This document shows positions 1 through 64,000 of a stretch of 64,000 bases of DNA, one piece after another (the stretch's first letter is position 1; each line of letters opens with the position of its first letter). This DNA comes from Escherichia phage vB_EcoM-Ro157lw: sequence record MH051335.1. The stretch is one strand, 5' to 3'. The notes under the pieces are model-generated. The model was not told the DNA's origin. It saw only the letters and a program-made list of their open reading frames with translations, and did no database searches. The translations under genes were made by a program, and so were the position numbers.

Positions 1-50
1 TCCAGATTAGCAGTTGTGATAAAGTATTGTTCATGATAACCTCTTTAATT

Positions 51-71
51 CCCTTCCCATATCGGGAAGGG
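51..71 (+). terminator. GC-rich hairpin CCCTTCCC-ATATC-GGGAAGGG followed by A/T-rich tract; possible intrinsic terminator
   Basis: Perfect 8-bp inverted repeat with 5-nt loop read directly; downstream CAAATATTATTTT. Confidence 0.35.
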
Positions 72-229
72 CAAATATTATTTTACGCGAAAGAATAGGC
101 GCGTGCCACACAGCGAGTCCCAACGGCCCTCACCATCCCATATCGACCCAACACCAGCAGCGATTGGTCCAGCAGAATTGGCGGCATTGGCCCAGGCGAG
201 TCGTTTAAGCTTCCAACTGCACCAACGAT

Positions 230-463
230 TCACAGTTCGCCTCCAGACTTCAAAATTAATCCCGCATAGATTATTGCCAGAGCTAAAGGCGCACCGTCGC
301 CAGCCTCTCTATTCTCTTTGATTTGAAGAGTATCTTTTAGGAATTGAAGCTGAACGTTGAATTCATTTTCAATTCCAAGCACTCCAGCTAATCCTTTTAC
401 AGAATCTGCATATGCCTTGTCTATCACTTCTTTTGGCACCGTTAAGGTTAATTCATTTGCCAT
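230..463 (-). CDS. hypothetical protein (77 aa)
   Basis: ORF with GGAG-containing RBS upstream of ATG at 463; no recognisable motif. Confidence 0.4.
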   Translation of the reverse strand: MANELTLTVPKEVIDKAYADSVKGLAGVLGIENEFNVQLQFLKDTLQIKENREAGDGAPLALAIIYAGLILKSGGEL

Positions 464-674
464 TTTCTTTCCACTCCACAAATGTACTGCTACTTGTTTC
501 TCTATTTAGCAGGTATCTGCCGCGCATTCCACGAAGGCTGAATTCAACCGTCGATGGATTAGATTTTGAAAGCCACATCACTTGACCGTCGAACGGTCCG
601 CCAACGCATGTGTATTTGGCCTTTGGCTCACTCCTTTTGGGCCTCTTTGCCCGCTCTTTGATTGATAGTCTCAT
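453..674 (-). CDS. hypothetical basic protein (73 aa)
   Basis: ORF in six-frame track; Lys/Arg-rich N-terminus; overlaps neighbours by a few nt as in an operon. Confidence 0.35.
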   Translation of the reverse strand: MRLSIKERAKRPKRSEPKAKYTCVGGPFDGQVMWLSKSNPSTVEFSLRGMRGRYLLNRETSSSTFVEWKENGK

Positions 675-889
675 CAGTCTTCACCTTGAGATTCAAGACA
701 AGTAAGAACAAGCCACGTCATCGGAAGAATCAAAACCAGAGAAATAAGTGACCAAATGGACCAACACAAGATGACAGACTTGAATGTGTGAACGTCGCCA
801 AACGCAGCAGTGAAACAAAATCCCATTACGAAAGCAATCGCTGTGGAGTGATTATCAATGGCTTTGATGGCGCGGTCGATGAGTTTCAT
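674..889 (-). CDS. small membrane protein with two predicted transmembrane helices and charged C-terminus; holin-like
   Basis: 71 aa; hydrophobic stretches AIAFVMGFCFTAAFG and VILCWSIWSLISLVLILPMTWLVL; acidic C-terminal tail; size and topology as in class II holins. Confidence 0.4.
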   Translation of the reverse strand: MKLIDRAIKAIDNHSTAIAFVMGFCFTAAFGDVHTFKSVILCWSIWSLISLVLILPMTWLVLTCLESQGED

Positions 890-1037
890 ATTACCTCCGG
901 TTTTGAGTTAATATGATTATAATGCAGAATTTCAGAAAGGCAAACTTTTTGTGAATTTAAATTAAAAAAATGGCCAGAAATAATCTGGCCAAAAAGATCA
1001 CCCTTTATCCACTACTAAGCTGGAATCATAATTTTAC

Positions 1038-1067
1038 TTGATATAGCTGTCTCAAGCAAACTATAAT
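1038..1067 (+). promoter_or_regulatory. sigma70-like promoter candidate (TTGATA-18 nt-TATAAT) upstream of terminase gene
   Basis: Hexamers read directly; -10 abuts ATG 1068, so the true start codon may be the in-frame ATG at 1101. Confidence 0.3.
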
Positions 1068-2528
1068 ATGAATAAAATATTAACACATAATTGGAAAGTC
1101 ATGTACCAGTTGAATCCTGCTTTAAGAGAAGTCTGGAAGACGAAAGCGCGATACAAAGTCATATACGGCGGTCGTGCATCTTCCAAATCGCACGATGCCG
1201 CTGGTTTTGCTATTTATTTGGCGGCAAACTTCAAATTAAAATTCCTTTGCGTTCGACAATTCCAGAACAAGATTTCTGAATCAGTATATACGCTATTAAA
1301 AGATAAAATAGAGATTTCTGATTTTAAAGACGAGTTCAACTTATTAAAGAACTCTATTGAACACAAAAGAACAAAATCTGAATTTTTATTTTACGGTATC
1401 GCACGCAACGTTGACGAAATCAAATCAACAGAAGGTGTTGATGTTCTTTGGCTTGAAGAAGCGCATGCACTGACTGAAGAGCAATGGGACATCATTGAGC
1501 CGACAATTCGTAAGGAAGGGTCCGAAATATGGATCATATTTAACCCTGATGAAGAGGCTGATTTTGTCTACCAGAACTTTGTCATGCGACCGCCGAAGAA
1601 TGCCATCGTTAAGAAGATTAACTGGCAGGACAACCCATTCTTGTCGCAAACAATGCTGGATGTTATAGCTGGCATGTATGAGCGCGACCCGAAAAAGGCA
1701 GAACACGTTTATGGCGGAGTACCGAAGACTGGCGGCGACAAGTCGGTCATCAACCGTGCATTTGTCAAGGCCGCGCTAAACCTCCACAAACACCCTACGC
1801 TGGGGTGGAGCTTGTCAGGGTCTAACCGTATAGGCTTCGACGTGGCGGACGACGGCGACGACTTAAACGCCACAGCGTTTGTCACAGGCAACGTATTACG
1901 TGGCATCAAGACATGGGAAGGTCTGGAAGATGAATTGCTTAAGTCCGCAAGCGGAGTTTGGAAAGACGCATTGACATTCGGCGCATCAATCACCTATGAC
2001 GCCATCGGTGTTGGTGCATTTGCTGGTTCAAAATTTGATGAGCTTAATGAGTATGCAATCCATGAAAATCCAACATTCCCAAGAATCGAATTTAATGCGT
2101 TCAACGCGCAAGGTGCTGTTGATGATCCTGATGACGTTTTCCTTGAGTTACCACACGTTGAAATACTCAATAAAGACCATTTCGCAAACATAAAAGCGCA
2201 AAAATGGACTGAGATTGCCGAACGATTCAGAAAGACATATGAGTATGCGACAGGGCAAGCCGTATATCCGACCGATGAGTTGATTTCCATCGACACAGAC
2301 GGCATCCCAGAACTTGGTATTCCCGCTTGGTCTGCCGAAGAAATTGAGACGTTTCTTTTTGAGATGTCAGCACCGCGCAAAGACACGTCTGTTCTTGGTA
2401 AGTTCAAAGTTGAATCGAAAAAAGATATGGCAAAGCGTGGAGTCAAATCGCCTAACAAAGCGGACGCAGCAATCATGGCATTGATGAAACCAATTGTTGC
2501 AGCATCCGGCTTCTTCTCTAACCTTTAA
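1068..2528 (+). CDS. terL: terminase large subunit (ATPase plus nuclease)
   Basis: Walker A-like GGRASSKS near N-terminus, Walker B-like VLWLEEAH, acidic nuclease-type C-terminal half; first gene of the structural module. Alternative start at 1101. Confidence 0.85.
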   Translation: MNKILTHNWKVMYQLNPALREVWKTKARYKVIYGGRASSKSHDAAGFAIYLAANFKLKFLCVRQFQNKISESVYTLLKDKIEISDFKDEFNLLKNSIEHKRTKSEFLFYGIARNVDEIKSTEGVDVLWLEEAHALTEEQWDIIEPTIRKEGSEIWIIFNPDEEADFVYQNFVMRPPKNAIVKKINWQDNPFLSQTMLDVIAGMYERDPKKAEHVYGGVPKTGGDKSVINRAFVKAALNLHKHPTLGWSLSGSNRIGFDVADDGDDLNATAFVTGNVLRGIKTWEGLEDELLKSASGVWKDALTFGASITYDAIGVGAFAGSKFDELNEYAIHENPTFPRIEFNAFNAQGAVDDPDDVFLELPHVEILNKDHFANIKAQKWTEIAERFRKTYEYATGQAVYPTDELISIDTDGIPELGIPAWSAEEIETFLFEMSAPRKDTSVLGKFKVESKKDMAKRGVKSPNKADAAIMALMKPIVAASGFFSNL

Positions 2529-2531
2529 CAA

Positions 2532-2771
2532 TTAAAGCATTCCGTGCTGAAGGTCGAGCTTTCTTGCGGCAAACGACCTGGCACGGAATCGCTTACCCGC
2601 CCTTACTGCCTGTCGAATTTTCTTTTGCAAACACTTACGGTCAAAATCGTTGCGGTCGACGGCTTCGAGTAAATCGCGACGCAGTGCACCCAGTGTCGAC
2701 TTATCGGAGACTTCGACGCCGAGCGCGGCTGCAACATCTTTCAAAACATCGAGTTCGGTTAAAGTTCTCAT
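2532..2771 (-). CDS. hypothetical protein (79 aa) with SAP/HeH-like N-terminus and basic C-terminus
   Basis: ORF antisense to the structural operon; N-terminal LTELDVLKDVAAALGVEVSDKSTLGALRRDL resembles a helix-extension-helix DNA-binding motif. Confidence 0.35.
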   Translation of the reverse strand: MRTLTELDVLKDVAAALGVEVSDKSTLGALRRDLLEAVDRNDFDRKCLQKKIRQAVRAGKRFRARSFAARKLDLQHGML

Positions 2772-3184
2772 TTAATAATCCCCTTGATGTCTGATTCTGC
2801 CATGAAGATTGGAGTGCCGCCGCCAGGAACAATCGAGCGCGTAACTTTGTCAAACATATCGTTTTCTTCAACTTGAATACGATAAAATTTATTTTTGGAT
2901 GAAGATGGGCACAATCCCATAAATTTGCCGATTCCGCGAACGCATTCATCTTCAAAGTATACTGTTTCACCTTGAATGGAGTCGATATTGTCTACTGGAT
3001 AGACTTTGCGACCCAACAACCACTCATCCAAAGTCGCCTGCAAGACGTTTCGCGCATCTAAAATCCACGGGTCAATAGTAGCACCTTCGTATCGCGCAGC
3101 AGTGGCCTTTGCCAGTTCTTCATATTCGCATACGTTAACGACTTCGCCGTTGTGTAGGACGACAAATACAATTGTTGTGCTCAT
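2768..3184 (-). CDS. hypothetical protein (138 aa)
   Basis: ORF with 4-nt ATGA overlap to the downstream gene; AT-rich promoter region upstream at 3185-3313. Confidence 0.45.
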   Translation of the reverse strand: MSTTIVFVVLHNGEVVNVCEYEELAKATAARYEGATIDPWILDARNVLQATLDEWLLGRKVYPVDNIDSIQGETVYFEDECVRGIGKFMGLCPSSSKNKFYRIQVEENDMFDKVTRSIVPGGGTPIFMAESDIKGIIK

Positions 3185-3279
3185 TTCAATCTCCTTTCGT
3201 TTGGTTAACTAAAATATAACTCAAAATGATACAAAAGCAAAATATTTTATGAACTATTTATGATCACCATACATATCAT

Positions 3280-3308
3280 TTGCTTACAAACACATGAATA
3301 TTTATAAT
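3280..3308 (+). promoter_or_regulatory. sigma70-like promoter candidate (TTGCTT-17 nt-TATAAT) upstream of portal gene
   Basis: Hexamers and spacing read directly in a divergent intergenic region. Confidence 0.35.
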
Positions 3309-3346
3309 ATAGATTGATTCCCTTTCACTGTCAGGTGGCGTTAACA

Positions 3347-5722
3347 ATGAAAATTCTTGGCATAAAACTCTGGGAGAAGACGCAACCAGAAGCCGAACCA
3401 GCGGAGATGCCGCCAGGCGACCCATTGGCACCGTTTGAACGCCTTGAAAGGCGCGGCAGCGGTCAACGCTGGGAAAAGACTGAAAGCAATCGACCGACCT
3501 TTAAAACGGTTGATGACTTCCCTTTATATGAGCCTGATATTAATGGCGATGGTGTTGCAATCATAAAAGGTCGTTCAGTCGATTCCGCAACAGTATCCAA
3601 AAAGGTTATGGATAATGCCTTAAAGAACATCAGTTCAGAAGGGCAAGTCAACCCATACACAGTACCTATTCAACTTCAAAACTGGTATTTGTCACAGTCA
3701 TTCATCGGCTATCAAGCTTGCGCAATTATAGCGCAGCACTGGCTGGTGAACAAGGCTTGTTCCATGGTAGGCCGCGATGCGGTCCGTAAAGGCTGGGAAG
3801 TTAAATCCAGTTCTGAGTCAGAATTGTCAGTACAAGCCAGCGAACGCCTAAAGCAAATTGATAAAGAATTTAATATCAAAGAGCACTTAGTTGAAGCCGA
3901 ACGATTCAAAAATATTTTTGGTATCCGCGTCATCATATTTGATGTGCGTAGCGATGACCCAGAATATTACAGCAAGCCTTTTAACATTGATGGTGTGACA
4001 AAGGGGTCTTATAAGGGAATCATTCAGGTTGACCCTTATTGGATGATGCCATTTTTGACGTCTGAAAACACCGCCGACCCTGCATCACAGCACTTCTATG
4101 ATCCAGAATACTGGGTGATCAGTGGACAACGTTATCATCGAAGTCACCTCATCATCTTGCGCAATGATGAGCCAGCTGATATTCTCAAGCCAACTTATAT
4201 TTACGGCGGCATTCCTCTGACTCAGCAGATTTATGAACGCATCTATGCCGCTGAACGTACCGCTAACGAAGCGCCATTGCTGGCGATGTCCAAGCGTACA
4301 ACCACGCTGCGGACCGACGTTGACAAGGCTATTGCCAATGAGCGGTCTTTTGCAGAACGTCTGATGATGTGGATCAAGTACCGCGACAACTATGCAGTCA
4401 AAGTGCTTGGCCAAAAAGAAGAGATGGACCAGTTTGACATCAACTTGTCAGACTTCGACAGCATCATCATGAACCAGTACCAGCTTGTGGCCGCAATCGC
4501 AAAAGTTCCGTCGACCAAACTGCTTGGGACTTCGCCAAAAGGCTTTAACGCCACTGGTGAATTCGAGATGGTCAGCTATCACGAAGAGTTGGAAACGTGC
4601 CAGCAGCATGACCTGACAAAAATTCTCGACCGCCATTACAAAATCCTTCTCAAATCAGAAGGGGTGGATGTCGATGTTAAGGTTGCATGGGAACCAGTTG
4701 GCTCACTTACTGCTACTCAACTTGCAGAAATCAATGATAAGCGAGCCAACACTGGCAAAACTCTTATTGATGCTGGCGTCATTTCTCCTGATGAAGAGCG
4801 CGACCGCATCAAAGACGACAAAAACAGCGGCTACAACCGTCTGCCGGAAGACGCAGCAGAAGAAACCCCAGGGATGTCTCCAGAGAATATGGCATTGCTT
4901 GGCAAGTCTGCTGGTGAAGTCCTGCAAGGTAAGGCCGATATTGAACAGGCGAAAGCTGATGTCGTTAAGATGGGCGGCCAGTTCTATAGCGAAACAGGTA
5001 TTATGCCAGAGGGTGCCGCGCGTGGTGAGTTGGCGGAAAACCCTGACAAGGCGCCTGTCGAAATCAACATGGACGATACCGATGATGAATCAAGCCATCA
5101 GGTTGATGTCCTAACGCAGTTGAAAGAAGGGCTGGAGGGTATTGCGGATTACTACCTGAAAGAAGGTCAGGATGTGGATTTTGACCCTCAAAAAGATTCA
5201 CGGTCGGTGCAACCGTCTACCCTTCCAAGCGTTAAAGGACACGTCGTCAACTTACGCCACAACGTGGGTAAAATGGACGCAGCATCATTACCTAAGATGA
5301 AGTTGCACGGAATGATTCTTGGCATTGAGAATCCGCGAAACAGCATTCGTAGAGGAAACAGCCTTGACGGTGAATGGGCCGTGAAGATGCCGCACCACTA
5401 CGGATTCATCAAGGGCACCAAGGGCGCAGACGGTGATGAAGTCGACTGCTTTGTGGGTCCAAATCTGAAGTCGCCGAAAGTCTTTATCGTGAACCAAAAC
5501 GATAACTACTCTGGCGAGTTTGATGAACACAAGTGTATGCTTGGATTCGATTCAGCAGAAGAAGCGAAAGAAGCTTATCAAGCATCATTTGGTAACGGTT
5601 GGAACGGATTCGACTCAATCCACGAATTAGATGTGAACTCATTCAAGGAGTGGTTGAAGGGTGATTGCTCTCAAGCATACGGAGCACTCAATAATCCTAC
5701 TAATTCACCGAAGCAAGGTTGA
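3347..5722 (+). CDS. portal protein with C-terminal inorganic-pyrophosphatase-like extension
   Basis: About 790 aa immediately after the terminase; RBS AGGTGG before ATG 3347; C-terminal 130 aa carry the DGDEVDC motif matching the family I pyrophosphatase signature. Confidence 0.75.
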   Translation: MKILGIKLWEKTQPEAEPAEMPPGDPLAPFERLERRGSGQRWEKTESNRPTFKTVDDFPLYEPDINGDGVAIIKGRSVDSATVSKKVMDNALKNISSEGQVNPYTVPIQLQNWYLSQSFIGYQACAIIAQHWLVNKACSMVGRDAVRKGWEVKSSSESELSVQASERLKQIDKEFNIKEHLVEAERFKNIFGIRVIIFDVRSDDPEYYSKPFNIDGVTKGSYKGIIQVDPYWMMPFLTSENTADPASQHFYDPEYWVISGQRYHRSHLIILRNDEPADILKPTYIYGGIPLTQQIYERIYAAERTANEAPLLAMSKRTTTLRTDVDKAIANERSFAERLMMWIKYRDNYAVKVLGQKEEMDQFDINLSDFDSIIMNQYQLVAAIAKVPSTKLLGTSPKGFNATGEFEMVSYHEELETCQQHDLTKILDRHYKILLKSEGVDVDVKVAWEPVGSLTATQLAEINDKRANTGKTLIDAGVISPDEERDRIKDDKNSGYNRLPEDAAEETPGMSPENMALLGKSAGEVLQGKADIEQAKADVVKMGGQFYSETGIMPEGAARGELAENPDKAPVEINMDDTDDESSHQVDVLTQLKEGLEGIADYYLKEGQDVDFDPQKDSRSVQPSTLPSVKGHVVNLRHNVGKMDAASLPKMKLHGMILGIENPRNSIRRGNSLDGEWAVKMPHHYGFIKGTKGADGDEVDCFVGPNLKSPKVFIVNQNDNYSGEFDEHKCMLGFDSAEEAKEAYQASFGNGWNGFDSIHELDVNSFKEWLKGDCSQAYGALNNPTNSPKQG

Positions 5723-5723
5723 T

Positions 5724-6575
5724 ATGGCTTTTAAAGCTTCGAAAAAACGTGAACGCCGCTCACCCGATAGAATCGGGCGCGGCAGTCCGATAATCCCATC
5801 AAACGCTATTGCGATGGCCTACCGTCGTGAGATGAAAGGTCTTTGCTATGCGATGATTGATGACTATCAGGCAGGAATTTCAGAGTGGCTTGAAAAGAAG
5901 CAGGTGCAGAAGTTCTTTGCGCAAGACTCTGCTGATTCAACATTCCAAACTCTTATGAAACGTCTGCAGCTGAAATGGGCAAAGGCGTTTGCTCGTGTTG
6001 GGTCGAAGATTGCCGCTGATTTTATCAAGTCGGTTGAAAAGGGTGCTACTTCTGCTACATTCGCCAGCCTTAAGTCCGCAGGCATAGAAGCGCCAAAGGC
6101 CACATATAACAAATTCGTTGAGAACACTCTTAGAACAAGCGAGACGTTTAACACGACTCTAGTGACTAAGGTCGGCGAGGATATTCACAACAGAGTGTAC
6201 GAAGCAGTCATGCTTTCGCTGACTTCGCCCGACCCAGCCCAGCAAGGCACGTCAGGCATTCAGGCGGCGCTGCGAAACGTAAAACACTTCTCTGCAAAGA
6301 GAGTCGACTTAATCGCTAAAGACCAGACAAGCAAATTGTATTGCGTTCTAAGCGATGAAAGGATGCGCCAGAATGGAGTTGAAGAATTTGAATGGGCGCA
6401 CTCAGGAGCAGGAAAGGAGCCGCGAATCTCTCATGAACACGTCGACGGAATGAGATTTAAACTTGATGACAAGCGCCTATGGGAAGTTGGCGGAGAATTG
6501 AAGTTCAAAAAGGGTGACATCGGTCCTCCTGGATGGGCAATACACTGCAAGTGCAGGAAAATACCAATCATTTGA
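5724..6575 (+). CDS. head morphogenesis protein (SPP1 gp7 / Mu gpF-like minor head protein)
   Basis: Position directly after portal; basic N-terminus; C-terminal ...GWAIHCKCRK typical of this family. Confidence 0.55.
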   Translation: MAFKASKKRERRSPDRIGRGSPIIPSNAIAMAYRREMKGLCYAMIDDYQAGISEWLEKKQVQKFFAQDSADSTFQTLMKRLQLKWAKAFARVGSKIAADFIKSVEKGATSATFASLKSAGIEAPKATYNKFVENTLRTSETFNTTLVTKVGEDIHNRVYEAVMLSLTSPDPAQQGTSGIQAALRNVKHFSAKRVDLIAKDQTSKLYCVLSDERMRQNGVEEFEWAHSGAGKEPRISHEHVDGMRFKLDDKRLWEVGGELKFKKGDIGPPGWAIHCKCRKIPII

Positions 6576-6582
6576 GGTCATT

Positions 6583-7503
6583 ATGACGATACCAATCAGC
6601 ACGTTTCCTATATCTGGACAAACGCCAGTATTACCTGCTGTATATGCGAACGGTTTGGCGATTGTTTCAGAATTTACATCCGATAAAAATTTGATTGTTC
6701 CATTGAGTCCGCCATTGGCATCTGGATACAATTCAGTCGGCCAATTCTTTATGATCGGTAATGATGGCGATTCTACCAGCAAGCCGAATCTGACACTTTC
6801 AGTTCCCAAAATGGACATAACAGACGTGCAGACTGGTTTAACTGCATCTACAATCACCATCGCTTTTGGAGAAGCGGTGATTATAGGCATGGAGTCTGGA
6901 GGGTCCAAGAATGCTGTCGCCGTTAAGGTAGTCAAATCCAGCGGCAACCAATACACGTTACCAGCGGCAACGGCTTCTGTTCTCGGCGGCGTCAAGATAG
7001 GAAGTGGCATAAGTGTTGCAGGTGACGGTACAATTAGTGTTACTCAATACTCGTTACCGATTGCATCAGCATCAACCTTGGGTGGCGTAAAAGTAGGAAC
7101 GACACTATCAATTGATGGTTCTGGCGTCCTTAATGCTGCTGCAAGCACTGTGCAGAACGCAAGCAACAGCGTAAGCAATCCTCCGACAACTCTGGTGAAT
7201 CTGGCAACCTTAAACCTGCCTGCAGGGAAATGGCTTGTGACAGCAAGTCAGTTGACTGTCGCGACAGAAGGAGTTCAAGCGAATACCGGAATTACAGTAA
7301 AATTGTCAACAAGTAATTCAGATATTACGGATGATGCATTCACGATGTCTGCTGGCATTCGGGCTGCAGGTCGTTTCGGCGGCAATATTCCAACAAAGAT
7401 AATTACTCTTGCCGCGCCTGGCAACGTGTATCTAAACTATCAATGCACAGACGCATTGACATCTACCGTTTACGGACAGATCACCGCAATTAAGTTGAAC
7501 TAA
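6583..7503 (+). CDS. virion structural protein with internal S-x-LGGVK-x-G repeats (fibre or decoration-like)
   Basis: Repeats ASVLGGVKIGSGISVAGDGTISV and ASTLGGVKVGTTLSIDGSGVLNA; Gly/Ser/Thr-rich composition. Confidence 0.45.
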   Translation: MTIPISTFPISGQTPVLPAVYANGLAIVSEFTSDKNLIVPLSPPLASGYNSVGQFFMIGNDGDSTSKPNLTLSVPKMDITDVQTGLTASTITIAFGEAVIIGMESGGSKNAVAVKVVKSSGNQYTLPAATASVLGGVKIGSGISVAGDGTISVTQYSLPIASASTLGGVKVGTTLSIDGSGVLNAAASTVQNASNSVSNPPTTLVNLATLNLPAGKWLVTASQLTVATEGVQANTGITVKLSTSNSDITDDAFTMSAGIRAAGRFGGNIPTKIITLAAPGNVYLNYQCTDALTSTVYGQITAIKLN

Positions 7504-7513
7504 AGAGGAAGTT

Positions 7514-7651
7514 ATGCAAAAGATTATTCAGTCACGTTACGTTAAAGTGCGAAATATTAATTGCAACTCTTTGCTTTCTTGGAAATGGGCTGTTTACGAC
7601 TCGATGCTGATTGGCGTTTTAGTTGCTGGAGTGCTTTTTAATATTCACTGA
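7514..7651 (+). CDS. small hydrophobic protein (45 aa)
   Basis: Good RBS AGAGGAAG before ATG; hydrophobic stretch MLIGVLVAGVLF; below the length cutoff of the ORF track. Confidence 0.3.
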   Translation: MQKIIQSRYVKVRNINCNSLLSWKWAVYDSMLIGVLVAGVLFNIH

Positions 7652-7689
7652 ATCGCCTGGCAATGGATTGCCGCAGGATTTTACGCGTA

Positions 7690-7965
7690 TAATGACGTAT
7701 CATCCGTATCAAGTAAGTAGTTGTTTTCAAAAGAATCTTACGGATGATACGGATGATACGCGTTGCCGCGATAATTTATAGGAATTCAAATAAATTAATT
7801 TAAAATTATATATCTAATTTAATTTTATTTTTTTATAAACTCTTATATATGAAAAGTATCCGTATCATCCGTATCATCCGTAGCACACCAGTGATAGCGC
7901 GGCTTATACACCGATACGGATAAAAATACGCCTCATTTTATCCGTATCATCCGTATCACACTAAT
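7690..7965. repeat. iteron-like direct and inverted repeats of ATCCGTATCATCCGTATCA flanking an extremely AT-rich core
   Basis: Copies at 7695-7713, 7741-7760 (inverted), 7857-7884, 7911-7921 and 7937-7960; AT-rich core 7770-7856. Confidence 0.7.
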
Positions 7966-8073
7966 TAAGGCGCGGCTATATCGGTTGTTATACATATTCA
8001 AACCATAATTATTGTTTGCCTAAGTTTTTTTCATTAGATATAATACACAATACTTATTTGAGGGTGGATGCGA

Positions 8074-9486
8074 ATGCAAACGGCACGCGAAATTGACAAA
8101 AATGGATTCTTGACGATTGTGGGTTGTCCCATTTCGTCATTTGGCATTTTTGATTATTCTGCAGGTCAGGTTGGACTTGATGGTGATCCGAATCGCATCG
8201 TAAAAGTTTATCGCCCAGAGTCAGCGGTGAAAGACCCCGAAGCGATAGATTCATTCAAAAATATCCCTTTCATCGACAATCACGAAATGCTTTCTGGATT
8301 CGAAGGTGATGAGGATAACACAGCACCCGAAGAGTATGGCGTTGATGGCGTTCTGACTGGCAATGTTTATTATGACAAGCCATGGATGCGCGGCGACCTT
8401 AAAGTTTTTAGCCGTCGTCTGAAGAAGGCCATCGATTCTGGAAAGGTTGACTTGTCTTTGGGCTATGACTGTGAATTCATCATACAGTCTGGAGAGTTTG
8501 ACGGGCAGCCGTATGAAGTGGTACAGACAACTCTTCGCGGCAACCACATTGCTCTCGTGGACGTTGGTCGAGTACCAGGTGCACGGGTGCTGGATGGTCG
8601 TTGCTTTGACCATCTTTGTTTGACGACTGTAACACCATCCAACGAGGATTTAGACATGCCAAAACCGTTAAAAGGTAAAGCGCGTGATAATGCTGTTGAA
8701 CAGCTGAAATCACTGATCCCTGCGCTCGAACAATTTCTGAATGAAGAGAGCACCGAAGCTGCTCATCAGGACGAAGTTGAAGTGAAAGCAGAAGAGAAGG
8801 ATTCAACCGAAGAACGTGAAGAAGTGATGGTTGATCCAGAAGTCAAAGCAGAAGCTGAAGAGACTCCAGAAGGTGAAGAGAAGTTTGAAGTTGAAACTGA
8901 ATCTCACGCTGGCGGCGAGCTTCCGCAACTGATCAGCCAAATCGAAGCACTTATTGCAAAACTGAAAGGTGGCGCGGTAGGTGATGAAGAAGAAGTTGAA
9001 GCCGAAGTCAAAGACGAAGAAGTTGAAGTCAAGGCTGAAGATGTATCACCTTGCGACAAAGCTGAAGATGTGGTTAGCGGCCTGCAAAACAGCAACGTAA
9101 AGGGGGCTTCGGTCGAAAAAGATGACAAACCGACAAAAGCGGCGAAAGCGTCGCCAGGTCCAGCAAAAGGGGAACACTCAATGGCATCTGATTCAGCAGT
9201 TGCTGCTTTCTACGCTGATTCTGCTCGTAAGAATAGCCTCTACCAGCGCCTGTCTAAAGTTGTTGGTGCCTTTGATCATGCAACTATGGACTCCAAGTCC
9301 GTAGCGAAATATGGCGCTAAAAAGTTAGGCTTGAAGTGCGTTGATGGTGCTGAGTTTGACGTGGTGGATAATTATCTGCGCGGCGTTGAACACGGTCAAA
9401 AACAGCGTGTAGTCGCAAAACAAAAGGCCGCTGCGGATTCTGCAGCAACTGACGAAGCATTTGAAGCTTGGTTGAAAGGGGAATAA
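8074..9486 (+). CDS. scaffolding protein with acidic coiled-coil central region; possible N-terminal prohead-protease-like domain
   Basis: Sits between portal/head morphogenesis and capsid genes; long Glu-rich low-complexity segment; ATG 8074 has better RBS spacing than 8068. Confidence 0.5.
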   Translation: MQTAREIDKNGFLTIVGCPISSFGIFDYSAGQVGLDGDPNRIVKVYRPESAVKDPEAIDSFKNIPFIDNHEMLSGFEGDEDNTAPEEYGVDGVLTGNVYYDKPWMRGDLKVFSRRLKKAIDSGKVDLSLGYDCEFIIQSGEFDGQPYEVVQTTLRGNHIALVDVGRVPGARVLDGRCFDHLCLTTVTPSNEDLDMPKPLKGKARDNAVEQLKSLIPALEQFLNEESTEAAHQDEVEVKAEEKDSTEEREEVMVDPEVKAEAEETPEGEEKFEVETESHAGGELPQLISQIEALIAKLKGGAVGDEEEVEAEVKDEEVEVKAEDVSPCDKAEDVVSGLQNSNVKGASVEKDDKPTKAAKASPGPAKGEHSMASDSAVAAFYADSARKNSLYQRLSKVVGAFDHATMDSKSVAKYGAKKLGLKCVDGAEFDVVDNYLRGVEHGQKQRVVAKQKAAADSAATDEAFEAWLKGE

Positions 9487-9488
9487 AC

Positions 9489-10106
9489 ATGACTTTCCAA
9501 ACTAGTGTAGGCCGTCAATATACAACTGGCTTTCCTGGCGACATCGTTCGCGACGGCCCACAGCGTGGGAAGCCAGGCCGAATTGCCAACGCTAACGAAG
9601 GCGCAAACGTAAACGCCATCAGCCGTGTGTTCGGTTTTAAGACTGACGTATCCTTAATGGGTACTGGTCAAACCAAAACTTTGGGCGCGCAGGACTTTGA
9701 AGTTGAGCTGGGCGGCACTAACTACTACGGCATCCTCGGCAATAGCAAGCGTTACGCGCTGTATGGCAACTCTACTGGTCCTTTGGGTGCCAGCATGGTT
9801 CTGCCTCAATATAGCGAAGGCGAGTTCTATGATATGTGCACGGGCCTCGTAGTTGAAGTATTCAACCCAAGCACCAGTCCGCAGACGCTTAACTATGGCG
9901 ACCTGCTTGCTTATGTACCTAAAGGCATTTCCAGCGGTAACAACCCGAACAACTTGCCTATTGGTGCAATTATCGCCTATACTGGCTCATTGCCAACTGG
10001 CATGGTTGCCATCCCAGGCGGTATTGTGATTGACCCGACGACTATTGCCCTTTCCGGCCCAAGCGTCCAGTCTTCCACTTATACCATTGTACAATTGACT
10101 CGTTAA
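9489..10106 (+). CDS. head structural protein (decoration or minor capsid candidate)
   Basis: Immediately upstream of the major capsid gene; Gly-rich; RBS AAAGGGG. Confidence 0.4.
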   Translation: MTFQTSVGRQYTTGFPGDIVRDGPQRGKPGRIANANEGANVNAISRVFGFKTDVSLMGTGQTKTLGAQDFEVELGGTNYYGILGNSKRYALYGNSTGPLGASMVLPQYSEGEFYDMCTGLVVEVFNPSTSPQTLNYGDLLAYVPKGISSGNNPNNLPIGAIIAYTGSLPTGMVAIPGGIVIDPTTIALSGPSVQSSTYTIVQLTR

Positions 10107-10120
10107 TAGGCAGGTGAATA

Positions 10121-11260
10121 ATGACTCGCATTAGCCAAACACACTCTCGCCTCCCAGCGAGCAAGGTGCGCCCTTTTGATATGCAATCCGTGACCGACGC
10201 GGCTGTTTCCCAGCTTGCGCGTATCGGTATTGTGTTTGATTCCGCGATTGTGCGTGATCAGATTGAGCACTTAAACCGTGCAGGCGCTTTCCGCGTAGGT
10301 GACGCCGCATTTACTGCGCCGCAGACCACGCCATCAATCCCGACCCCGCTGCAGTTCCTGCAACAGTGGCTGCCTGGCTTCGTCAAAATCATGACCGCTG
10401 CCCGTAAAATTGACGAGCTGGTTGGTATTGACACCGTTGGTCAGTGGGAAGATGCAGAAATCGTTCAGGGCATCGTTGAACCAGCTGGCACCGCAGTTGA
10501 ATATGGTGATTTCACCTCTATTCCTCTGGCAAGCTGGAACGTGAACTTTGAACGCCGTTCCATCGTTCGCGGTGAAATGGGCATGGCAGTCGGCATGCTG
10601 GAAGAAGGCCGCGCGTCTGCGATGCGTCTGAACTCTGCAGAGACCAAGCGCCAGCAGGCTGCTGTATCTCTGGAAATCATGCGTAACGCAATCGGCTTCT
10701 ATGGTTGGTATAACGGGAACAACCGCACGTTCGGCTTCCTGAATGATCCAAACCTGCCAGCGGCAATGACTTCAAACACCACTTCCGGCTGGGCTACTGC
10801 GACCTTCCAACAGGTGACTGCAGACATCCGTTTGATGGTTCGTCAAATCCGTGTCAACTCTCAGGACCAGATTGATCCAGAGAAGGTTGATATGACTCTG
10901 GCGCTGCCGACCAACTCTATTGATTGGCTGTCAAACACCACCGACTTCGGTATTTCTGTACGTGACTGGATCACCCAGACTTATCCGAAGATGAAGATCA
11001 AATCCGCACCGGAACTCAACGGCGCACTTGGCAGTGACCCGACTTTCCTGAACGTGGCATATCTGTACGCTGATCACATCGATTCCTCAATTGATGGCTC
11101 AAGCGATGATGGTTCCGTATTCAGTCAGCTGGTCCAGACTAAGTTTATGACTCTGGGCGTTGAGAAACGCGCTAAGAGCTACGTTGAAGACTACGCAAAC
11201 GCAACAGCAGGCGTTCTGCTCAAGCGTCCTTTCGCAGTCGTCCGTATGACTGGTATCTAA
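10121..11260 (+). CDS. major capsid protein
   Basis: 379 aa following scaffold; RBS AGGTGA; strong hairpin directly downstream, typical of highly expressed capsid genes. Confidence 0.7.
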
Positions 11261-11285
11261 TTGCTGTGATTACACAGTAAAACAC

Positions 11286-11315
11286 ATGGGGCGTGGTCGA
11301 AAGGCTTCGCCCCAT
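11286..11315 (+). terminator. stem-loop downstream of capsid gene (ATGGGGCG...CGCCCCAT)
   Basis: 8-bp perfect stem with 14-nt loop; U-tract weak, so may act as an attenuator or RNA stabiliser. Confidence 0.4.
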
Positions 11316-11375
11316 ATCAATAGACCTCAAGGGCTGTAGGGGCTTATCTGAGGCTTATATAAATAGGACTACAAA

Positions 11376-11840
11376 ATGCCAAAATACATCGTTTCAACTA
11401 TGTCTATGTCAGTCAACTACACTTTCTATACGGAAGTGAAAGAAAACCCGAATGCAAAAGCTGGTTCAGGCGCTCTTCCAAATATTCGCAAACAGATTCT
11501 GATCAAGGGCGGTGCTGGTCTTACTTCGGCAACTTCCGGCTTTGGTGAAATGGCAAAAGGCGCTGATGGTGCACCTTTGTGGACTCCTGAAGGAATCGTC
11601 ACCGTTGTAAGCGATGCTGATTTTGAACATTTAAAAGATCATCACGTATTCAAGCAGCACCTTGAAAAAGGTCTGGTTAAAGTGGTTAACCACGACATCG
11701 TTGGCAATCATAAAGCTGTCGCTAAAGAAGTGCGCGGCATGTCAGATGACCCGTTCGCACCTATGACGCGTGAGACGGCTGACAAGCGCATCAAGGTTAA
11801 ATTGAGCGGCGAACAAGAAGATGATTTGTTCCGCGTTTAA
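11376..11840 (+). CDS. hypothetical virion protein (154 aa)
   Basis: ORF in structural operon between capsid and sheath. Confidence 0.45.
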   Translation: MPKYIVSTMSMSVNYTFYTEVKENPNAKAGSGALPNIRKQILIKGGAGLTSATSGFGEMAKGADGAPLWTPEGIVTVVSDADFEHLKDHHVFKQHLEKGLVKVVNHDIVGNHKAVAKEVRGMSDDPFAPMTRETADKRIKVKLSGEQEDDLFRV

Positions 11841-11845
11841 ATAAG

Positions 11846-12310
11846 GTGAATGCCATGTCATTAGATTACGAAAAGTTCAGAATAAAATTTCCACAGTTTG
11901 CTGATCAGGTAAAATTCCCTGACACAATGCTTCAAGTATTCTATGACATGGCATGTGAATTTATTGAATCACAAGACAGTCCTTGTCGTGTTTTAAATGG
12001 CAGTAAATTGGAGCTGGCATTGGAATATATGACGGCTCATCTTTTATGCATAGCCACAGACCAACAGGTGTCTGTGTCTTCTGGTGACGGAGTTGAACAA
12101 GGCGGCTTCGTGACTGGTGCAACAATCGGTGACATCACCGTGAATAAGGTAGCGCCGCCTGCAAGTGATGGTTGGGAATACTGGCTTTCAAGCACTCCTT
12201 ATGGCATGGCGCTTTGGGCGCTTCTGCAAGCACTGGCTGTCGGCGGCTTGTCGTTTGGCGGTCTTCCAGAGCGCGAAGGATTTCGTAAAATTGGTGGGGT
12301 ATTCTGGTGA
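11846..12310 (+). CDS. head-tail joining protein candidate (154 aa)
   Basis: Gene order only; RBS AAGGTGA. Confidence 0.4.
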   Translation: MNAMSLDYEKFRIKFPQFADQVKFPDTMLQVFYDMACEFIESQDSPCRVLNGSKLELALEYMTAHLLCIATDQQVSVSSGDGVEQGGFVTGATIGDITVNKVAPPASDGWEYWLSSTPYGMALWALLQALAVGGLSFGGLPEREGFRKIGGVFW

Positions 12311-12693
12311 GGATTCCTGGCGTGAACTTATATCGAGTTGCGACAAAGGTCATCGGTCGCCAACCGATTCAATATTACATGTACAAGGGGCGCACTCTTG
12401 ATAAAATGCGCAACTACGTTACCACTTATGAAGAACCAATCACGCTACTTGCTTCGGTGCAGGCTGTTCTTCGAAATCAATACGTCGAGCTTGGATTGGA
12501 GCTTCAAAAGAACTATGTCAAAATCTGGGTAGACAAAGACATTGTTGACCTTGACCGCGACGCTTCCGGCGACTATTTTGTGTTTGGTGGGAAAACGTAT
12601 AAAATGGAAGATGAAACGACATGGTTTGACCAAGATGGTTGGACGACTTGCCTTGCCGTGGAAATAAAACAAAGCTTTCCAGTGTCTACTTGA
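12307..12693 (+). CDS. head-tail joining protein candidate (128 aa)
   Basis: Gene order only; overlapping stop/start with neighbours. Confidence 0.4.
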   Translation: MRIPGVNLYRVATKVIGRQPIQYYMYKGRTLDKMRNYVTTYEEPITLLASVQAVLRNQYVELGLELQKNYVKIWVDKDIVDLDRDASGDYFVFGGKTYKMEDETTWFDQDGWTTCLAVEIKQSFPVST

Positions 12694-12694
12694 G

Positions 12695-13276
12695 GTGTAT
12701 ATGACAGATGTCGACCTGATTGACATGCTGGCAACGCGAATTGAAGAAGGTCTGGCGGCGTATAGTCGTGCAGACCTTTCTGCTGTTCCGGTCCAGAAAA
12801 AGTATCAACCGACTCAACAGGGTATTCCGACTGGTGACCAAATTTGGTTTAACCTTTTATTCTCAGTTCCGTTTGGATGGTCCATGAGGAAAAGTGAATT
12901 TGTCAATGATGAGTCTCAATTTGTAAACGGAAAATTCAAAGATATTGAAGATCAAATATACGCTACACGTTTTCAAATCAGCGGCTTATTTCCAGAAGTT
13001 CCTGGCAATCCAGAAAAGCCTACTGCTAATGACGTATTGACTTATTTGGCAAGATTCATAACTCATAAAGCGAATTTGAGGGATTGGTTCAAAAAGCATC
13101 AGGCATCAGTATATCGAATCGACATGAATAATAATGAAAAGTTTTATGATGACATGTCGCAATTTGAATCATTCCCTTCTTTTGATTTGGTAATACTTCA
13201 CAGAAACGCAATTTCAATTGATACTCCTGCTGTTGCAAGAGCTGTTAATAATGATTTGGGTGATATTCCGGTGTAA
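12695..13276 (+). CDS. hypothetical virion protein (193 aa)
   Basis: Gene order only. Confidence 0.4.
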   Translation: MYMTDVDLIDMLATRIEEGLAAYSRADLSAVPVQKKYQPTQQGIPTGDQIWFNLLFSVPFGWSMRKSEFVNDESQFVNGKFKDIEDQIYATRFQISGLFPEVPGNPEKPTANDVLTYLARFITHKANLRDWFKKHQASVYRIDMNNNEKFYDDMSQFESFPSFDLVILHRNAISIDTPAVARAVNNDLGDIPV

Positions 13277-13277
13277 T

Positions 13278-13763
13278 ATGACAAAATCAAAAATGATAGA
13301 AAAACAGATTAAGGCGCTTCAGTCTATGAAGGGTCTTACTGTTGAGGCAGGATGGTTTGATTCTACCAGATACCCTTCAGAAACTGGTGGAGAAGGAATA
13401 CTGGTGTCAGAAGTCGCGCGGCTTAACGAGTTTGGTCACATAGCCGTTTTGAACTTTGGACAAGGCCCAGTCAGGGTAGAAGTGCCACCCAGACCATTCA
13501 TGAGATATGCCTATGAATTATTCGTTAGTGAGCGCAGTGAAATAGAGAATAAAATTGCTAAAAAGATTTTTTCCGGTAAAATAGACGCTAGACAGGCATT
13601 GGGTCAAATTGGGCTTGCGATGGAAGCAAAGATTGTCGAATCAATTAAAAACGGACCGTGGCAACCAAATGCCAGATATACTGTACGTGTGAAGGGATTC
13701 GACAAGCCTTTGATTCACACTAGCCTCATGTGGCAATCTGTCAGCAGCCAAGTCATTAAATAA
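13278..13763 (+). CDS. tail completion / virion morphogenesis protein candidate (161 aa)
   Basis: Gene order just before the sheath; ATG 13278 follows the upstream stop at 13276. Confidence 0.4.
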   Translation: MTKSKMIEKQIKALQSMKGLTVEAGWFDSTRYPSETGGEGILVSEVARLNEFGHIAVLNFGQGPVRVEVPPRPFMRYAYELFVSERSEIENKIAKKIFSGKIDARQALGQIGLAMEAKIVESIKNGPWQPNARYTVRVKGFDKPLIHTSLMWQSVSSQVIK

Positions 13764-13775
13764 GAGGACACCGAC

Positions 13776-15314
13776 GTGATCAGTCAATCTCGTTATATTA
13801 AAATTGTATCAGGGGTCGGAGCAGGCGCGGCTGTTGCAGTTCGCAAACTGTCGCTTCGCGTCATGACTTCTAATACAGTTCTGCCGCCGGGCATTGTAGC
13901 AGAATTTTCAACGGCTGATGCTGTTGGATCATATTTCGGTTATTCTTCCGAAGAATATAAGCGCGCAGCATTATATTTTGGATTCATCAGCAAGCAAATT
14001 AACTCGCCTGATTCAATCAGCTTCTCGCGTATTGTTTCAACTGCGATTCCAGCAATGGTAATCGGTGATACTGAGCCTAAAGTGCTTGCTACGTTTCAAG
14101 CATTCACTGGCGCTATTTTAAGCATCACTTATGATGGCACAGACTACCTGACTGACGCAATTAACCTTTCAGCGGCAACAAGTCTGGCGAATGTGGCTGA
14201 ACTTCTGGAAACGGCAATCAATACTAAATTTGCAGCAGAAGGTGGCACGTCGGTGCCTGCACTTGCTGATGCAGAAGTGTATTGGAACGCTAATACTCAG
14301 CAGTTCACGCTGGAAGCAGCGCCGTCGACCGCTGGCGCAGGCAACCTGTCTATCAACGTCACAGGCCAACCGACCGACCCGTCTCAAGCATTGGGTTGGA
14401 CCACCACTGGCACCGTAACCGTTGCAGGCCAGGGCGTTTCAAGTCCGGTAGAAGCAATCGCAGCATCTGTGGAAATCTCCAACAACTTCGGCTCATTCCT
14501 TTTTGCTGGGGCTGACCGAACTCTGGAAGAAATTACCGCTGTGGCAGCGTGGAATCATTCGCAGAATAATATGTACATGTATTTATTCTCGACTTCGTTC
14601 GCTAATATCGGGTCATACTACACCGCTCTGAAAGGGTACTCAGGCGTTGGCATGATGATTCGCGCCACTAACCTTGCAAACGATTACATCGACCAAGCGC
14701 CTGCTGAAATCCTCGCGGCGACGAACTATAATACTGTGAATGCGACTCAAAACTACATGTATTATCAGTTTGATACTCGCAACGTGACTGTTTCAACTGA
14801 CTCTCGCGCAGATACTGCTGATCAAAATCGTGCTAACTACATCGGTGCAACTCAGCAGGCCGGACAAACCTTGGCATTCTTCCAGCGCGGCGTATTGATG
14901 GGCGGGTCTACCGCAGCAGTTGACATGAATACTTATGCCAACGAGATGTGGCTTAAATCTGCTATCACTTCTCAGCTGTTCAGCATGTTCTTGAATCTTG
15001 GTCGCGTGCCTGCAAACGAAGAAGGTAAAGCGACTGTACAAGCCATGATTCAAGTTGCTGTTGACAATGCGAAGGTTAACGGCACCATCTCTGTTGGCAA
15101 GGCGCTGACTGAGATTCAGAAACAATACATCACGCAAACTTCCGGTGACAACACTGCTTGGCGGCAGGTTGAAACTATCGGTTACTGGCTGACTGTAGAT
15201 TTTGATACTGAAACCACTTCCGATGGGCGCACCGAATACTATGCAACATACACGCTAATCTACTCTAAAGATGATGCTGTGCGTCGCGTTGAAGGTCGTG
15301 ACGTCCTTATCTAA
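13776..15314 (+). CDS. tail sheath protein
   Basis: 512 aa, GTG start with RBS AAGAGGA; followed by a 155-aa tube-like gene, as in contractile-tail modules. Confidence 0.55.
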   Translation: MISQSRYIKIVSGVGAGAAVAVRKLSLRVMTSNTVLPPGIVAEFSTADAVGSYFGYSSEEYKRAALYFGFISKQINSPDSISFSRIVSTAIPAMVIGDTEPKVLATFQAFTGAILSITYDGTDYLTDAINLSAATSLANVAELLETAINTKFAAEGGTSVPALADAEVYWNANTQQFTLEAAPSTAGAGNLSINVTGQPTDPSQALGWTTTGTVTVAGQGVSSPVEAIAASVEISNNFGSFLFAGADRTLEEITAVAAWNHSQNNMYMYLFSTSFANIGSYYTALKGYSGVGMMIRATNLANDYIDQAPAEILAATNYNTVNATQNYMYYQFDTRNVTVSTDSRADTADQNRANYIGATQQAGQTLAFFQRGVLMGGSTAAVDMNTYANEMWLKSAITSQLFSMFLNLGRVPANEEGKATVQAMIQVAVDNAKVNGTISVGKALTEIQKQYITQTSGDNTAWRQVETIGYWLTVDFDTETTSDGRTEYYATYTLIYSKDDAVRRVEGRDVLI

Positions 15315-15320
15315 ATAATT

Positions 15321-15338
15321 GCCGCCGTAACTGGCGGC
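15321..15338 (+). other. short GC hairpin GCCGCC-GTAACT-GGCGGC between sheath and tube genes
   Basis: 6-bp perfect stem read directly; no U-tract. Confidence 0.3.
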
Positions 15339-15361
15339 CATCTCTCTGAGAGGAATCTGTA

Positions 15362-15829
15362 ATGATTAACGTTTCCGGTTTTGGCGCTTCGATTCGTTTA
15401 GTGGCATCAAACACTTTTCCAAATGGTGTAACTCTTTCTGATTTCGCAGATGATGCTGATCCGATTGACGCGCCTGATCTTCAAATCTCTGAAGCCGCAA
15501 TGGGGTTGAACGGTGACCTGGTAGTCTGGAACCGTGCCAACCCTCTTGAAGTAGGCGTCAACATCATCCCTACTTCTGAAAGCGATGTAAACTTAGATGT
15601 TCTGGCAGCGGCTAACCGTGTAGGCAAGCGCAAGAACTCTGCGAAAGACGTGATCACCCTTATTCTGACCTACCCTTCTGGCATGGTCATCACACTGAAC
15701 AAGGGAACTTTGACGACTGGTTCAGTGATTCCTGGCATCCAGTCTCAGGGTCGTGTAAAAACACGTCAATATCGCTTTAAGTTTGAGAACGTAGTCAAAA
15801 CTGGCGTGAGCAACCAAGAGATTTTATAA
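15362..15829 (+). CDS. tail tube protein
   Basis: 155 aa directly after the sheath; paralogous to 16780-17277. Confidence 0.5.
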   Translation: MINVSGFGASIRLVASNTFPNGVTLSDFADDADPIDAPDLQISEAAMGLNGDLVVWNRANPLEVGVNIIPTSESDVNLDVLAAANRVGKRKNSAKDVITLILTYPSGMVITLNKGTLTTGSVIPGIQSQGRVKTRQYRFKFENVVKTGVSNQEIL

Positions 15830-16158
15830 TGTATCAAATACCACTTGACAGCGTACCTAACCAGAATATCAGCTTTAACGTTGACGGTGCTTATTGGCAG
15901 CTGCACATATTCGCCGCAATTGAGCACATGTGCGCAGATGTTTACCGCAATGGCGAATTGTTGATTCAGGGGGTACGTTGTTTTGGTGGTATACCAATGG
16001 TGCCTTATAAATATCTCATGATTGGGTACGGCAACTTTATTTTTGACAGCGTACCCGATTATGAGCATTTTAACTCTGGCGGCTGTAATTTATATTACAT
16101 GTCAGAATCTGAGTTGGCTGAATTCCAGAAAACTGCTGAAGCGGAGTTTGCAATTTGA
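15829..16158 (+). CDS. hypothetical tail protein (109 aa)
   Basis: Gene order; overlapping start/stop. Confidence 0.4.
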   Translation: MYQIPLDSVPNQNISFNVDGAYWQLHIFAAIEHMCADVYRNGELLIQGVRCFGGIPMVPYKYLMIGYGNFIFDSVPDYEHFNSGGCNLYYMSESELAEFQKTAEAEFAI

Positions 16159-16511
16159 CAACTCTAACGATTGAAGTTAATGATAACAATGACCTGTTTC
16201 TGCCTGATGGAAGAAATTTGAATATTCTGTCAGGAGAAAAGGCCATGGTACAAGTTATCAAGGCGGCGCATCAAATGCGACTTGGTGAAGACTTGTACGA
16301 TGTTGAAAACGGAGTCGATTATTTAGGCACTGTTTTCAAATCGCCCGTTGATGAAGACGGTGCGAGAAAGTCGATTGCAGATGCTATTCTGAAGAAAGCA
16401 GACGTTGCCGGAATCGACTCATTGACTGTCACCATCCAAAACGGTATTCTTGGATTCACCGCTGAAGTGGTGACTATTTATGGCGAACGTATAAAGGTGA
16501 GTAATCAATAA
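16155..16511 (+). CDS. hypothetical tail protein (118 aa)
   Basis: Gene order; overlapping start/stop. Confidence 0.4.
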   Translation: MTTLTIEVNDNNDLFLPDGRNLNILSGEKAMVQVIKAAHQMRLGEDLYDVENGVDYLGTVFKSPVDEDGARKSIADAILKKADVAGIDSLTVTIQNGILGFTAEVVTIYGERIKVSNQ

Positions 16512-16777
16512 TGGCACAAGTAATTCATTTTGCTAATGGCGTCATGAAATTTGGCGAAAAATTTGAAGACGCATCGGAATTATTCAAAAAGACTTCAAAC
16601 CCTGTTGCGGAGAAGAAAGAACAGGTTGAAGAGAAGGCAGTAGAATCGAAAGTTGATTTTGATTCAATGAGCGTCTCTGAATTGAAGGCTTATGCAAAGG
16701 AACATGAGATTGACATCAAAGGTCTTTCTTATAAGGATGAAATTCTTGCAGCAGTTAAATCTGCATCTGCGGAGTAA
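16511..16777 (+). CDS. small protein with C-terminal SAP/Rho-N-like helix-extension-helix motif
   Basis: SVSELKAYAKEHEIDIKGLSYKDEILAAV resembles SAP/Rho_N motifs. Confidence 0.4.
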   Translation: MAQVIHFANGVMKFGEKFEDASELFKKTSNPVAEKKEQVEEKAVESKVDFDSMSVSELKAYAKEHEIDIKGLSYKDEILAAVKSASAE

Positions 16778-16779
16778 AC

Positions 16780-17277
16780 ATGGTCAATATTAGTGGATTT
16801 GGCACAAGCATTAGAATTGTCGCTCTCCAATCTTTTCCTGTTGGGCTGAATATCAGTTCTTTGTCTGATGACCAGGATTCGCTAATTATTGAGGAAGTTG
16901 AATCAGTAGGCTATCAACTTACTTATGACGGCGGCATTTGTATTTATGACAAGGCCGCCGTCGTTCGCGTATCCATTGCAGTGATCCCAAACACTGAAGA
17001 CGACATAAACCTAAAGCTTTTGCTTTCCGCTCGTAAAGGCGGATTCAAGTGGCTTCCTATACAGGATGTCACATCAATGCTTATTACATATCCTGATGGC
17101 GGCAGAGTAGCATTTTCGAACGGGACCATAATCAGCGGTCCGCTTGGCGACTCCATTGAGCAATCCGGTCGTCGTAAGACAAACAGATATACATTTGTGT
17201 TTGCCAGCTACGGCGGCGCACAGAGCACATCACAAATTGCAAAAGGCGTGGTGCAGAGCATATTGGGGTCAATTTAA
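16780..17277 (+). CDS. tail tube-like protein, paralog of 15362-15829
   Basis: N-terminus MVNISGFGTSIRIVALQSFPVGL aligns with MINVSGFGASIRLVASNTFPNGV of the upstream tube gene; similar length. Confidence 0.5.
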   Translation: MVNISGFGTSIRIVALQSFPVGLNISSLSDDQDSLIIEEVESVGYQLTYDGGICIYDKAAVVRVSIAVIPNTEDDINLKLLLSARKGGFKWLPIQDVTSMLITYPDGGRVAFSNGTIISGPLGDSIEQSGRRKTNRYTFVFASYGGAQSTSQIAKGVVQSILGSI

Positions 17278-17810
17278 TGGCTATCGATTTATTGTCATAT
17301 AGTCTTTCCAACAGAAGCTTCACAATAAGAAGCTTCAACCTTGGGGAAGTGTCAACGCTTGGTTGGGCGATTGTTAACGTTAAAATAAGACTCCAAGCAA
17401 AGATATTCAAGAACCAAAGGGAGGATGGAAGCTATATTGTCGATGGCAGGGTCAAAATGCCTAGAATATTGACTGTGACTGTAATAGCACAGACAAAAAG
17501 CGCGTCCGAAGCAATCGCAAAGATGCTGCAAAATAGGTCCACTATATACACAATAAATTCTCGTGGGCTAATATTTGAACGTATGGTGCTGCAAAATAAC
17601 AATTTCAGCCAAGATGCTGACAATATAACTTCACAACCCATACAACTGGTCTTCCACGAGATATTAACACAGCAGGATGTGTCTATTCAAACAGCGCAAG
17701 CAGCCGACTCCACTGTCATTGAGCGCGGCATCGCTTATATAAAAGAGACTACTGCCAGCGTCACTGGCGTTGCAACAAAGGTGATGAATGGCATCAAGGG
17801 GATGCTCTGA
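17277..17810 (+). CDS. hypothetical tail protein (177 aa)
   Basis: Gene order. Confidence 0.4.
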   Translation: MAIDLLSYSLSNRSFTIRSFNLGEVSTLGWAIVNVKIRLQAKIFKNQREDGSYIVDGRVKMPRILTVTVIAQTKSASEAIAKMLQNRSTIYTINSRGLIFERMVLQNNNFSQDADNITSQPIQLVFHEILTQQDVSIQTAQAADSTVIERGIAYIKETTASVTGVATKVMNGIKGML

Positions 17811-18370
17811 TGGACTTTGTTTCGATTCTGCTTTCTGGTCAATCTCTGACCATAACGAATGAGTCGACAGGGCTTCCTGTCTGGACAAGGCTTTCTCCAG
17901 TGTCTGCAGAAATAACATCACCAGCAGAAACTACTCAATTTCCACTTGCTGGAACGGCGATGCAGGTGGTGGAAGTATCAAGCACATCCTCAGTAAGTAA
18001 TTTACAGGCGGCAAAAGTAATAATGCCAGCGCACATGGCGCTAAACGTAATTTGCAACGACCAATCGACTATTGAAAACATAATTAATACATTCGACAAT
18101 GATGAAGTCACATTTTCAATAACTTCTCGAAGCATAATTGCAAGCAAAATGTCGATGTCTGATGTCGAAATAACTCAGTCAGAAGAAAACCTGAATGGAG
18201 TCTCAATTGTAATAACATTTGAACAGACGTCATTTAGTATTCAAGGAAGCTTTGACCCTAAACAGTCCGCAGATGAATCGTCAAATGGCGTGGCTATTAA
18301 AGAGCCAGTCAGTTTGACTACAACTGTGAGTTCGTTATATAATAAAATAAAATCAACAGTAGGAATATAA
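17810..18370 (+). CDS. hypothetical tail protein (186 aa)
   Basis: Gene order. Confidence 0.4.
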   Translation: MDFVSILLSGQSLTITNESTGLPVWTRLSPVSAEITSPAETTQFPLAGTAMQVVEVSSTSSVSNLQAAKVIMPAHMALNVICNDQSTIENIINTFDNDEVTFSITSRSIIASKMSMSDVEITQSEENLNGVSIVITFEQTSFSIQGSFDPKQSADESSNGVAIKEPVSLTTTVSSLYNKIKSTVGI

Positions 18371-18371
18371 A

Positions 18372-18788
18372 ATGAAGATCACCAATAAACAAACCGGTCG
18401 TAAAGTAGAAATTAAAATCAGCAAAATGACTGCGATGGAAGGCTGGAACATCCAGCGCCGATTTATCGAATTTGCAATGTCAAAAGACCCTGCATTCCGT
18501 TCAGAATACACAATGGAAGTATTAAGCTTTGCAAAGGTTGAACTTGATGTCGGGCAAGAAATTCCGCTGAGCACTGGCGCACTTATTGACAACCATCTTG
18601 GCGACTGGGAAAACTTGAAATTGGTTTTCGAAGCGGTGTTGATGGAAAACGGAATCAACCCAGAGACTCACGCTGAACGTGAAGGATACTGGGAACAAGC
18701 CGGCGGCGAAATGGCTGCAGCATTTATTGGCGAATCGATGCGATTAATCGCGCCATTCCTCAGCGGCGAGACTCCAAACAAGGGGTAA
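18372..18788 (+). CDS. tail assembly chaperone candidate
   Basis: 138-aa acidic protein immediately upstream of the tape measure gene; positional inference only. Confidence 0.4.
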   Translation: MKITNKQTGRKVEIKISKMTAMEGWNIQRRFIEFAMSKDPAFRSEYTMEVLSFAKVELDVGQEIPLSTGALIDNHLGDWENLKLVFEAVLMENGINPETHAEREGYWEQAGGEMAAAFIGESMRLIAPFLSGETPNKG

Positions 18789-18791
18789 ACT

Positions 18792-20972
18792 GTGTCTGAC
18801 TCATTAGAAAAATTTGTTCTTCAATATACGGTGGACTTGAAAGAGTCCATCAATCGTCTTGAGCAATTGCAAGATAAGGTTGATCAGACAAATAAAAAGG
18901 CAAAGGCCGCTGGTAAGGACTTCACCGGAGCATTCAAAGATGTGTTTGGTGAGCTGAAGCCTCTCACAGCTGAACTGGGGTCCATTGACGGAATCCTTGC
19001 GCGGCTTACTTACCGCTTTGCCGCGCTCGTTCCTGTTGTCGCAGGATTGGCCGTCGTCGTCAAATCCATTGTTGATGTTCGAAAAGAATATGAAGCGCAA
19101 AGGAAGCTGGGATTTGAAGCAGGTCTTTCACCAATTGGCGTGGAGCAATTACAGCGACAATTGAATGAAAGTTCAGGTGGCATTCTTGGTGCGCAGGGGT
19201 CAAGGGATTTGATCAGCAAAGCTTCTAATCTCGCATTCAACGCATACACCAACCCAGATGTGATGAACAAGGACAACTTGTTACTGAACAAGATGGGCAC
19301 TAGTCCTTTCAACAGTAACGGCGGCATCAAAGACACAAACCAGCTTCTTGATGAAATTGGCACAAAGCTGAGAAGTGTGAATGAGCAAACCGCTCGTGCT
19401 ATTGGTGCTCTGGCAGGTTTTACCGCCGATGAAGTCCGTGCGCTTCGTGAGCGAAATCAATCAGTCAAAGAAAGCACCCGTATAAGCGACGAAGAAACCG
19501 CGAAGCTGCAAAGACAGCAGGCCGCTCTTGAAACGATACGAAACAGCATGGGCCAAATTCAAGAAGACTGGCGACGCATTGAACTGGTAATCGGTGAGAA
19601 CGTGATGCCTGCATTCTCGACGCTTGTCAGCAAAACCGCCGATACAGTCGAAGGATTCCAGATGATGTTCCAAAGAATGTCTGATGGATGGTCCGAATTT
19701 GTCGACAATTTCATTGCTGACTTGAAGCACCCGTTTGATAAACAGGCGGCTGTCAACGAGCGCCACGAGCGTGCCGTTGACAGATGGATCACTCAGATGG
19801 CTGACGGCGATGTGAAACGCCAGAGGAATCAGGAGCAAAACGCGGCTGAACAACGTTCTGCGCAAGCACTTTTCACTCGCGATATAAACCTGTTTTCAAG
19901 CGCCGTTTCAACCTTTGCTGGTGTTATTGATGAGCGACAAGCGTGGGCTGCATGGGCTGGTGAGATAGGACGAAGCGCAGGCCAATCCGCAATGCCTGGC
20001 ACGCCAGCACTAAGCACTGGTGCGACCGTAGGCAACAACTTGGGGTCAGGAAATCCGACTGCATATGACTCAATCTATGAGGAAGCCTCCAAGCGTTATG
20101 GAATCCCTGTTGCGATGATGAAGGCCGTCACAGAAGTCGAATCTGGATTCAACCCTAATGCCGTAAGCGGAGCAGGCGCGACCGGACTGATGCAAATAAT
20201 GCCTTCCAACTTCAAGGGACTTGGTATCACAGACGGTAATGACCCAAGACAAAACATTATGGGCGGCGCTCAACTTCTCAAGGAATATTTAACTGCTGCC
20301 AATGGCGATTGGAATCTTGCACTGACTATGTATCACGGCGGATATGACCGCAGCGGATGGGGAAAGAACACCCGTGCATACCCTGGCAAGGTGATGGCCG
20401 CTCTCGAACGACAGGCGAATGGAGAATACGCCACGGGAGCGCCGCAAGGTGCACCAGTTACTCCAGTGCTTAGCGGTAGCGGAGTAGAAGCGCCAAAAGG
20501 CAGCTACGCTCCAGTACAGGGCCAATCCCGCCAAACGGTGCAATACAGACAGTTGCAAGAAGCAATTGCAGGATACCTAAACGTGCCAGTTGAGCAGCTG
20601 ATGCAAGGACAAGTCAACAAAGGTGATATTGACTTTGCTCAAACTTACCTTAAACTTGGAACGCAAAGGGATTATATTAAAAACATGCAGCTGGCTTCAA
20701 CTCCAGGTGTAAGGCCGAACATTCAGGCCGAAGCCATGAAGAATGCTCGTCTCGCGGCATTCCAGCTTGAAGCATTCCAGAAATACGGCGGCGACCTTTC
20801 CGCGAATAGTCGACCTGGTGGGCGTGATATTACTATGGGTCAGAAAAACGTTGTCATCAACGTCAACGGCGCTCAAGACCCAAGAAGCACGGCGATTGAG
20901 ACTAAGCGTGTGCTTGAACAAGATGATATCAACGACATAAACAACCTTACTGCTACACCTTTGAAGTGGTGA
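18792..20972 (+). CDS. tail tape measure protein with soluble lytic transglycosylase (SLT) domain
   Basis: 726 aa, coiled-coil-rich N-terminal half; SLT motifs TEVESGFNPNAVSGAGATGLMQIMPS and GGAQLLKEYL. Confidence 0.8.
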   Translation: MSDSLEKFVLQYTVDLKESINRLEQLQDKVDQTNKKAKAAGKDFTGAFKDVFGELKPLTAELGSIDGILARLTYRFAALVPVVAGLAVVVKSIVDVRKEYEAQRKLGFEAGLSPIGVEQLQRQLNESSGGILGAQGSRDLISKASNLAFNAYTNPDVMNKDNLLLNKMGTSPFNSNGGIKDTNQLLDEIGTKLRSVNEQTARAIGALAGFTADEVRALRERNQSVKESTRISDEETAKLQRQQAALETIRNSMGQIQEDWRRIELVIGENVMPAFSTLVSKTADTVEGFQMMFQRMSDGWSEFVDNFIADLKHPFDKQAAVNERHERAVDRWITQMADGDVKRQRNQEQNAAEQRSAQALFTRDINLFSSAVSTFAGVIDERQAWAAWAGEIGRSAGQSAMPGTPALSTGATVGNNLGSGNPTAYDSIYEEASKRYGIPVAMMKAVTEVESGFNPNAVSGAGATGLMQIMPSNFKGLGITDGNDPRQNIMGGAQLLKEYLTAANGDWNLALTMYHGGYDRSGWGKNTRAYPGKVMAALERQANGEYATGAPQGAPVTPVLSGSGVEAPKGSYAPVQGQSRQTVQYRQLQEAIAGYLNVPVEQLMQGQVNKGDIDFAQTYLKLGTQRDYIKNMQLASTPGVRPNIQAEAMKNARLAAFQLEAFQKYGGDLSANSRPGGRDITMGQKNVVINVNGAQDPRSTAIETKRVLEQDDINDINNLTATPLKW

Positions 20973-20976
20973 TAAT

Positions 20977-21849
20977 TTGAAAAAGAGAATCCTTAAGGTC
21001 ACCTTATCTATGCCGGATGGCACAAGCCAAGTTCTTGATGAAGGATTGATGCTCAGATGCCGAATCAAAAAGGCAGCACTTTCCGTTCAGAATAAGGCCA
21101 CGATTGAAGTCGCAGGATTAACAGGGTACTTGAGAGAGTACCTGCTTTCCAACTTCACGGCATTCAACAAACGTCTGCGTGATCAAGGTCAGTTGGCGGC
21201 GAACTACGTTAATGTGACTATTGAAGCTGGATACAGAGAAGGGAGCGTAATCAGCAGCAACTTGGTATACAAGGGACAGGTGACTACGGTGGAGATAACA
21301 GCGCCGCCGCCGAATATCGTCATCAGAATCACGTGTTATACAAACCAAATAAACAGAACGAAGTTCATAACTCAAGCCGCGCCATCCAACCCGACTTTCA
21401 AAGAGTTTGTGGAATGGTCTGCAAAGCAAATGGACATTGATACTGTTATTTGCGACACGTCGATTAACAATCAGCGCCTTGTAAACCCAGGAAGAACGAC
21501 ATATGTTGCTGCTGCGCTGCTGCTTGAGATCCAGAACTATCAACGCAACTCCATCGCGGCATACATTGATGACGATACGTTAATTGTTAAGGATAAAGAC
21601 AAAATTCTAAATCCAGACCAGATTACGGTCATTGAGGAATTTGTCGGAATACCGATGTGGAACGAGTGGGGTGCAGACTTCACTTGTATGTATAACGCAG
21701 ATTTGAAGCTTGCACAAGGTGTTAAATTCAAATCAGTCTTAAACCCAAGCTTGAACGACACCACATTTGTCATCATGCAACTTGAATATGATTTAGCGAG
21801 TCGTGATGACATATTTACGGTGACGGGCGGCGTTGCACCATCGGCATAA
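20977..21849 (+). CDS. baseplate / distal tail protein candidate (290 aa)
   Basis: Gene order after the tape measure; TTG start with RBS. Confidence 0.4.
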   Translation: MKKRILKVTLSMPDGTSQVLDEGLMLRCRIKKAALSVQNKATIEVAGLTGYLREYLLSNFTAFNKRLRDQGQLAANYVNVTIEAGYREGSVISSNLVYKGQVTTVEITAPPPNIVIRITCYTNQINRTKFITQAAPSNPTFKEFVEWSAKQMDIDTVICDTSINNQRLVNPGRTTYVAAALLLEIQNYQRNSIAAYIDDDTLIVKDKDKILNPDQITVIEEFVGIPMWNEWGADFTCMYNADLKLAQGVKFKSVLNPSLNDTTFVIMQLEYDLASRDDIFTVTGGVAPSA

Positions 21850-21851
21850 AT

Positions 21852-22373
21852 ATGAGAAAGAATAAAATAATCGACTTGTTTGGCGTAACTTATGAAATTC
21901 ATCAATTCAGCGCAATAGATGCATTTGAAATGGTCGATGACATAAGTATATTAACCCCACTTGAATTATTGAGTGAATGTTATGTAATAAAATACGACGG
22001 GTCCAAAGTAAGGCTTAATTCTGAAAAAGTAATTAGTGAAGAAGTGAAAAGTATTCCTAATCACTTGCCGCCTAATCTTGTGTTGAAAGTGTTAATGGAA
22101 GCCGTTAAAAAGCACAACTTTGGATTCCTTAGCGATTGGAAAAGCACCAAAATTCCAAATAGATTCTTGGCGGATGCACCGACAGTAGAGCCTAATTATC
22201 TTGAGCCAATGGTTGCAAGTCTAATAAATAACGGCCTTGCATCTTTAAAGGAGTTGGAAGAATACTATTCACTGCGTGATGCATTTGCTATGTTTGATGG
22301 TTTAATAGCAAAATCACTTAATGAAGCCTACTCAAACGAAGCTGCCATTAAAGAATCAAAGTCAAATCGCTAA
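21852..22373 (+). CDS. hypothetical baseplate-region protein (173 aa)
   Basis: Gene order. Confidence 0.4.
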   Translation: MRKNKIIDLFGVTYEIHQFSAIDAFEMVDDISILTPLELLSECYVIKYDGSKVRLNSEKVISEEVKSIPNHLPPNLVLKVLMEAVKKHNFGFLSDWKSTKIPNRFLADAPTVEPNYLEPMVASLINNGLASLKELEEYYSLRDAFAMFDGLIAKSLNEAYSNEAAIKESKSNR

Positions 22374-22383
22374 AATATTGCTT

Positions 22384-22432
22384 ATAGACTCCTTATAGAT
22401 TATAATTTGTTGATCAGATATAAGGAGTCTAT
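22384..22432 (+). promoter_or_regulatory. 14-bp perfect inverted repeat whose right arm contains the Shine-Dalgarno and start codon of the next gene
   Basis: ATAGACTCCTTATA at 22384-22397 and TATAAGGAGTCTAT at 22419-22432; loop contains TATAAT. Confidence 0.4.
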
Positions 22433-23159
22433 GATGGCAGAAAAGTTAACCCAACTTACAAGCCCCAACCAAACTGACAAATCAAGTATGTTTGCCGCGC
22501 TTCAGGGAATGCTGGACCGTGGCAAGTATACCACTGATGGCATGATTCCTGCGCAAGTAATATCTTATGACCGCAAGAAAAATTTAGCAGTCATAAAACC
22601 TGTTATTCATTTCGTAAGTCTTGATGATAAGCCAGTGGAGCGTCAACCTTTGGTGTCAATTCCGGTACTGGCAATCGGCGGCGGCGGATTCGTGATCAAC
22701 TTCCCTTTGAAGGAAGGCGACTTGGGCTGGATATTCGCTGGCGACCGCGAGTTGTCGACATTCCTTGAAGAATTGAAGCCGACCGCGCCTACCAATGGCC
22801 GTGTAAAAACTTTCGCTGATGGACTGTTCATACCGGATGTATTCCGAAAATACACCATAAGCGGAGAGGATGCAGGGTCAATGGTAATTCAATCCCTCAG
22901 CGGCGCTGTGAGAATTGCACTAAGCGATGACTCAATAAACATAACTGCGTCTTCTGGAGTAAACGTCAAGACCCCGATAACCACTATCGATCAACAACTG
23001 ATAGTAAATGGAAAGGCAACATTCAATGGTGGGATAGAAGGCAAAGAAGGAACGACGGCAACGCTTCCGACTGGCACAACGGTCGGCGGCATTGATGTAT
23101 CCACTCACGGGCATATCGGTAACGGGCCTGGAAACAGAACTGGGAATATGATAGAATGA
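22431..23159 (+). CDS. baseplate hub / spike protein candidate (gpV-like)
   Basis: Gene order; Gly-rich C-terminus with HGHIGNGPGN; RBS AAGGAG. Confidence 0.45.
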   Translation: MMAEKLTQLTSPNQTDKSSMFAALQGMLDRGKYTTDGMIPAQVISYDRKKNLAVIKPVIHFVSLDDKPVERQPLVSIPVLAIGGGGFVINFPLKEGDLGWIFAGDRELSTFLEELKPTAPTNGRVKTFADGLFIPDVFRKYTISGEDAGSMVIQSLSGAVRIALSDDSINITASSGVNVKTPITTIDQQLIVNGKATFNGGIEGKEGTTATLPTGTTVGGIDVSTHGHIGNGPGNRTGNMIE

Positions 23160-24427
23160 GTGCACAATATTCTTACATAGTAAGCACTGGTGTGATCACC
23201 ATTGACACGGCAGATTTATTGGCTGATGTTCAAGGTGAATGGATTGAGTCTTTAGGGGTCGGGCTTGATGTTGATGCTTCGACGCCGCAAGGCACGCTAA
23301 TCGCAACAGAGACGTTGGCAAGAACTTCAGTGATGAAGAATAATGCCGAATTGGGAAGTCTCATCAACCCTAACTACTCATATGGAGTATACCTTGATGC
23401 AATCGCGGCGCTTCTTGGCATCGAGCGCACAAAGAATGTAAGCACAATGTTGAAAGGTGTGACTGCAGAGGGAACGCCGCTGCTGGAAATTCCTGCTGGA
23501 AGTCTTCTTACTGATTCAAATGGTACATACTGGTATGTGCTGGAAGACGTTCAAATCACTTCGACTGGCAAGACAAGCAACATGACTCTTGCGTCAAAAG
23601 ATTATGGCTCATTTACCGTTGCGCCTGATGAAGAGTTTACAGTGGTGCAAGGTTATGACGTCATCGGATGGTCAAGAACGTATTCAACATCAGCAACGAC
23701 GACCGTGCCAGGCACCCAATACATGGGCGACGGAGCATTAAAGGCCGCTCGCGTTAAGCGTCTTTACCAGCAGGGCATCGCATCACTTGGTGCCATCCGC
23801 GCTCGCGCCATGTCTGTCGACGGTGTAGAGTCTGTGATGGTCGTGGAGAATGACACAGGAGCGCCTGGAACGGTGCGCGGCATTACCTTCTCAACGCCTA
23901 ACGGTGTTTGGGTATGCGCAAGCGGAACATTTGACAAGCAAGTGTTTGCGGAGACGATATTCAAGGCGAAGATGGGTGGTCAACCTTGGGACTTTGGCGC
24001 TACTAATCAAGGAAATCCGGTAAACTCGCCTGATGGAATCGAAGTGGTCGATGCAGAATCACAGTTGTCTTATTTCGTCAAATTTAACACTGCAGTGATA
24101 TATGATTTGTATGTTGACATAACCGTTTCAAGAGGAACGGCGACCGCTGATGCAGAGTCCATTATTGCCGCTGTACTAAATTACGGAAATGGCAATTTTA
24201 ACGGTGAGCAGGGATATACAGTAGGCCAATCTCAATCTTCTTTTGAAATTGCTTCGGCAGTATCCTGCGAATATCCAGGACTTTATATCAAAGATTGCAA
24301 AATTGCAGCAGTTAAAAGCGGACAGGCAGCGCCAACTTATCCTTCCGATTATGGCAGCGAGTGGATTGCCAATCCTTGGGACAAGGCCAATACTATGCGC
24401 GGCTTCATCAACGTTAAATTTGTGTGA
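23156..24427 (+). CDS. baseplate wedge protein candidate (gpJ-like)
   Basis: 423 aa, overlapping start with upstream gene; gene order. Confidence 0.45.
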   Translation: MSAQYSYIVSTGVITIDTADLLADVQGEWIESLGVGLDVDASTPQGTLIATETLARTSVMKNNAELGSLINPNYSYGVYLDAIAALLGIERTKNVSTMLKGVTAEGTPLLEIPAGSLLTDSNGTYWYVLEDVQITSTGKTSNMTLASKDYGSFTVAPDEEFTVVQGYDVIGWSRTYSTSATTTVPGTQYMGDGALKAARVKRLYQQGIASLGAIRARAMSVDGVESVMVVENDTGAPGTVRGITFSTPNGVWVCASGTFDKQVFAETIFKAKMGGQPWDFGATNQGNPVNSPDGIEVVDAESQLSYFVKFNTAVIYDLYVDITVSRGTATADAESIIAAVLNYGNGNFNGEQGYTVGQSQSSFEIASAVSCEYPGLYIKDCKIAAVKSGQAAPTYPSDYGSEWIANPWDKANTMRGFINVKFV

Positions 24428-24433
24428 GGAACT

Positions 24434-27172
24434 ATGCAAAAGTTTGACACAAACCTGTTGCAAAACCTTAAGTGGATGCAGAACAACGCGCCAAACATCA
24501 CATCTTTGGTTCAGAAGAAGAGTGATTGGTATGAGCGATATCAAGATCAGTTTTGGATTGACTGGTACAAAAACATATTCAACATTGATACTTGTGATGC
24601 AATGGGCATCTATATTTGGTGCGACATCCTATGCATACCAAGAGACTTTGTTGACTTAAGTAACTATGAGCACAACTGGGCATTCGGGCCAACACGCGAC
24701 AACTTTGAAGGGCCGGACAATATCGGCGGCAACTTCTTTGGTGCTGGCGGAAAGGTTGTGAAAAACATTGAAGAAGCGCGCATCCTTCTGAAGCTTCGTT
24801 ATCTGACGCTTACAAGTGATGGCCGCATCGAAAGCATCAACCGTATGCTTAAGTGGATTTTTAACCGTGGGGAAGCTTGGGATTACTCTTCATCCAGATA
24901 CGCATATGTGACAGACAATACTCAAGGCGCGGTGTCTTCTTCTGAATCAACAAACGGTTCATTCCTTCTGTATGACTGGCAGGGGTCGACTGAGATTCAG
25001 CACGATTATAAACAAATTCTTTTGAGTCACGGCAACAACGCAGGACTTACCATAAGTGGGGTGGCAGGGACTGTTTCGCGAATGGCACACCCAGACTGGT
25101 ATTCATGGGGTAATGGCTCCGGCGCTGGTATTGTCGGCGGTGATACGCGCCAATATGGCGGCCCTGACTATTACGGCCAACTGTGTGGTGATTACCCAGG
25201 AGAGGCCATAGAGAATTTCGCCAACGCAGTACGGGTCATCAAGACCGCTTCCAGCGGCGAGCCTGTGTATTCTTTGGCCAGTAATCCAAGCGCCCAATCT
25301 ATTGCGCTTCCTTCTCAGGCTGGTGTCAATGTTTGCTATAGCTTCTACATAAAAGTGCTTTCTGAAAACGTGGCTTCTGTTTCCGTAACAGAGAACAGTG
25401 ATGCATCGAGTAATGGAAAACTTTTCGACCCAGTGACTGGGCAGTTCAACCTTGACTCTTCTTTGAGTTATTTCATCACAGGCAAGTTCGACGGTGTGAG
25501 AAGGGAATCAAACCGTGGTGGCATCAAGGCAATCGGCGGCGATTGGTACAGAATCTGGATTGTAGAACAAACTGCGAACGCGACAGCTGGGGTAAACACA
25601 AGCTTTTCAATTGAGTTGAAAGCAACTGCCGCTGGATCAACTCAGACTCGCGAATTGCCTGAAGGGTCTGATGCGCTTCTTTTTGGATACTCAATTTGTG
25701 TTTGCGACCCTGTTCAGAATCCTAATGGGCCTGAGCCTTATTTCTATGGGACTCAAAATCCGCCTGCAGATGGCACAGCAATTTTGTCTGTTACGGCAGG
25801 AACGCTCAACAACATTTCTTGCGCAAACGGTCCGTTGACGACAAGAAATGGCGTGGTGGGCGAGTCATTTATGCAGCCTGGGTCATCACTTGCGTACTCT
25901 GGTTCAATCGGCGGCTACCCGTACCCAGGAAACGCCACTCTAATCGCAGAAACAGACGGAATCAGACGCTCATGGAACGTTAGCCGATTGGACGGAGTAC
26001 CGCCGCCGCCGACCGCTGACTATTACATGGAATATGTCATCGGGCCTTATTTCGCCAACAACTTGTCTGATAACTTTAAGACGCTAGTTGGCGACAGGAA
26101 TGAAGGATTCTTGCCAGCCAATGCCGGAATACGTTGGCAGCTTTACCAAGAAGTCGCAGACTTATCCGATATTGATTTGACTGTCAGCAACATAACAGAC
26201 ACGCGAGTAGGATTCGAAACGGAAGGTGTCGCATGGATTAACACTGACGGGATCATCAGAGTTGGCGGCATAAACGAGTGGCCGTTGAACAACTTTAATG
26301 GTGTTATAAGACAGCTTGAATCTCTGAAAGGTGTGAACCAAGTCATCGACGGCGCACTTGTCAACGACTATTCAATCTCAAAAGCTTCAAGAGATGACTT
26401 TGGTCGTGAAATTCCACGCGCGGCAATCACTAACTACTGGCGATACACACAGCCCAATGACGGCACATCTTTTGGCAATATCGTCAAGGACGGAGCTAAC
26501 ACGGTAACGGCGACGCCAATCAGCGGTGTGCCCAACCAGTTCCCATCATTCAAGCTTTCCGCTACAATAGGGACTGTGCCAGCGTCCGGTTATGCACGCG
26601 CTGTACTTGCTACTAAATACACTGGCACCTTGACTGGTCCTTTGTCATTTATCGCAATAGTTAAAAACAACACGGTAAACGGTCAAAAACTTTTCGTAAC
26701 CGTACCGGATGGTATGGGCGGCTATATCCCTAAATTCTACAGCATAGGCGCAGGTGATTTGCAACGTATCGAAATTGACCTTGCTGCTGAGATTGTTGCA
26801 GGAACGACTTGGGATGGTTCGACAGGTGGAATCAGCATTGGTTTGATATCAGGGAAAGACTTGCCGACCGAAGTTGGTACGACTCTTGAACTTGATATTT
26901 TAAGCTTGATGCTTGTTTCTGGTAATACGATGAATGCGCTTGCGATTTCAACAAGCGAAGACTTTACAAAGAAAACTGCAACTTCTATATACATCAAAAA
27001 CCCAGGGTCACTGGCGACTGGAGTTCAATTGATAGCTTCGAATGGGGATGTTGTAGCGACAGTAAACTTTCCAAGAAGTGCTGCTGGCGGTTATGTTTCA
27101 AGCATGAATATAACTGACTTAACTGGTGATTGGGCATCAACCCTTTTATCAAAAATTAAATACATCGTGTAG
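24434..27172 (+). CDS. large tail fibre / baseplate-associated receptor-binding protein
   Basis: 912 aa, Gly/Ser/Thr/Asn-rich; located between baseplate genes and the distal fibre. Confidence 0.5.
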   Translation: MQKFDTNLLQNLKWMQNNAPNITSLVQKKSDWYERYQDQFWIDWYKNIFNIDTCDAMGIYIWCDILCIPRDFVDLSNYEHNWAFGPTRDNFEGPDNIGGNFFGAGGKVVKNIEEARILLKLRYLTLTSDGRIESINRMLKWIFNRGEAWDYSSSRYAYVTDNTQGAVSSSESTNGSFLLYDWQGSTEIQHDYKQILLSHGNNAGLTISGVAGTVSRMAHPDWYSWGNGSGAGIVGGDTRQYGGPDYYGQLCGDYPGEAIENFANAVRVIKTASSGEPVYSLASNPSAQSIALPSQAGVNVCYSFYIKVLSENVASVSVTENSDASSNGKLFDPVTGQFNLDSSLSYFITGKFDGVRRESNRGGIKAIGGDWYRIWIVEQTANATAGVNTSFSIELKATAAGSTQTRELPEGSDALLFGYSICVCDPVQNPNGPEPYFYGTQNPPADGTAILSVTAGTLNNISCANGPLTTRNGVVGESFMQPGSSLAYSGSIGGYPYPGNATLIAETDGIRRSWNVSRLDGVPPPPTADYYMEYVIGPYFANNLSDNFKTLVGDRNEGFLPANAGIRWQLYQEVADLSDIDLTVSNITDTRVGFETEGVAWINTDGIIRVGGINEWPLNNFNGVIRQLESLKGVNQVIDGALVNDYSISKASRDDFGREIPRAAITNYWRYTQPNDGTSFGNIVKDGANTVTATPISGVPNQFPSFKLSATIGTVPASGYARAVLATKYTGTLTGPLSFIAIVKNNTVNGQKLFVTVPDGMGGYIPKFYSIGAGDLQRIEIDLAAEIVAGTTWDGSTGGISIGLISGKDLPTEVGTTLELDILSLMLVSGNTMNALAISTSEDFTKKTATSIYIKNPGSLATGVQLIASNGDVVATVNFPRSAAGGYVSSMNITDLTGDWASTLLSKIKYIV

Positions 27173-27182
27173 AGGAACGGCA

Positions 27183-28970
27183 ATGCCAACACTTATTAAC
27201 AGACCTTTCGCGCAAAGCGGTGATGTATCCGTGGTGCCGGATGCAAGCCCAAGCGGTTATGTAAACTTCCAGCGCGGCTACACCCCTGACTATGCGCTTG
27301 CTCTGGAGGCCGGAAACGTCGCCGCGAAAGCTGTTGAGCGCGAATCGATGAACTGGTTGCTGAATTTGATTACAGACAACCTTATGTTTATTCAAGATCA
27401 TGGTGCTCAACAATATTTCTCTTCTGACTTGAAGCCGGATGGATACCCGAAAAATGCCATTGTTGTCAGCAACTCTGGAACGCCTTCAGCGCCTGAGTGG
27501 CGCATCTTTCAAAGCGTGGTCGACGGCAACACAAGCGCCGTACCAGCTAACGGAGAAACGGAATCTTGGCAGGAATTAACGCTGCCCAGCGAAGCGCGAA
27601 AATACATTCCGATGCCTGCCGGAGGCGATGCGCAAAACCCGTACTTCGTTCGCGGATTGATTTCAAGCTTTGTGGACTTCGATAATATTACGACTTCCAC
27701 AACTATCGTCATTCAATCCGATGCCGTCGCCGCTCTGTGCTCTAACATCCCGAATGCGGTTGGCGCGACGAAGGTTGCAGGTCGCCTTCAGGTTTGCGCT
27801 TGGCAGGTCGATGCGCAAACCTTTGCCTTGCAGCAATATACATCAATGAATGGCTATTTGTTTACCCGCTCTTACACTTCTGGTGCTTGGAGTGCTTGGA
27901 TTCAAAATGCCACTGTTCAAGACGTGCAAATTGGAACGCCGAATCTTGCATCAGGTAAAGGAGCGCAAGACATAATCCTTACCGTCCCAGCAGGTTATTC
28001 ATGGCCTCCGTCAGCAGGTAGTCGCCTGACAATCGTCAATGATGTAACGACTACCGGACCTGTCACCGTGACCATTGGTGTAAACAAAGTTGCCGTTCTT
28101 GGATTCGACGGCGGCGAGTTGCCAGCTGGCGCTATCGTAGGCTTGCTGCCATTCACCATCATTTATGACGGCACTGTTTGGCGTCTCCTTCAGGCGTTTG
28201 GCGCGGCGCAAATCGGCGTTGATGCTACTGAGGCGCAACAGTTTGTTACAAAGCGCCAACTCGATGCTTTGGCTGCGAAATTGATCACTATGGGCGACGT
28301 ATTCGAAGTCGGTGAGACTCGATTCCTCACCAACGGAACAGACCCGAATACTAAACTGGGCGCTTACGGCCAGGTATGGACACGACTTCCTGATAACATG
28401 GTCATCAGAACATCTGGCACGGCGCGAAACGGTCTTGCCACTGGCGGCGCGGACTCTGTTACTCTCACCGCTGCAATGCTTCCTCTCCACAATCACAGCG
28501 TGAACATTACCACGCGACAAAGTGGTCCATGGTCTAATACCACTGGAGATGCTGGAAATCACAACCACACAGGTGATACAAGTCAAAACGGTGCTCACGT
28601 GCATGGAATGGATACGGCAGGCAACCATCACCATGACAGCAGCTGGGGTGAAGCCAATACTAGCGATGCGCGGTACGGCGTTTATGATGGGACACACAAC
28701 AACTTCGGAAGTCGCAAAGGCGGCGACTGGGATAACTACAAATACAACACTTCGACTAACGGCAACCACGTCCATAATATTCAATCTTCTGGATCACACA
28801 CCCATGGGTTGAATATAAATTACGCTGGCAATCACAGCCACAGTTATACCCTTCCCGCTCACACTCATGATGTGGTCGGTAACACTGGCGATGCAGGACA
28901 GTCGGTGCCAACGGCTGTTGCGACTTTGCCGCGATACGTTGTTTTGAATGGCTGGTACAGAAGCGCATAA
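27183..28970 (+). CDS. tail fibre protein with His-rich HxH repeat region near the C-terminus
   Basis: Repeated HNH, HNHT, HVHG, HHHD, HVHN, HTHG, HSHS, HTHD motifs around residues 440-560, like metal-binding HxH fibre tips. Confidence 0.55.
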   Translation: MPTLINRPFAQSGDVSVVPDASPSGYVNFQRGYTPDYALALEAGNVAAKAVERESMNWLLNLITDNLMFIQDHGAQQYFSSDLKPDGYPKNAIVVSNSGTPSAPEWRIFQSVVDGNTSAVPANGETESWQELTLPSEARKYIPMPAGGDAQNPYFVRGLISSFVDFDNITTSTTIVIQSDAVAALCSNIPNAVGATKVAGRLQVCAWQVDAQTFALQQYTSMNGYLFTRSYTSGAWSAWIQNATVQDVQIGTPNLASGKGAQDIILTVPAGYSWPPSAGSRLTIVNDVTTTGPVTVTIGVNKVAVLGFDGGELPAGAIVGLLPFTIIYDGTVWRLLQAFGAAQIGVDATEAQQFVTKRQLDALAAKLITMGDVFEVGETRFLTNGTDPNTKLGAYGQVWTRLPDNMVIRTSGTARNGLATGGADSVTLTAAMLPLHNHSVNITTRQSGPWSNTTGDAGNHNHTGDTSQNGAHVHGMDTAGNHHHDSSWGEANTSDARYGVYDGTHNNFGSRKGGDWDNYKYNTSTNGNHVHNIQSSGSHTHGLNINYAGNHSHSYTLPAHTHDVVGNTGDAGQSVPTAVATLPRYVVLNGWYRSA

Positions 28971-28978
28971 GGTGATTT

Positions 28979-29623
28979 ATGATTAACGCAAACGTAATAT
29001 CTAAAGGGACCGGATGCAGCATGGATGTTGCAGAGAAATGGGTGGACCCTTTCAAGCAGGCTTGTGAGCACTACGGAATCAAAAGCAAGAGTGCCATCGC
29101 GGCATTCCTTGCAAACGTAGGAGTAGAGACAGGCAGCTTGAAAACATTTGTGGAAAATCTCAACTACTCTGCACAGGGTCTTGCCAACACGTGGCCTAGT
29201 CGTTACAGCGTCAACGGTCGCTCTGGAAGTTCCCCGAACTCATTGGCCCTGTCGATTGCCCGTAAACCAATGGAAATCGCCAATAATACATATGCAAACC
29301 GCATGGGAAATGGTTCGGTAGCATCTGGCGACGGCTGGAAGTACCGTGGCCGTGGTGCCATTCAGCTGACTGGCAAGGCGAACTATGCGGAATATACGCG
29401 CCAATCAGGCTATGATGCGTTGAACAATCCTGATATTCTGACTGAACCAAAATACATTGCCGACAGCGCGGCATGGTTCTTTAAGAATAGCGGTTGTATC
29501 CCTCTTGCGGATGCAGGAAATTTTGATTCAACCGTTAAGCGAATTAACGGGGCCGCGCCGAACGCAGCAAACCACGGTGAGTTGCGAAGAAAGCGTTACA
29601 AAGATGCACTAGCAGTTATGTAA
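28979..29623 (+). CDS. endolysin, glycoside hydrolase family 19 (chitinase class I-like)
   Basis: GH19-type motifs including YRGRGAIQLTGKANY and AAFLANVGVETG; no signal peptide. Confidence 0.75.
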   Translation: MINANVISKGTGCSMDVAEKWVDPFKQACEHYGIKSKSAIAAFLANVGVETGSLKTFVENLNYSAQGLANTWPSRYSVNGRSGSSPNSLALSIARKPMEIANNTYANRMGNGSVASGDGWKYRGRGAIQLTGKANYAEYTRQSGYDALNNPDILTEPKYIADSAAWFFKNSGCIPLADAGNFDSTVKRINGAAPNAANHGELRRKRYKDALAVM

Positions 29624-29629
29624 GAAAAA

Positions 29630-29643
29630 GGCCCATATGGGCC
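29630..29643. terminator. bidirectional intrinsic terminator between convergent genes
   Basis: Perfect palindrome GGCCCATATGGGCC flanked by A-run upstream and T-run downstream. Confidence 0.6.
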
Positions 29644-29648
29644 TTTGT

Positions 29649-29879
29649 TTATTTTACGGCTTCAACTTGGACGGGCGGAGCGGAACTTGTATCAATGTCT
29701 GGCAAGTCGAAGTAATACCCCGCCATACCAATCACACCCACAATCGCGGCCCGTGCCACCTTGCTGCTAATTGACTCCCCAATAAGCTTTACCAACAGGG
29801 ATAAGATTTGAGACGTCAAAGCCTTTTTCAGCCTTTTGTTTTCTTCCAAATCTTTCTGCATAACTACCACCCATGTCAA
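29649..29879 (-). CDS. small protein with one C-proximal hydrophobic helix; holin or antiholin candidate
   Basis: 76 aa; AAIVGVIGMAGYYF hydrophobic segment; convergent with the endolysin. Confidence 0.35.
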   Translation of the reverse strand: MTWVVVMQKDLEENKRLKKALTSQILSLLVKLIGESISSKVARAAIVGVIGMAGYYFDLPDIDTSSAPPVQVEAVK

Positions 29880-30418
29880 CGCACTTCCTGTGTCTTAACA
29901 TTACCTGAAGCATCTCTCAAGGGCAGTGGATAGTAGGCCATTTGGTAGTCTGATACGCCTTCAATGTGATAAAACACGATTACGTCTTTGCTGTTGATGA
30001 GCATGTTAACGACATCTGATTTATCTTCTGGAGTGAGTATTAGTGCGCCGCCTGTCCTGCTGTCTACTGCAACAGGGTATGTCTTGTCGACAAGGCCGCT
30101 GTCCAATGTATTATACCTGACAACGATTTCAGGGGCATCAACTTTTGCCATTGACATTCCGAACACAAACGACACTACTTGTCGACCGCGATCATTCATT
30201 ACGCACATCTTTTCTTTGTCAAATCTTTCTTTTATTACGTCGTATTTGTTCCAGCAGAACTCAAAGGATTGCCCATTGTTGAAATATCTTGTCAAAACTT
30301 TTGCACTTCCATTCGGCGGCGTAAACATATTTTCAGCCGATGCAGTCTTGGTGAAGAATATAACTGTCAGCATAGCCATGATGATGATCAAAACAATCTT
30401 TAATTTGTTCGCTTTCAT
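29876..30418 (-). CDS. secreted or membrane-anchored protein (180 aa) with N-terminal signal sequence
   Basis: N-terminus MKANKLKIVLIIIMAMLTVIFFTKTASA (basic n-region, hydrophobic core, ASA cleavage-like site). Confidence 0.5.
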   Translation of the reverse strand: MKANKLKIVLIIIMAMLTVIFFTKTASAENMFTPPNGSAKVLTRYFNNGQSFEFCWNKYDVIKERFDKEKMCVMNDRGRQVVSFVFGMSMAKVDAPEIVVRYNTLDSGLVDKTYPVAVDSRTGGALILTPEDKSDVVNMLINSKDVIVFYHIEGVSDYQMAYYPLPLRDASGNVKTQEVR

Positions 30419-30502
30419 TATAATTCACCTTTTGATTATGAATATTAATAGTATAGGCTCAAGGTTTTGAAAGTAAATACGCCGAAAGTAAATAAAAGAA
30501 AA

Positions 30503-30518
30503 GCCGGAAATTTCCGGC
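30503..30518 (-). terminator. intrinsic terminator downstream of the ligase gene
   Basis: Perfect palindrome GCCGGAAATTTCCGGC followed on the minus strand by TTTTCTTTTATTT. Confidence 0.55.
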
Positions 30519-30593
30519 TTTATGTATACACTGTATATTAAATTCTAGAAAACAGCGCGATAGATTATACGCACCAATTATTTATCCAGTGTG

Positions 30594-31571
30594 TTAAAAA
30601 TACTCCATATCGGTGATATCACGGAAGCACTTATACAAGGCAGAGCGCGGCACGTCAACTATGCCAAAGTTAAAGAATTTATATGTCAGATACTTGTTTC
30701 GATAATTCTCGCGATTCTCCCAAAGCATTTTTCTCTCTGCCATAGGCATTGAACCAGCGGAGACGCGGAAGGGAATCATTTCACCTTTCTCATCAACATA
30801 TTTTGGATTGACAACCACAAATGATCCAAGGTATCCTTTTGCAACTAAGCCTTCAGCCTCTTTCGAACGCTTAGTGCGACCCAGCTCATCAATGAATGCT
30901 TCGTTGTTGTTCTCCATCATCTCAACGAAGTCTATGATCAGTCCTTCTTCATCGGTCCACGGCTTGTCCTTCCACACATCACGTGACTTTGGCGTCGCGC
31001 GGCCATGCTTGTATTTGCCCGTCCAAGACTTGCCATACAAGCCTTCATAGCCAAGCTGGTCTGCTTCGATTTGCATCGCCGCGTACTGTTCCATATTTTC
31101 GATGTTTCGATATTCGAGAGCGCGAAGGAATGGGCGTCGACCATGGTTGATGAGGTGCTGATTGACTTCAGCAACTCTAGCGCGATAGTTTGCATAACGT
31201 TTTTCAAAAGGCAAATCAGGGTCGCTGAAGTCATCAAACACCCACCATGTAAAGTTAGTGATTGCATCAGTGTTCATGCATGCAGTATAGGCCTGTTGCA
31301 TGACGTTCTTGTCGTTCGGATTGCCGTCAATTAGCTCTCCATCAAGGCCGTGAATCAATTCACCCAAAAAGAGGAACTCTTTCTTGATTTGAATGTTGCG
31401 CAACGCCATGCCGGACGTGCCCATTGGCAAATTGTCATATGCCATCGCGCGTATGCCATCGACCTTGAATGACAGTCCGCAAGGCAGCGGCACATCTTCG
31501 CCGCGCTCGATGATTTGTTTACGCTGGCACCCTTTCATTGGTTTTAATGCTTTGATTTCTCCTGCCATCAC
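30594..31571 (-). CDS. ATP-dependent DNA ligase
   Basis: Adenylation motif I KVDGIRA (KxDGxR) with Lys nucleophile; size about 325 aa. Confidence 0.8.
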   Translation of the reverse strand: MMAGEIKALKPMKGCQRKQIIERGEDVPLPCGLSFKVDGIRAMAYDNLPMGTSGMALRNIQIKKEFLFLGELIHGLDGELIDGNPNDKNVMQQAYTACMNTDAITNFTWWVFDDFSDPDLPFEKRYANYRARVAEVNQHLINHGRRPFLRALEYRNIENMEQYAAMQIEADQLGYEGLYGKSWTGKYKHGRATPKSRDVWKDKPWTDEEGLIIDFVEMMENNNEAFIDELGRTKRSKEAEGLVAKGYLGSFVVVNPKYVDEKGEMIPFRVSAGSMPMAERKMLWENRENYRNKYLTYKFFNFGIVDVPRSALYKCFRDITDMEYF

Positions 31572-32161
31572 TCAAACTCCTTATTCATCACTTGTTCCAT
31601 TGCATAGGCGTAAGCCTGATCAGTCGATTTGATAAACGTTCCGTTGTACATCACTCCTTTACGGTCCTTGATGTCTTCATAGGCGGCTTGAGCGCAATCA
31701 GACAGTCGAAGTCCATAATCATGCGCTACGCCGGAAAGATAATCGACTGCGGCCATGATGGTGACATCAATATCCATACTCTGATTTTTAGCAATGGCGT
31801 CACCAAGCCGTCCGAGAGTCTTTGCCAAGCGAAGGATAAACGAGTGAGGGTGGGCACCTTTGTCAGCGCAACCGCCGCCGTTGATGTCTTCGATTTTTGC
31901 ACCATTTTGCGCGGCAAGAATAGTTAACACAACAAGGCAATCGCCGATGTCATCCTTGATTGCGGCTTGTAAATCACAGATGGCCTGCTCTGTATATCCG
32001 ATTTCAGGGTCAAAGAACACAAGGTCATGTAATTGATCAATGTGGTCGGTCAACTCCCCAAACTCGCTAATAAGCTTCGGGTATTGGTCCTTAAGGTCGC
32101 AGCCTTGGATGATGTTACGGTCAGAAGCCCACTGGCGAATGTTTGCATAAATCTGGTTCAT
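31568..32161 (-). CDS. mazG: MazG-like nucleoside triphosphate pyrophosphohydrolase
   Basis: EFGEL and DDIGDCLVVL motifs typical of all-alpha NTP pyrophosphohydrolases. Confidence 0.6.
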   Translation of the reverse strand: MNQIYANIRQWASDRNIIQGCDLKDQYPKLISEFGELTDHIDQLHDLVFFDPEIGYTEQAICDLQAAIKDDIGDCLVVLTILAAQNGAKIEDINGGGCADKGAHPHSFILRLAKTLGRLGDAIAKNQSMDIDVTIMAAVDYLSGVAHDYGLRLSDCAQAAYEDIKDRKGVMYNGTFIKSTDQAYAYAMEQVMNKEFE

Positions 32162-32676
32162 TTATTTTCCTTTGATGCATTGAATTGATCGATTTTAATT
32201 TTAGCCTGATTATAAGTATCAATCAAGCTATTAACCTTCTCTTTTAATCGGTTTGTTTCTGCGGCGAACTGAACAAGAAAACTGACATCTTCTTCTGATA
32301 GTCCACAGTTTCCTTCTGGGATAGAGAGGCGTCCAGTGGTCGCAGAGTCGGGCATACTCCTGAGTAATTCACGGGAGCAGCTGAGTTGCTCGCGCAGCTT
32401 GATATTCCCAGACTTGTAACGAGCAATAGTGTCATCAGCAACCAGTTGCGCTTCCTGGCGACCCTTCTCATATGCCGATGCCGATTCAACCTGTAAAGAT
32501 GCAATTTGCTCTTCGAGTGCATTTATCTTGTCCTTACGCTCATTGAGCGATGTCAGATATTGATTATCCTTGGCCAGTGATGCGTTGGTTTGCTGAAGGT
32601 CTTCAACGTATGATCCAGCGGCGAACGCGCCAACAAGGGCCAGAATCTTCAGAAGCGGCACAATTCTTTCTATCAT
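32158..32676 (-). CDS. i-spanin (Rz-like inner-membrane spanin)
   Basis: N-terminal transmembrane helix IVPLLKILALVGAFAAGSYV, then coiled-coil periplasmic domain; a lipoprotein ORF is embedded in the +1 frame. Confidence 0.5.
   Translation of the reverse strand: MIERIVPLLKILALVGAFAAGSYVEDLQQTNASLAKDNQYLTSLNERKDKINALEEQIASLQVESASAYEKGRQEAQLVADDTIARYKSGNIKLREQLSCSRELLRSMPDSATTGRLSIPEGNCGLSEEDVSFLVQFAAETNRLKEKVNSLIDTYNQAKIKIDQFNASKENK
32244..32435 (-). CDS. o-spanin (Rz1-like outer-membrane lipoprotein) fully embedded in the i-spanin gene
   Basis: 63 aa; signal MTLLLVTSLGISS followed by lipobox Cys; Pro-containing short mature peptide; different frame inside 32158-32676. Confidence 0.4.
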   Translation of the reverse strand: MTLLLVTSLGISSCASNSAAPVNYSGVCPTLRPLDASLSQKETVDYQKKMSVFLFSSPQKQTD

Positions 32677-32733
32677 GATGCACCAGATAAATAAAAGGCC
32701 GCCAATCGGCAGCCTTGTTGATTTGATTGTCGA

Positions 32734-33594
32734 TTAAAACTCTTCTGCGTCGGTCGGAGTTTCATTAACAGGGCCAGCGGCACCGCTTGCTTCTTCCTGC
32801 TTGCTGCGGTCAATGTTAACGTTGCCGCCAACTACATCGTTGTGGAATGCTTTGGCGACTTCATACAGACCTTTGTCCTGCACCAGACCTTCCAGCTCAA
32901 ACTTCAGAACTGACCAGGTGTTGCCATCTTTAGACTGAGACGCAGTACCCATGCGAACGATGTTCATGAAGGTCGGCGGAGTTTTCAGGCCCTGCGGAGT
33001 CTGAACTTTCTTCTGCTGCAGAGCGGTCATCAGCATGCGAGACGGCTTGATCATGGAAGAAGTCAGAGACAGCATTGCGCTACCAAATTCACCAGTTTCT
33101 TCGTTCAACAGGATCACAAAGTGGTTACGTGTATCTGCGTAGTAAGGTGATTTCTTCTCGTGCACCTTGCCGTTTTCGTCTGGCACAAACACCTTACCGT
33201 TGATTTCAACAGCGCGGCCTGCTGCGACTTCTGCATCAACGTGCTCTTTGGTGAATTCACCTTTAAAGCCTTTATCGTCGGACTCGCGACCGCCCCAAAG
33301 GATGAAGGTGCGTTTGAATGCGCAAGGGATGATCTGCACACCTTTCTTGCCGTCATACAATTCACCAGTAACGGTGTTGTACAACATACCAGCTTTTGCG
33401 CCAGGAACGTGTTTTGGATCATCTTCGTCGACCATCGGAGACATCTTTTGCAGTACGACGATAAAAGGAATGGCATAAGCGTCGGCATCGGCACCTTCAA
33501 AGCCAGCGCCAAAATCGGTCATGTCGACAAAATCAGCCATAGCGGACATCTGGGTGTTTTTCACTGCAACTTCGGTAGTTTCTTTCTTAGACAT
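32734..33594 (-). CDS. single-stranded DNA-binding protein candidate (T7 gp2.5-like) with acidic C-terminal tail ending in Phe
   Basis: C-terminus ...ETPTDAEEF; location in replication module. Confidence 0.45.
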   Translation of the reverse strand: MSKKETTEVAVKNTQMSAMADFVDMTDFGAGFEGADADAYAIPFIVVLQKMSPMVDEDDPKHVPGAKAGMLYNTVTGELYDGKKGVQIIPCAFKRTFILWGGRESDDKGFKGEFTKEHVDAEVAAGRAVEINGKVFVPDENGKVHEKKSPYYADTRNHFVILLNEETGEFGSAMLSLTSSMIKPSRMLMTALQQKKVQTPQGLKTPPTFMNIVRMGTASQSKDGNTWSVLKFELEGLVQDKGLYEVAKAFHNDVVGGNVNIDRSKQEEASGAAGPVNETPTDAEEF

Positions 33595-33653
33595 TTGATG
33601 TTTTCCTATAGTATCAAGTTTCGTGGCAACCTGATTTCAAGATAAAGGTTAAA

Positions 33654-34211
33654 TTACTTTTTGCTTTTAGGCAAGGTTATTTTAGCTTCTTTATACTCAA
33701 AAACGCTAATATCTTCACTAACTGGATTACCCGCTTCCAGCTGTTCTTTTACAAATGACTTCAGTGTAGCAGAGTGAACGCCTTGTTTCAACGTGGCTTC
33801 AACACCATCTTCACGCAGCGCGGCAACAATCTCTTGCGCTTGCTCGATTTCTTCGCGACCGAACTCAGCCGTGACGCTGGACTTGATCAAGCCGCCGTAA
33901 CCGTTGTTGACAAGCCAATCGAATACCTTCAATTCATTTTCTTTCTTGATTGAAGCATTGACTTTTGACTCGACCTTGATTTTGGTCTTGTCTTCAAGCT
34001 TGATTTCGGACACGCCAAGCTCATCCATGACGCCAGGAAGCAGAACAGTTTTGATTTCACTGATGCGCTGCTTTTGCATATCAGCTTCATCTTCAAGCTC
34101 TGTCAAAGCTTCTTGGCGCTCTGCCAATTCCGATACTAAGCGCGCAAGGCGCTCTTGGATGCTCTCAGGAGCGACCTGCGGCAAATCATCTTCCCAATTA
34201 ATATTGCTCAT
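33654..34211 (-). CDS. hypothetical coiled-coil protein (185 aa), possible recombination or replication accessory
   Basis: Acidic, predicted long helices; adjacent to SSB-like gene; no diagnostic motif. Confidence 0.4.
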   Translation of the reverse strand: MSNINWEDDLPQVAPESIQERLARLVSELAERQEALTELEDEADMQKQRISEIKTVLLPGVMDELGVSEIKLEDKTKIKVESKVNASIKKENELKVFDWLVNNGYGGLIKSSVTAEFGREEIEQAQEIVAALREDGVEATLKQGVHSATLKSFVKEQLEAGNPVSEDISVFEYKEAKITLPKSKK

Positions 34212-34471
34212 ATTTTACCTTCTTGCATTAGCCCTTCAACACGGGTCATTTGATAACGTTCAGGTTTCCAAGCCGCCAAAGCCTTCTCAGCGCCTTTTAA
34301 GGTTTTATATGCCTTGATGCCAGGCATAATAACGGTATTCACCCCAGCACCGTTGCCATAATCAAACTCTTTTACAACGCGGAACATGCCGTCAATTTCT
34401 TTGACCAAAAGACGTTTGAACGCGATTGCGCCAGTAGCTTCATTTTTGTAACGTTCAAGGATGCGTACCAT
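34208..34471 (-). CDS. hypothetical protein (87 aa)
   Basis: ORF with overlapping stop/start in operon. Confidence 0.4.
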   Translation of the reverse strand: MVRILERYKNEATGAIAFKRLLVKEIDGMFRVVKEFDYGNGAGVNTVIMPGIKAYKTLKGAEKALAAWKPERYQMTRVEGLMQEGKI

Positions 34472-34545
34472 TTTGTATTCCTCTATTTCGTTTCGATGAA
34501 GTAATTATGACTCATCTTCCGTGACAAGTCAAATTATTTTTGATA

Positions 34546-36069
34546 TTAATTCATCTTTTTGCCGTCGAGGATGTGATCAGCAAGCATTGACTTCATACTG
34601 AGTGAACGCTGAATTTCTTCGTCGATGGTATCAACACCAATAAAATCAACATACAACACGCTTGATTTGGTGCCGATGCGGTGATTTCGGTCTTCGGATT
34701 GCTTGCGCAACTCGTTATCGTAGTTGCAAGAATAATAAATTGCCAAGTCGGCGGCGGTAAGCGTGATGCCGATGCCTGCCGCTGCAGCGTGGCAAACCAA
34801 GACTTGCGTTCCGCCGTTCTCGACTGTATTCTTCTGGAAGTCATCAATTAAGAACTCTCGCTGCTCTTTGGACGTTTCACCATTGTATACACCAGTGACC
34901 ACGCCTTCAGACTCAAGCCAGTCCTTAATCTGGTTCATCTCTTCCTTAAAGATGGCCCAAACGATGAATTTGCGCTCTGGGTCGTCTTCCAGCACACCTT
35001 CCACATAATCCTTAAAGGCCGTGAATCGTGGGTTGTCTTCCATGTAGACCATCTCATCATACACCTTAACAAAGCCGGATGTAACCTGCTTCATCTTAGT
35101 GCGAGACGCGATCATCTCAAACTTGACGTTTTCTTCTTCGCCCTTGTATTCCATCAAATAGTTGTACTCATTCTTGAGTTCATCGTAAACATCACGTTGT
35201 TTAGGCGACAACTCGAAGTCGATAAACTTGTACACCTTCTCTGGAAGGTCCGGCAAGTATTCCGCTTTTGTCGCACGAAAATAGTGCGGTTCCATCAGCC
35301 GGATAAGCTTGTCAAGGTTTTTGTACATCGGTCGACCAAACTGGTCTTTGCGCGGCACTTGCGGAATCCCATAACCATTGCCGCCGATTTTCTTGAGGAT
35401 GGCTTGCATCTCTGGGTCGTGCGCTTCAAGTAGCACTGTAAATTCAGAGTTAAAGGCACGGAATGATTTGGTGCCGAGCAATCCTGCTTCAAGGAAGTGG
35501 TATTGCATGTAAATATCCGCAGGCGAGCGCGGCAACGGCGTGCCAGAAAGGATTCGACGGGCCTTTGCCAGCCGTCCCAATTCCACAACCTTGATGGAGC
35601 GTTTGGCTGTGTTATTCTTGATGCGCGTTGATTCGTCGATGATCATCAGGCAGCGGTACTTCTTCAAGACCGACTCGATGTGTTGATAACCGACTGGTGT
35701 GTTGACAGTATCGATGTTGAATGAGAAGATGCGCGCAGGCACTTCGCCTTCGGGGTAGTGATCAGCAAACATCTTCTCCCAAAGCGCCTTGCCCTTTTTA
35801 GTTTTCATCTTATCGTTGCCGCACCAGTAGTGCCCAATCCACTTGATGGAAAGGTGCTCTGGCGCTTCACGACGAATCCAGTTTGAGTGGACCCCGTTTG
35901 GAGCGATGACGACCATGGCGTCGAAAGCGCCAGCGGTGAAGTGCTTTTCAAACTCTGCCAAAGCGGTCCAAGTTTTACCAAGACCCTGTTCCATGAAATA
36001 GGCAAAGTATTTTCTGCGGCCTGCTTTATCAAGCGCCAGAAGCTGGTGGCGCATCCCTTGTGTTTTCAT
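34546..36069 (-). CDS. SNF2-family (SF2) DNA helicase / translocase
   Basis: Motif I GLGKT, motif II DESTRIKN, C-terminal helicase domain; followed by VRR-NUC gene as commonly seen in phages. Confidence 0.75.
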   Translation of the reverse strand: MKTQGMRHQLLALDKAGRRKYFAYFMEQGLGKTWTALAEFEKHFTAGAFDAMVVIAPNGVHSNWIRREAPEHLSIKWIGHYWCGNDKMKTKKGKALWEKMFADHYPEGEVPARIFSFNIDTVNTPVGYQHIESVLKKYRCLMIIDESTRIKNNTAKRSIKVVELGRLAKARRILSGTPLPRSPADIYMQYHFLEAGLLGTKSFRAFNSEFTVLLEAHDPEMQAILKKIGGNGYGIPQVPRKDQFGRPMYKNLDKLIRLMEPHYFRATKAEYLPDLPEKVYKFIDFELSPKQRDVYDELKNEYNYLMEYKGEEENVKFEMIASRTKMKQVTSGFVKVYDEMVYMEDNPRFTAFKDYVEGVLEDDPERKFIVWAIFKEEMNQIKDWLESEGVVTGVYNGETSKEQREFLIDDFQKNTVENGGTQVLVCHAAAAGIGITLTAADLAIYYSCNYDNELRKQSEDRNHRIGTKSSVLYVDFIGVDTIDEEIQRSLSMKSMLADHILDGKKMN

Positions 36070-36488
36070 GACAATTCCTCTAAATACTTGATGATGTGAT
36101 GGATGGACCCGCTCGCGGCGACCATATCCAAAATCTCACCCTTAGTATATTCTTTTAATCGCAATGAAGGGTGAACTAAATAATAAGCCTTTTCAGAATC
36201 TACCTTCAGCAGCACAAATGACGAGAACTTCCAATCATTCCAAGAAGTCAAAAAGCTTTGTTGGCCTTTCTCAAATGCACTTTTAAAAGGAAGAGTGGTG
36301 GCCCTTGCAGGCCACGATTCAAAAAACTTCATTTCAAGCCAAAAGCCGCGCCCTTTCCGGTTGGTGCCGATTACATCCGGCACACCATCACCCGTCATGG
36401 ATTCGATTCTTTGAAGCTTCAGTACTGATTCTGAATGCTTCTTCAAAGGAACGAAAATGTATTTTTGTTCACGGTTATTTGTTGCCAT
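36066..36488 (-). CDS. VRR-NUC domain nuclease (PD-(D/E)xK fold)
   Basis: GVPDVIG...GFWLEMK matches the D...E-x-K catalytic pattern; adjacent to SNF2 helicase. Confidence 0.55.
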   Translation of the reverse strand: MATNNREQKYIFVPLKKHSESVLKLQRIESMTGDGVPDVIGTNRKGRGFWLEMKFFESWPARATTLPFKSAFEKGQQSFLTSWNDWKFSSFVLLKVDSEKAYYLVHPSLRLKEYTKGEILDMVAASGSIHHIIKYLEELS

Positions 36489-37131
36489 CTGGATACACCT
36501 GTTTGATCACGTCGACTATAAACATGTCAATGCCTTCAAGCTTTCGACCTTTCATCAGGAAGAATGCACCGTTCCCGACGTTCTCTGCAATGTATTTCCC
36601 GTATTTCTGGAACTTCTCTGGACGAATCCTGAAGCGCATTGGCGAGTCGGTCGAGTCGTCCTTGCACATAAGGTCGATGAACTGAGTTTCAAGCTTGTTT
36701 CCATACTGATCAAACTCTGCGTAGCGGCCATCGGCCTGAAGACCCTTTTTAAGCTTGCCGTGCTTTGTATAAATGCCGCGCTCAAGACGTTTACGGATGC
36801 GTGTTGCTTCGTTCTCGTCAGCCAGCACTTTCTTGGTCAACTTGCCGATTACTATTGCACGCTCGTCATCGCCGACTTCCTTCATCTGACGTATTGAAGC
36901 ACCGGAAGTAACGCCAATCAGATAGGGGTCATTATACGCCCAGCCAAACTTGGTGTGCATCTCTGTAAGGTCGCCGTATTTGACTTCAGCATTGGCCAAT
37001 GCATCCTTTTGTTTTTGCGTTAAGGTTCCGGCTTCACGTGCTTCGATGTACTTCATCGCTTTCACCATTCCGTACCCTTTAGCGTTCATGATGCCGCCAA
37101 TTAGCTTTCCGTTAGCGATTGGCCAATGCAT
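36475..37131 (-). CDS. dnaE: DNA polymerase III alpha-like protein, C-terminal fragment (separated from the N-terminal ORF by a frameshifting 127-bp duplication)
   Basis: First 45 residues duplicate the last 45 residues of the upstream ORF 37112-39499; removing one copy of the duplication fuses both ORFs in frame. Confidence 0.6.
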   Translation of the reverse strand: MHWPIANGKLIGGIMNAKGYGMVKAMKYIEAREAGTLTQKQKDALANAEVKYGDLTEMHTKFGWAYNDPYLIGVTSGASIRQMKEVGDDERAIVIGKLTKKVLADENEATRIRKRLERGIYTKHGKLKKGLQADGRYAEFDQYGNKLETQFIDLMCKDDSTDSPMRFRIRPEKFQKYGKYIAENVGNGAFFLMKGRKLEGIDMFIVDVIKQVYPDGNK

Positions 37132-37246
37132 CCTTTTGTTTTTGCGTTAAGGTTCCGGCTTCACGTGCTTCGATGTACTTCATCGCTTTCACCATTCCGT
37201 ACCCTTTAGCGTTCATGATGCCGCCAATTAGCTTTCCGTTAGCGAT
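36991..37246. repeat. perfect tandem duplication, unit 127 bp (two copies, 36991-37117 and 37118-37244, identity extends 2 nt further)
   Basis: seq[i] equals seq[i+127] across the whole span, read directly; lies inside the polymerase coding region. Confidence 0.9.
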
Positions 37247-39499
37247 GGTCCAGTTCATTGAAGAGTGATCAGGGTCGATTGGCACATAATCCACGCCTTC
37301 CTTTGCAAGTTCACGTAATATCGCAATCGTCTGGTCTTCGTCCTTGGCAGCGCGTAAGCAAGCAGCGGCAAATTCCAACGGATAGTGTCGTTTAAGCCAC
37401 AAGGTCCAGTAGGTCACGACCGCGTATGATACGGAGTGTGACTTGTTAAATCCCCATGACCCGAACGTCGCCATTGCTTGCCAAAGCTTTCTTGCATCAG
37501 CTTCCGGTACGCCGTTATTTATTGCGCCTGCAACGAAGTCTTCGCCAAGCTTGTTAAAGTATTCCTCACCCTTACGGCCTGACATCGCCTTACGTACAGC
37601 GGATGTCTTCGCCCAGTCAAATGAACCAATCTCTTTAACCACGGCCATGATTTGCTCTTGGTAAAGAAACACGCCGTAAGTCTCTTTTAAGTACGGCTCA
37701 AGCTGCGGCACGTCGTACTCAATCGGCGCACGTCCTGCCGCGCGTTCGATGTATTTCTGGGCCATACCGGATGACAACGGGCCAGGTCGGCCAAGTGCTG
37801 TCAGGTTATCGATTTTGTTAAAGTTATCAACGTGCACAAAGTTGGTTACTGAGCGTACAGCGTCGCCTTCGAACTGGAAGATTCCTGACATCTTATTTTC
37901 GTTAAGGATGTCAAGGACGCTTTGATCATTGAGCTTGATTCCGTACAGTGTTTCAGCATCTATCACGCCAGTATCAGAAATGATGCCGAGGGTACGAAGG
38001 CCCAATGCATCAAGCTTCAAAAGGTTAAGGTATTCGCTGTCAGGCTTATCAATTTGTGCAATCCCTTCCGCCGTTACCGTACAGTAATCAGAGATTGGAT
38101 CATTACACACGATGATTCCCGCTGCGTGAACGCCAGTGTGGGAAGGGTGAATTTCAAGGTCACCCATGCATCGCGCGGCATCAGGATATTTAGCCACAAA
38201 CTCTTGGCCCGTGGTCGTTGTTGCAAAGGTGTCCTCCAGGCCGTGGCCATAACGGGCGTCACCGGATGAGTATTCAAGCAATGCGTTTTTAATGTTGGCC
38301 GTTTCGTGATATCCAATGTTGAATTTCTTACCAACCTGAGCCATTACTGAGTTGGCCTTAAGCGTGTTGATGTTGCCAAGCTTTGCAACGTTCATTTCGC
38401 CGTATTTTTCTTTAAGGTAATCAAACACCATATAGCGTTTGGTATCCTCAAAGTCAATATCAATATCAGGAAGGTCTGCGCGGCTTACGTCAATGAATCG
38501 GGCAAACAGTAGCTTATACGGGATTGGGTCAACTTCCGTGATGCCGAGGCAATAACAAACCAGTGAACCAGCCGATGAGCCGCGAGCGGGTCCGACGAGC
38601 ATTTTTGTTTTTGCGAATCGTACAAGGTCCGCTACCACCAGAAAGTATGAGTCGAAATCTTTCAGCTGAATCTGGTGAATCTCTTCGTTGAATCGGTCCT
38701 CATATTCCTGAGTCCATTCTTTGATGTGGCCTGCCTTAAGGCGGTACTCCATCCCCTCACGAGCAAGCTTTACCATGTCACCAGCAAGGTGGATAATCGG
38801 TGCCTTGCGCAGCTTCAGGTCAAGTCCCACGATTCCGTTTGCAATGTCAACTGCATTGGCCGTTGCTTGATTCAACTCATCTTCGGTCAATATTCCTTTA
38901 AGCTGTTTGCGCAAGTCTTCCGCGTCAACGATACAGTGCGGCTTGACCGTGTCGCGCACTTCCCAAGCATAAGCAAAGTCAACGTGCTCAGGTGAAGGCA
39001 TGTGGTTGTATCCGGTTAAAACCAGCGGCCTTCCGTTGCTGCGGTGAGCCAATACCTGGCGCTTGGCCAAAAGGAACGATGATGGGTTGACGTCTATATA
39101 ATCGTAGTCCTCTGGCCGCAGCAACTCCACGGCCCCGCCACAGAATTTAACGACGCCATCGAGCGCCCCGAACTCTGCACGGGTCAGTCCGCCGCGCTGT
39201 GTTGCAAGCGTGGTCGCGTTGTAAAAGGATTTCAGGTCAAGCGCCAATATCCAAGCCTTCGGTTTGAATCCCTTTTTCGGGTCCGCATCAGGGTCGATGA
39301 TTGGAATTTCCATGCCGAACATAGGCTTAATATCATTTTTCTGGCACTCCTTTTCCCATCGAACGTGACCCCATGTATTGTTATCAACTAATGCCGCGAC
39401 TTCGCAGCCCAACTCTTTGAGCCGTGCTATAATTTCAGGATGCCGTCCATATACTTCTTTGAACGTGTAACCGCTGCGAACTCTCAATTGTGGAAACAT
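37112..39499 (-). CDS. dnaE: DNA polymerase III alpha-like replicative polymerase (PHP plus polymerase core), N-terminal 795 aa
   Basis: N-terminal PHP-like domain and large polymerase core; TAATG overlap with the upstream exonuclease gene. Confidence 0.75.
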   Translation of the reverse strand: MFPQLRVRSGYTFKEVYGRHPEIIARLKELGCEVAALVDNNTWGHVRWEKECQKNDIKPMFGMEIPIIDPDADPKKGFKPKAWILALDLKSFYNATTLATQRGGLTRAEFGALDGVVKFCGGAVELLRPEDYDYIDVNPSSFLLAKRQVLAHRSNGRPLVLTGYNHMPSPEHVDFAYAWEVRDTVKPHCIVDAEDLRKQLKGILTEDELNQATANAVDIANGIVGLDLKLRKAPIIHLAGDMVKLAREGMEYRLKAGHIKEWTQEYEDRFNEEIHQIQLKDFDSYFLVVADLVRFAKTKMLVGPARGSSAGSLVCYCLGITEVDPIPYKLLFARFIDVSRADLPDIDIDFEDTKRYMVFDYLKEKYGEMNVAKLGNINTLKANSVMAQVGKKFNIGYHETANIKNALLEYSSGDARYGHGLEDTFATTTTGQEFVAKYPDAARCMGDLEIHPSHTGVHAAGIIVCNDPISDYCTVTAEGIAQIDKPDSEYLNLLKLDALGLRTLGIISDTGVIDAETLYGIKLNDQSVLDILNENKMSGIFQFEGDAVRSVTNFVHVDNFNKIDNLTALGRPGPLSSGMAQKYIERAAGRAPIEYDVPQLEPYLKETYGVFLYQEQIMAVVKEIGSFDWAKTSAVRKAMSGRKGEEYFNKLGEDFVAGAINNGVPEADARKLWQAMATFGSWGFNKSHSVSYAVVTYWTLWLKRHYPLEFAAACLRAAKDEDQTIAILRELAKEGVDYVPIDPDHSSMNWTIANGKLIGGIMNAKGYGMVKAMKYIEAREAGTLTQKQKDALANR

Positions 39500-40041
39500 T
39501 ATTTACTCCAGATGTCATATACGCCAATTTGTTGGCAGACTTTGTGCAGTAATATTACGTCGTCTAATGCACGGTGCTTCTGTTCATATTTTCCGAAATA
39601 TAATTCATACAGCTCTTGAAGCTTAACTCTTCGGCCAAAAATAGGCAAGGTTTGCTCGACTGTACAAATGTTTATTTCTGGAAAATTAACATCACCAAGT
39701 GTAAGACCTTCGCGCTGTAATGCATAATCAAGGATGTTCTTATCGAATGCATGGTTGTGCGCGATAGTGGCATCAGTCTTCTTGAAGATGTCTTTTAGTT
39801 GCGGAACGAAATGAATAAAGGGTGGATTGCACTCAAGGTCTTCATTGGTTAATCCGGTAATCTTTGTGATGATTTCTTCAATCACAATTTCAGGATTAAT
39901 TATGAACTCGAACGTTTCAAGAATCTCTTTGCCGTCCGTCAACAGGCCTGCAAATTCAATAGGGCGCGGCTGCATCCCAAGCGGTGCTTTCGGGTGCACG
40001 GTTAATCCGGTTGTTTCGAAGTCATAAGGGAGAAATAACAC
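39499..40041 (-). CDS. dnaQ: DnaQ-like 3'-5' proofreading exonuclease (DEDDh)
   Basis: Exo I DFETTGL, Exo II HNHAFD, Exo III HRALDD. Confidence 0.75.
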   Translation of the reverse strand: MLFLPYDFETTGLTVHPKAPLGMQPRPIEFAGLLTDGKEILETFEFIINPEIVIEEIITKITGLTNEDLECNPPFIHFVPQLKDIFKKTDATIAHNHAFDKNILDYALQREGLTLGDVNFPEINICTVEQTLPIFGRRVKLQELYELYFGKYEQKHRALDDVILLHKVCQQIGVYDIWSK

Positions 40042-40094
40042 ATTGGCCTCCTACAAAAGGCCGCCCATTAGGACGGCCACAGATTCAAGATTCG

Positions 40095-40646
40095 TTATGC
40101 AGTGTACGGAGTACCATCTTGATTCAACCGCACGATGAACTTAAGGTCGACGCCGATGATTTCACGCGTATCAAAGATCACATAGTTGTAACGACGCTGA
40201 CCAGCAATATTTGGGTTGGTGTGAGAGTCAGTTACAACTTCCTGCGCAACCTGAATGCCTTCTTCTTTAAAGAACTTGCGCCATTCAGCGAGTTCAGCGG
40301 CAGTCACGTGCATACCAAGATGGCTAACCTGATTGTCGTGTGCATCAATATATTCGATGTTTTCGTTAATCCAGTTGCGACCTTTCGTGTAGTCAAGAAT
40401 TTCAAGTTCAAGAGGCTTACCAGCGCCGCCATCGGTGCCGTTGCCAGCTTGATAGTTGAAGCGCAAGTCAGCTTCGTTGGTGCAATCGCCGCGCTGACCT
40501 TTAAAGTCATCAGCTTCAAATACGCGACCAGTAGCAACAACATGATCATGGAACCATTCTGTCAGGCCGATTTTAGCCAGAAAATCCTGTGCGCGCTGAG
40601 CATCTGGAATTGACAGGGCGATTTGTTCAATTTTAAAGTGTGGCAT
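40095..40646 (-). CDS. VOC-family (glyoxalase/bleomycin-resistance/dioxygenase fold) protein
   Basis: Two beta-alpha-beta modules with IEQIALSIPD and SHLGMHV metal-site-like patterns; motif-level only. Confidence 0.4.
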   Translation of the reverse strand: MPHFKIEQIALSIPDAQRAQDFLAKIGLTEWFHDHVVATGRVFEADDFKGQRGDCTNEADLRFNYQAGNGTDGGAGKPLELEILDYTKGRNWINENIEYIDAHDNQVSHLGMHVTAAELAEWRKFFKEEGIQVAQEVVTDSHTNPNIAGQRRYNYVIFDTREIIGVDLKFIVRLNQDGTPYTA

Positions 40647-40666
40647 TTTGTTTCCTTAATTAAATA

Positions 40667-40837
40667 TTATTGATTAATTACTGTGTTGCCTTCGATGGAA
40701 TAAGTCTCAATGGAACCGACGCGCTCGTGGTTAATCTTTGCGTTTTCGATTCTTATTACTTCAAATCCAACGCCTTCTTGATCAATCTTCACTTCTGCCA
40801 CGTCGCCAATCACTTCTACAACAACTTTGATAGTCAT
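40667..40837 (-). CDS. small hypothetical protein (56 aa)
   Basis: Translated by hand: MTIKVVVEVIGDVAEVKIDQEGVGFEVIRIENAKINHERVGSIETYSIEGNTVINQ; fills the gap between VOC and SDR genes. Confidence 0.3.
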   Translation of the reverse strand: MTIKVVVEVIGDVAEVKIDQEGVGFEVIRIENAKINHERVGSIETYSIEGNTVINQ

Positions 40838-40840
40838 GAT

Positions 40841-41524
40841 TTATTTCCCAAATGGAATATCAGTACCAGACATAAAGCGCCATGCGCCCGTAATTAAGAT
40901 ATGGCGAATGAAGTCAGCAATTACTTGCGGCTCAGTCTCCAATCCGTTCATCAATGCCTTTTTCTGGTATTCAGCGGCATACTCAGGAGTCCAGCCGCGA
41001 GTCGCGCAAACAGCATCTTCAATCTGTTTGGACATGCCAGTACCACGTAGCTTGTTAGGACTAATAGAGAATACCGTGATCCCGTATTTAGGCGTAAGCT
41101 CGTGAGCCATCTGCTTGCTAATCATAAGCGCAGCAGCCTTGGATGCATTATAACACAAGCTGGACGTCATAGGAATATGCGCAGCATTAGAAACGATATT
41201 GATCACAAAACCTTTGTTGTCGATAAGACTTTTCAGCGCGGCCTGAGTCGTGTTGACGAAAGAGAAGGCGTTGGTGTGCATAACGCGATTGAACTCTTCG
41301 TAGTTAACATCTTCGAACCAGTTGTTGGAGTTGACGCCAGCGCAGTTGATCAAGCCTTCTACGTCGTATTGAGAGAGAAGCTCTTTCATCTGTTTCGCGT
41401 TACGGATGTCATAGCCGTTCTCCAAATCAATACCGACAACTTCATGACCGTAAGCGCCAAGGGTGTCAAAAATGGATTTACCAAGACCGGAATTGCAGCC
41501 AGTTACAACAATTACTTTTTTCAT
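40841..41524 (-). CDS. short-chain dehydrogenase/reductase (SDR)
   Basis: Cofactor motif VTGCNSGLGK (TGxxxGxG) and catalytic YNASK (YxxxK). Confidence 0.7.
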   Translation of the reverse strand: MKKVIVVTGCNSGLGKSIFDTLGAYGHEVVGIDLENGYDIRNAKQMKELLSQYDVEGLINCAGVNSNNWFEDVNYEEFNRVMHTNAFSFVNTTQAALKSLIDNKGFVINIVSNAAHIPMTSSLCYNASKAAALMISKQMAHELTPKYGITVFSISPNKLRGTGMSKQIEDAVCATRGWTPEYAAEYQKKALMNGLETEPQVIADFIRHILITGAWRFMSGTDIPFGK

Positions 41525-41589
41525 TTATTTATCCTTTTTGGACTTCGTTTCGATGAGATAAATATAACTCATCGAAACGCACAAGTAAA

Positions 41590-42462
41590 CTATTTATTGA
41601 AATTAATATTATGGGTGTTAACAAGACGTTCACACATGGCGCTGTAAACACCATCATCGTGTATAGAGTCTTCGTGCTTCAGGCCGCTGATTGCGAAGCG
41701 TGTAAGCTTGACAATCTTAAGCTCGAACAGATGCCACATGTGGTAGTCTTCCGGCGTTTTCAACGTCACGCCATTAGGGAAAAGCACTTGCATAACCTGA
41801 CCTACCATCACAGCGTTATCGCCATAGACAGCGTTGCGCTCACGGAAGGTTGCTGCCATTGCATCAAGAATATCGGCGGCAGTTGCCGGAGATTGTTCAA
41901 CTTCCACAGCCTTAGTCTCTTCTTGCCCTGTTGCGCTTGGATCAATTGCTAATTGTTGCACCACTTCACCTGCCTTGCAAAGATTAAATGTAAAAGCGAT
42001 TTTATTTTGAGCAACGGAATTATAATACAATGCTTCATCTTGCATCCGCGCGAGTACGTCTTGTCGGTCGTCGAATACATTGATGATTCGATAATCGCCG
42101 TGCCGCAATGCGTGCGATAGCCATGCAGATTTCATAATAGTTGATGGACGTTTGTCGCCATAGTCTCTCATCTTGATTGTAAATTCATCAAAAGGAAAAA
42201 CATTATCCAGACGTTCAAAAGTCACTTGTCTGTATTTTTCTGGCCTTGCAGTCCAATATTCAACCGCCTCACCGCGAAGAGATGCCGACTCTACTGCTGA
42301 TGCAATGTGAGGATAGAACTGATCATAACCAATACCGCTGTGATAGTCATCATAGTCTGACGACGGACCTGCCACCTTTATGCGGTCTAAGCGCCAACGG
42401 TCATCAAACAGCGTTCCGTCAAGGTCGAATACATTTAAGATTTCGCTGTTTTTAATGCTCAT
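41590..42462 (-). CDS. HAD-family phosphatase domain fused to a C-terminal domain of unknown function
   Basis: Motif I FDLDGTL (DxDGT), later NVFDDRQD; C-terminal 140 aa alpha-helical with acidic patches. Confidence 0.5.
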   Translation of the reverse strand: MSIKNSEILNVFDLDGTLFDDRWRLDRIKVAGPSSDYDDYHSGIGYDQFYPHIASAVESASLRGEAVEYWTARPEKYRQVTFERLDNVFPFDEFTIKMRDYGDKRPSTIMKSAWLSHALRHGDYRIINVFDDRQDVLARMQDEALYYNSVAQNKIAFTFNLCKAGEVVQQLAIDPSATGQEETKAVEVEQSPATAADILDAMAATFRERNAVYGDNAVMVGQVMQVLFPNGVTLKTPEDYHMWHLFELKIVKLTRFAISGLKHEDSIHDDGVYSAMCERLVNTHNINFNK

Positions 42463-43289
42463 CCTTTTGATACTCCATCTTTAGCAACTGGATTGTTGGT
42501 GATTGGCATCGCACTCCAAAACTGGATGCGCAACTCTTCTTGCTGTGCCGTGGTATCCATCCAATCACGATACCAAGGGCAATGGGCTTTGCCATGACGA
42601 GGAAACGCGCATTTACCCATACCGATGCATTGCGGCTGTAATAATGGATTTGCCCACGGGTGCACCTTGAGGACTTCCGCAACCATTGCGCGGAATACTT
42701 CTTGATACTCGCCTTGAGTGCGCGTGCACAAGCGGTTTGACGCCATCTGCTGCAGCGTGCGCAAGTTGAACTTTGCCATGATATGCGTTTGCATATTAGA
42801 AGGCAACACGGCACGTGCATCTTGAATCTCTGCGCCAGCCGCGCGAAGCTCTTGATACAAAGCATCGATAGTCGCCATCGCATCATCCCACTTCTCTGCT
42901 AAGTATTGCTTTTGAAGTAAAGATTGGTGCTCTTCATCAGTCCCAAACGCTTCACATTGATCAATCAACTCTGGATTTTGGTGTGAGAATGCCTTCGGAC
43001 GAATCGCATCAAATGCAGACGACTCCTGAGCGCGGCTGGTACGTTCTTGATATGCGCCTGTGCGTGTGCGCACCATCTGATGGGTCATGTTCTTTGAAAC
43101 ATCGGTGATGTCAAAGATATAGTCCACAAAGTCAAAAGGCGACTTGATTGTATCAAGCATGTAGCGCCAGTGCTCTTGCTTCTCTGATTCCGTCATCTCA
43201 GAGACAGGCTTGCCAGTCATGCGCGTGTTCTTTGTTTCCAGCAAAAGGTCAAGTGCATCTTGGGTGTATCGAATTAATTTAACTTTCAT
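42459..43289 (-). CDS. thyX: flavin-dependent thymidylate synthase ThyX-like, with Cys-rich C-terminal extension
   Basis: RTRTGAYQERTSR aligns with ThyX motif RHRxxxYxQxSxR; VLPSNMQTH...PW matches the conserved ThyX C-terminal block; extra CIGMGKCAFPRHGKAHCPW tail. Confidence 0.65.
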   Translation of the reverse strand: MKVKLIRYTQDALDLLLETKNTRMTGKPVSEMTESEKQEHWRYMLDTIKSPFDFVDYIFDITDVSKNMTHQMVRTRTGAYQERTSRAQESSAFDAIRPKAFSHQNPELIDQCEAFGTDEEHQSLLQKQYLAEKWDDAMATIDALYQELRAAGAEIQDARAVLPSNMQTHIMAKFNLRTLQQMASNRLCTRTQGEYQEVFRAMVAEVLKVHPWANPLLQPQCIGMGKCAFPRHGKAHCPWYRDWMDTTAQQEELRIQFWSAMPITNNPVAKDGVSKG

Positions 43290-43302
43290 TTTAATTATCC
43301 TA

Positions 43303-43749
43303 TTAACGGTAGTTCACTAGTTGCTGATCACCAGAGAAGGTGCAATGATAAACAAATTGTGCATTATAAAGCAACTGAAAACTTTTCTTTGGTTCACTAT
43401 TAGCACTCATCGATGTGAATACTTCTGCACCGGAACGGTTTTCACCGATTAAGTTGACAAAGCCGCCAGTTGTGCGAGGTTGAACGAAAGTGAAACGTTG
43501 CATCCACGGAGTCCGGTTGACACCTTTTCCGGTGAATCCTTGAATCTGAATATTCAGACCTTCTTGCTCATTCACACCGATGTAAGTGGTAATCTTCGCA
43601 CCAGTCGTTGCTGCGGTCTTACCGTCCATCGCTTCGCAATCATAAACAGCGATTGAATCGGAAGTACGGATGGCAGCTTCAGTCGCTTCCATATACATGG
43701 TGCCGAGAATAGCAGTTGCGGCAAGCGCGATTCCAGTGATTCGTTTCAT
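43303..43749 (-). CDS. secreted protein (148 aa) with N-terminal signal peptide
   Basis: MKRITGIALAATAILGTMYMEATEA signal-like N-terminus. Confidence 0.45.
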   Translation of the reverse strand: MKRITGIALAATAILGTMYMEATEAAIRTSDSIAVYDCEAMDGKTAATTGAKITTYIGVNEQEGLNIQIQGFTGKGVNRTPWMQRFTFVQPRTTGGFVNLIGENRSGAEVFTSMSANSEPKKSFQLLYNAQFVYHCTFSGDQQLVNYR

Positions 43750-43814
43750 TTTCGTTTCCTCTATGAGTTCTGCTTCAATGATTAAAGTATACGCCCATTG
43801 AAGCAGAAAGCAAA

Positions 43815-44810
43815 TTATTTATTAGCAATATAAGCAAATTTTTGATAGTTATTTGCTTTGATGAGTTTTTCAACTTCAACAAGATCATGAGCGACGTCAT
43901 CAAGCAAAATGTTTCGCCAGGTAGCAAATCGACCGACACTAAACACGTTCAAATCCATAGTCAGCTGCAGGAGTAAGGCGTGTCGCAAGTCTTTCGGAAT
44001 GTCGACAATCTTTCCATATTTCTGGTCGACCTTTTCAACTTCTTCAAGAGCGATGTCACTCCATGAGAGGCCAAATGCCGTCAGCACCTCGTCGACTTCT
44101 GCGCGCAGCTTGATGTCACGGTAACGAGTGATGCCGCCAGCGGCTTCAACTGCAGCTTCACTTACGCTGACCAAAGGAATTGTTTCAATGATAAGCGTGT
44201 CACCAGTAATTGATGCGCGGTAAGTTCTGACGGAGTAGTCAGGGAAGTAAATTGTCTGATACAAATCACACTTACGTTTAATCTTAAAGCGGTAAACACG
44301 AATGTTTGCTTTATCAAATGAGAAATCAAGCTTTTGATCAATCCCAGCCAGCTTCATCATGACTGGCAGCGGCGACGTGTTGATGATTGGCGTCTCGCTA
44401 TAGCCGCAAAGAGTATCAACCGGAGTATTAAAGAATATGCGGTCACCCAGTTTGTCGACAAGCTGATCATAAAAGTCATCAGGCGCAATATAACGCGTTG
44501 CAGTCTTAAGATTCATGATTGAACGGCTGCCAAACTGATTGGTGACCTTCATGGAATACATATTGGCAAGGTTGATTGGGCAATGGTCGTGGTAGTAGTT
44601 GCCGCGAAAATACACAGCCTTGTCAACTGTCACTGCCTTAAAAGGGATTCCGGTAATACGGCTTACTTCTTCGCCACGGAAGCGTAGCAGCGCCTTGTGC
44701 TGTTGCGCTCGCTCCCCTGCTTCGTACACAACAGAGTTCGGGAAGTGACACGCTGTGATAAGTCCTGCCAATCCGCCGCCGATAATCATTACAGGTTGTT
44801 TCATGTTCAT
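43815..44810 (-). CDS. FAD/NAD(P)-binding Rossmann-fold oxidoreductase
   Basis: N-terminal dinucleotide-binding motif VMIIGGGLAGL; family not assignable by eye. Confidence 0.5.
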   Translation of the reverse strand: MNMKQPVMIIGGGLAGLITACHFPNSVVYEAGERAQQHKALLRFRGEEVSRITGIPFKAVTVDKAVYFRGNYYHDHCPINLANMYSMKVTNQFGSRSIMNLKTATRYIAPDDFYDQLVDKLGDRIFFNTPVDTLCGYSETPIINTSPLPVMMKLAGIDQKLDFSFDKANIRVYRFKIKRKCDLYQTIYFPDYSVRTYRASITGDTLIIETIPLVSVSEAAVEAAGGITRYRDIKLRAEVDEVLTAFGLSWSDIALEEVEKVDQKYGKIVDIPKDLRHALLLQLTMDLNVFSVGRFATWRNILLDDVAHDLVEVEKLIKANNYQKFAYIANK

Positions 44811-44942
44811 TTGTCCTTTGTGGGTGATATGAGAAGTATAATAGCTAAATTATTTTACAGCAACAAGTCATTTTATTTAGTACAGATGAAAAAAGACCCA
44901 CAACAAGTGTGGGTCAATTACCGCTGCATAACCGTCCTAAGG

Positions 44943-45782
44943 TTATTCCGCTTGATCACCGTCTTCGGCATCTTCGTTGGATTCAACATCGACAAACTCG
45001 ATGTGGCCCATCTCTTCCAGCTTGCTCAGGTAGGAGCGAACGGAAGCGCCAAACAGTTGATCTTTAACTTTTTCGCCCAGCTCATCGATAGACTGCGCCA
45101 CGCCAACTTCGCCTTCTTTGATCGCCGCCAGAACGCGTCCACGGGTGGAATGCTCTTGCGGCTGGCTCAGGCCATTGCCAGTGTAGATGAAGTGGGTTGC
45201 TTTTGCGCGACGCTGACCGTTTGCCTTTTTAGCAGCCTTACGTTCTGCGATGGCTTTGCGACGTTCTTCAGCTTCTTTCTTACGCTGTTCTTTCTGCTTT
45301 TCTGCAGCTTCTTTAGCCGCAATCTTAGCAGCTTCACGCTCTGCCTTGCGTTTCGCTTTAGCTTCTTCTTTGGCCTTCTCTTTTTCGGCCTTCGCTGCAG
45401 CACGGGCTTGATCACGCTCTGCTTTCTTAGCAGCAGCTTGTTCAGCTTTCAGGCGCTTGGCTTCTTCTTTGGCCTTTGCCTTTTCGATTTCTTTTGCTGC
45501 TTTAGCGGCTTCACGCTCTGCTTTCTTAGCAGCTGCTTTTTCTGCACGCTCTTTGGCTTTCTTCGCTGCTTCTTCAGCACGTTTCTGTGCTTTCTCATCA
45601 GCGGCCTGCTTGCGTTTCAGTGCAGCTTCTTCACGCTTGGCTTGTTTTTCCTGCTCACGCTTCTGGCGTTTTTCTTCGGCTTCTTTCTTTTTAGCCAGGC
45701 GTTTTTCTTCAGCCACGCGACGACGTTCTGCTGCAGCTGCTTGTTTTTCTTCTTTAGATAATACTTTGATTGCTTCGGCCAT
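44943..45782 (-). CDS. Lys/Ala/Glu-rich low-complexity protein with small globular C-terminal domain
   Basis: About 200 residues of KxAExxAK-type repeats, then about 80 non-repetitive C-terminal residues. Confidence 0.5.
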   Translation of the reverse strand: MAEAIKVLSKEEKQAAAAERRRVAEEKRLAKKKEAEEKRQKREQEKQAKREEAALKRKQAADEKAQKRAEEAAKKAKERAEKAAAKKAEREAAKAAKEIEKAKAKEEAKRLKAEQAAAKKAERDQARAAAKAEKEKAKEEAKAKRKAEREAAKIAAKEAAEKQKEQRKKEAEERRKAIAERKAAKKANGQRRAKATHFIYTGNGLSQPQEHSTRGRVLAAIKEGEVGVAQSIDELGEKVKDQLFGASVRSYLSKLEEMGHIEFVDVESNEDAEDGDQAE

Positions 45783-45941
45783 ATTCACAGTCCTTAAATA
45801 AATTAGTTTATTTTATATTCCCCGTTTGGGATAACTTAATTATGCCTTCAGTCGCCGCCAGTAGCAACTAAAAACTCTGGCGGCAATGCCACTTTAATTA
45901 AACTGATTTTCAGTTTTATTTTTCGTAAATTTACGTCAACA

Positions 45942-47126
45942 TTAACGCGCTTTCAAATCACGGTACACAGTCAGATTCTTCTTAGCGCGGGTAATAGCTG
46001 TATACATCATCTTGGCATACGGAACGCCGCGCAAGATTTCTTCCAGCACGCACACATTGTCCCACTCGCTGCCTTGAGATTTGTGCACCGTTATGACATA
46101 GCCATAGTCCATTCCTCCAACAGCGCGTTGGGCCTCTTTGCGCACTTCCTGATCAGTAGAGAAGGAAAGAGGATTTATCTTAACCTTTATATCTTTGCCA
46201 TCGGTAAGCGAGCGCAAATTTACATACATTATTTCATTGGACTCATCTTCATCCCTTTCAAAGTCCGGTACTGGCTCATAACTAATAACAATCCCTTGCT
46301 CGCCATTACAGAATCCTGGACCGTGTTGGTTGAATGTACAAATAACTTTCTCGCCGATTCCTGGCATTGGCGTTATACGTCCGCTCACTTGTCGCAATAA
46401 TGAATTCCATTTATCTTTAGTGCTATTATATGAGCAAATAATTTGATCATCTTCGCCCATGAATTTCTTCAGTGCGGTAACGCGCGGCGATTCAGCCAAC
46501 ACCTTTACGTCATCGTATTCACGCGGAGGAAGTCGGTTGCCCTGTCGCACGAAGAAGGAAGCGCGGATTATGTTGGACTCTTTTCCCTGCCGCATGATTT
46601 CGGTTAACAGTACGTCAACGGCATCTTCAGTAAAGTAGGCGGCGGCTTTTACCGGAGGGACTTGCCCAATGTCGCCTAATGCCAGCACAGGGATGCGGTG
46701 ATCAAGAAGGCGCTCTGTGTCCCACTCGCCAACCATTGAAGCTTCATCAAGGACTACAAGATGCGGCTTTTCGTCCAGCTTTGACTTTCTCGAAAATATT
46801 GGCTCATTGTCGTCATTTACGCCGCGAACGTTATAGATGAACTGGTGAAGGGTCTTCGCGCCACGACACCCTTTCTGCTTCAATCGGCTGGCGGCCTTTC
46901 CGGTCGGCGCAATATAAATGGCACCGTACTCACCGACACAACGGCGCACAATCTCACGCGCAATAGAGGTTTTACCTGTTCCTGCATAGCCAGCGATGAA
47001 AAACACGCGCTTCGTCGTTTTACCGTCCTGCAATCGCTTGTACCATGCAACGGCCTTTTCGATGGCATCAATCTGTTGCGCGTTAAACTGAATCGCTGGC
47101 TCATTATTAAATTCTGGAATGTTCAT
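45942..47126 (-). CDS. SF1 DNA helicase (Dda/RecD-like)
   Basis: Walker A AGYAGTGKT, Walker B VLDEASM, VITVHKSQGSEWDNV and YTAITRAK motifs. Confidence 0.75.
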   Translation of the reverse strand: MNIPEFNNEPAIQFNAQQIDAIEKAVAWYKRLQDGKTTKRVFFIAGYAGTGKTSIAREIVRRCVGEYGAIYIAPTGKAASRLKQKGCRGAKTLHQFIYNVRGVNDDNEPIFSRKSKLDEKPHLVVLDEASMVGEWDTERLLDHRIPVLALGDIGQVPPVKAAAYFTEDAVDVLLTEIMRQGKESNIIRASFFVRQGNRLPPREYDDVKVLAESPRVTALKKFMGEDDQIICSYNSTKDKWNSLLRQVSGRITPMPGIGEKVICTFNQHGPGFCNGEQGIVISYEPVPDFERDEDESNEIMYVNLRSLTDGKDIKVKINPLSFSTDQEVRKEAQRAVGGMDYGYVITVHKSQGSEWDNVCVLEEILRGVPYAKMMYTAITRAKKNLTVYRDLKAR

Positions 47127-47452
47127 TATAACTCCACTACGCTTTCAAGGTCCAGATATACTGGAATAAAATGGCAATCTTCTTTTCGTTCAAACATCTC
47201 ACCGTCAACGTGACTGAAGAAAACAGTCGTGTTTGGTATCTTCCACCCTTGCTCGTCTCGCACCAGGTACGCCATGGATTCAACAGGGATGTAAAGCGAT
47301 ACCGGATTTGCGGCAAAGATGAATTTGATTCTGTCTGGTTGACCCAGGAATCGCATAATTGTAAGACTTGAATTCAGTCTTGTATTAAGGAAGGACTCAA
47401 CGATGCCGACGTGTGTTGCACGTTCGCGTTGCTTCGTATCTTTTTCGTTCAT
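47126..47452 (-). CDS. hypothetical protein (108 aa)
   Basis: First gene of the minus-strand operon; promoter region upstream. Confidence 0.4.
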   Translation of the reverse strand: MNEKDTKQRERATHVGIVESFLNTRLNSSLTIMRFLGQPDRIKFIFAANPVSLYIPVESMAYLVRDEQGWKIPNTTVFFSHVDGEMFERKEDCHFIPVYLDLESVVEL

Positions 47453-47555
47453 TTCAGGCGACCTTTGTTAGTGCGGAAATATTTTTTGATAGTATAATTG
47501 CAGATATAGTATAAAGCAAAGTAAATCGAAATTGTGAACTAAATGGTAAATATTG

Positions 47556-47583
47556 TTGACTTTGCATCACTCAATATTATACT
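47556..47583 (+). promoter_or_regulatory. sigma70-like promoter (TTGACT-16 nt-TATACT) for the plus-strand early operon
   Basis: Near-consensus hexamers read directly; RBS GGAAAGAAAG then ATG 47613. Confidence 0.45.
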
Positions 47584-47612
47584 GCAGGTATTGATCACCG
47601 AAGGAAAGAAAG

Positions 47613-48695
47613 ATGGCTAGTTTAAGAGAAGAAGCAAAAATAATCGAAGAGTTTTTGACGGAACTCCAAAGAGGCATTCCAGAAGATGAACGCGTCATGA
47701 CCGTGTTTGCGCCTGAAGCAACGGTGCAGACCGACGAGCGCGGCAAAAAGATTAACAGCAGCTTCTGGCCTAAGCCTTGGAAGCTTGGCAAGCCGCTGAT
47801 GCAACATCAGAACGGTTACGCCTGCATAAGTTCAATGCGTAAGTCTCCCAACCCAAAGACAGGCGAGATGCGATACTGGCGCACGGAATCGGCTTTCGGT
47901 CATGGCATGGCGATGATGGTCGACGACATCGGACACGGTAAAGGGTCAAAGGGCGATTTAGATTTGGAGTTCTTTTTCGAGCGCCTAAAACCAACCGTCA
48001 TCGTCGAGACTTCGCCGAACAACCATCAGCTGTGGTACTTCTTTAAAGAACCGATTGACCATCTTATTCAGTTCAAAGCATTCCTTGGGTCTTTCGTAAA
48101 CATGGTACTCAAGAAGGGCGGCGACAACACGATTAAAGACGTGACGCGCGTGGGCCGTGTTCCTGGGTGCATCAACAACAAGCGTGTGACTCACGACGGC
48201 CCCTATAAATATGTCGATGAGAACGGCGACCCGTTCCGCTGCCGACTTGTCCATGCAGACTATTCCTTGCGCTACACAATCGAAGAGATTTGCCAAGCCT
48301 TCGGTTTCCACGTCGTTATGCCGCAAAAGCGTGAAATTCAAATCGACGTTGACGAATACAAATATGACGCTGTTTGGTATAAGATAGCCCAGCAAATCCT
48401 TGCGCGCAATAAGATGGGCGAAGGGTCAGATGGCGATGTGGTTGAAAACATGTCAGGTAAATGTCGCATCATCTGTCCTTGGGGTGAAGAGCACACCAAC
48501 GGCGACCCATACGGCGCTTATTTTCGCGGCCCAATCCCTGGCGCTGAACATGAATTCGTTTTCGGTTGCGCTCACGACTGTCACCGGAAAGGGGAAGGCA
48601 AGAAAGGATGGACCGCTTTTGTTGAAGCAGTAGTCATGCCTTATATTGAGAATCAACTTGATATGATAAATCGTCGCGCAGGTGGCATAAAATAG
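47613..48695 (+). CDS. putative primase-polymerase (AEP-like) with C-terminal Cys/His zinc-binding cluster
   Basis: Acidic MMVDDIGHG segment, C-terminal CRIICPWGEEH...FGCAHDCH cluster, paired downstream with VirE/D5-like NTPase. Confidence 0.45.
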   Translation: MASLREEAKIIEEFLTELQRGIPEDERVMTVFAPEATVQTDERGKKINSSFWPKPWKLGKPLMQHQNGYACISSMRKSPNPKTGEMRYWRTESAFGHGMAMMVDDIGHGKGSKGDLDLEFFFERLKPTVIVETSPNNHQLWYFFKEPIDHLIQFKAFLGSFVNMVLKKGGDNTIKDVTRVGRVPGCINNKRVTHDGPYKYVDENGDPFRCRLVHADYSLRYTIEEICQAFGFHVVMPQKREIQIDVDEYKYDAVWYKIAQQILARNKMGEGSDGDVVENMSGKCRIICPWGEEHTNGDPYGAYFRGPIPGAEHEFVFGCAHDCHRKGEGKKGWTAFVEAVVMPYIENQLDMINRRAGGIK

Positions 48696-48753
48696 TTTGC
48701 TTTTATTTTTCTAGCAACTATAATCATTTTATGAACTGAAGCAGAGGTTATTT

Positions 48754-48900
48754 ATGCAAAGCGAAGAATTGAACATCGAGCTTGAAGGTCTGTTAAATTC
48801 GTTAGAACCTAAGCACGTAGAGCTTCCCACCCTTGAAGGTGTCATGGCTCACCACCAATCGGCTGCGGCCAAACAATACTCTGAATTTGTTAAGGAATAA
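48754..48900 (+). CDS. small hypothetical protein (48 aa)
   Basis: ATG with RBS GAGGT; below ORF-track cutoff. Confidence 0.3.
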   Translation: MQSEELNIELEGLLNSLEPKHVELPTLEGVMAHHQSAAAKQYSEFVKE

Positions 48901-48902
48901 AA

Positions 48903-49193
48903 ATGAACGAACCAAAAATGATGACCACTGAAGAAGCGCAAAAACTTCGCGTGGAGAACGAGCTGAAGCTTGTCAATGAAATTCTTCCTCTGTTTAAAGG
49001 CTATGCGGTTGAAGAAGTTGTTGGCGCAATCCTTAATGTTTCGACTCACGTGGCGATGAATCTGAATGCAGAGCGTTTCAATACTTTGCTGACGATTAAC
49101 AACTTCACTGTCAGTGCAACGTTTACCGTTGAGCCAGTGAATTTTGAAGAAGCTGCAGCCGCGATTCAACAACGGCGAGATCAAGAGGTGTAG
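48903..49193 (+). CDS. hypothetical protein (96 aa)
   Basis: ORF in early operon. Confidence 0.4.
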   Translation: MNEPKMMTTEEAQKLRVENELKLVNEILPLFKGYAVEEVVGAILNVSTHVAMNLNAERFNTLLTINNFTVSATFTVEPVNFEEAAAAIQQRRDQEV

Positions 49194-49194
49194 C

Positions 49195-49458
49195 ATGGGT
49201 GCTTTCCGCAACGAGTTTGTTTGGAACGTCACAAGCAGTCTTTCGACTTGTCCTAACTGTGCAAGCGATGTGATCAAGGTGCGGCAGCATCGCAATGCAG
49301 AGGAAGGTGCCTGGGAGGACGGCGACCTTGTAGAGTGCCAGTGTTGCTCTCACGAAGGCGTGGTGGAGCTTTACGCCGGAGAAGGTTGTCCACCAGCAGA
49401 ACGTACAGCACGCGTTGAATGGGATGCGACAGACTCCATCGGTGATCCTCAACAGTAA
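49195..49458 (+). CDS. small zinc-ribbon-like protein (two CxxC pairs)
   Basis: CPNC ... CQCC spacing; RBS AAGAGGTG. Confidence 0.4.
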   Translation: MGAFRNEFVWNVTSSLSTCPNCASDVIKVRQHRNAEEGAWEDGDLVECQCCSHEGVVELYAGEGCPPAERTARVEWDATDSIGDPQQ

Positions 49459-49470
49459 ATTTAGGTATAG

Positions 49471-49581
49471 ATGCATATGAAAGCCGTAAAGAAATACACA
49501 TTAATCATTTCCCTTGTTATCATCCTGGGGCTATTATATGTATTGGATATGGCATATTATTTGGCAGGGGTGAGTAAATGA
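49471..49581 (+). CDS. small hydrophobic peptide (36 aa)
   Basis: Single hydrophobic helix LIISLVIILGLLYVL; overlaps next start (ATGA). Confidence 0.25.
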   Translation: MHMKAVKKYTLIISLVIILGLLYVLDMAYYLAGVSK

Positions 49582-49868
49582 ATATTGTAATTCTTTATGG
49601 TGAGAATATCAGCGATGACGACATCGAAGTTGCCGTTGATGTTTACGGTATCGATGAGGTGAAACGTGTTGAAGAAATTAATGGCTCAAATCTTAATGAG
49701 ATTGCCAAAGAAGCTGGTTGCCCTTCGGAAGAGATTCTGGTGGTTACTAACGATGACCTGTCTTCTATGGATTGTTTGCGCCGCATCTTCACCGATTGCC
49801 AATACCTTCATTCTGTTCAGTCAGTAAACAAATTGAGAAAGGCATACGCTGACCAATTTCCTTGCTGA
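49578..49868 (+). CDS. hypothetical acidic protein (96 aa)
   Basis: ORF in early operon. Confidence 0.4.
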   Translation: MNIVILYGENISDDDIEVAVDVYGIDEVKRVEEINGSNLNEIAKEAGCPSEEILVVTNDDLSSMDCLRRIFTDCQYLHSVQSVNKLRKAYADQFPC

Positions 49869-49919
49869 TAGTTCACCAGTTATATTGCTTTAAACTGAGT
49901 TTTACTATATTAATATACA

Positions 49920-49944
49920 ACGCCAGATTTCTGGCGTTTATTTA
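49920..49944 (+). terminator. intrinsic terminator (ACGCCAG-ATTT-CTGGCGT then TTTATTT)
   Basis: 7-bp stem, 4-nt loop and U-tract read directly. Confidence 0.5.
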
Positions 49945-50004
49945 CCGCACCCTGAAAGGATATATCCATGCAACAATATAACAAAGCCGTATCAGGAGGA
50001 TTAA

Positions 50005-51675
50005 ATGTCAATTGAACATGACAATCTTCCAGAGGATACAGGTGATGAATTTGGTGCAATCTTTGACGAAATTCAAGACGCTGGTGTTTCAGAAGAGATG
50101 CAAGCGGCAGAGCAGCAAGGCACCAGAGCTAAAATCAGCCTCCAGCATAAGGCTGTTGAGAAAGATGCAGAGCGCATGGAGTGCTACGGTGAAGAAGACT
50201 TGGTTGAAAGAGCACGTTTGCTCGCCTCACTTCAGGTAATCAAGTTCCCTCACTACAAACCGACGAAAGATGATTTTGTTCTTCAGGCGGACCGGACGAG
50301 TGACATGAACCGTTATGCGGTTTTCGACGCGTTGTTTGATAAGGGAAGCGGCATTGTCCCATTCCCTCACAAAGATACTTTTCGTGGACGCTTAGTCGAC
50401 CATCGCGGCGAAACATTCACCGACCGGACGTTGGAAGTCACAGAGATAGTTGCCGCTGTAGACGCAGCAGGTCTGTCCAACCCAAACTCACGTCAGGTCG
50501 CTCAATCCTATAAGGAATGGGCTATGCGTTATCAGCGCGACGACCTGATGGACTTCTTCTACAAGAAGCTGCCTGAATGGGACGGTACTGCGCGCATTGA
50601 AAAATACCTTATCGAGCTATTCCGACCGTTCGATACAGAGTTAAACCGACAAATCGGTGTGTATTTTTGGCTATCGCTCTATAACCGCCTGACCAATCCT
50701 GGCTGTCAAGCGCCAATCTCCATTGCGCTCATCGGCGGCCAGAACGCAGGGAAGAGTTATTTTAGTAAGCTGCTTTGCGAAGCTATTATGAACGACCGCC
50801 ACGCAACACCGATTCCGTTGAACTTGGCCGCGCAGAACTTCAACCCGTTCTTGCGAGCTATTACGGGTCGCTCAATTATCGCGAACGTTGGTGAGATGAC
50901 AGGCTTTAAAAAGGCCGACATCGAAAACATGAAAGCATTCCTGACTAAGACGGAAGATGACCTGGACTTCAAATTTGAAGATACGCAGGTTAAACCACGC
51001 CAGTGGATTGCTATCATGGACGGCAACGAATACGCAGGCATGCAGCGTGACGATACGGGCAACCGTCGTGTGTATCCTATCTTTGTTGGCCAACTCGCCG
51101 ACAAGGACGGGCAACCGAACTGGTCGAAAGACTTCCAAGCTGACCTTTCCACTTTGAAAGAAGACGTTTGGCAACTGATGGCTGAGTGTGCTGCGTGGAT
51201 GGAGAAGCACGGCGAAGCAGGTTACAACGCGTTTGTCGGTGAAACATCTCGCATGCTTACTGAGTTCAGCAAGAACGAAATGGAACGCGCTCGCGGCGTT
51301 ATCCGTGATGAGATGGTCGACAACGACCTTGTTGAAGTCGTCATCACCGCGCCTTATGACCGACATCACAGCGGACGCTGGCACATCACCAGTGGTGCAA
51401 TCGCTATGGGATTCAGAGCTAAGTGCGGCAAGTCGCCTTTCTCACGTACCCTTGCGCCGCACATGTCGAAGCTTGGATTTGAGCCTGCAACCTATCGCAA
51501 CCAGCGTGGCTACTTTACGCCGCTGATTAAGAATGAAGCAGGGGAATACATTTCTGACTTGATGACTATCTTAGCGTATCTTATCCGCGACGAGTCTGAC
51601 CCTGAAGATATTGAATTCTTGAAGAAGGTTATTGAACGCAAACGTTCTTTAGGAAGAGATAAGGATGAATTCTGA
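50005..51675 (+). CDS. VirE/D5-like P-loop NTPase (primase-associated helicase)
   Basis: Walker A LIGGQNAGKS; 556 aa; shortly downstream of the primase-polymerase candidate. Confidence 0.6.
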   Translation: MSIEHDNLPEDTGDEFGAIFDEIQDAGVSEEMQAAEQQGTRAKISLQHKAVEKDAERMECYGEEDLVERARLLASLQVIKFPHYKPTKDDFVLQADRTSDMNRYAVFDALFDKGSGIVPFPHKDTFRGRLVDHRGETFTDRTLEVTEIVAAVDAAGLSNPNSRQVAQSYKEWAMRYQRDDLMDFFYKKLPEWDGTARIEKYLIELFRPFDTELNRQIGVYFWLSLYNRLTNPGCQAPISIALIGGQNAGKSYFSKLLCEAIMNDRHATPIPLNLAAQNFNPFLRAITGRSIIANVGEMTGFKKADIENMKAFLTKTEDDLDFKFEDTQVKPRQWIAIMDGNEYAGMQRDDTGNRRVYPIFVGQLADKDGQPNWSKDFQADLSTLKEDVWQLMAECAAWMEKHGEAGYNAFVGETSRMLTEFSKNEMERARGVIRDEMVDNDLVEVVITAPYDRHHSGRWHITSGAIAMGFRAKCGKSPFSRTLAPHMSKLGFEPATYRNQRGYFTPLIKNEAGEYISDLMTILAYLIRDESDPEDIEFLKKVIERKRSLGRDKDEF

Positions 51676-52322
51676 TGAATAAAGCAATCAACATCGCTAA
51701 ATTCTTTCAACATCTTGGTGAACTGAACAAAGAGAGTGACGTTCACGGAGAAGAAATGAACCGGATGATTTCAACCGTGTTGCGTGGTTTTGGTTACGAT
51801 AAGGACTCCATCAACTGTAAGCGCACGAAGCTTGTCGATGAGACATACCTTTACTATGTTGAATTGCGCGTAGGCAAAGATTTGATGATCATCGACCCAA
51901 AACTGGAAGGGGCGCACTGCTTTGGTGCTCACCCTCGTGCGAGTGAATTCAAGGGTCGCGGTCGCAACCGACTCCAGAAGCTTGATGATGCAGGCGACCT
52001 GAACATCTCGATGTTCCTCAAAGAGTTCCTTGCTCTGCCGAAGGTTGCATCTTCAACGGGCCGTGATGACCTGTGCAAGATTGGATTCAGAACTAAAGAT
52101 TTGCGCAATGCGCTACGCAAGAAGGGATTTGTGCCTTCTTATGATAACGTCGCCGCGCTGATGGCTTCCATGGAGGAAGCTGAAGCAATGGACAAGGTGC
52201 GCGGCTATTTCCTGAATACAGGCTACACAATGTATGAGTGGCACACCAAAGGATTGACGGTCGCCGACTTCATCTATTCATTAGAGCAGAAGTATGTACG
52301 CAATATGCAGGCCACAGGATAA
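51675..52322 (+). CDS. hypothetical protein (215 aa)
   Basis: ORF with overlapping start. Confidence 0.45.
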   Translation: MNKAINIAKFFQHLGELNKESDVHGEEMNRMISTVLRGFGYDKDSINCKRTKLVDETYLYYVELRVGKDLMIIDPKLEGAHCFGAHPRASEFKGRGRNRLQKLDDAGDLNISMFLKEFLALPKVASSTGRDDLCKIGFRTKDLRNALRKKGFVPSYDNVAALMASMEEAEAMDKVRGYFLNTGYTMYEWHTKGLTVADFIYSLEQKYVRNMQATG

Positions 52323-52361
52323 TTATCATCAAAATATTTGCTTTTCTGACGAGGTGATATT

Positions 52362-52586
52362 ATGATTAATTTAGACAGGATTGAGTTAGCACTTAGTACC
52401 TTAATCAAATATTACCAGTTTGCTTTTAAGGCTAGTTTGTTTGGCTTGTTCAATCCTCATCAAGCAGCAAAGGCGCGAAGCAATGCAAACCGTCTTCGCT
52501 GTGCTGGTATAGTCATCCACGACCGGATATTGACAGAGGGTAGATTCAGCCATGAATACACAAGGGAGAATAACAAAGCAACGTAG
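52362..52586 (+). CDS. hypothetical protein (74 aa)
   Basis: RBS GAGGTG before ATG. Confidence 0.35.
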   Translation: MINLDRIELALSTLIKYYQFAFKASLFGLFNPHQAAKARSNANRLRCAGIVIHDRILTEGRFSHEYTRENNKAT

Positions 52587-52757
52587 AGCTTTACAAGTTC
52601 TCATCCACTACCTGACACGCCTTTATCCAACGGCGCACGAGCAGAATCCATCAACGGGTCACCTGTTTAAGCGCCGTAACCTTTCGTTGAAAACATTCGC
52701 TTTAATCCAATACGACCGCTACCTGGACGGGCGCTACTGCGGCCCGAAGGACTCACT

Positions 52758-53036
52758 ATGATTACTACATACAAAGTGTTCTTTGTCAAGTGCACGTCAT
52801 CGATTGATGACCAGTTTACTGCTGGAAAGAATTATCCCGTGATTTCTGAGTCAAGAATAGATATAATCTTGAACGATCATGAAATCTATGAGCCGATGCC
52901 AGCGACTGCGTTTGATGTTATCGGTCACGTTCGGATTAAGACGAATGTTGAAACGATGCATGACCCGTTGTTCAAGAAGCAAATTAAGAATGCCATGCAG
53001 GACTTTTGCGCGGCTATGTTTAAATACTATAAGTGA
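52758..53036 (+). CDS. hypothetical protein (92 aa)
   Basis: ORF in early operon. Confidence 0.4.
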   Translation: MITTYKVFFVKCTSSIDDQFTAGKNYPVISESRIDIILNDHEIYEPMPATAFDVIGHVRIKTNVETMHDPLFKKQIKNAMQDFCAAMFKYYK

Positions 53037-53043
53037 GTTGAAG

Positions 53044-53265
53044 ATGAGAAAGAAAACTCTTAAGGCTGGGGACCGCATCCGTTGGATGTCAGGACAGAAT
53101 ATGCGCGCAGGCACCATCCTTGAGCTGGATCAATACCTTACTGATTCGCGTGGTCGCAATCACTATCGCGTTCGAATCGATACGGTAAAAGAAGATGACA
53201 AGTCAATTGTTGGTGAAGTGGTCATCGTTACTCCACATCAAATTAAGGCGGCTTGTGAAGCATGA
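53044..53265 (+). CDS. hypothetical protein (73 aa)
   Basis: ATG 53044 directly after the upstream stop. Confidence 0.4.
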   Translation: MRKKTLKAGDRIRWMSGQNMRAGTILELDQYLTDSRGRNHYRVRIDTVKEDDKSIVGEVVIVTPHQIKAACEA

Positions 53266-53525
53266 ACAGCAAATTCGGAATCAAAGATAAATGCCAATTA
53301 CTTTTTGAAATGAGAGTTGCTGAGAAAGAGCGTTTAGATTTTGAAGCAGAATTGAGAGAAGAGGAAGAGATGAATAAATTTCAGTTCAACGATAAAAAGA
53401 TCAGTAAAGCAGACGCAATCAAGCAGCTTCGCCGCGTACTTGAAGCCAGCGGCCATACGAAAGAGCGTGCACGCGTCCTGGCCAAAGAACATTATAAACG
53501 TTTTGTGTCACAAATCAGAGGTTAA
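53262..53525 (+). CDS. hypothetical protein (87 aa)
   Basis: Overlapping stop/start. Confidence 0.4.
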   Translation: MNSKFGIKDKCQLLFEMRVAEKERLDFEAELREEEEMNKFQFNDKKISKADAIKQLRRVLEASGHTKERARVLAKEHYKRFVSQIRG

Positions 53526-53527
53526 TT

Positions 53528-54019
53528 ATGATCATCCATCGCCCTTTAATGTTAAACAGAGAAGAGTGTGAAGAAATTTTACACGCATTGAGACGTGCAG
53601 AGGCAGATGTCAACATTCGTGTAAAGGTAAGAAACTTTATCATGAATGAGTTTAAAAGTGATGATGTTGGCTATGCCATCGATGAATTACTGAAGCGAAA
53701 CGTCAAGGGTGCAACAAGACCTATTCACCATCAATCACGTTGCGTAAGAGTTCCTATTCAAACTTATGTTGATAAAAAGCCGCGCCTTAAGCCAATTGAC
53801 ATATTTGACATCAAGAACGGCGACTCAATCATAAGCAAGGACGCGGAAGAGGGCGCAATTCCTATTAATGGCCGGGTGATTTACGTGTCGCACGATGCTG
53901 ACCAGACTTTAATTCAATGGGTAAGGTTTGATAAAACTGCCGGCGGCAAGTATCGCTACTATGGCGATGAGCGATTCACCACTAAATTCTATAAGGTACT
54001 CGATCATGGCTCATGTTAA
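53528..54019 (+). CDS. hypothetical protein (163 aa)
   Basis: ORF in early operon. Confidence 0.45.
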   Translation: MIIHRPLMLNREECEEILHALRRAEADVNIRVKVRNFIMNEFKSDDVGYAIDELLKRNVKGATRPIHHQSRCVRVPIQTYVDKKPRLKPIDIFDIKNGDSIISKDAEEGAIPINGRVIYVSHDADQTLIQWVRFDKTAGGKYRYYGDERFTTKFYKVLDHGSC

Positions 54020-54353
54020 AGATGAAACGCTGTATGGCGCAGAGATTAAGAAGCGCGTGCGTGAGATGGCTGAAGGCGGTACGTTGATACCGTCGCGAGT
54101 CCGTTGCGACCACGTGATTGGCGTATCCGGTACGAAGGAGATGGGTGTGTTGGTAAAAGACATTCGCGTTGGGGATGTCATGGTCATCGACCGACAAGCG
54201 CGAGTCGTTATCCAGGTGCAACCGAACGATGATGAAGGATGTGTCCTATTGAAGCTGAAGAAGCTTTCATCCAGCCCAGCAAAAGCCGTCATCAAGAAGG
54301 TCTGGCCCGAAGGATTACGCAAACTCATTCGTCGACCCGTGGAAAATGTATAA
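54006..54353 (+). CDS. hypothetical protein (115 aa)
   Basis: ATG 54006 in frame of ORF 53928-54353. Confidence 0.4.
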   Translation: MAHVKDETLYGAEIKKRVREMAEGGTLIPSRVRCDHVIGVSGTKEMGVLVKDIRVGDVMVIDRQARVVIQVQPNDDEGCVLLKLKKLSSSPAKAVIKKVWPEGLRKLIRRPVENV

Positions 54354-54589
54354 TGGAAGATTATATCAATGCGATGTACATGGCATTCTATGTCGTGCAG
54401 CTTCCCAATGGCGCGGTATTTTATGGCGAGTACACCTTTGACGTTCAATATGACGTCTCAGAGCGTACAGTGTTAACAAGGGAGTTGATTGCGGACCTTA
54501 AGGACGACATCAAGCGCGTCGCGCGGCAGCAGTTCAATTTGGATGACACCGTAATTGTTCGCATCACCGGAATAACAGAGGTGCAGTGA
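54353..54589 (+). CDS. hypothetical protein (78 aa)
   Basis: TAATG stop/start overlap. Confidence 0.4.
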   Translation: MEDYINAMYMAFYVVQLPNGAVFYGEYTFDVQYDVSERTVLTRELIADLKDDIKRVARQQFNLDDTVIVRITGITEVQ

Positions 54590-54918
54590 TGACCCGTGAT
54601 CAGATACTCGCCGCGCATGAGCGTGAAAAGGTTAAAGATATTTGTAAAAGGCACAGATTATTTGCTGACTCTTACGTCTTCTTAAAGTCCTGCATCAAGC
54701 AAAACGCAAGGATGGATAACACCGTATTGACATTCAACCTTTTGTCTAACGGAGCAAAGCTTGATGCGATATGCGGATGCAGAATTGCCAGCAATAACTT
54801 CGCCCAAAGAGAGAGGAAAGATGCATTCATCTACCGATTCTCTTACCGGATTGGAGACACAAAGATAACAAGGACAAGGCACGAGATAGAGATTGACCTA
54901 CTCCACTATGTAAAATGA
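54586..54918 (+). CDS. hypothetical protein (110 aa)
   Basis: Overlapping start. Confidence 0.4.
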   Translation: MMTRDQILAAHEREKVKDICKRHRLFADSYVFLKSCIKQNARMDNTVLTFNLLSNGAKLDAICGCRIASNNFAQRERKDAFIYRFSYRIGDTKITRTRHEIEIDLLHYVK

Positions 54919-54921
54919 ATA

Positions 54922-54951
54922 TCAAAAAGGTGAGCTAAATGCTTGCCTTTT
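54922..54951 (+). repeat. 30-bp element TCAAAAAGGTGAGCTAAATGCTTGCCTTTT, copy 1
   Basis: Identical 30-mer recurs at 56462-56491; contains AAGGTGA plus ATG. Confidence 0.7.
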
Positions 54952-55003
54952 CTTTTATCAATACTTATACTCTTTTCATCAAGACTGACAAGCGAGGTGA
55001 ATT

Positions 55004-55321
55004 ATGATTTACTTAGGCATCGACAAGGAACAAGACGAGCGGTTAGGAAGCGTGTTAAACTTAGACTTGAACACAGCTGTACACACCAAGCCTTGGCCAG
55101 AGGCGCACCCCGACGTAGTTGTACCCGTTGCACCTTGGGCGCGTTACGTTGCCATTGACGATAACGGCCTTGTCCATTGTTATTCAGAAAGGCCAACGTA
55201 TTTCGAGCTTCACCGCGAATGGCTGATGACTGGATGGGCAAAGGTGCGCTGCTGCGGCGAAGTCGGTCTGGAAGGATGGGGATTCAAGGCTAGTGAATCG
55301 TGTGTCGAGGTGCAATTATGA
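55004..55321 (+). CDS. hypothetical protein (105 aa)
   Basis: RBS GAGGTG. Confidence 0.4.
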   Translation: MIYLGIDKEQDERLGSVLNLDLNTAVHTKPWPEAHPDVVVPVAPWARYVAIDDNGLVHCYSERPTYFELHREWLMTGWAKVRCCGEVGLEGWGFKASESCVEVQL

Positions 55322-55536
55322 ATGCCGCGCTGGGTAAGTTGTCTTTTAACAAGCGCAATGAGTTGCGCATGGTGTCTCGTTTTCAGTTTTTATTAAATGC
55401 TATGTCAAGCGTTGCCATAACAATGCTTCGCGCCGATTGCCCTGCTGAAAAGCGTGAGACTTTATTTGAACGTCATAAACAATTACAAAAGGCTGCGTTT
55501 AAGCTGCAGCAATACGCTATGGAGTATGCAAAATGA
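55318..55536 (+). CDS. hypothetical protein (72 aa)
   Basis: Overlapping stop/start. Confidence 0.4.
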   Translation: MNAALGKLSFNKRNELRMVSRFQFLLNAMSSVAITMLRADCPAEKRETLFERHKQLQKAAFKLQQYAMEYAK

Positions 55537-55817
55537 AGGTGCAACGCTGCCCACATTGCTTGTTAACTATGCGACTTCCTGTTGAAGAATATTTACATCA
55601 CGTTAATGTTTGTGAAGCTAATCCTGAAAATTCGACGCGTTACTATTATCACTATCACGCAGAAGCGGAAGATGGATCAGGCGCAACAGGAATCGTTACC
55701 ACGAAAGAAATGGTTATCACCAAAAAGGCGTATGAAAGCCTGCTGGATACAATAAAGGAAGTATCTGGAAAAGAAATAATCTGCATCAAATCTTTGTCTT
55801 TCTTACACGAGGTGTAA
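55533..55817 (+). CDS. small zinc-finger-like protein (CPHC...H...C)
   Basis: N-terminus MKVQRCPHCLLTMRLPVEEYLHHVNVCEANPEN; paralog of the next gene. Confidence 0.45.
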   Translation: MKVQRCPHCLLTMRLPVEEYLHHVNVCEANPENSTRYYYHYHAEAEDGSGATGIVTTKEMVITKKAYESLLDTIKEVSGKEIICIKSLSFLHEV

Positions 55818-55818
55818 A

Positions 55819-56202
55819 ATGAGAATGAAACGTTGTCCGTATTGCCACGATGTGATGCATCTTCCGCATGAAGAGTTCGTGCAGCACATGGCTAATTGCG
55901 ATAAGAATCCTAATAGCGAGAGTCAGCTTGAAGAAAGAATGTTCTTGGTGTCATTCAAGTATTCAGCTTACGATACACAGCCTGCTTATGGTGCACAAAG
56001 TGCTGCTTACAGACCGATGACATTGAGAAGTGACATTGACTCGATGCAGCTTGCGGCCTGGATTAACGTTAAGGAAGGCATCACATGGCACTTTATCGCG
56101 CGCATCCAATCCCAGATTCTACAAATCAAGCGCGAATACAACCGTGACATCACTGAAGTGAAGGTGCTTTCCATTACGCCGATGAATAAGGAGTTGCCGT
56201 GA
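55819..56202 (+). CDS. small zinc-finger-like protein (CPYC...H...C), tandem paralog
   Basis: N-terminus MRMKRCPYCHDVMHLPHEEFVQHMANCDKNPNS aligns residue-by-residue with the previous ORF. Confidence 0.45.
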   Translation: MRMKRCPYCHDVMHLPHEEFVQHMANCDKNPNSESQLEERMFLVSFKYSAYDTQPAYGAQSAAYRPMTLRSDIDSMQLAAWINVKEGITWHFIARIQSQILQIKREYNRDITEVKVLSITPMNKELP

Positions 56203-56513
56203 ACAAGGGTCCGATGACTAAGCTGGCCGTTGCCGCGCGGAAGCTTCGACAAGCCGTTAATGGGTCGCGGCCCGTGGTGTTAACACTCGACGATGCAAAG
56301 GCACTGGTAGAGCTACTCGACGAGCACAACCGACGCAAGAATCTGGAGAACACATTACGCTGGCGCGTCACCCCCAGCAGGGCGGGAGAGCGAGAAGAAA
56401 GCTTACTTGCGACGCAAACTAAGGTCGGTCGGCCTCCACGAAGAGGCGAAGAAGATTTGATTCAAAAAGGTGAGCTAAATGCTTGCCTTTTTATTTGCCT
56501 GTATTATACTTAG
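56199..56513 (+). CDS. hypothetical protein (104 aa); 3' end runs through the 30-bp repeat
   Basis: ORF in six-frame track; true stop uncertain. Confidence 0.3.
   Translation: MNKGPMTKLAVAARKLRQAVNGSRPVVLTLDDAKALVELLDEHNRRKNLENTLRWRVTPSRAGEREESLLATQTKVGRPPRRGEEDLIQKGELNACLFICLYYT
56462..56491 (+). repeat. 30-bp element TCAAAAAGGTGAGCTAAATGCTTGCCTTTT, copy 2
   Basis: Identical to 54922-54951. Confidence 0.7.
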
Positions 56514-56538
56514 TTCATCAAGCAAAGGAGATTTGATT

Positions 56539-56844
56539 ATGAGTACCGAAGCAATGAAGAAAAAGGTTTTGAACGCTTTGCAAGAAGCCGTGAATTGTGG
56601 TGCTATTAAAGCCTTCAAGGAGACTCAAGAAGGCGGTGAGCCAGTATTCTTCTTCAAGAATAAAAAGGACGGCGTTGCAGCAATCATGCTGTTAAAGAAT
56701 AGTGCTGACACATTTATCCTTTGCGTCGGAGGGTATGACCTTATCGTTAATGATGTATTTATCAATTGTGCCGACGGCCTTGACCCTATGTTGACATTTG
56801 AGCGTCGCGCCATCCGTGTTGCGACATTTGGAGGGAAGTTATGA
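56539..56844 (+). CDS. hypothetical protein (101 aa)
   Basis: Strong RBS AAAGGAG before ATG 56539; N-terminal region related to N-terminus of 57301-57804. Confidence 0.4.
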   Translation: MSTEAMKKKVLNALQEAVNCGAIKAFKETQEGGEPVFFFKNKKDGVAAIMLLKNSADTFILCVGGYDLIVNDVFINCADGLDPMLTFERRAIRVATFGGKL

Positions 56845-57134
56845 GACTAAGCCTAGCGCAAATTCAAACATTGTACCGAATGGAAGACGGCACGCCATAC
56901 ATGCTGCGCGGCGACCGCAAGAAGGCTTATGAAAAGCGGCCATCACTGTTCCACGACATCAATGCGCCATCAATCCCTGTCTTATTCCGGTTGGGCCTTG
57001 TTGATTGGGCGGTGCCAGGAGAGAAAGACCCGACGCGCTATTCATCCGTGGTGATGACAAAAGCAGGTCGCGCGGCATTAAAAGAAATTAAAGAGAATAT
57101 GACTGGAGGTAAATATTATGACATCCAACCTTAA
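56841..57134 (+). CDS. hypothetical protein (97 aa)
   Basis: Overlapping stop/start. Confidence 0.4.
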   Translation: MRLSLAQIQTLYRMEDGTPYMLRGDRKKAYEKRPSLFHDINAPSIPVLFRLGLVDWAVPGEKDPTRYSSVVMTKAGRAALKEIKENMTGGKYYDIQP

Positions 57135-57282
57135 AGCCCGTTTATTATTCACCAAGCCGCATGTGCCGTATAAGATTAGCAAGCGCACCTGGCTTAACAT
57201 TTACAACCGCAGCGGCGACCGTTGTTTGTACAAGGCAAAGCGGCGCAAGAAGGTATATTCTTACACGACATCCATCAAATAA
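57118..57282 (+). CDS. small basic protein (54 aa)
   Basis: RBS GGAGG before ATG 57118; Lys/Arg-rich. Confidence 0.3.
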   Translation: MTSNLKARLLFTKPHVPYKISKRTWLNIYNRSGDRCLYKAKRRKKVYSYTTSIK

Positions 57283-57300
57283 GACTAGGAGAAGACAACA

Positions 57301-57804
57301 ATGAAAATCGAACAACTCGAAGCAGTATTGGAAATGGCCGTAAAGGCAGGCGCAATCAAAAGCTATCGCCGCGAGAAGTCTGAGGGTGTTGCGCACTTTT
57401 GTCGCAACTTCTATATCGTCGGCAACCTTAACGACCACTACACCATCGAGTGGTATATCAATATCATGACACTTAAGTCGCGCACCATGGAGCTTTGGTG
57501 CGATGACATCTGCTTATCTAAAACCAATCCATCCTACGACGTTGCATTGGCATTCTATTACGGAAGCCGTCAGCCTGTCGCCCACATAGGCGAGAAGCAT
57601 GAGCATCTTAAGGCACGACCAGAGGAATCAATGGAAGGCTGGATTGAATGGGCTGGAGGAAAGAATCCGGTGCCTGGTAAGAAGGTCATGCTGATGTGGA
57701 GGAATGAAGCAAAGTCGTCGTATTCGTCCAATTCAGAGGGATGGCTATGGCAGCACAACGGAAGCGTTTATGACATCATTGCATATCGCGTCGTGGAGGA
57801 ATAA
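57301..57804 (+). CDS. hypothetical protein (167 aa) sharing C-terminal domain with 59007-59432
   Basis: C-terminus ...W..WAGGKNP..G..V...DIIAYRVVEE aligns with ...WFGGDNPAAGEMV...DIIAYRVVKEG. Confidence 0.45.
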   Translation: MKIEQLEAVLEMAVKAGAIKSYRREKSEGVAHFCRNFYIVGNLNDHYTIEWYINIMTLKSRTMELWCDDICLSKTNPSYDVALAFYYGSRQPVAHIGEKHEHLKARPEESMEGWIEWAGGKNPVPGKKVMLMWRNEAKSSYSSNSEGWLWQHNGSVYDIIAYRVVEE

Positions 57805-58145
57805 TGGAAGAGCAAGAAGGCCGTGAGCTAACTTTCGACGAGCAAATGAAAGAGCTTCAGCGCACATCGCCGCTGCGCGGTAAGGTTATTGACATCGAGG
57901 CGAGCGACTCCAATCTCACCCAGTGGCGTCTCAAATGCATCAGCACAAGCAAGGATATGTTAAGCTTCAAAGTCGGTCAGACTTATTTGCTTTATGAGGC
58001 AAAAGGACTTATTATTGATGGAAGGCAAATTGTCTTCACGGTCGTCAACGGGATGCGTTGGTTCGTGAAGCGTGATGTCGAGGGTCGTGACATGTTTGTC
58101 GCAGGCTTTCCAGAAGCAAGATTCCAATTGGAGAAGGTTAAATGA
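57804..58145 (+). CDS. hypothetical protein (113 aa)
   Basis: Overlapping start. Confidence 0.4.
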   Translation: MEEQEGRELTFDEQMKELQRTSPLRGKVIDIEASDSNLTQWRLKCISTSKDMLSFKVGQTYLLYEAKGLIIDGRQIVFTVVNGMRWFVKRDVEGRDMFVAGFPEARFQLEKVK

Positions 58146-58460
58146 AAACTCTTCACTTGCATGCGCAATCGCTTGCATCTAAGTTTGGATTCATGGACGG
58201 TGACATCGTGTCACTTTTCTGTGAAGAAATAATATTGAATCAGAATTAAAAGATAAGGACTCGCACGACGTTTTAATCAAATTAGTAAGGAAGCACCTTT
58301 TGCCTTTGGTGAGTCATGTTAAGGTATTTGAAATATTAACGATGCACAACCCGATACGCTGTGAAGATGACTTCATTGATGAGATGCGTCACAGCGATGT
58401 TCAAGTTGAAGTGGGCCTTGAAGAAGTGTTACAGTGCATTAAAGAAACGGAGAAATTCGA

Positions 58461-58793
58461 ATGAAATTGAAATGGTACGTGGACCCTGAGCCAACAGGCC
58501 AATACAGGTCATTCCAACGTCGCGGCTGGCCGACTTGTTACAGCGGCAATCCCGATAAAGAAGATTGCGAGCTTCTCGCGCAAATCGTAAGCCTCGACCA
58601 TCACGGCTATGAAGGCCACTACGCGAGAGCAACCAACCTTCGGCTCAAGGTGCGCATCCATTTCAAGGTCGCAGGCGAGGACCGCACCGGACTCTCCAAG
58701 GAAGAGTTCAGCAGCATCGCCGAAGCAAAGGCATGGCTCAAGGCATTCTATAAGAACAACCCTAAATTCTATCCAACTAAGGATGCATCATGA
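58461..58793 (+). CDS. hypothetical protein (110 aa)
   Basis: ORF in early operon. Confidence 0.4.
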   Translation: MKLKWYVDPEPTGQYRSFQRRGWPTCYSGNPDKEDCELLAQIVSLDHHGYEGHYARATNLRLKVRIHFKVAGEDRTGLSKEEFSSIAEAKAWLKAFYKNNPKFYPTKDAS

Positions 58794-59023
58794 CCGATAA
58801 ACAATACGCAGTCGGGCAGCGTGACATCGAGCAACTCGACGAGGGCGGCTATTATACGCGCCACATCTTTGCCATGACGCATGAAGGACTTTACAGCAAG
58901 TCGGACATCGCCGCTGAACTGGCCCACCGTGACTTGCAAATTGACATGTTGCGTATCGCTCTTGAAAAGCAAACGCAAATCGCTATTGAAATTTTGGAGA
59001 AGTTAAATGATACAACGTTATGA
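58790..59023 (+). CDS. hypothetical protein (77 aa)
   Basis: Overlapping start. Confidence 0.4.
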   Translation: MTDKQYAVGQRDIEQLDEGGYYTRHIFAMTHEGLYSKSDIAAELAHRDLQIDMLRIALEKQTQIAIEILEKLNDTTL

Positions 59024-59432
59024 CCTGACATACGATGTGGCGACAGAAGATTTCGACATCACTCCTGTTCCAGAAAGTCACGAAGGACGTTTTGTTGCAT
59101 ATGAGGACTATGCCGCGCTGGAAGCGAAATGCAGTGAAGCGCAACGCGAGTTGGTTGCATTACGCTCACAGGTCCGTGATGCGTCGGCGCTCGTTAAGCA
59201 GTTGCATGACGTTGTTGCTACTATAGGCGTGGATGTTGATGCGCCGAAGGAGGAAGCGTGGACCGTGTGGTTTGGTGGCGATAATCCGGCGGCTGGGGAA
59301 ATGGTTGAATACAAGCTGCGCAATGGAGGAGATAAAGTGCTGTCAAGAATCTCCGACCATCTTCACTGGGGTCATATAGGCGCGTTAAAGGGCAGCGACA
59401 TCATTGCTTATCGGGTCGTTAAGGAGGGGTGA
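59007..59432 (+). CDS. hypothetical protein (141 aa), C-terminal domain paralogous to 57301-57804
   Basis: Shared C-terminal block ending DIIAYRVV. Confidence 0.45.
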   Translation: MIQRYDLTYDVATEDFDITPVPESHEGRFVAYEDYAALEAKCSEAQRELVALRSQVRDASALVKQLHDVVATIGVDVDAPKEEAWTVWFGGDNPAAGEMVEYKLRNGGDKVLSRISDHLHWGHIGALKGSDIIAYRVVKEG

Positions 59433-59968
59433 TGGGTGGCTTTTGGCGTAAATCAAAATACTCTAAAGAGTTGCATTACTTTCTTAAGGGTGAAGGCATA
59501 AGCATTTGCGGAAGATATAAAATGGATGGCAATTCAAATTTGCAAAGTGACAAGAAGACTCACTGGCTGCTCAAGGAAGAGTGCCATGTTTGCCGCGAAA
59601 GGCTAGACAAGAAAACGAAAATGGTCGACTACATAAAGGAGCTTCAAAGCAGGTGCAAAAGTCCGCAGGAGTTCGCCATTGCTCTTTGGGATGATCACCC
59701 TGAATTAAGAAAGGAATGGTTAAAGACTGACGCAATCAACTCTATATTTAAAATGAAATACAGGACCACTGCAAGATATAAAATGGATAGCAAAATAATT
59801 CAGAAGGTATTTTCTTATTGGAGGGATACAGTTGATATCGTGAAAATAAAGAAATACCAAAAGGAAGTGCTGCTGGAATTGGAAAGGATTGGCTATAAAG
59901 TCACCAATAAAATGATAGAGGGAGAGATAAAAAGACGGGCTGACAAAGGATTTATGCCTAAATTATAG
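59429..59968 (+). CDS. hypothetical protein (179 aa) with Cys/His pairs near the N-terminus
   Basis: CGRYK...CHVCRERL; Lys-rich. Confidence 0.4.
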   Translation: MMGGFWRKSKYSKELHYFLKGEGISICGRYKMDGNSNLQSDKKTHWLLKEECHVCRERLDKKTKMVDYIKELQSRCKSPQEFAIALWDDHPELRKEWLKTDAINSIFKMKYRTTARYKMDSKIIQKVFSYWRDTVDIVKIKKYQKEVLLELERIGYKVTNKMIEGEIKRRADKGFMPKL

Positions 59969-60240
59969 TGGATAAAAGAACAATTGTTTACGTGTTTTGA
60001 ATAATGGGATGTGTACAATGGGTCGCTTTACGCGGCCTTTTGTTGTTTTGGTCGTGTTTCTTGATGGAATAATTATGAGGCGATGTTTTATTTATTAATT
60101 GTGCGGAAATATTTAGAAATATATATAAACAGGATTGTTAATATTTTAATAGCGTATGACTATTGGTCCGTGGTGTTTGTTAGGAATTATCTATGGATTG
60201 AAATTTTAGTGTCGTGAAACGTGGTGTTTGAACACATTTG

Positions 60241-60600
60241 ATACGCGTAAAATACGGCTAAAAATTAAGCGTATCATGGCTGCAGGCCGCGCCGTTCCTG
60301 GATTCATCCTTTCCAAATTGGTACACCCTTACGTCATGATACGTCATGGTTTTTTATCCGTATCAGTGTACAGCCCTTGCCGCGCCTGGCTTGTACATTA
60401 ATCTTACGGATGATACGGATAAAACTGGGCATCGTTATATATATAATTTGAAAAATTAATTAACTCCATTTTGAATTAATTTAAATTAATTTTTTCTACA
60501 TCCTCATACTTATGTTAATTTATATATTTAACGTATTATCCGTAAGATATAAGTAAAAACAAAGACTTGCGGCAATACGGATGATACGTCATGATACGCT
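60241..60600. repeat. second iteron-like region: ATCCGTATCA-family repeats flanking an AT-rich core
   Basis: TTATCCGTATCAG, CTTACGGATGATACGGATAAAA, TTATCCGTAAG, ATACGGATGATACGTCATGATACG read directly; AT-rich core 60431-60520. Confidence 0.7.
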
Positions 60601-60826
60601 TCAACCAGCCAGCAGCGGCTAAGTCATTGATTTGCATAACACGCGGCGAAAGGGATGGATTTCTTTTATACGTATCAAACAGTACACCAAGCACCACGGT
60701 CCGCTATTCATTAAGCATTGTGATTTATGTACGTTTACAGCCAATTTGAACATCAATCTGCACTTGAATATAATGTTCAATCATTGTATAATTCACACTA
60801 TTAATTTGCACTATGGGATTTGCACT

Positions 60827-61300
60827 ATGAGTCAAGATTATGTAGCAATGCCTGAAGACTTTGAAGACCCGCGATTTGCAGAGCATAATCAGGCATTATT
60901 CGATGAGTTCATTGACCTTGTTATTCAGGGCCATGACATGCGCGCAGCTTTTGCACTAGTATTTGGCATGGAGGTTGCGACCGATAACTACACTGGCCAG
61001 CGAATCCTCTGCACGCAACGCAATCCGTACTACAAGATGCGCTACAAAAAGCGTATGGAAGAGATGCCATTGAAGGAATTGTGGAGCGTAAAGAGTTCCA
61101 TCCACAATTTAGTGAAGCTTGTGCGTGATCCAGAAGTCGCGGCATCAGCCAAGCTTAATGCCATTCGTGAACTGAATATCATCTACGGCATTACGATGAT
61201 TGATGAAAACGGCAATAGTAAAATGGGCCGTTCCATGGATGATTTCTACAAGGATTTTGGAGAGGCGGCCAAAGAGGGTGAGCAATTCTCCCGCCACTAG
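60827..61300 (+). CDS. hypothetical protein (157 aa); start codon lies inside an ATTTGCACTATG motif
   Basis: ATG 60827 in frame of ORF 60632-61300; no conventional RBS spacing. Confidence 0.4.
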   Translation: MSQDYVAMPEDFEDPRFAEHNQALFDEFIDLVIQGHDMRAAFALVFGMEVATDNYTGQRILCTQRNPYYKMRYKKRMEEMPLKELWSVKSSIHNLVKLVRDPEVAASAKLNAIRELNIIYGITMIDENGNSKMGRSMDDFYKDFGEAAKEGEQFSRH

Positions 61301-61319
61301 CCAATTTGCACTATAAAAC

Positions 61320-61353
61320 GGCCCTAGAACACATTTTCTCCACTTCTAGGGCC
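61320..61353 (+). other. stem-loop GGCCCTAGA...TCTAGGGCC (9-bp stem, 16-nt loop)
   Basis: Perfect inverted repeat directly after the stop at 61300; no U-tract. Confidence 0.3.
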
Positions 61354-61728
61354 ATCGGTAATACGACGGGGAAGGCTGCAACCATAAACGCGTTAGAAAG
61401 TGTATTATTATAAGTCATCTTTTAGTCACTTTACGTAACAATTTACGACCTTCAGCCGTCCAGTCGAACGACTCCACCAGCAGATTTGCACTATAACCTA
61501 AGACGATGCGCCCTTTCTCGTTATCAACCCGCCAACAAGTCTCGAATAGCATTCGATTTGCACTATTAACTATCGCCGCAGCGCGCGTTGGGTAAGCGCA
61601 ATTTGCACTATGGTCGTAAAGGGATAAGGTGCGACCACTTCCGATGGACAACGTAGCGATGAGAATAAGCGTATTCATAAGCCACCAATTTGCACTATGA
61701 AAAGCGACCCCGAAGGGCCGCCATTCGA

Positions 61729-62355
61729 TTAGATGATCTGGAAGGTGTAGGACTTGTTGCCGAACTCAAAGTTTAAGCGCCCAGCTTCCTTGAGCTTCAT
61801 ACGGAAGCGAATGTGCTTGCTATCCGGTAAGCCCAGCGCGGCGAACGCTACGCGGACTGATTTGAACTCGCCTACACCCTCGACCATAACGGCGTTACGC
61901 GTGAGACGCTTTTGCGCCACTTCCTTGTTATCCCAACTTTTTGCAATACCTTCGCTATTCGAACGGCGATGGGAAGGACTGGCAATTTTATCCGCGCCAA
62001 CCGGAGTATCATTCAGGCCGCTCTTGACGAATGCTTCATACTCTTCGTCGGTCATCGCGTCGAGTTCTTCCTGAGTCGGCTCGGCCTTTTTAACGACCGC
62101 ACGCGCCTTATGCGTTTTTACATCGCTGGACACTTCCTCGCACGGCTTCGCGTCTGGAATGGGCGATTCGTTGGACGGCTCATCGAGCGCGTTTAAGGAC
62201 TCGATTAACGCGATGACGCGAGTCTCAGCGGTGCGACGGTCCGCAAACTTCTTAATCGGTTTTGAGCCGGAGTTAGCGTTATAGAACGCAACGAGGTCGG
62301 CGGTCTTAGTTGCGATAACGTCGCCGCTAGTAGAGAAACGATTCAAGCTAACCAT
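61729..62355 (-). CDS. hypothetical protein (208 aa)
   Basis: RBS AGGAG upstream on the minus strand; divergent from the downstream plus-strand genes. Confidence 0.45.
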   Translation of the reverse strand: MVSLNRFSTSGDVIATKTADLVAFYNANSGSKPIKKFADRRTAETRVIALIESLNALDEPSNESPIPDAKPCEEVSSDVKTHKARAVVKKAEPTQEELDAMTDEEYEAFVKSGLNDTPVGADKIASPSHRRSNSEGIAKSWDNKEVAQKRLTRNAVMVEGVGEFKSVRVAFAALGLPDSKHIRFRMKLKEAGRLNFEFGNKSYTFQII

Positions 62356-62496
62356 AATAAACTCCTAGTTTGGGAGCGGCGTTAACGACCTATTCGCTAA
62401 CTCATCCCGTCCCGATATGAGTACATTATAATATAGTGTAGAAAAAAGTAAAGCACTTTTTCGATAAAAATGCGATAAATTATTTTATCTTTTTTC

Positions 62497-62524
62497 TTTA
62501 CTTCTTCGTACACTCGCGTATACT
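62497..62524 (+). promoter_or_regulatory. sigma70-like promoter (TTTACT-16 nt-TATACT), copy 1 of a duplicated promoter-leader module
   Basis: Shares TTCGTACACT spacer core and downstream TTTATATCGAGA with the copy at 62894-62922. Confidence 0.4.
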
Positions 62525-62579
62525 TGTTTATATCGAGACGGGCGATGGCCTTCCTTCTACTAGCATCGGGAGCTTTATT

Positions 62580-62882
62580 ATGACTACTTTAATCTCTTCC
62601 ATCCTTACTTACGACGAAGACCGTTTAACCGTTCGCTCTCTTATCGCCGCCGTTAACGCGGAACTAGAATCCAGCGCCATTAAGGTCCGCGCGGTCGCCT
62701 TCGTCGGCCTCTCCTTCGACGAAATTAAATACGCCGAACGTAGCGCCATCCGCTTCGCGAAGACCGACGACGAAGCCGTCACCCTTATCGAGACGGTTAC
62801 GCCGCGCGACGAAGCGTTAATTATCGTCGAGTATATCGACGTAGAAGGCGATAATGCTTATAAATATTTTATCGCAAAATAA
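62580..62882 (+). CDS. hypothetical protein (100 aa)
   Basis: RBS GGGAG; CG-dinucleotide-rich codon usage distinct from the upstream genome. Confidence 0.45.
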   Translation: MTTLISSILTYDEDRLTVRSLIAAVNAELESSAIKVRAVAFVGLSFDEIKYAERSAIRFAKTDDEAVTLIETVTPRDEALIIVEYIDVEGDNAYKYFIAK

Positions 62883-62893
62883 CGAAAAAGTGC

Positions 62894-62922
62894 TTTACTT
62901 ATTCGTACACTAAGACTATAAT
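62894..62922 (+). promoter_or_regulatory. sigma70-like promoter (TTTACT-17 nt-TATAAT), copy 2
   Basis: Hexamers read directly; same flanking sequence as copy 1. Confidence 0.4.
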
Positions 62923-62989
62923 GTTTTATATCGAGAGGGGATGAGGTAGCGAATAGGTCGCTACCCTCCCGACTAACTAGGAGAATATT

Positions 62990-63280
62990 ATGATTACTTT
63001 ATCCGCTATCCGTTCCGCTCGCGTCGAAACTTCCGAAAACTCTAACGTATTTGGCGAAACCTTAGAGAGCGTTTATCTCTCTAACGTAGACGCGATTATC
63101 GAGTCTATTTATGAGCCGATCAACTTTCTCGACCTTTACAAGTATCGCGACGAGGACATCGTATCCTACCGCGTAACGATTAACGGCTTCGTCTATACGA
63201 TTACCGAAATCGGCGGCGAATATATCGCTGTACCGCAACTCGGCGGCGAAGTAACTTACTTTAAAATCGTAAGCCTTTAA
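62990..63280 (+). CDS. hypothetical protein (96 aa)
   Basis: RBS AGGAG; same leader architecture as 62580-62882. Confidence 0.45.
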   Translation: MITLSAIRSARVETSENSNVFGETLESVYLSNVDAIIESIYEPINFLDLYKYRDEDIVSYRVTINGFVYTITEIGGEYIAVPQLGGEVTYFKIVSL

Positions 63281-63291
63281 GGAGAAGAAAG

Positions 63292-63501
63292 ATGACTAAT
63301 ATGAATAACTCTCTTAACGCGCGCGCCCATCGCACCGCCGTAATCGATATGTTTCGCGAGCTTAAGGAATTATGCGATAATATGAACGCGATGTTATCCA
63401 TCGGCGGCTGGGGATACGAAGAAGAAGTTAAATACGCGGTTATGCGTCGCCGTCGCGATAACGTCCTTGGGCAAATTAAACGCGCCGGATTATTCCTTTA
63501 A
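63292..63501 (+). CDS. hypothetical protein (69 aa)
   Basis: RBS AAGGAG; terminator follows. Confidence 0.4.
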   Translation: MTNMNNSLNARAHRTAVIDMFRELKELCDNMNAMLSIGGWGYEEEVKYAVMRRRRDNVLGQIKRAGLFL

Positions 63502-63527
63502 TTATAATCACCCACCGTTACTAATAG

Positions 63528-63550
63528 GCCGCGCTTAGTCGCGGCTTTTC
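63528..63550 (+). terminator. intrinsic terminator (GCCGCG-CTTAGT-CGCGGC then TTTTCTTCG)
   Basis: 6-bp GC stem plus U-rich tract read directly. Confidence 0.5.
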
Positions 63551-63671
63551 TTCGTCCCTATCTCGATGCGCTTCTCCTCGAAAACTCCTTTATCCTTCCC
63601 TTCTTCGTCGCATAATCTTCGTCGAGATGCGCCTTAGTTCGCATAACAGGTATTACGTTAAATGGAGAACA

Positions 63672-63745
63672 TCGCGTAAGTCGTTGTTTTATATAGACAC
63701 CTATATCGGAACGTTAAGGCGGGTCGCGTAAGTCGTTGTTTTATA
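63672..63745 (+). repeat. two direct copies of TCGCGTAAGTCGTTGTTTTATA spaced 52 bp apart in a non-coding stretch
   Basis: Copies at 63672-63693 and 63724-63745; a further direct repeat AATCATTCGCTTTC occurs at 63871 and 63916. Confidence 0.6.
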
Positions 63746-64000
63746 AAGGCGCAAAACTTTCCCTTCGTTCCGAACTAAAACGAGAAATATGCCGACCCTT
63801 CGCCCGAAAATAGTACGCATGCGAAATTACCGACATCTAGAATAATCCCCACCGATATTATTCTGCGCGCAATCATTCGCTTTCGAACTATTATGCTTCA
63901 TATTATTATGCGTCGAATCATTCGCTTTCTAATTGTAACGCTGGAAACTGTAACGGCGATTGATTATTGCGTTCGTGTGGTTTTTAGGGCATGGGTCTTT

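What the first reader, a model, noticed from the sequence alone, without database searches (positions are those of the whole stretch)
2532..3184. Antisense two-gene insert between terminase and portal genes
Two translationally coupled minus-strand genes (138 aa and 79 aa) interrupt an otherwise plus-strand structural operon and have their own AT-rich upstream region. The 79-aa product has a SAP/HeH-like N-terminus and a basic tail. Opposite-strand inserts at the terminase-portal junction are a typical place for accessory cargo such as anti-defence, exclusion or toxin-antitoxin genes.
Basis: inference. Interest (0 to 1): 0.55.

Follow-up and report, generated by a model that had tools for sequence, protein, structure and literature searches.

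The report
Conserved leftward gene pair beside portal
The two small opposite-strand genes between the terminase and portal genes of this E. coli Wifcevirus phage are real and conserved, but they are the shrunken remnant of an old non-structural gene block shared by PB1-like phages, not a recent cargo insert, and their function is still unknown.

Summary
The window is a Wifcevirus myophage, 98.7% identical to vB_EcoM_WFH. Both ORFs exist as described: 138 aa at 2768-3184 and 79 aa at 2532-2771, both on the minus strand. They share an ATGA overlap, have good ribosome-binding sites and lie behind an AT-rich 162-bp upstream region. Both are present in 28 of 28 Wifcevirus records and are under purifying selection (dN/dS 0.09 and 0.06).

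They are not a variable insert. In every PB1-like relative examined, a leftward gene block separates a lone TerL gene from the portal gene. That block holds 2 to 12 genes, and Wifcevirus has the minimal version. The 138-aa protein belongs to phrog_5124. It is acidic, and its model has a small N-terminal alpha/beta domain plus an SH3/Tudor-like barrel. Its gene is the first one divergent from the portal gene in 12 of 12 contexts, from Pseudomonas to E. coli phages. The 79-aa protein has an acidic N-half and a basic tail, and occurs only in enterobacterial lineages. There, a trypsin-like gene sits between the two; Wifcevirus has lost it.

Published data show the 138-aa protein is expressed, tolerates a tag and, like the 79-aa protein, was not detected in virion preparations. 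Neither protein matches toxin-antitoxin, defence, SAP/HeH or small-terminase families.

The most likely role is as non-structural, host-promoter-driven proteins. The genes are already annotated as hypothetical, so interest is low to moderate.

The parts
2768..3184 (-). Gene for the 138-aa acidic protein (phrog_5124 family). Equivalent to WFH gp020, vB_Eco4M-7 gp35, and distant homologues PB1 ORF16 and Kyle gp028.
   Evidence: ORF. Present in 28 of 28 Wifcevirus records. dN/dS 0.086. blastp to Kyle gp028 E=7e-10 and to PB1 ORF16 E=3e-8. AlphaFold2 pLDDT 89.3. pI 4.7.
2532..2771 (-). Gene for the 79-aa protein with an acidic N-half and a basic C-half. Equivalent to WFH gp019, vB_Eco4M-7 gp34 and, distantly, Kyle gp026.
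   Evidence: ORF. Present in 28 of 28 Wifcevirus records. dN/dS 0.060. blastp to Kyle gp026 E=3e-10. AlphaFold2 gives four helices, pLDDT 76. pI 10.3.
2768..2771 (-). ATGA stop/start overlap that couples translation of the two genes.
   Evidence: Read directly from the sequence. In relatives the same AAATGA context starts a trypsin-like gene instead.
3191..3196 (-). Shine-Dalgarno AAGGAG of the 138-aa gene, 6 nt before its ATG.
   Evidence: Sequence. A ribosome-binding site is annotated at the matching place in phage Mansfield.
2780..2785 (-). Shine-Dalgarno-like AAGGGG of the 79-aa gene, 8 nt before its ATG and inside the end of the 138-aa gene.
   Evidence: Sequence. A ribosome-binding site is annotated at the matching place in phage Mansfield.
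3185..3346 (.). AT-rich divergent regulatory region shared by the leftward pair and the portal gene.
   Evidence: GC about 0.32. Identity across the genus is 97.5-100%, while flanking synonymous divergence is 0.4-0.9.
3306..3334 (-). Leftward sigma-70-like promoter candidate: CTGACA, 17-nt spacer, TATATT. Its -10 element overlaps the -10 of the portal promoter.
   Evidence: Consensus scan, 10 of 12 matches. Both hexamers are kept in the 53%-identity relative L005. Function is inferred.
3226..3253 (-). Second, proximal leftward promoter candidate: TTCATA, 16-nt spacer, TATCAT.
   Evidence: Consensus scan, 9 of 12 matches. It lies where L018 and L006 have TTGACT-16-TATAGT/TATACT promoters. Its -10 is not kept in L005.
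3280..3308 (+). Rightward portal promoter candidate: TTGCTT, 17-nt spacer, TATAAT.
   Evidence: Conserved in alignment A6, including L005. The motif occurs 4 times in the window against 0.08 expected.
971..991 (-). Intrinsic terminator on the minus strand, just beyond the TerL promoter. It is the first predicted stop for leftward transcripts that start at the pair.
   Evidence: 8-bp stem followed by T7. Annotated as a terminator in WFH. Terminators sit at the equivalent place in L005 and L018.
1101..2528 (+). Context: the large terminase gene. It converges on the 79-aa gene with only 3 nt between the two stop codons.
   Evidence: Pfam Terminase_3, E=3.2e-37. Own promoter TTGATA-18-TATAAT at 1038-1067.
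3347..5722 (+). Context: the portal gene with a C-terminal InPase domain. It is transcribed divergently from the pair.
   Evidence: Pfam Phage_portal_3 E=3.4e-88 and InPase E=3e-46.

Best explanation
The pair is the minimal surviving version of an ancestral, leftward-transcribed, non-structural gene block. In all PB1-like myophages that block lies between a lone TerL gene and the portal gene.

Shown here: both are genuine, selected, translationally coupled protein genes. The 138-aa protein belongs to a small phage-only family (phrog_5124). Its gene always sits first after the promoter region that is divergent from the portal gene. The family is uniformly acidic. The model has a small N-terminal beta-beta-alpha-beta domain and a C-terminal SH3/Tudor/Sm-like barrel. 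The 79-aa protein is a four-helix protein with an acidic N-half and a strongly basic tail, and it is confined to enterobacterial lineages. Wifcevirus has lost the trypsin-like, roughly 100-aa and DUF2786 genes that accompany the pair elsewhere.

Inferred: the pair is transcribed by host RNA polymerase from sigma-70-like promoters in the 162-bp divergent region and translated as a coupled unit. The products act inside the infected cell, not in the virion. The acidic barrel protein would act as a protein-binding adaptor or inhibitor. Its target would be a conserved host or phage partner, and my best single guess is the transcription apparatus. The 79-aa protein would bind nucleic acid, or an acidic partner, through its basic tail.

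The evolutionary and anatomical part is well supported. The molecular function is a low-confidence inference.
For: Identity and conservation:
- The window is 98.7% identical to phage WFH.
- Both proteins are in 28 of 28 Wifcevirus records.
- dN/dS is 0.086 and 0.060, against 0.013 for TerL and portal.

Ancestral block and orthology:
- The 138-aa family is found in Kyle, PB1, L005, L006, L017 and L018.
- The 79-aa family is found in Kyle, L005, L006 and L018.
- A trypsin-like gene lies between the two genes in all four of those lineages.
- These results come from the contexts and orthology map.
- The 138-aa family gene is divergent from the portal gene in 12 of 12 contexts.
- No trypsin-like, DUF2786 or PB1 ORF12 (14-1 gp12) homologue exists anywhere in the window.
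- The junction sequence fits a clean deletion between two AAATG motifs.

Family size: a full HMMER scan of 1.8 billion representatives found 21 proteins at E<=0.001. Eighteen are small proteins of 81-225 aa, at least two are repeat-protein artefacts and one very long hit was not checked. Sixteen of 23 family members match phrog_5124.

Structure and charge:
- AlphaFold2 pLDDT is 89.3.
- All 22 full-length members have pI 4.5-5.1.
- The 79-aa model has four helices, and its C-half carries +5 to +10 net charge across the family.

Non-virion and expressed:
- Neither gp34 nor gp35 is among the 33 vB_Eco4M-7 proteins or the 28 ECML-117 proteins detected by mass spectrometry (PMC7048862).
- A gp35-HiBiT phage plaques as well as the untagged phage (336 against 332 plaques).
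- The mean differences in the paper's supplementary table imply clear luminescence from that phage (PMC11074155).

Promoters: sigma-70-like candidates lie in an intergenic region that is 97.5-100% conserved.

Same block in a relative: in Pbunavirus 14-1 the block holds gp12, reported to bind the RNA polymerase alpha subunit (cited in PMC10914365).
Against: - No homology or fold match assigns a function to either protein.
- The only hint of an RNA polymerase link is a sub-threshold CarD_TRCF_RID hit (E=0.058), seen in 1 of 23 family members.
- Expression timing has not been measured. The portal promoter is also sigma-70-like, so promoter type does not prove early expression.
- The 138-aa family is missing from the Serratia Myosmarvirus locus, so it is not strictly universal.
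- Absence from mass-spectrometry lists is weak evidence for small proteins.
- Tolerance of a C-terminal tag says nothing about whether the gene is essential.
- The fixed position next to the portal gene would fit an assembly role equally well.
Confidence: 0.55

Rival explanations
1. Accessory cargo. The pair would be an anti-defence, superinfection-exclusion or similar host-interaction module carried in a hot spot between the terminase and portal genes.
For: - The slot varies from 2 to 12 genes among relatives.
- In relatives it carries obvious accessory genes, such as a secreted trypsin-like protein.
- The 138-aa protein is small and acidic, like many phage inhibitors.
- dN/dS is about 5 times higher than for TerL and portal.
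Against: - The pair is present in 28 of 28 genomes of the genus.
- The 138-aa family keeps one fixed position across phages of Pseudomonas, Pantoea and Escherichia in 12 of 12 contexts. That is the opposite of the patchy distribution typical of anti-defence genes.
- GC content matches the genome and there are no insertion scars.
- PADLOC, Pfam and NCBIfam gave no hits. PADLOC does not model anti-defence proteins, so this point is weak.
Confidence: 0.15
2. A morphogenesis helper. The 138-aa protein, possibly with the 79-aa protein, would be a non-virion assembly factor such as a portal or procapsid chaperone. Selection for co-regulation would keep its gene next to the portal gene.
For: - The gene is strictly adjacent to the portal gene, and divergent from it, in 12 of 12 contexts.
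- The shared regulatory region is extremely conserved.
- Absence from mature virions fits a chaperone.
- HiBiT signal from the tagged 138-aa protein is comparable to that of the tagged portal protein.
Against: - The gene is on the opposite strand, in a block that in Pbunavirus contains an RNA polymerase-binding protein.
- It is absent from Myosmarvirus, which has the same portal and head genes.
- No similarity to known scaffolding or chaperone families was found.
Confidence: 0.17
3. Regulators of the divergent promoter switch. The 79-aa basic protein, with the 138-aa protein as partner, would bind the conserved 162-bp region and decide between leftward and portal-direction transcription.
For: - The intergenic region is 97.5-100% identical while neighbouring synonymous sites have diverged by 0.4-0.9.
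- The -10 elements of the leftward and rightward promoter candidates overlap.
- The 79-aa protein has a basic tail and a helix-linker-helix N-terminus.
- The opposite net charges, -7 and +7, and the translational coupling are compatible with a complex.
Against: - The 79-aa family is absent from PB1, L017 and Serratia, which have the same divergent layout.
- The 138-aa protein is acidic, so it is unlikely to bind DNA.
- No helix-turn-helix, SAP or HeH model matches.
- No repeated operator-like sequence was found in the region.
Confidence: 0.1
4. A toxin-antitoxin or abortive-infection-type two-gene module.
For: There are two small overlapping genes with their own promoter.
Against: - No toxin-antitoxin, defence or toxin family matched in Pfam, NCBIfam or PADLOC.
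- In four related lineages a protease gene separates the two genes.
- In Pbunavirus only the 138-aa homologue exists.
- The host phage is strictly lytic.
Confidence: 0.03

Closest known systems
phrog_5124 (PB1 ORF16, 14-1 gp16-position protein, Pantoea phage Kyle gp028, vB_Eco4M-7 gp35)
   Same: The 138-aa protein is a member. Sixteen of 23 family sequences match the PHROG model, best E=2.9e-88, and the window protein itself scores E=2.9e-4. Pairwise blastp to Kyle and PB1 gives E=7e-10 and 3e-8. Length, acidity and position, first gene divergent from the portal gene, are all shared.
   Different: Identity to the Pseudomonas members is only 24-30%. The enterobacterial members carry an insertion of about 20 residues in the barrel. 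The family has no assigned function.
Leftward gene block between TerL and portal in Pbunavirus (PB1 ORF5-16, including 14-1 gp12, the reported RNA polymerase alpha-binding protein)
   Same: The genomic slot, the strand, the divergent promoter region shared with the portal gene, and the first gene are the same.
   Different: PB1 has 12 genes and a terminator before TerL. The window has 2 genes, no gp12 or DUF2786 homologue, and no terminator until beyond TerL.
SH3-like small barrels (Sm/LSm, Tudor, KOW, PWWP, CarD/TRCF-RID)
SAP / HeH / Rho_N helix-extended-helix DNA-binding motifs
   Same: The 79-aa N-terminus is predicted as helix, 9-residue linker, helix, with a central Gly and spaced hydrophobic residues.
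   Different: No Pfam model of this class matched any of six members at E<=10. No structural match was found. The weak PHROG match is to phrog_2130, which has no known function.
Phage small terminase (TerS)
   Same: It is a small protein encoded next to TerL, which is the usual place for TerS.
   Different: In the related phage E217, TerS is a 21-kDa protein encoded about 58 kb from TerL (PMC9611059). Neither protein's family profile matches any PDB chain, the E217 TerS entry 7UXE among them. The genes are on the opposite strand.

Membership tests
phrog_5124 (138-aa protein) | Significant match to the family profile | tested here: met
   The window protein scores E=2.9e-4. Sixteen of 23 aligned homologues match, best E=2.9e-88. 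A profile built from 9 members recovers Kyle, Pbunavirus and metagenomic members at E=1e-53 to 1e-10.
phrog_5124 (138-aa protein) | Conserved genomic position: first gene transcribed divergently from the portal gene | tested here: met
   True in 12 of 12 contexts.
CarD/TRCF RNA polymerase-interacting domain (PF02559) | Score above the Pfam gathering threshold (23 bits) | tested here: not met
SAP / HeH / Rho_N motif (79-aa protein) | Sequence match to a SAP, HeH, LEM or Rho_N profile | tested here: not met
   No such Pfam family matched any of 6 members at E<=10.
SAP / HeH / Rho_N motif (79-aa protein) | Helix, extended linker, helix architecture | tested here: inconclusive
   AlphaFold2 gives helix 6-17, linker 18-26 and helix 27-40 at pLDDT 75-83, from an alignment of only 3 near-identical sequences. 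Foldseek against the PDB gave no hit better than E=6.
Toxin-antitoxin module | Either partner matches a known toxin or antitoxin family | tested here: not met
   Pfam, NCBIfam and PADLOC gave no matches.
Toxin-antitoxin module | The two genes are inherited as an obligate adjacent pair | tested here: not met
   A trypsin-like gene separates them in L005, L018, Kyle and L006. Pbunavirus has only the 138-aa homologue.
Toxin-antitoxin module | Toxicity of one partner, neutralised by the other | not testable with these tools
   This needs expression assays in E. coli.
Small terminase (TerS) | Similarity to solved TerS proteins, including E217 TerS (7UXE) | tested here: not met
   Profile searches of all PDB sequences returned nothing relevant. 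E217 TerS is encoded about 58 kb from TerL.
Variable accessory (moron-like) insert | Patchy presence among close relatives, atypical composition, or insertion scars | tested here: not met
   The pair is present in 28 of 28 records. GC is 0.42-0.51, like the genome. Only chance-level short repeats were found.
Virion structural protein | Detected in purified particles | tested here: not met
   Published mass-spectrometry lists for vB_Eco4M-7 (33 proteins) and ECML-117 (28 proteins) lack both proteins, while the adjacent portal protein is detected (PMC7048862). This is literature evidence and is weak for small proteins.

The most novel reading that the evidence does not exclude
The leftward unit would be more than two ORFan genes: it would work as a timing device.

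In Wifcevirus and its nearest relatives L005 and L018, no terminator can fit between the last leftward gene and the converging TerL gene. The first predicted leftward terminator lies just beyond the TerL promoter. Transcription starting at the ultra-conserved divergent promoter region would therefore run antisense through all 1.4 kb of TerL and across its promoter. That would silence terminase until the leftward promoter is shut off. The acidic 138-aa barrel protein and the basic 79-aa protein could be the factors that flip the overlapping leftward and portal-direction promoters.

This would be a convergent-transcription switch coupling non-structural gene expression to DNA packaging in a phage group used for therapy.
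Probability: 0.12. Interest if true: 0.55.

Novelty: already known. Interest (0 to 1): 0.25.

Why it matters
Wifcevirus phages and their Pbunavirus relatives are used or proposed for biocontrol and therapy, and most of their non-structural genes are uncharacterised.

This work shows the pair is a conserved signature of the lineage. One member is fixed next to the portal gene from Pseudomonas phages to E. coli phages. That changes it from presumed dispensable cargo into a likely core, non-virion function worth a knockout.

The result also cautions against a common heuristic. An opposite-strand gene in a structural region is not necessarily a moron, meaning an independently acquired accessory gene. 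Here the lone TerL gene is the oddly oriented one.

The practical gain is modest. The genes are already annotated as hypothetical proteins, and no new mechanism is demonstrated.

Tried and rejected
- **Function by sequence homology.** Pfam, NCBIfam, PADLOC and PDB sequence searches gave nothing significant for either protein.
- **CarD/Mfd RID lead.** A motif resemblance and a Pfam hit at E=0.058 suggested it. I rejected membership because only 1 of 23 homologues hits.
- **Small terminase.** Rejected.
- **Giant-protein hits in the HMMER scan.** Two of the three giant hits (4289 and 2720 aa) are Big_5/SpaA repeat proteins, so those matches are spurious. The third (7573 aa) exceeded the scan's length limit and was not checked.
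- **Insertion scar.** TTAACAAT(T/G)AAA occurs at 2525-2536 and 3341-3352, flanking the pair. By my own estimate about one such 11-of-12 match is expected by chance in this 1-kb region, and several similar chance-level repeats were reported, so I rejected it.
- **RNA elements.** The 116-nt leader has no unusual fold (z = 0.63), and Rfam gave no credible hit.
- **Expression timing from the literature.** The 14-1 ONT-cappable-seq paper holds no per-gene data in its text, and its supplements are not held. Further literature searches were unproductive.
- **Deeper alignment for the 79-aa model.** Only window and database sequences could be submitted, so the model rests on 3 near-identical sequences.
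Full report
**1. What the window is**

Bases 1000-5800 match Escherichia phage vB_EcoM_WFH at 98.7% identity over their full length. Twenty-eight phage records, all Wifcevirus-like phages of E. coli or Shigella, cover at least 80% of the query. The flanking genes are a large terminase (Pfam Terminase_3, E=3.2e-37) and a portal protein that carries a C-terminal InPase domain (Phage_portal_3 E=3.4e-88, InPase E=3e-46).

**2. Checking the observation**

- The ORF list gives minus-strand ORFs at 2768..3184 (138 aa) and 2532..2771 (79 aa).
- The sequence shows an ATGA overlap at 2768-2771. AAGGAG lies 6 nt before the first ATG, and AAGGGG lies 8 nt before the second.
- The 162-bp upstream region 3185-3346 has GC of about 0.32, against 0.42-0.51 in the two genes and about 0.46 nearby.
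- Both proteins are encoded in 28 of 28 Wifcevirus records at 94.9% identity or more.
- Across eight genomes, dN/dS is 0.086 for the 138-aa gene and 0.060 for the 79-aa gene. TerL and portal give 0.013-0.014.

These are therefore real genes under purifying selection, not chance ORFs.

Two details of the description need correction. First, TerL is not part of a continuous plus-strand operon. It is a lone plus-strand gene, probably starting at 1101, with its own promoter TTGATA-18-TATAAT at 1038-1067. Minus-strand genes lie on both sides of it. Second, the SAP/HeH label is only a resemblance (section 5).

**3. Synteny: a remnant, not an insert**

I used the portal protein to find distant relatives and homologues of the 138-aa protein to find metagenomic contigs. 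The same layout appears throughout the PB1-like group: TerL alone on one strand, then a block of opposite-strand genes, then a divergent promoter region, then the portal gene.

| Phage or contig | Genes in the block |
|---|---|
| Wifcevirus (window, and the 85%-identity relative L008) | 2 |
| L005 | 4 |
| L018 | 5 |
| Pantoea phage Kyle | 5 |
| L006 | 6 |
| Serratia phage WR01 | 7 |
| Pseudomonas phage PB1 | 12 |

An all-against-all blastp and HMM searches over all ORFs give the orthology map:

- The 138-aa family is present in the window, L008, L005, L018, Kyle, L006, PB1 (ORF16) and L017. It is absent from the Serratia locus.
- The 79-aa family is present only in the window, L008, L005, L018, Kyle and L006.
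- In those last four lineages a Trypsin_2 gene lies between the two genes and overlaps both.
- A DUF2786/DUF7168 gene is shared by nearly all relatives but is missing here.
- No trypsin-like, DUF2786, roughly 100-aa or PB1 ORF12 (14-1 gp12) homologue exists anywhere in the 64-kb window.

In L005 the 138-aa gene ends in ...GTGAAATGAAAAAG, where the trypsin-like gene starts. The 79-aa gene starts at ...CACAAATGCGCC. The window has ...ATTAAATGAGAAC, so the same AAATG context now starts the 79-aa gene. This fits a clean deletion of the protease gene in the Wifcevirus ancestor. That conclusion is an inference from parsimony: four lineages that bracket Wifcevirus keep the protease gene.

In every context I could examine, 12 of 12, the 138-aa family gene is the first gene divergent from the portal gene. 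This holds even at 19-30% identity. The contexts include contigs L016, L017, L019, L020 and L021, and tblastn confirmed the portal neighbour in each.

**4. The 138-aa protein**

- No Pfam, NCBIfam, PADLOC or PDB sequence match was found.
- It belongs to phrog_5124, which has no known function. Sixteen of 23 homologues match.
- A full HMMER scan of 1.84 billion cluster representatives found 21 proteins at E<=0.001. Eighteen are small proteins of 81-225 aa. Two long hits that I checked are Big_5/SpaA repeat proteins and are spurious. A third, of 7573 aa, matched only over a short repeated stretch. It was too long to scan and is probably spurious too.
- AlphaFold2 with a 9-sequence alignment gave a confident model (pLDDT 89.3, pTM 0.79). 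Residues 4-42 form a beta-beta-alpha-beta unit and residues 59-137 form a beta-barrel.
- The viral structure library returned only the protein itself and its Kyle homologue.
- A CarD_TRCF_RID hit (E=0.058) is below threshold and is seen in 1 of 23 members, so I do not claim membership.
- All 22 full-length members are acidic, with pI 4.5-5.1 and net charge -6 to -12. This argues for protein binding over nucleic-acid binding.

**5. The 79-aa protein**

- Homologues outside Wifcevirus were found only by synteny.
- The AlphaFold2 model, built from a shallow alignment, has pLDDT 76 and four helices at 6-17, 27-40, 45-58 and 64-76.
- The N-half is acidic (-3) and the C-half strongly basic (+10 here, +5 to +10 across the family).
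- No SAP, HeH, Rho_N or LEM model matches any of six members at E<=10.
- Foldseek against the PDB finds nothing better than E=6.
- A weak match links the N-terminus to phrog_2130, of unknown function, in 4 of 6 members.

**6. Published experimental evidence**

- In vB_Eco4M-7 the two genes are gp34 and gp35.
- Mass spectrometry of phage preparations detected 33 vB_Eco4M-7 proteins and 28 ECML-117 proteins. The neighbouring portal protein was detected; neither of these two proteins was (PMC7048862).
- A synthetic-genome study tagged gp35 (138 aa) with HiBiT. [quoted passage not shown] The tagged phage gave 336 plaques against 332 for the untagged phage (PMC11074155).
- That paper's supplementary table lists mean luminescence differences. 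Since no signal can be negative, they imply a gp35 signal of at least about 2×10^6 RLU in one strain. In another comparison the gp35 signal exceeded that of the tagged portal protein. The protein is therefore made during infection.
- In the related phage E217, the small terminase is encoded about 58 kb from TerL (PMC9611059). This removes the TerS option.
- In Pbunavirus 14-1, gp12 is reported to bind the RNA polymerase alpha subunit (cited in PMC10914365). By the shared gene numbering of PB1-like phages it corresponds to PB1 ORF12, which lies in the equivalent leftward block. I did not verify this correspondence.

**7. Regulatory anatomy**

- The 162-bp intergenic region is 97.5-100% identical across the genus, although flanking synonymous divergence is 0.4-0.9.
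- It holds a rightward TTGCTT-17-TATAAT promoter at 3280-3308. This motif occurs 4 times in the window against 0.08 expected.
- It also holds two leftward candidates. CTGACA-17-TATATT at 3334-3306 has a -10 element that overlaps the rightward -10. TTCATA-16-TATCAT lies at 3253-3226.
- The stop codons of the 79-aa gene and TerL are 3 nt apart, and no terminator is predicted there.
- The first minus-strand terminator is a strong hairpin at 991-971, just beyond the TerL promoter. L005 and L018 have the same layout.
- PB1 instead has a terminator in its ORF5/TerL gap, and no terminator was found in L006.

Leftward transcripts probably run antisense through TerL. This is an inference from sequence only.

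**8. Interpretation**

The evidence firmly supports the following. The pair is a conserved, selected, expressed and probably non-virion gene pair. It is the reduced remnant of an ancestral leftward block, and the 138-aa gene is a positional signature of PB1-like phages.

The mechanism is not established. My best guess is host-polymerase-driven, non-structural proteins. The acidic barrel protein would act as a protein-binding adaptor or inhibitor, possibly of the transcription apparatus. The 79-aa protein would bind nucleic acid or an acidic partner.

The rivals are an assembly helper, a promoter-switch regulator, anti-defence cargo and a toxin-antitoxin module. They are ranked in the structured fields, each with the experiment that would separate it from the others.

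**9. Novelty and score**

The genes are already annotated as hypothetical proteins in 28 GenBank records, and one of them has been tagged experimentally. No new kind of system is demonstrated. The antisense-through-TerL architecture and the ultra-conserved divergent promoter region are the most interesting loose ends. Interest: 0.25.

Noticed in passing
window 971-2534 (minus strand); also L005 7061-8618 and L018 7336-8857: The 79-aa gene and TerL converge with only 3 nt between their stop codons, and no terminator is predicted there. The first minus-strand terminator (991-971, 8-bp stem plus T7) lies just beyond the TerL promoter (1038-1067). Leftward transcripts should therefore be antisense to all of TerL. 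L005 and L018 share this layout. PB1 instead has a terminator in the gap between ORF5 and TerL.
   Followed up: partly
window 3185-3346: The divergent intergenic region is 97.5-100% identical across eight Wifcevirus genomes, while synonymous sites in the flanking genes have diverged by 0.4-0.9. It is more constrained than the coding sequence. It contains leftward and rightward promoter candidates with overlapping -10 elements.
   Followed up: partly
L005 5411-6019; L018 5414-6013; L001 (Kyle) 2796-3341; L006 5444-6004: In four related lineages a Trypsin_2-family gene sits between the homologues of the two genes and overlaps both. Its product has a signal-peptide or lipobox-like N-terminus (MKKAIALLSLALAGC in Kyle). 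A secreted protease in a lytic phage's non-structural block is unexplained. Wifcevirus has lost it.
   Followed up: partly
window 3347-5722: The portal protein (791 aa) carries a C-terminal InPase domain (PF18823, E=3e-46). Every PB1-like relative whose portal product carried Pfam hits shows the same fusion. This part of the portal was not modelled in the E217 cryo-EM structure, where only residues 97-528 of 765 were built.
   Followed up: no
window 3280-3308, 13970-13997 (minus strand), 22378-22406, 48697-48724: The promoter-like motif TTGCTT-N16-18-TATAAT occurs 4 times in the window against 0.08 expected by chance. This suggests a preferred -35 variant in this phage's host-type promoters.
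   Followed up: no
window 1068-1101: The mechanical TerL ORF starts at ATG 1068, directly abutting the -10 of its predicted promoter (1038-1067). The start at 1101, used in the WFH, WFC and Mansfield records, is more plausible. vB_Eco4M-7 annotates the longer 486-aa form.
   Followed up: partly
P0035 (225 aa, metagenomic): A distant hit contains two tandem copies of the N-terminal beta-beta-alpha-beta domain of the 138-aa family without the barrel. This suggests the N-terminal domain is an independent module. It has weak, sub-threshold similarity to Pfam DUF7336 in three family members.
   Followed up: no

What the first reader, a model, noticed from the sequence alone, without database searches (positions are those of the whole stretch)
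5290..5722. Portal protein carries a C-terminal inorganic-pyrophosphatase-like domain
The portal ORF is about 790 aa, far longer than typical portals. Its last 130 residues contain YGFIKGTKGADGDEVDCFVG, matching the family I soluble pyrophosphatase signature D-[SGDN]-D-[PE]-[LIVMF]-D-[LIVMGAC], and a C-terminal AEEAKEAYQASF block resembling the AEAAKAEIVASF helix of E. coli Ppa. A pyrophosphatase fold fused to a portal is not something I can place in a described family; it could be an enzymatic or a degenerate structural module at the DNA-translocation vertex.
Basis: partly seen in the sequence, partly recalled or inferred. Interest (0 to 1): 0.7.

Follow-up and report, generated by a model that had tools for sequence, protein, structure and literature searches.

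The report
Portal protein with pyrophosphatase-like cargo domain
The portal protein of this E. coli phage (genus Wifcevirus) does end in a domain related to inorganic pyrophosphatase, but the domain and its fusion to portals were described in 2017 and are standard in PB1-like phages; what the domain does is still untested.

Summary

The claim of novelty fails. Iyer et al. 2017 described InPase, including portal fusions (BcepF1). All 120 best full-length homologues carry both domains, among them the Pbunavirus portals E217 and Pa193 gp19, whose cryo-EM maps show no density for this region.

The domain is not degenerate. All 18 residues invariant across 164 diverse copies are present, and it is as conserved as the portal core (50-67% identity, against 15-23% for the linker). 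It is not lost from virions: published mass spectrometry of CsCl-purified ECML-117 found six peptides inside it.

Distant relatives encode it as a separate gene immediately after the portal gene. Others append an ADP-ribosyltransferase or a topoisomerase IB domain after it.

Best reading: a metal-dependent phosphoanhydride hydrolase carried as capsid-interior cargo. Its substrate and its release are inferred, not shown. Already known; interest is low to moderate.

The parts
3333..3338 (+). Ribosome-binding site AGGTGG, 8 nt upstream of the true ATG start
   Evidence: Read directly from the sequence. The start agrees with the Bas99 annotation and with the 791-aa database protein P0291.
3347..5722 (+). 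Portal-InPase gene (791 aa plus stop codon)
   Evidence: Matches PHROG 4660 along its full length. It is 97-99% identical at nucleotide level to Wifcevirus phages.
3347..3664 (+). N-terminal region (aa 1-106). Poorly conserved, low model confidence, and not modelled in the E217/Pa193 maps
   Evidence: Peptides aa 12-32 and 45-53 were nevertheless detected in ECML-117 virion preparations.
3665..4960 (+). Portal core (aa 107-538): PF06381 Phage_portal_3, including the start of the C-terminal barrel helix
   Evidence: PF06381 at E 3e-88. Aligns with E217 gp19 chain 8FVH residues 1-431. 56-66% identical to relatives.
4880..4996 (+). Long C-terminal helix (aa 512-550), equivalent to the crown/barrel helix that projects into the head in E217 and Pa193
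   Evidence: AF2 helix H512-550. E217 and Pa193 descriptions of the barrel.
4997..5290 (+). Acidic, variable linker (aa 551-648). Disordered segments flank one conserved amphipathic helix
   Evidence: 15-23% identity to relatives, with length variation. pLDDT below 50 for aa 552-579. Net charge -11. No cryo-EM density for the homologous region.
5084..5155 (+). Conserved helix within the linker (aa 580-603; L..L...L pattern followed by PEGxD)
   Evidence: AF2 helix H580-603, pLDDT 75-91. Conservation pattern seen in 57 portals. Function unknown.
5291..5659 (+). InPase domain (aa 649-771): PF18823, family-I-pyrophosphatase-like fold
5429..5449 (+). DGDEVDC (D695, D697, D700): the PPase signature PS00387, the presumed metal-binding and general-base aspartates
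   Evidence: The only match in six frames. Aligned with E. coli D65/D67/D70 by phmmer, hmmsearch and hhalign.
5660..5719 (+). Short variable C-terminal tail (aa 772-791). In some relatives this is the point where further effector domains are attached
   Evidence: 0-30% identity. Peptide aa 772-789 was detected in virions. ART or TopoIB extensions in P0026, P0030, P0306 and others.
5724..6575 (+). Downstream gene for a MuF-like minor head protein. The order portal, InPase, MuF is conserved
   Evidence: PF04233. The same order, with InPase as a separate gene, occurs in L002 and L003.

Best explanation
The last ~125 folded residues of the portal protein are an InPase domain (Pfam PF18823), a shortened offshoot of family I inorganic pyrophosphatases. 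It keeps the acidic metal-binding core and is most likely an active Mg2+/Mn2+-dependent phosphoanhydride hydrolase.

The domain follows the portal's crown helix and a flexible acidic linker of about 100 residues. Twelve copies per virion should therefore hang inside the capsid above the portal channel. On this reading the portal C-terminus serves as a packaging anchor for cargo.

The most likely use is at the start of the next infection. After release from the portal, the domain would leave with the DNA. It would then hydrolyse pyrophosphate or a nucleotide-derived phosphoanhydride in the host, either helping early nucleic-acid synthesis or removing a defence signal.

Shown here: homology, fold, conservation of the catalytic core, presence in virion preparations, and linkage to the portal, either fused or adjacent.

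Inferred: catalytic activity, the substrate, and release and ejection.
For: - Homology: PF18823 at 157 bits. The InPase profile against a PPase profile gives 93% probability, E 2.7e-7.
- Catalytic core: 18 residues are invariant in 164 diverse copies. In the 802-aa ORF numbering they are E672, R679, G681, W688, Y696, G697, D706, D708, D711, G715, Q728, D737, E738, K740, G744, A751, Y755 and W780. All are present here, and the core residues are invariant or nearly so in 57 portal fusions.
- Selection: the domain is 50-67% identical across relatives, like the portal core (56-66%), whereas the linker is 15-23%.
- Location: in E217 and Pa193 the modelled portal ends at residue 528, in a barrel that projects into the head. 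Residues 529-765 have no density.
- Presence in virions: in CsCl-purified ECML-117, 6 peptides lie within aa 653-789 and 7 within the linker, with peak areas equal to or above those of core peptides.
- Cargo logic, relatives: some relatives carry portal-InPase-ADP-ribosyltransferase or portal-InPase-TopoIB.
- Cargo logic, other contexts: the domain also occurs in giant polyvalent proteins, including a PHROG annotated DarB-like. One stand-alone copy lies among genes with LydB and DarA_N domains, as in the phage P1 dar region.
- Linkage to the portal: stand-alone InPase genes sit directly after portal genes with ATGA overlaps.
- Prior proposal: Iyer et al. 2017 proposed the same delivery model and the same candidate substrates.
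Against: - No enzymatic assay of any PF18823 member was found.
- Several PPi-binding residues of E. coli Ppa (E31, R43, D97, Y141/K142) have no clear equivalent. PPi itself may therefore not be the substrate.
- A domain still tethered to the portal cannot reach the host. About 100 extended residues span roughly 350 A, while the tail is about 1300-1500 A long.
- No cleavage is shown. Tryptic peptides cover linker aa 542-637 almost continuously, which leaves only aa 530-541, 617-619 and 638-652 as possible quantitative cleavage sites.
- The virion preparation also contained some non-structural proteins.
- No PADLOC or anti-defence family match was found.
Confidence: 0.5

Rival explanations
1. 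The domain never leaves the capsid. Twelve tethered copies plus acidic linkers form a protein mass above the portal barrel. This mass would have a structural or regulatory role in genome packaging, retention or ejection, for example organising the last-packaged DNA end or binding metal ions. Catalysis would be irrelevant, or directed at something inside the head.
For: - The domain is covalently linked to the portal in every one of the 120 closest homologues.
- No cleavage is detected, and linker peptides are nearly continuous in virion mass spectrometry.
- The tether is too short to reach the cell.
- The E217 barrel changes state with DNA ejection.
- The TopoIB appended in P0030 could in principle act on DNA at the portal.
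Against: - The residues that are invariant across thousands of non-portal contexts, including free 140-aa proteins and giant polyvalent proteins, are the catalytic-type acidic residues. This points to an enzyme whose function does not depend on the portal.
- Distant relatives encode the domain as a separate protein.
- The ADP-ribosyltransferase variants need host protein targets.
- No ordered density is seen in two high-resolution virion maps.
Confidence: 0.2
2. The domain works in the producing cell late in infection as an extra pyrophosphatase. It would act on small molecules either before the portal is assembled or from inside porous procapsids, pulling DNA synthesis and other PPi-releasing reactions forward. 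Fusion to the portal would simply be co-expression.
For: - Iyer et al. list PPi clearance as one possibility.
- The split versions are translationally coupled to the portal gene and carry no obvious targeting peptide.
- Wifcevirus phages are reported to replicate extremely fast.
Against: - E. coli already has an abundant and efficient Ppa (established knowledge).
- A 1:1 stoichiometry with a low-copy structural protein is a poor way to supply a metabolic enzyme.
- The family is associated overwhelmingly with virion or late-gene and head-internal cargo contexts.
- Part of the PPi-binding residue set is missing.
Confidence: 0.2
3. The resemblance is a chance motif or a decayed remnant with no function.
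For: The classical PPase model PF00719 scores below its cut-off, and TM-scores to solved PPases are only 0.4-0.49.
Against: - PF18823 matches at E 3e-46.
- 11,272 cluster representatives match the domain.
- All family-invariant residues are kept.
- Conservation equals that of the essential portal core.
- The model is confident.
Confidence: 0.02

Closest known systems
Portal proteins of PB1-like myoviruses: Pseudomonas phages E217 and Pa193 gp19 (PDB 8FVH, 9B41), Burkholderia phage BcepF1 gp124, Serratia phages Hera and MTx
   Same: Full-length homologues (9B41: E 5.6e-251, aligned over aa 14-779). They share the architecture PF06381 core, barrel, variable linker and PF18823 domain. BcepF1 is the example named by Iyer et al..
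   Different: About 50% identity. The linker and N-terminus are essentially unrelated in sequence. The host is E. coli/Shigella. Nothing differs in kind.
InPase domain of phage polyvalent proteins (Pfam PF18823; Iyer, Burroughs, Anand, de Souza and Aravind 2017)
   Same: Same domain family and the same invariant residues. It occurs in phage virion or late-gene contexts and is predicted to be packaged cargo.
   Different: The portal-associated clade matches the Pfam model only from position ~12. It lacks the N-terminal GNYKKGH-type motif seen in most polyvalent copies. Here it is the only passenger domain, rather than one of 2-15.
Family I soluble inorganic pyrophosphatase (E. coli Ppa, PF00719, EC 3.6.1.1)
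   Same: - Same fold class: a beta-barrel followed by helix, strand, helix.
- Exact PS00387 signature.
- Plausible equivalents of E20, K29 (as Arg), Y55, D65, D67, D70, D102 and K104 (plus inference from secondary-structure order).
   Different: - About 125 residues rather than 175.
- Eleven fewer residues between the E20 and Y55 equivalents.
- No clear equivalents of E31, R43, D97 or Y141/K142.
- New invariant residues W688, Q728, E738 and W780 (802-aa ORF numbering).
- PF00719 scores below its cut-off.
- Never assayed, and fused to a structural protein.
Capsid-packaged enzymes delivered with phage DNA (T4 Alt, P1 Dar proteins, N4 virion RNA polymerase, MuF-fused toxins)
   Same: These are enzymes carried inside the head and used in the first minutes of infection. 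The same domain occurs in a PHROG annotated DarB-like and next to LydB/DarA_N genes. Relatives append an Alt-like ADP-ribosyltransferase.
   Different: Those proteins are free or scaffold-targeted inside the head. Here the enzyme is covalently joined to the portal, which stays with the capsid, so a release step would be needed. None has been shown.

Membership tests
Pfam PF18823 InPase (pyrophosphatase-like domain of phage polyvalent proteins) | Profile HMM score above the curated gathering threshold | tested here: met
   157.1 bits for the whole protein and 160.8 bits for the C-terminal fragment, against a cut-off of 26.8; E 3e-46 and 2e-47.
Pfam PF18823 InPase (pyrophosphatase-like domain of phage polyvalent proteins) | Family-invariant residues, including the conserved acidic residues said to coordinate two metal ions | tested here: met
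   All 18 positions invariant in 164 diverse copies are present. In 57 portal fusions E661, R668, Y685, D695, D700, D726, E727 and K729 are invariant and D697 is conserved in at least 90% (791-aa numbering).
Pfam PF18823 InPase (pyrophosphatase-like domain of phage polyvalent proteins) | Shortened region between the first core strands compared with solved PPases (Iyer et al.: lacks a beta-hairpin insert) | tested here: inconclusive
   The region from the E20 equivalent to the Y55 equivalent is 24 residues, against 35 in E. coli. The AF2 model still shows two short strands there.
Pfam PF18823 InPase (pyrophosphatase-like domain of phage polyvalent proteins) | Encoded among phage virion or late genes and packaged in the virion | tested here: met
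   The head module runs TerL, portal-InPase, MuF, head fibre, DUF2213, cement protein, major capsid protein. Peptides were found in CsCl-purified ECML-117 and vB_Eco4M-7.
Family I soluble inorganic pyrophosphatase (PF00719 / PS00387 / EC 3.6.1.1) | PF00719 score above the gathering threshold | tested here: not met
   18.0 and 20.8 bits against 23.5. Only aa 690-714 (802-aa ORF numbering) align.
Family I soluble inorganic pyrophosphatase (PF00719 / PS00387 / EC 3.6.1.1) | PROSITE signature D-[SGDN]-D-[PE]-[LIVMF]-D-[LIVMGAC] | tested here: met
   DGDEVDC at 5429-5449, the only match in six frames.
Family I soluble inorganic pyrophosphatase (PF00719 / PS00387 / EC 3.6.1.1) | PPase fold (twisted beta-barrel with two helices) | tested here: met
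Family I soluble inorganic pyrophosphatase (PF00719 / PS00387 / EC 3.6.1.1) | Complete set of ~14 active-site residues (E. coli E20, K29, E31, R43, Y51, Y55, D65, D67, D70, D97, D102, K104, Y141, K142) | tested here: not met
   About 8 residues have plausible equivalents. E31 aligns with an invariant Gly, the D97 position is not conserved, and R43 and Y141/K142 have no clear equivalents. Outside the DGDxxD block the mapping is low-confidence.
Family I soluble inorganic pyrophosphatase (PF00719 / PS00387 / EC 3.6.1.1) | Hydrolysis of PPi to 2 Pi | not testable with these tools
   No assay of any PF18823 protein was found in the literature searched.
Phage portal protein, PF06381 / PB1-like gp19 type | Portal profile match and homology to a structurally solved dodecameric portal | tested here: met
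   PF06381 at E 3e-88. 9B41 at E 5.6e-251 and 8FVH at E 9.5e-190.
Polyvalent proteins (Iyer et al. 2017) | Delivered into the host with the DNA at invasion | not testable with these tools
   This is inferred from context only. The tether length and the lack of demonstrated cleavage leave it open.

The most novel reading that the evidence does not exclude
The portal-tethered InPase may not be a pyrophosphatase at all. It could be a virion-delivered hydrolase of a nucleotide-derived signal or alarmone, which would make it a new enzymatic class of anti-defence factor. Alternatively it could act at the portal itself during genome packaging or ejection. In either case the portal C-terminus would be a general docking site for capsid cargo, with ADP-ribosyltransferase and TopoIB as alternative passengers.
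Probability: 0.15. Interest if true: 0.7.

Novelty: already known. Interest (0 to 1): 0.28.

Why it matters
This is a textbook-style instance of an architecture catalogued since 2017, so it is not a discovery. It still marks a real experimental gap. PF18823 is a very large family: 11,272 cluster representatives at 50% identity, and it is present in about 1% of cultured phage genomes, including the Pbunavirus phages used therapeutically against Pseudomonas aeruginosa. In the literature searched here it has no measured activity and no solved structure, and its fate at infection is unknown. Wifcevirus isolates that grow on engineered E. coli K-12 (BASEL phages Bas98-101) now make the question genetically tractable.

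Tried and rejected
- **Residue mapping onto E. coli Ppa.** hhalign and hmmsearch align only the HYG...DGDxxD block with confidence. Downstream, hhalign pairs FDEHK with the E. coli loop YDHIK. I rejected this because FDEHKCML forms the second strand of a hairpin directly after the VNQN strand, so D726/K729 more likely correspond to D102/K104. Model coordinates are not exposed, so no superposition was possible.\n- **A diverse PPase profile.** A database search with E. coli Ppa returned only relatives of at least 82% identity, which was of little use.\n- **The AEEAKEAYQASF match to helix B.** Not supported.\n- **Evidence for cleavage.** The published peptide lists contain only fully tryptic peptides, which neither show nor exclude cleavage. 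The Pa193 supplementary MS tables are not held.\n- **Anti-defence or defence family match.** None in PADLOC.\n- **afdb50 fold library.** Unavailable.\n- **Literature on activity.** Nothing beyond Iyer et al. 2017.\n- **An internal start producing free InPase.** Met643 lies where the split homologues begin, but the upstream GTGGGT is only weakly Shine-Dalgarno-like. Not pursued.\n- **dN/dS within Wifcevirus.** Not done, because cross-genus conservation already answers the question.
Full report
**What is there**

The window is almost a whole genome of an E. coli/Shigella myovirus of the genus Wifcevirus. The portal region is 97-99% identical at nucleotide level to vB_EcoM_WFH, ManiWeber/Bas99, ECML-117 and FEC19.

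The ORF listed as 3314..5722 (802 aa from a TTG) really starts at the ATG at 3347, behind an AGGTGG ribosome-binding site. That gives 791 aa, matching the Bas99 annotation and a database protein that is 100% identical (P0291, 168 member sequences). Residue numbers below use the 791-aa protein unless stated otherwise.

The gene lies in a head module:
- TerL, 1068-2528
- two small reverse-strand ORFs
- portal, 3347-5722
- MuF-like minor head protein, 5724-6575
- head-fibre-like protein
- DUF2213/Pa193_gp24-family protein
- cement protein
- major capsid protein

**Checking the observation**

Pfam finds two domains. In the numbering of the 802-aa ORF they are PF06381 Phage_portal_3 at aa 133-479 (E 3e-88) and PF18823 "InPase" at aa 660-782 (157 bits against a 26.8-bit cut-off, E 3e-46). 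The InPase match corresponds to aa 649-771 of the 791-aa protein.

The classical pyrophosphatase model PF00719 matches only the signature block and falls below its cut-off (18-21 bits against 23.5). DGDEVDC (5429-5449) fits PROSITE PS00387 and is the only match in six frames of the window. So the quoted strings, the coordinates and the non-random similarity are all confirmed.

The second resemblance, AEEAKEAYQASF to the last helix of E. coli Ppa, is 7/12 identities but scores -1.0 bits. My recalled Ppa sequence was verified as identical to PDB 4UM4. By element order this helix is the first of two, so it is more likely the counterpart of helix A (inference).

**Fold**

An AlphaFold2 model of aa 639-791, built on 21 homologues, has mean pLDDT 90.9. 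It shows a run of beta-strands followed by helix, strand, helix.
- Foldseek against the PDB: the top 50 hits are all family I pyrophosphatases (probability 0.93-1.00, TM 0.31-0.49).
- Profile-profile comparison of 164 InPase domains with a PPase alignment: 93% probability, E 2.7e-7, almost end to end.

The relationship is real but distant. No PF18823 member has solved coordinates. The only PDB sequence match is Pa193 gp19, and this region of that protein was not modelled.

**Is it degenerate?**

No. A search of 1.84 billion cluster representatives found 11,272 matches (9,366 at E <= 1e-10). Many lie in proteins of 2,000-6,400 aa.

In 164 diverse copies, 18 positions are invariant or nearly so (802-aa ORF numbering): E672, R679, G681, W688, Y696, G697, D706, D708, D711, G715, Q728, D737, E738, K740, G744, A751, Y755 and W780. 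All are present here. The core ones are invariant, or conserved in at least 90%, in 57 portal fusions.

Against five portal-InPase relatives, the InPase domain is 50-67% identical and the portal core 56-66%. The linker is 15-23% and the barrel 9-41%.

Mapping to E. coli Ppa is confident for Y55, D65, D67 and D70. It is plausible for E20 and for K29 as Arg. From the hairpin topology it is also plausible for D102 and K104. E31 aligns with an invariant Gly, the D97 position is variable, and R43 and Y141/K142 have no clear partner.

The metal-binding and general-base core is therefore kept, but part of the PPi-binding shell is not. New invariant Trp, Gln and Glu residues appear. This is compatible with a phosphoanhydride substrate other than, or larger than, PPi (inference).

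**It is a described family**

Iyer et al. 2017 (PMC5512222) defined the InPase domain of phage "polyvalent proteins". They noted its shortened core and stated that versions are fused to the portal domain, giving BcepF1.124 as the example. They proposed injection into the host, followed by either hydrolysis of nucleotides made in response to infection or clearance of PPi.

BcepF1 is among the full-length homologues found here (P0320). All 120 best hits carry PF06381 plus PF18823, and one is annotated "inorganic pyrophosphatase". Among 50,697 cultured phage records, 470 hold the domain: 294 from Pseudomonas (mostly Pbunavirus), 70 from Vibrio and 26 from Escherichia. BFVD holds 23 viral models with the same fold, several named "Inorganic pyrophosphatase domain-containing protein".

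**Where it sits in the particle**

The protein is a full-length homologue of Pbunavirus portal gp19 (9B41 at E 5.6e-251; 8FVH). In the E217 and Pa193 cryo-EM structures the portal is modelled for residues ~94-528 of 765. It ends in a helical barrel that projects into the head, and residues 529-765 have no density.

A full-length AF2 model of this protein gives:
- a long helix at aa 512-550
- a disordered stretch at aa 552-579 (pLDDT below 50)
- a conserved amphipathic helix at aa 580-603
- a lower-confidence stretch to about aa 640
- a confident InPase domain (pLDDT 86-96)

The linker is acidic (net charge -11) and varies in length and sequence among relatives. The simplest picture is twelve domains on flexible tethers inside the capsid above the portal channel.

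**Is it kept in virions?**

Yes, as far as bottom-up proteomics can tell. Necel et al. 2020 (PMC7048862) analysed CsCl-purified vB_Eco4M-7 and ECML-117, which are 98% identical to this window. All 22 ECML-117 peptides assigned to the 791-aa protein match the window protein exactly:
- two in the N-terminal region (aa 12-32 and 45-53)
- seven in the core
- seven nearly contiguous in the linker (aa 542-637)
- six in the InPase region (aa 653-789), including the signature peptide GADGDEVDCFVGPNLK and the C-terminal peptide GDCSQAYGALNNPTNSPK

The peak areas of the C-terminal peptides equal or exceed those of the core peptides.

Whether the chain is still intact is not settled. Only aa 530-541, 617-619 and 638-652 remain as possible sites of quantitative cleavage. 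The preparations also contained a few non-structural proteins.

**Context in relatives**

- Three of the five stand-alone InPase genes I located lie immediately after a PF06381 portal gene in PB1-like head modules. Two have an ATGA stop/start overlap and one has an 89-aa ORF in between. Two of the three are followed by a MuF gene.
- Those portals are only ~20% identical to this one, yet their InPase proteins are 42-50% identical.
- A fourth stand-alone copy lies among genes with LydB and DarA_N domains, as in the phage P1 dar region.
- Some close relatives extend the fusion further: portal-InPase-ADP-ribosyltransferase in six of the best hits, and portal-InPase-topoisomerase IB.
- A (D/E)HPRxxNG(Q/K)F motif sits at the junction in 7 of 8 such proteins.

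Together these observations mark the portal C-terminus as a place where cargo enzymes are attached. They also show that InPase does not need a covalent link to the portal.

**Mechanism**

The most likely account is a metal-dependent phosphoanhydride hydrolase carried into the capsid on the portal and used at the onset of the next infection. This agrees with Iyer et al.

The weak step is release. A tether of about 100 residues cannot span a tail of 1300-1500 A, and no cleavage has been shown.

There are two serious rivals:
- The domain stays in the head and serves packaging, retention or ejection.
- The domain acts on small molecules in the producing cell.

A chance or decayed motif is excluded.

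**Verdict**

The novelty claim is wrong. The feature is already known from computational work and is annotated in public databases. Its biochemistry and its fate at infection remain open and testable.

Noticed in passing
Relatives P0026, P0030, P0306, P0312, P0346, P0361, P0390 (no counterpart in the window): Some portal-InPase proteins carry a further C-terminal domain: an ADP-ribosyltransferase (PF03496) or a topoisomerase IB. In 7 of 8 of them the motif (D/E)HPRxxNG(Q/K)F lies directly after the InPase domain. The motif is absent from the giant polyvalent proteins examined.
   Followed up: partly
L002 6367-8447; L003 6298-8435; L004 4376-6429: In distant PB1-like phages the InPase is a separate ~145-aa gene directly after the portal gene. 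L002 and L004 have an ATGA overlap; L003 has an extra 89-aa ORF in between. The InPase is 42-50% identical to the window's domain, while the portals are only ~20% identical.
   Followed up: partly
window 8068-9486 (+): This DUF2213/Pa193_gp24-family protein (472 aa) is annotated as a head maturation protease in Bas99 and vB_Eco4M-7, but was interpreted as a persisting scaffolding protein in Pa193. It is the protein with the most spectra (852 PSMs) in CsCl-purified ECML-117, with peptides along most of its length.
   Followed up: no
window 6514-7503 (+): A 329-aa ORF inside the head module has a weak match to PF11133, the head fibre protein family (E 3.5e-7). The orthologue in Bas99 is annotated as a tail fibre protein. 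Its listed start overlaps the end of the MuF gene.
   Followed up: no
window 2532-3184 (-): Two small reverse-strand ORFs (79 and 138 aa; hypothetical in Bas99) interrupt the otherwise co-directional terminase-portal head module.
   Followed up: no
window 5273-5275 (+), Met643 of the portal: An in-frame ATG lies 18 codons before the IENP strand, at the same position where the stand-alone InPase homologues begin. Only a weak Shine-Dalgarno-like GTGGGT precedes it, so there is no evidence of internal initiation.
   Followed up: partly
P0030 aa ~700 (relative, portal-InPase-TopoIB): In this variant the second aspartate of the DxDxxD block is Gln (GADGQDVDC), with an Asp shifted one position. This state is rare: 2 of 164 copies have Gln at that position.
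   Followed up: no
InPase family alignment, N-terminal 11 positions of PF18823: Most polyvalent-protein copies begin with a strongly conserved GNYKKGH-type motif. The portal-associated clade, both fused and adjacent, lacks it; the window has DAASLPK in its place. The role of the motif is unknown.
   Followed up: no
whole window (composition profile): GC skew and AT skew switch sign near 30 kb and again near 48 kb, consistent with large blocks of oppositely oriented genes. The 64-kb window covers nearly the whole ~68-kb phage genome.
   Followed up: no

What the first reader, a model, noticed from the sequence alone, without database searches (positions are those of the whole stretch)
7690..7965. 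Two similar repeat-flanked AT-rich regions 52 kb apart (7.7-8.0 kb and 60.2-60.6 kb)
Both non-coding regions combine direct and inverted copies of ATCCGTATCA / TGATACGGAT (up to ATCCGTATCATCCGTATCA) around a run of more than 80% A+T that includes GAATT(C)A...AATTAATTTAAA in both. This is the classic architecture of iteron-type replication origins, but it could equally be operator arrays for a phage regulator or packaging signals. Two copies at a distance suggests bidirectional control or two origins. Region B lies in an 860-bp ORF-free stretch (59969-60826) that also has G/T-rich tracts.
Basis: seen in the sequence. Interest (0 to 1): 0.6.

Follow-up and report, generated by a model that had tools for sequence, protein, structure and literature searches.

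The report
Duplicated phage DNA-packaging start site
The two repeat-flanked AT-rich regions are two copies of one element of an E. coli Wifcevirus phage: copy B is where the packaging enzyme cuts to make the left end of the virion DNA, next to the small-terminase gene, and copy A is a conserved uncut duplicate in front of the head genes whose job is not known.

Summary
The word ATCCGTATCA/CGTATCAT occurs almost only in 7690-7960 (A) and 60240-60680 (B). In each region, direct and inverted copies bracket a core of about 100 bp that is 83-85% A+T.

The window is a Wifcevirus, an E. coli myovirus related to Pbunavirus. A and B are paralogues, and each is nearly palindromic.

B is the packaging start. 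The left virion end and start of the direct terminal repeat, mapped independently in phages WFH and Mansfield, falls at 60467|60468 inside B's core. The gene 360 bp downstream is the small terminase (E=9e-33 to PDB 7UXE).

The same A/B pair sits at the same two genome positions in Serratia phage MTx and in Pseudomonas Pbunaviruses. Each genus has its own repeat word, and in each the mapped end or pac start lies in B's core.

A is not an end in any record. It lacks B's conserved cut-site 18-mer, yet it is kept in 28 of 29 matching records near the window (the Wifceviruses) and in 295 of 299 matching Pbunavirus records.

Best reading: a pac-type terminase recognition element, duplicated. The role of A is unresolved; it could be a second loading or synapsis site, a regulatory site, or an origin. 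The iteron-origin reading gained no support from skew, DnaA boxes or gene context, but it is not excluded.

The parts
7693..7711 (+). Element A, left outer arm: two tandem units, GACGTATCATCCGTATCA.
   Evidence: inverted repeat I2 with 7745-7760
7739..7763 (-). Element A, left inner arm: TACGGATGATACGGATGATACGCG, 2.5 units. It is one arm of the perfect 22-nt inverted repeat around the core.
   Evidence: I1, 100% complementary; invariant in 7 Wifceviruses
7765..7856 (.). Element A, AT-rich core: 92 bp, 85% A+T. It has no counterpart of B's cut-site 18-mer.
7857..7885 (+). Element A, right inner arm: three tandem 9-bp units.
7912..7958 (.). Element A, right outer arms: CGATACGGATAAAAA (- orientation), then TTTTATCCGTATCATCCGTATCA (+ orientation, 2 units).
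   Evidence: I8
8016..8044 (+). Sigma-70-like promoter (TTGCCT-17-TATAAT) between element A and the head maturation protease gene, which starts at 8068. The -10 region is conserved in MTx and LBL3.
60237..60365 (.). Element B, outer left units: TGATACGCG / GCGTATCA pair, TACGTCATGATACGTCAT, TTTTATCCGTATCA. This part is mosaic; a second haplotype occurs in WFH, Mansfield and Bas101.
60402..60424 (-). Element B, left inner arm: ATCTTACGGATGATACGGATAAAA. 21 nt are identical to A 7734-7754.
60426..60531 (.). Element B, AT-rich core: 106 bp, 83% A+T. It holds the terminase cut.
60458..60475 (+). Cut-site sequence AATTAACTCC|ATTTTGAA. The left end of virion DNA, which is the first base of the terminal repeat, is 60468.
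   Evidence: WFH record position 1 aligns to 60468. The Mansfield PhageTerm repeat starts at the same base. The 18-mer is unique in the window and conserved in a relative with 70% TerS identity.
60532..60599 (.). Element B, right arms: CGTATTATCCGTA (+), a 30-nt spacer, then ATACGGATGATACGTCATGATACGC (-, 3 units). These lie inside the terminal repeat and are invariant among 8 Wifceviruses.
60664..60679 (+). Outlying degenerate unit, TTTTATACGTATCAAA.
   Evidence: I4
60746..60792 (+). Two overlapping sigma-70-like promoters (TTGAAC-17-TATAAT and TTGAAT-17-TATAAT) upstream of the small-terminase gene.
60827..61300 (+). Small terminase (TerS) gene, 157 aa.
   Evidence: phmmer against PDB 7UXE 'Small terminase', E=9e-33; annotated as TerS in Mansfield; homologues follow element B in MTx and LBL3
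60468..64000 (.). One copy of the direct terminal repeat, 3533 bp here. The window ends exactly at the repeat's right end.
   Evidence: WFH 1-3701 equals 67583-71283 at 100% identity. The right-end junction ...GGGCATGGGTCTTT| is identical in Mansfield and at window 64000.

Best explanation
A and B are two paralogous copies of one element of about 300 bp. Arrays of a 9-bp word (core CGTATCAT), in both orientations, bracket a core of about 100 bp that is 83-85% A+T.

B is the phage's packaging initiation site. Terminase cuts inside its core, between 60467 and 60468. That cut creates the left end of virion DNA and the start of the ~3.5-3.7-kb direct terminal repeat. The small-terminase gene starts 360 bp to the right.

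The repeats are most likely the recognition sites of the small terminase, a ring of ten subunits in the solved Pbunavirus homologue. Bound on both sides, it would position the large terminase over the core, as at the pac sites of SPP1 and P1. This step is inferred, not shown.

A lies 16 kb inside the genome from that end, just upstream of the promoter of the protease-scaffold-capsid genes. It is not a virion end and lacks B's conserved cut-site sequence. It most likely binds the same protein without being cut. It would then serve as a second loading or synapsis site, or couple terminase level to head-gene expression. That last step is the weakest.
For: Identity of the phage. The window is a Wifcevirus, 92-99% identical to WFH, FEC19, ECML-117 and Mansfield.

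The mapped end lies in B's core:
- WFH carries a 3701-bp terminal repeat. Its first base aligns to window 60468 in B's core. Those ends came from abrupt read ends (PMC6563267).
- Mansfield's repeat, predicted by PhageTerm, starts at the identical base and ends at the base matching window 64000 (PMC6753283).

The next gene is the small terminase: E=9e-33 to PDB 7UXE.

A and B are paralogues. They give a collinear 4-way alignment at 72% column identity, and pairwise scores 15-27 sd above shuffles.

The pair recurs at the same two positions, each genus with its own word:
- Serratia phage MTx uses CACTTTTC / ACTTTTCG. A and B align over 132 nt at 77% plus 36 nt at 86%.
- Pbunavirus LBL3 and JG024 use GGTAATTTGG.

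Ends map to B's core in those genera too:
- MTx's PhageTerm repeat starts there.
- In JG024, 36 of 161 long reads start at 59,376 (PMC10913387), which lies in its B core.
- The Pa193 and Ab28 records start at exactly that base.
- SCUT-S1's predicted pac site is 'in an AT-rich region' (PMC6521218).

Evidence on A:
- It is nearly invariant in 7 Wifceviruses, more conserved than the flanking genes.
- It is present in 295 of 299 matching Pbunavirus records.
- No record breaks there.
- The cut-site 18-mer is unique to B and conserved in a divergent relative.

A clue for synapsis. The review PMC9611059 reports that the E217 TerS C-terminus is hypothesised to link TerS rings into higher oligomers. 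That would allow two bound sites to be bridged.
Against: - No binding data exist. The protein that reads the repeats is inferred only from position and from the change of word between genera, where every protein changes.
- A second motif, GCCGC / GCGGC, is conserved across genera and also flanks the cores. It could be the terminase's real target.
- A canonical pac site is single. The need for a second copy is unexplained.
- In SPP1 the cut is set by distance from the flanking sites, not by the sequence at the cut (title of Djacem et al. 2017, as listed in the reference list read). If that holds here, A might be cut as well.
- Strong sigma-70-like promoters follow both elements. Earlier authors predicted promoters inside the Pbunavirus cores. 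A transcriptional role therefore remains plausible.
- The ends were mapped in relatives, not in the phage of this window.
Confidence: 0.55

Rival explanations
1. Both elements are replication origins. A phage initiator binds the short repeats and melts the AT-rich core, and replication starts at two sites, as at SPP1 oriL/oriR or P4 ori/crr. At B the opened origin also serves as the terminase substrate. Local re-replication from B could supply the second copy of the terminal repeat.
For: - The architecture fits: repeats on both sides of an 83-85% A+T core, with strong cruciform or hairpin potential (z = -6.9 to -7.5).
- The phage encodes its own replication proteins, including a RepB-type primase and a VapE-like helicase.
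- In MTx and LBL3 the VapE-like gene ends directly upstream of element B.
- GCGGC-type words point outward on both sides of the cores.
- A is conserved although it is not an end.
- PMC6521218 also suggested that the AT-rich pac region 'could be a replication origin'.
Against: - There is no skew inflection at A. The skew extreme at B matches a change of gene strand.
- There are no DnaA boxes in either region.
- The units are 9 bp and in mixed orientation, unlike phased iterons.
- In this genome neither element adjoins a replication gene. The helicase gene is 8.6 kb from B.
- The one function actually mapped to the core is the packaging cut.
Confidence: 0.2
2. The arrays are operator or enhancer sites for a phage (or host) transcription factor. 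It would control the sigma-70-type promoters that follow each element, timing expression of the head genes (after A) and the small terminase (after B). The packaging cut in B would be a separate function that happens to lie there.
For: - Each element is followed within 60-150 bp by strong sigma-70-like promoters and a late-function gene. The -10 region after A is conserved in three genera.
- Sigma-70 promoters were predicted inside the Pbunavirus cores by earlier annotators (PMC3008698).
- Pbunavirus 14-1 has promoters that need phage factors (PMC10914365).
Against: - The arrays are symmetric about the AT core, not about the promoters, and lie 60-330 bp upstream of them.
- The portal-gene promoter region shows no such arrays: no CGTATC word occurs between 3088 and 7696.
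- No candidate regulator was identified. The ten neighbouring or replication-region ORFs scanned gave no DNA-binding domain; only the primase and helicase matched any family.
- This reading does not explain why the genome end falls exactly at the centre of the element in three genera.
Confidence: 0.15
3. A is a second active packaging site. It would be cut at low frequency, giving a minority of particles with other ends. Alternatively it is used under particular conditions.
For: - A has the same flanking arrays as B, with an even better inverted repeat.
- In SPP1 the pac cut needs no specific sequence at the cut site (title of Djacem et al. 2017, seen in the reference list read).
Against: - No deposited record starts at A.
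- The JG024 long-read analysis reported one start site and one pac fragment (PMC10913387).
- A lacks the cut-site 18-mer that is conserved at B.
- The one contig that breaks in A breaks inside the inverted repeat, not in the core. That looks like an assembly artefact.
Confidence: 0.1

Closest known systems
SPP1 / SF6 pac site (pacL-pacC-pacR) with small terminase G1P
   Same: Short repeated boxes lie on both sides of the cleavage zone. The site lies immediately upstream of, and reaches toward, the small-terminase gene. The small terminase is a ring. In Pbunavirus the site starts headful packaging.
   Different: Here the element exists in two copies per genome. The repeat word is a 9-bp unit in tandem and inverted arrays. 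In Wifcevirus and Myosmarvirus the outcome is exact 3.5-3.7-kb terminal repeats, not permuted headfuls. The small- and large-terminase genes are about 9 kb apart. No sequence relationship to SPP1 pac was seen.
Phage P1 pac site (from my own knowledge, not checked here)
   Same: Several copies of a short word (the hexamer TGATCA/G in P1) are clustered on each side of a central region of roughly 80 bp where cleavage occurs.
   Different: P1's hexamers are Dam-methylation targets and its site is single. The word here has no GATC. There is a second copy, and the ends are exact.
T4 gp16 two-site 'synapsis' model (Black and co-workers; from my own knowledge)
   Same: It is a proposal that small-terminase rings bind two homologous sites some kb apart and pair them before cutting. 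That is the nearest precedent for a two-copy terminase recognition element.
   Different: The T4 sites are short sequences inside genes 16 and 19, and T4 has no unique packaging start. The model itself is not established. Nothing here shows that A and B pair.
Two-site phage origins: SPP1 oriL/oriR (G38P) and P4 ori/crr (alpha protein); from my own knowledge
   Same: Two distant cis elements carry the same short repeats next to AT-rich DNA and are bound by one phage protein.
   Different: Those elements are defined by replication assays and lie in or beside the initiator gene. Here the only mapped function is a packaging cut, and no origin test was positive.
Putative pac site of Pbunavirus JG024 / SCUT-S1 (PMC10913387, PMC6521218)
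   Same: This is the homologous locus of element B. Read starts at 59,376 and a 'Pac site in an AT-rich region' were reported.
   Different: As far as the passages I searched in those two papers show, they do not describe the flanking repeat arrays, the adjacent small-terminase gene, or the second copy upstream of the head protease gene. Their phages are headful packagers, whereas this one has exact terminal repeats.

Membership tests
pac-type packaging initiation site | A physical genome end or first packaging cut maps inside the element. | tested here: met
   This holds for B only. WFH and Mansfield ends align to 60467|60468. MTx, JG024, Pa193 and Ab28 ends lie in their B cores. The ends were mapped in relatives, not in this isolate.
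pac-type packaging initiation site | It lies in or next to the small-terminase gene. | tested here: met
   The TerS gene (E=9e-33 to PDB 7UXE) starts 360 bp right of the cut. The order is the same in MTx and LBL3.
pac-type packaging initiation site | Small terminase binds the flanking repeats specifically. | not testable with these tools
   This needs EMSA, footprinting or ChIP. Only position and the genus-specific change of repeat word support it.
pac-type packaging initiation site | There is a single site per genome. | tested here: not met
   A second full copy (A) exists and is conserved in three genera. A has no mapped end and lacks the cut-site 18-mer.
Exact direct-terminal-repeat genome (T7/T5-style ends) | The same sequence is present at both virion ends, with fixed boundaries. 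| tested here: met
   The WFH record has its first 3701 bp identical to its last 3701 bp. The boundaries are identical in Mansfield. The window holds one copy, 60468-64000.
Iteron-type replication origin | There are several direct repeats of about 17-22 bp, usually phased, which bind an initiator. | tested here: not met
   The units are 9-bp words (8 bp in MTx and LBL3) in both orientations, arranged as inverted arrays around the core.
Iteron-type replication origin | There is an adjacent AT-rich unwinding region. | tested here: met
   The cores are 83-85% A+T over 92-106 bp.
Iteron-type replication origin | It lies within or beside the initiator or replication genes. | tested here: inconclusive
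   This is not so in this window: the VapE-like helicase gene ends 8.6 kb before B, and A lies among head genes. In MTx and LBL3, however, the VapE-like gene ends directly upstream of B.
Iteron-type replication origin | There are host DnaA boxes or a strand-composition switch at the site. | tested here: not met
   There are no DnaA boxes within one mismatch in A or B, and genome-wide they occur at chance level. Cumulative GC skew passes through A without inflection.
Iteron-type replication origin | It supports initiation of replication. | not testable with these tools
   This needs marker-frequency sequencing or a plasmid origin assay during infection.
Operator array of a transcription regulator | The sites overlap or closely adjoin the regulated promoter. 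| tested here: inconclusive
   The best sigma-70-like promoters lie 58 bp (A) and 147 bp (B) beyond the last array. Only weak promoter-like matches fall in the cores. TSS tables for the Pbunavirus relative were not available.

The most novel reading that the evidence does not exclude
Packaging in this lineage may need two cis sites. Small-terminase rings loaded on A and B would pair them, 16-20 kb apart, before the cut at B. This would be a working example of the synapsis idea proposed for T4. Alternatively, the element may be a combined origin and packaging module. Initiation in the AT core would then both replicate the genome and create the extra copy of the terminal repeat that exact-repeat phages need.
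Probability: 0.2. Interest if true: 0.75.

Novelty: new variant of a known kind. Interest (0 to 1): 0.5.

Why it matters
Relatives of this phage matter in practice. Pbunaviruses are among the Pseudomonas phages most used for personalised therapy (PMC11990801). They and other phages are now rebuilt from synthetic DNA, where knowing the true ends and cis-acting sites is essential.

This work adds four things:
- It places the packaging start of Wifcevirus to the base.
- It names the small-terminase gene, which several records, including the BASEL ones, still call hypothetical.
- It shows what the site is built of.
- It shows that the site has an unexplained, strongly conserved twin in front of the head genes in three genera.

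How phages with long exact terminal repeats make their ends is still poorly understood. A two-copy recognition element is a concrete, testable lead.

Tried and rejected
- Inverted versus direct orientation. My first local alignments suggested that B is an inverted copy of A. A 4-way alignment and scoring of both orientations show that each element is nearly palindromic and aligns both ways. In MTx and LBL3 the long alignments are direct.
- GC skew as an origin test. Skew follows gene strand and gives nothing at A.
- DnaA boxes. None in A or B.
- Rfam. No RNA family anywhere in the window.
- Pfam and PHROGs on neighbouring small ORFs. No DNA-binding candidate emerged.
- A more distant relative, Xanthomonas phage FoX7. 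It has no recognisable A/B pair.
- A Pbunavirus record that seemed to lack A (FBPa35). It also lacks most of the essential protease gene, so it is probably a faulty assembly and says nothing.
- An IMG/VR contig ending in A. The break is inside the inverted repeat, so it is likely an assembly artefact.
- The 16-mer scan of viral contigs. Apart from four Wifcevirus contigs it gave only single chance hits.
- TSS tables of the 14-1 transcriptome paper, and the E217 terminase paper. Neither was available.
- Polarity of the dispersed GCGCGGC word as a fork-direction marker. The polarity is too weak to use.
- Structure prediction of TerS. It was not needed once the PDB sequence match was found.

Full report
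**1. What is there**

The window is almost a whole genome of a Wifcevirus, an E. coli/Shigella myovirus of about 68 kb related to Pseudomonas Pbunavirus. The two regions match WFH, FEC19, ECML-117, Mansfield, the BASEL phages Bas98-101 and others at 92-99% identity (PMC11990801, PMC6563267).

- ATCCGTATCA has 8 exact copies, all in 7702-7958 or 60356-60420. Allowing one mismatch gives 14 copies against 3.3 expected.
- The 8-mer core CGTATCAT has 12 copies against 2.0 expected, and 11 of them lie in the two regions.
- Units follow each other every 9 bp and occur in both orientations.
- In A a perfect 22-nt inverted repeat (7739-7760 / 7861-7882) encloses a 100-nt stretch that is 85% A+T. In B a 27-nt imperfect one (60391-60417 / 60532-60558) encloses 114 nt at 83% A+T.

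**2. The two regions are copies of one element**

A four-way alignment of A and B from this window and from phage WFH is collinear over about 290 bp, with 72% mean column identity. Pairwise alignment scores are 15-27 standard deviations above shuffles in either orientation. Each element is itself close to a palindrome, which is why it aligns both ways. My first impression that B is an inverted copy therefore does not stand as such.

A is almost invariant among seven Wifceviruses, more so than the flanking genes. The right half of B is invariant among eight. Its left half exists in two unrelated versions that switch near 60400.

**3. B is the packaging start**

Three lines of evidence agree.
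- The WFH record carries the same 3701 bp at both ends. Its first base aligns to window 60468, in the middle of B's AT core. Its last base aligns to window 64000. Those ends were set where most reads stopped abruptly (PMC6563267).
- The Mansfield record has a PhageTerm-predicted 3673-bp terminal repeat. It starts at the identical base (...TTAACTCC|ATTTT...) and ends at the identical junction (...GGGCATGGGTCTTT|) (PMC6753283).
- The ORF that starts 360 bp to the right (60827-61300) is the small terminase. It matches PDB 7UXE 'Small terminase' at E=9e-33 over its full length. That entry holds ten chains, and the review PMC9611059 describes the E217 (Pbunavirus) small terminase as a decamer. Mansfield's annotators reached the same assignment.

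The 18-mer spanning the cut, AATTAACTCCATTTTGAA, is unique in the window even with three mismatches allowed. It is kept unchanged in a metagenomic relative whose small terminase is only 70% identical and whose surrounding core has diverged.

**4. The pair is old and evolves in concert**

Serratia phage MTx (Myosmarvirus; its head protease is 54% identical) has a like element between a small ORF and the head protease gene. It has a second one across its record ends. Both are built from CACTTTTC / ACTTTTCG instead of CGTATCAT, and they align with each other over 132 nt at 77% and 36 nt at 86%. Its PhageTerm terminal repeat starts in the core of the second element, and its small-terminase homologue follows.

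Pbunavirus LBL3 and JG024 have the same two elements, built from GGTAATTTGG / CCAAATTACC. Pbunaviruses package by the headful. In JG024, 36 of 161 long reads start at 59,376 (PMC10913387). That position lies in the core of its B element. The records of Pa193 and Ab28 begin at exactly that base. [quoted passage not shown]

So in three genera B is where packaging starts, whether the phage makes exact repeats or headfuls. In each genus A carries the same genus-specific word as B, so one and the same protein must read both. A is 16-20 kb from the packaging start in all three. It is present in 295 of 299 matching Pbunavirus records. A more distant relative, FoX7, shows no such pair.

**5. How it most likely works**

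Shown:
- The anatomy of the two elements.
- The paralogy of A and B.
- The position of the end in B's core.
- The identity of the neighbouring gene.
- The conservation of the pair across three genera.

Inferred:
- The repeats are small-terminase binding sites. [quoted passage not shown]
- A, which has the arrays but not the cut-site sequence and is never an end, binds the same protein without being cut.

What A does with that protein is open. It could pair with B before cutting; the E217 small terminase is thought to stack into higher oligomers (PMC9611059). It could tie head-gene expression to terminase level, since a strong sigma-70-like promoter at 8016-8044, conserved in three genera, follows it. 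Or it could do something else.

My confidence is about 0.9 that B is the packaging start. It is about 0.55 that the small terminase reads the repeats. It is no more than 0.3 for any single role of A.

**6. Rivals**

An origin of replication fits the architecture. It also fits the fact that A is conserved without being an end. In MTx and LBL3 the VapE-like helicase gene ends right before B. But skew shows nothing at A, and there are no DnaA boxes. The units are not iteron-like, and in this genome no replication gene is adjacent.

A regulatory array is suggested by the promoters that follow both elements. It is also suggested by promoter predictions inside the Pbunavirus cores. But the arrays are centred on the core, not on a promoter.

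A second active pac site at A is possible if cutting needs no specific sequence, as in SPP1. But no record or published read-start analysis points there.

**7. Comparison and novelty**

The kind is known: a pac-type terminase recognition site, here giving exact terminal repeats. The homologous Pbunavirus locus has twice been called a putative pac site.

As far as the searchable literature shows, three things are new:
- The build of the site, with arrays of a genus-specific word around the cut.
- Its link to the now structurally solved small terminase.
- Above all its conserved twin in front of the head genes.

I therefore file it as a new variant of a known kind, of moderate interest.

**8. 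Other observations**

- A GCGGC-containing heptamer is the most, or nearly the most, over-represented 7-mer genome-wide in all three genera. The counts are GCGCGGC 67 against 10-19 expected here, CAGCGGC in MTx and TCGCGGC in LBL3.
- Copies of that word flank the cores, pointing outward on both sides.
- The tract left of B is the most G/T-rich stretch of the window.

None of these is explained. The GCGGC word could be the real target of a conserved protein, which is one reason for caution about the terminase-binding step.

Noticed in passing
whole window; for example 7897-7903, 7970-7976, 60286-60292, 60379-60385: The heptamer GCGCGGC occurs 67 times against 10.3 expected from dinucleotide shuffles and 14-19 from order-2/3 Markov models. 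It is the top or second most over-represented 7-mer, about one per kb on both strands. Relatives show the same with CAGCGGC (MTx, 57 against 19-26) and TCGCGGC (LBL3, 80 against 31-34). Around the AT cores of A and B the word reads GCCGC on the left and GCGGC on the right. Function unknown; it could be a primase site, a recombination signal or a protein target.
   Followed up: partly
window 59975-60235: This is the most G/T-rich 260 bp of the window (0.66 against a mean of 0.50, sd 0.03). The same tract lies left of element B in MTx (0.76) and LBL3 (0.66). Those two also have a C/A-rich tract on the right (G+T 0.33 and 0.29), which forms the leader of the small-terminase mRNA.
   Followed up: partly
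window 60400 (left half of element B, 59970-60400): This is a mosaic junction. Wifceviruses carry one of two unrelated sequences left of about 60400. The window, Bas100, EC150, CWP003 and WFC have one; WFH, Mansfield and Bas101 have the other. Everything to the right, inside the terminal repeat, is nearly identical.
   Followed up: partly
window 64000 and beyond (L003 3701-3840): The window ends exactly at the right end of the terminal repeat (...GGGCATGGGTCTTT|). Just past it, WFH has two copies of AAATTTGCAGTACACT about 96 bp apart. No copy of the CGTATCAT word occurs there, so the right-end cut must be specified differently from the left-end cut.
   Followed up: no
window 61474-61481 (- strand): A Chi sequence (GCTGGTGG on the bottom strand) lies 1 kb inside the left end. 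It is oriented to act on RecBCD entering from that end. CCACCAGC also occurs just right of element B in MTx and in LBL3/JG024. Three Chi sites in the window is not more than chance.
   Followed up: partly
window 47613-48695 and 50005-51675: A RepB-type primase (PF16793, 1.6e-36) and a VapE-like helicase (PF05272, 1.6e-28) are encoded here. Both are annotated simply as 'DNA primase' in relatives. In MTx and Pbunavirus the VapE-like gene directly precedes element B. Here about 8 kb of small ORFs have come between them.
   Followed up: partly
window 7408-7422 and 60376-60390: A 15-mer, CTTGCCGCGCCTGGC, is shared between the end of the gene upstream of A and the left part of B. It contains the GCCGCGC word.
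   Followed up: no
L006, L042, L062 (IMG/VR contig 3300045988_152943): A 68.5-kb metagenomic Wifcevirus contig is opened inside the inverted repeat of element A (equivalent to window 7736). This is most likely an assembly break at the repeat rather than a physical end.
   Followed up: partly
window 60827-61300: The small-terminase gene is annotated as 'hypothetical protein' in several Wifcevirus records, including the BASEL phages, WFH and WFC. It lies about 9 kb from the large-terminase gene (1068-2528) across the genome end.
   Followed up: yes
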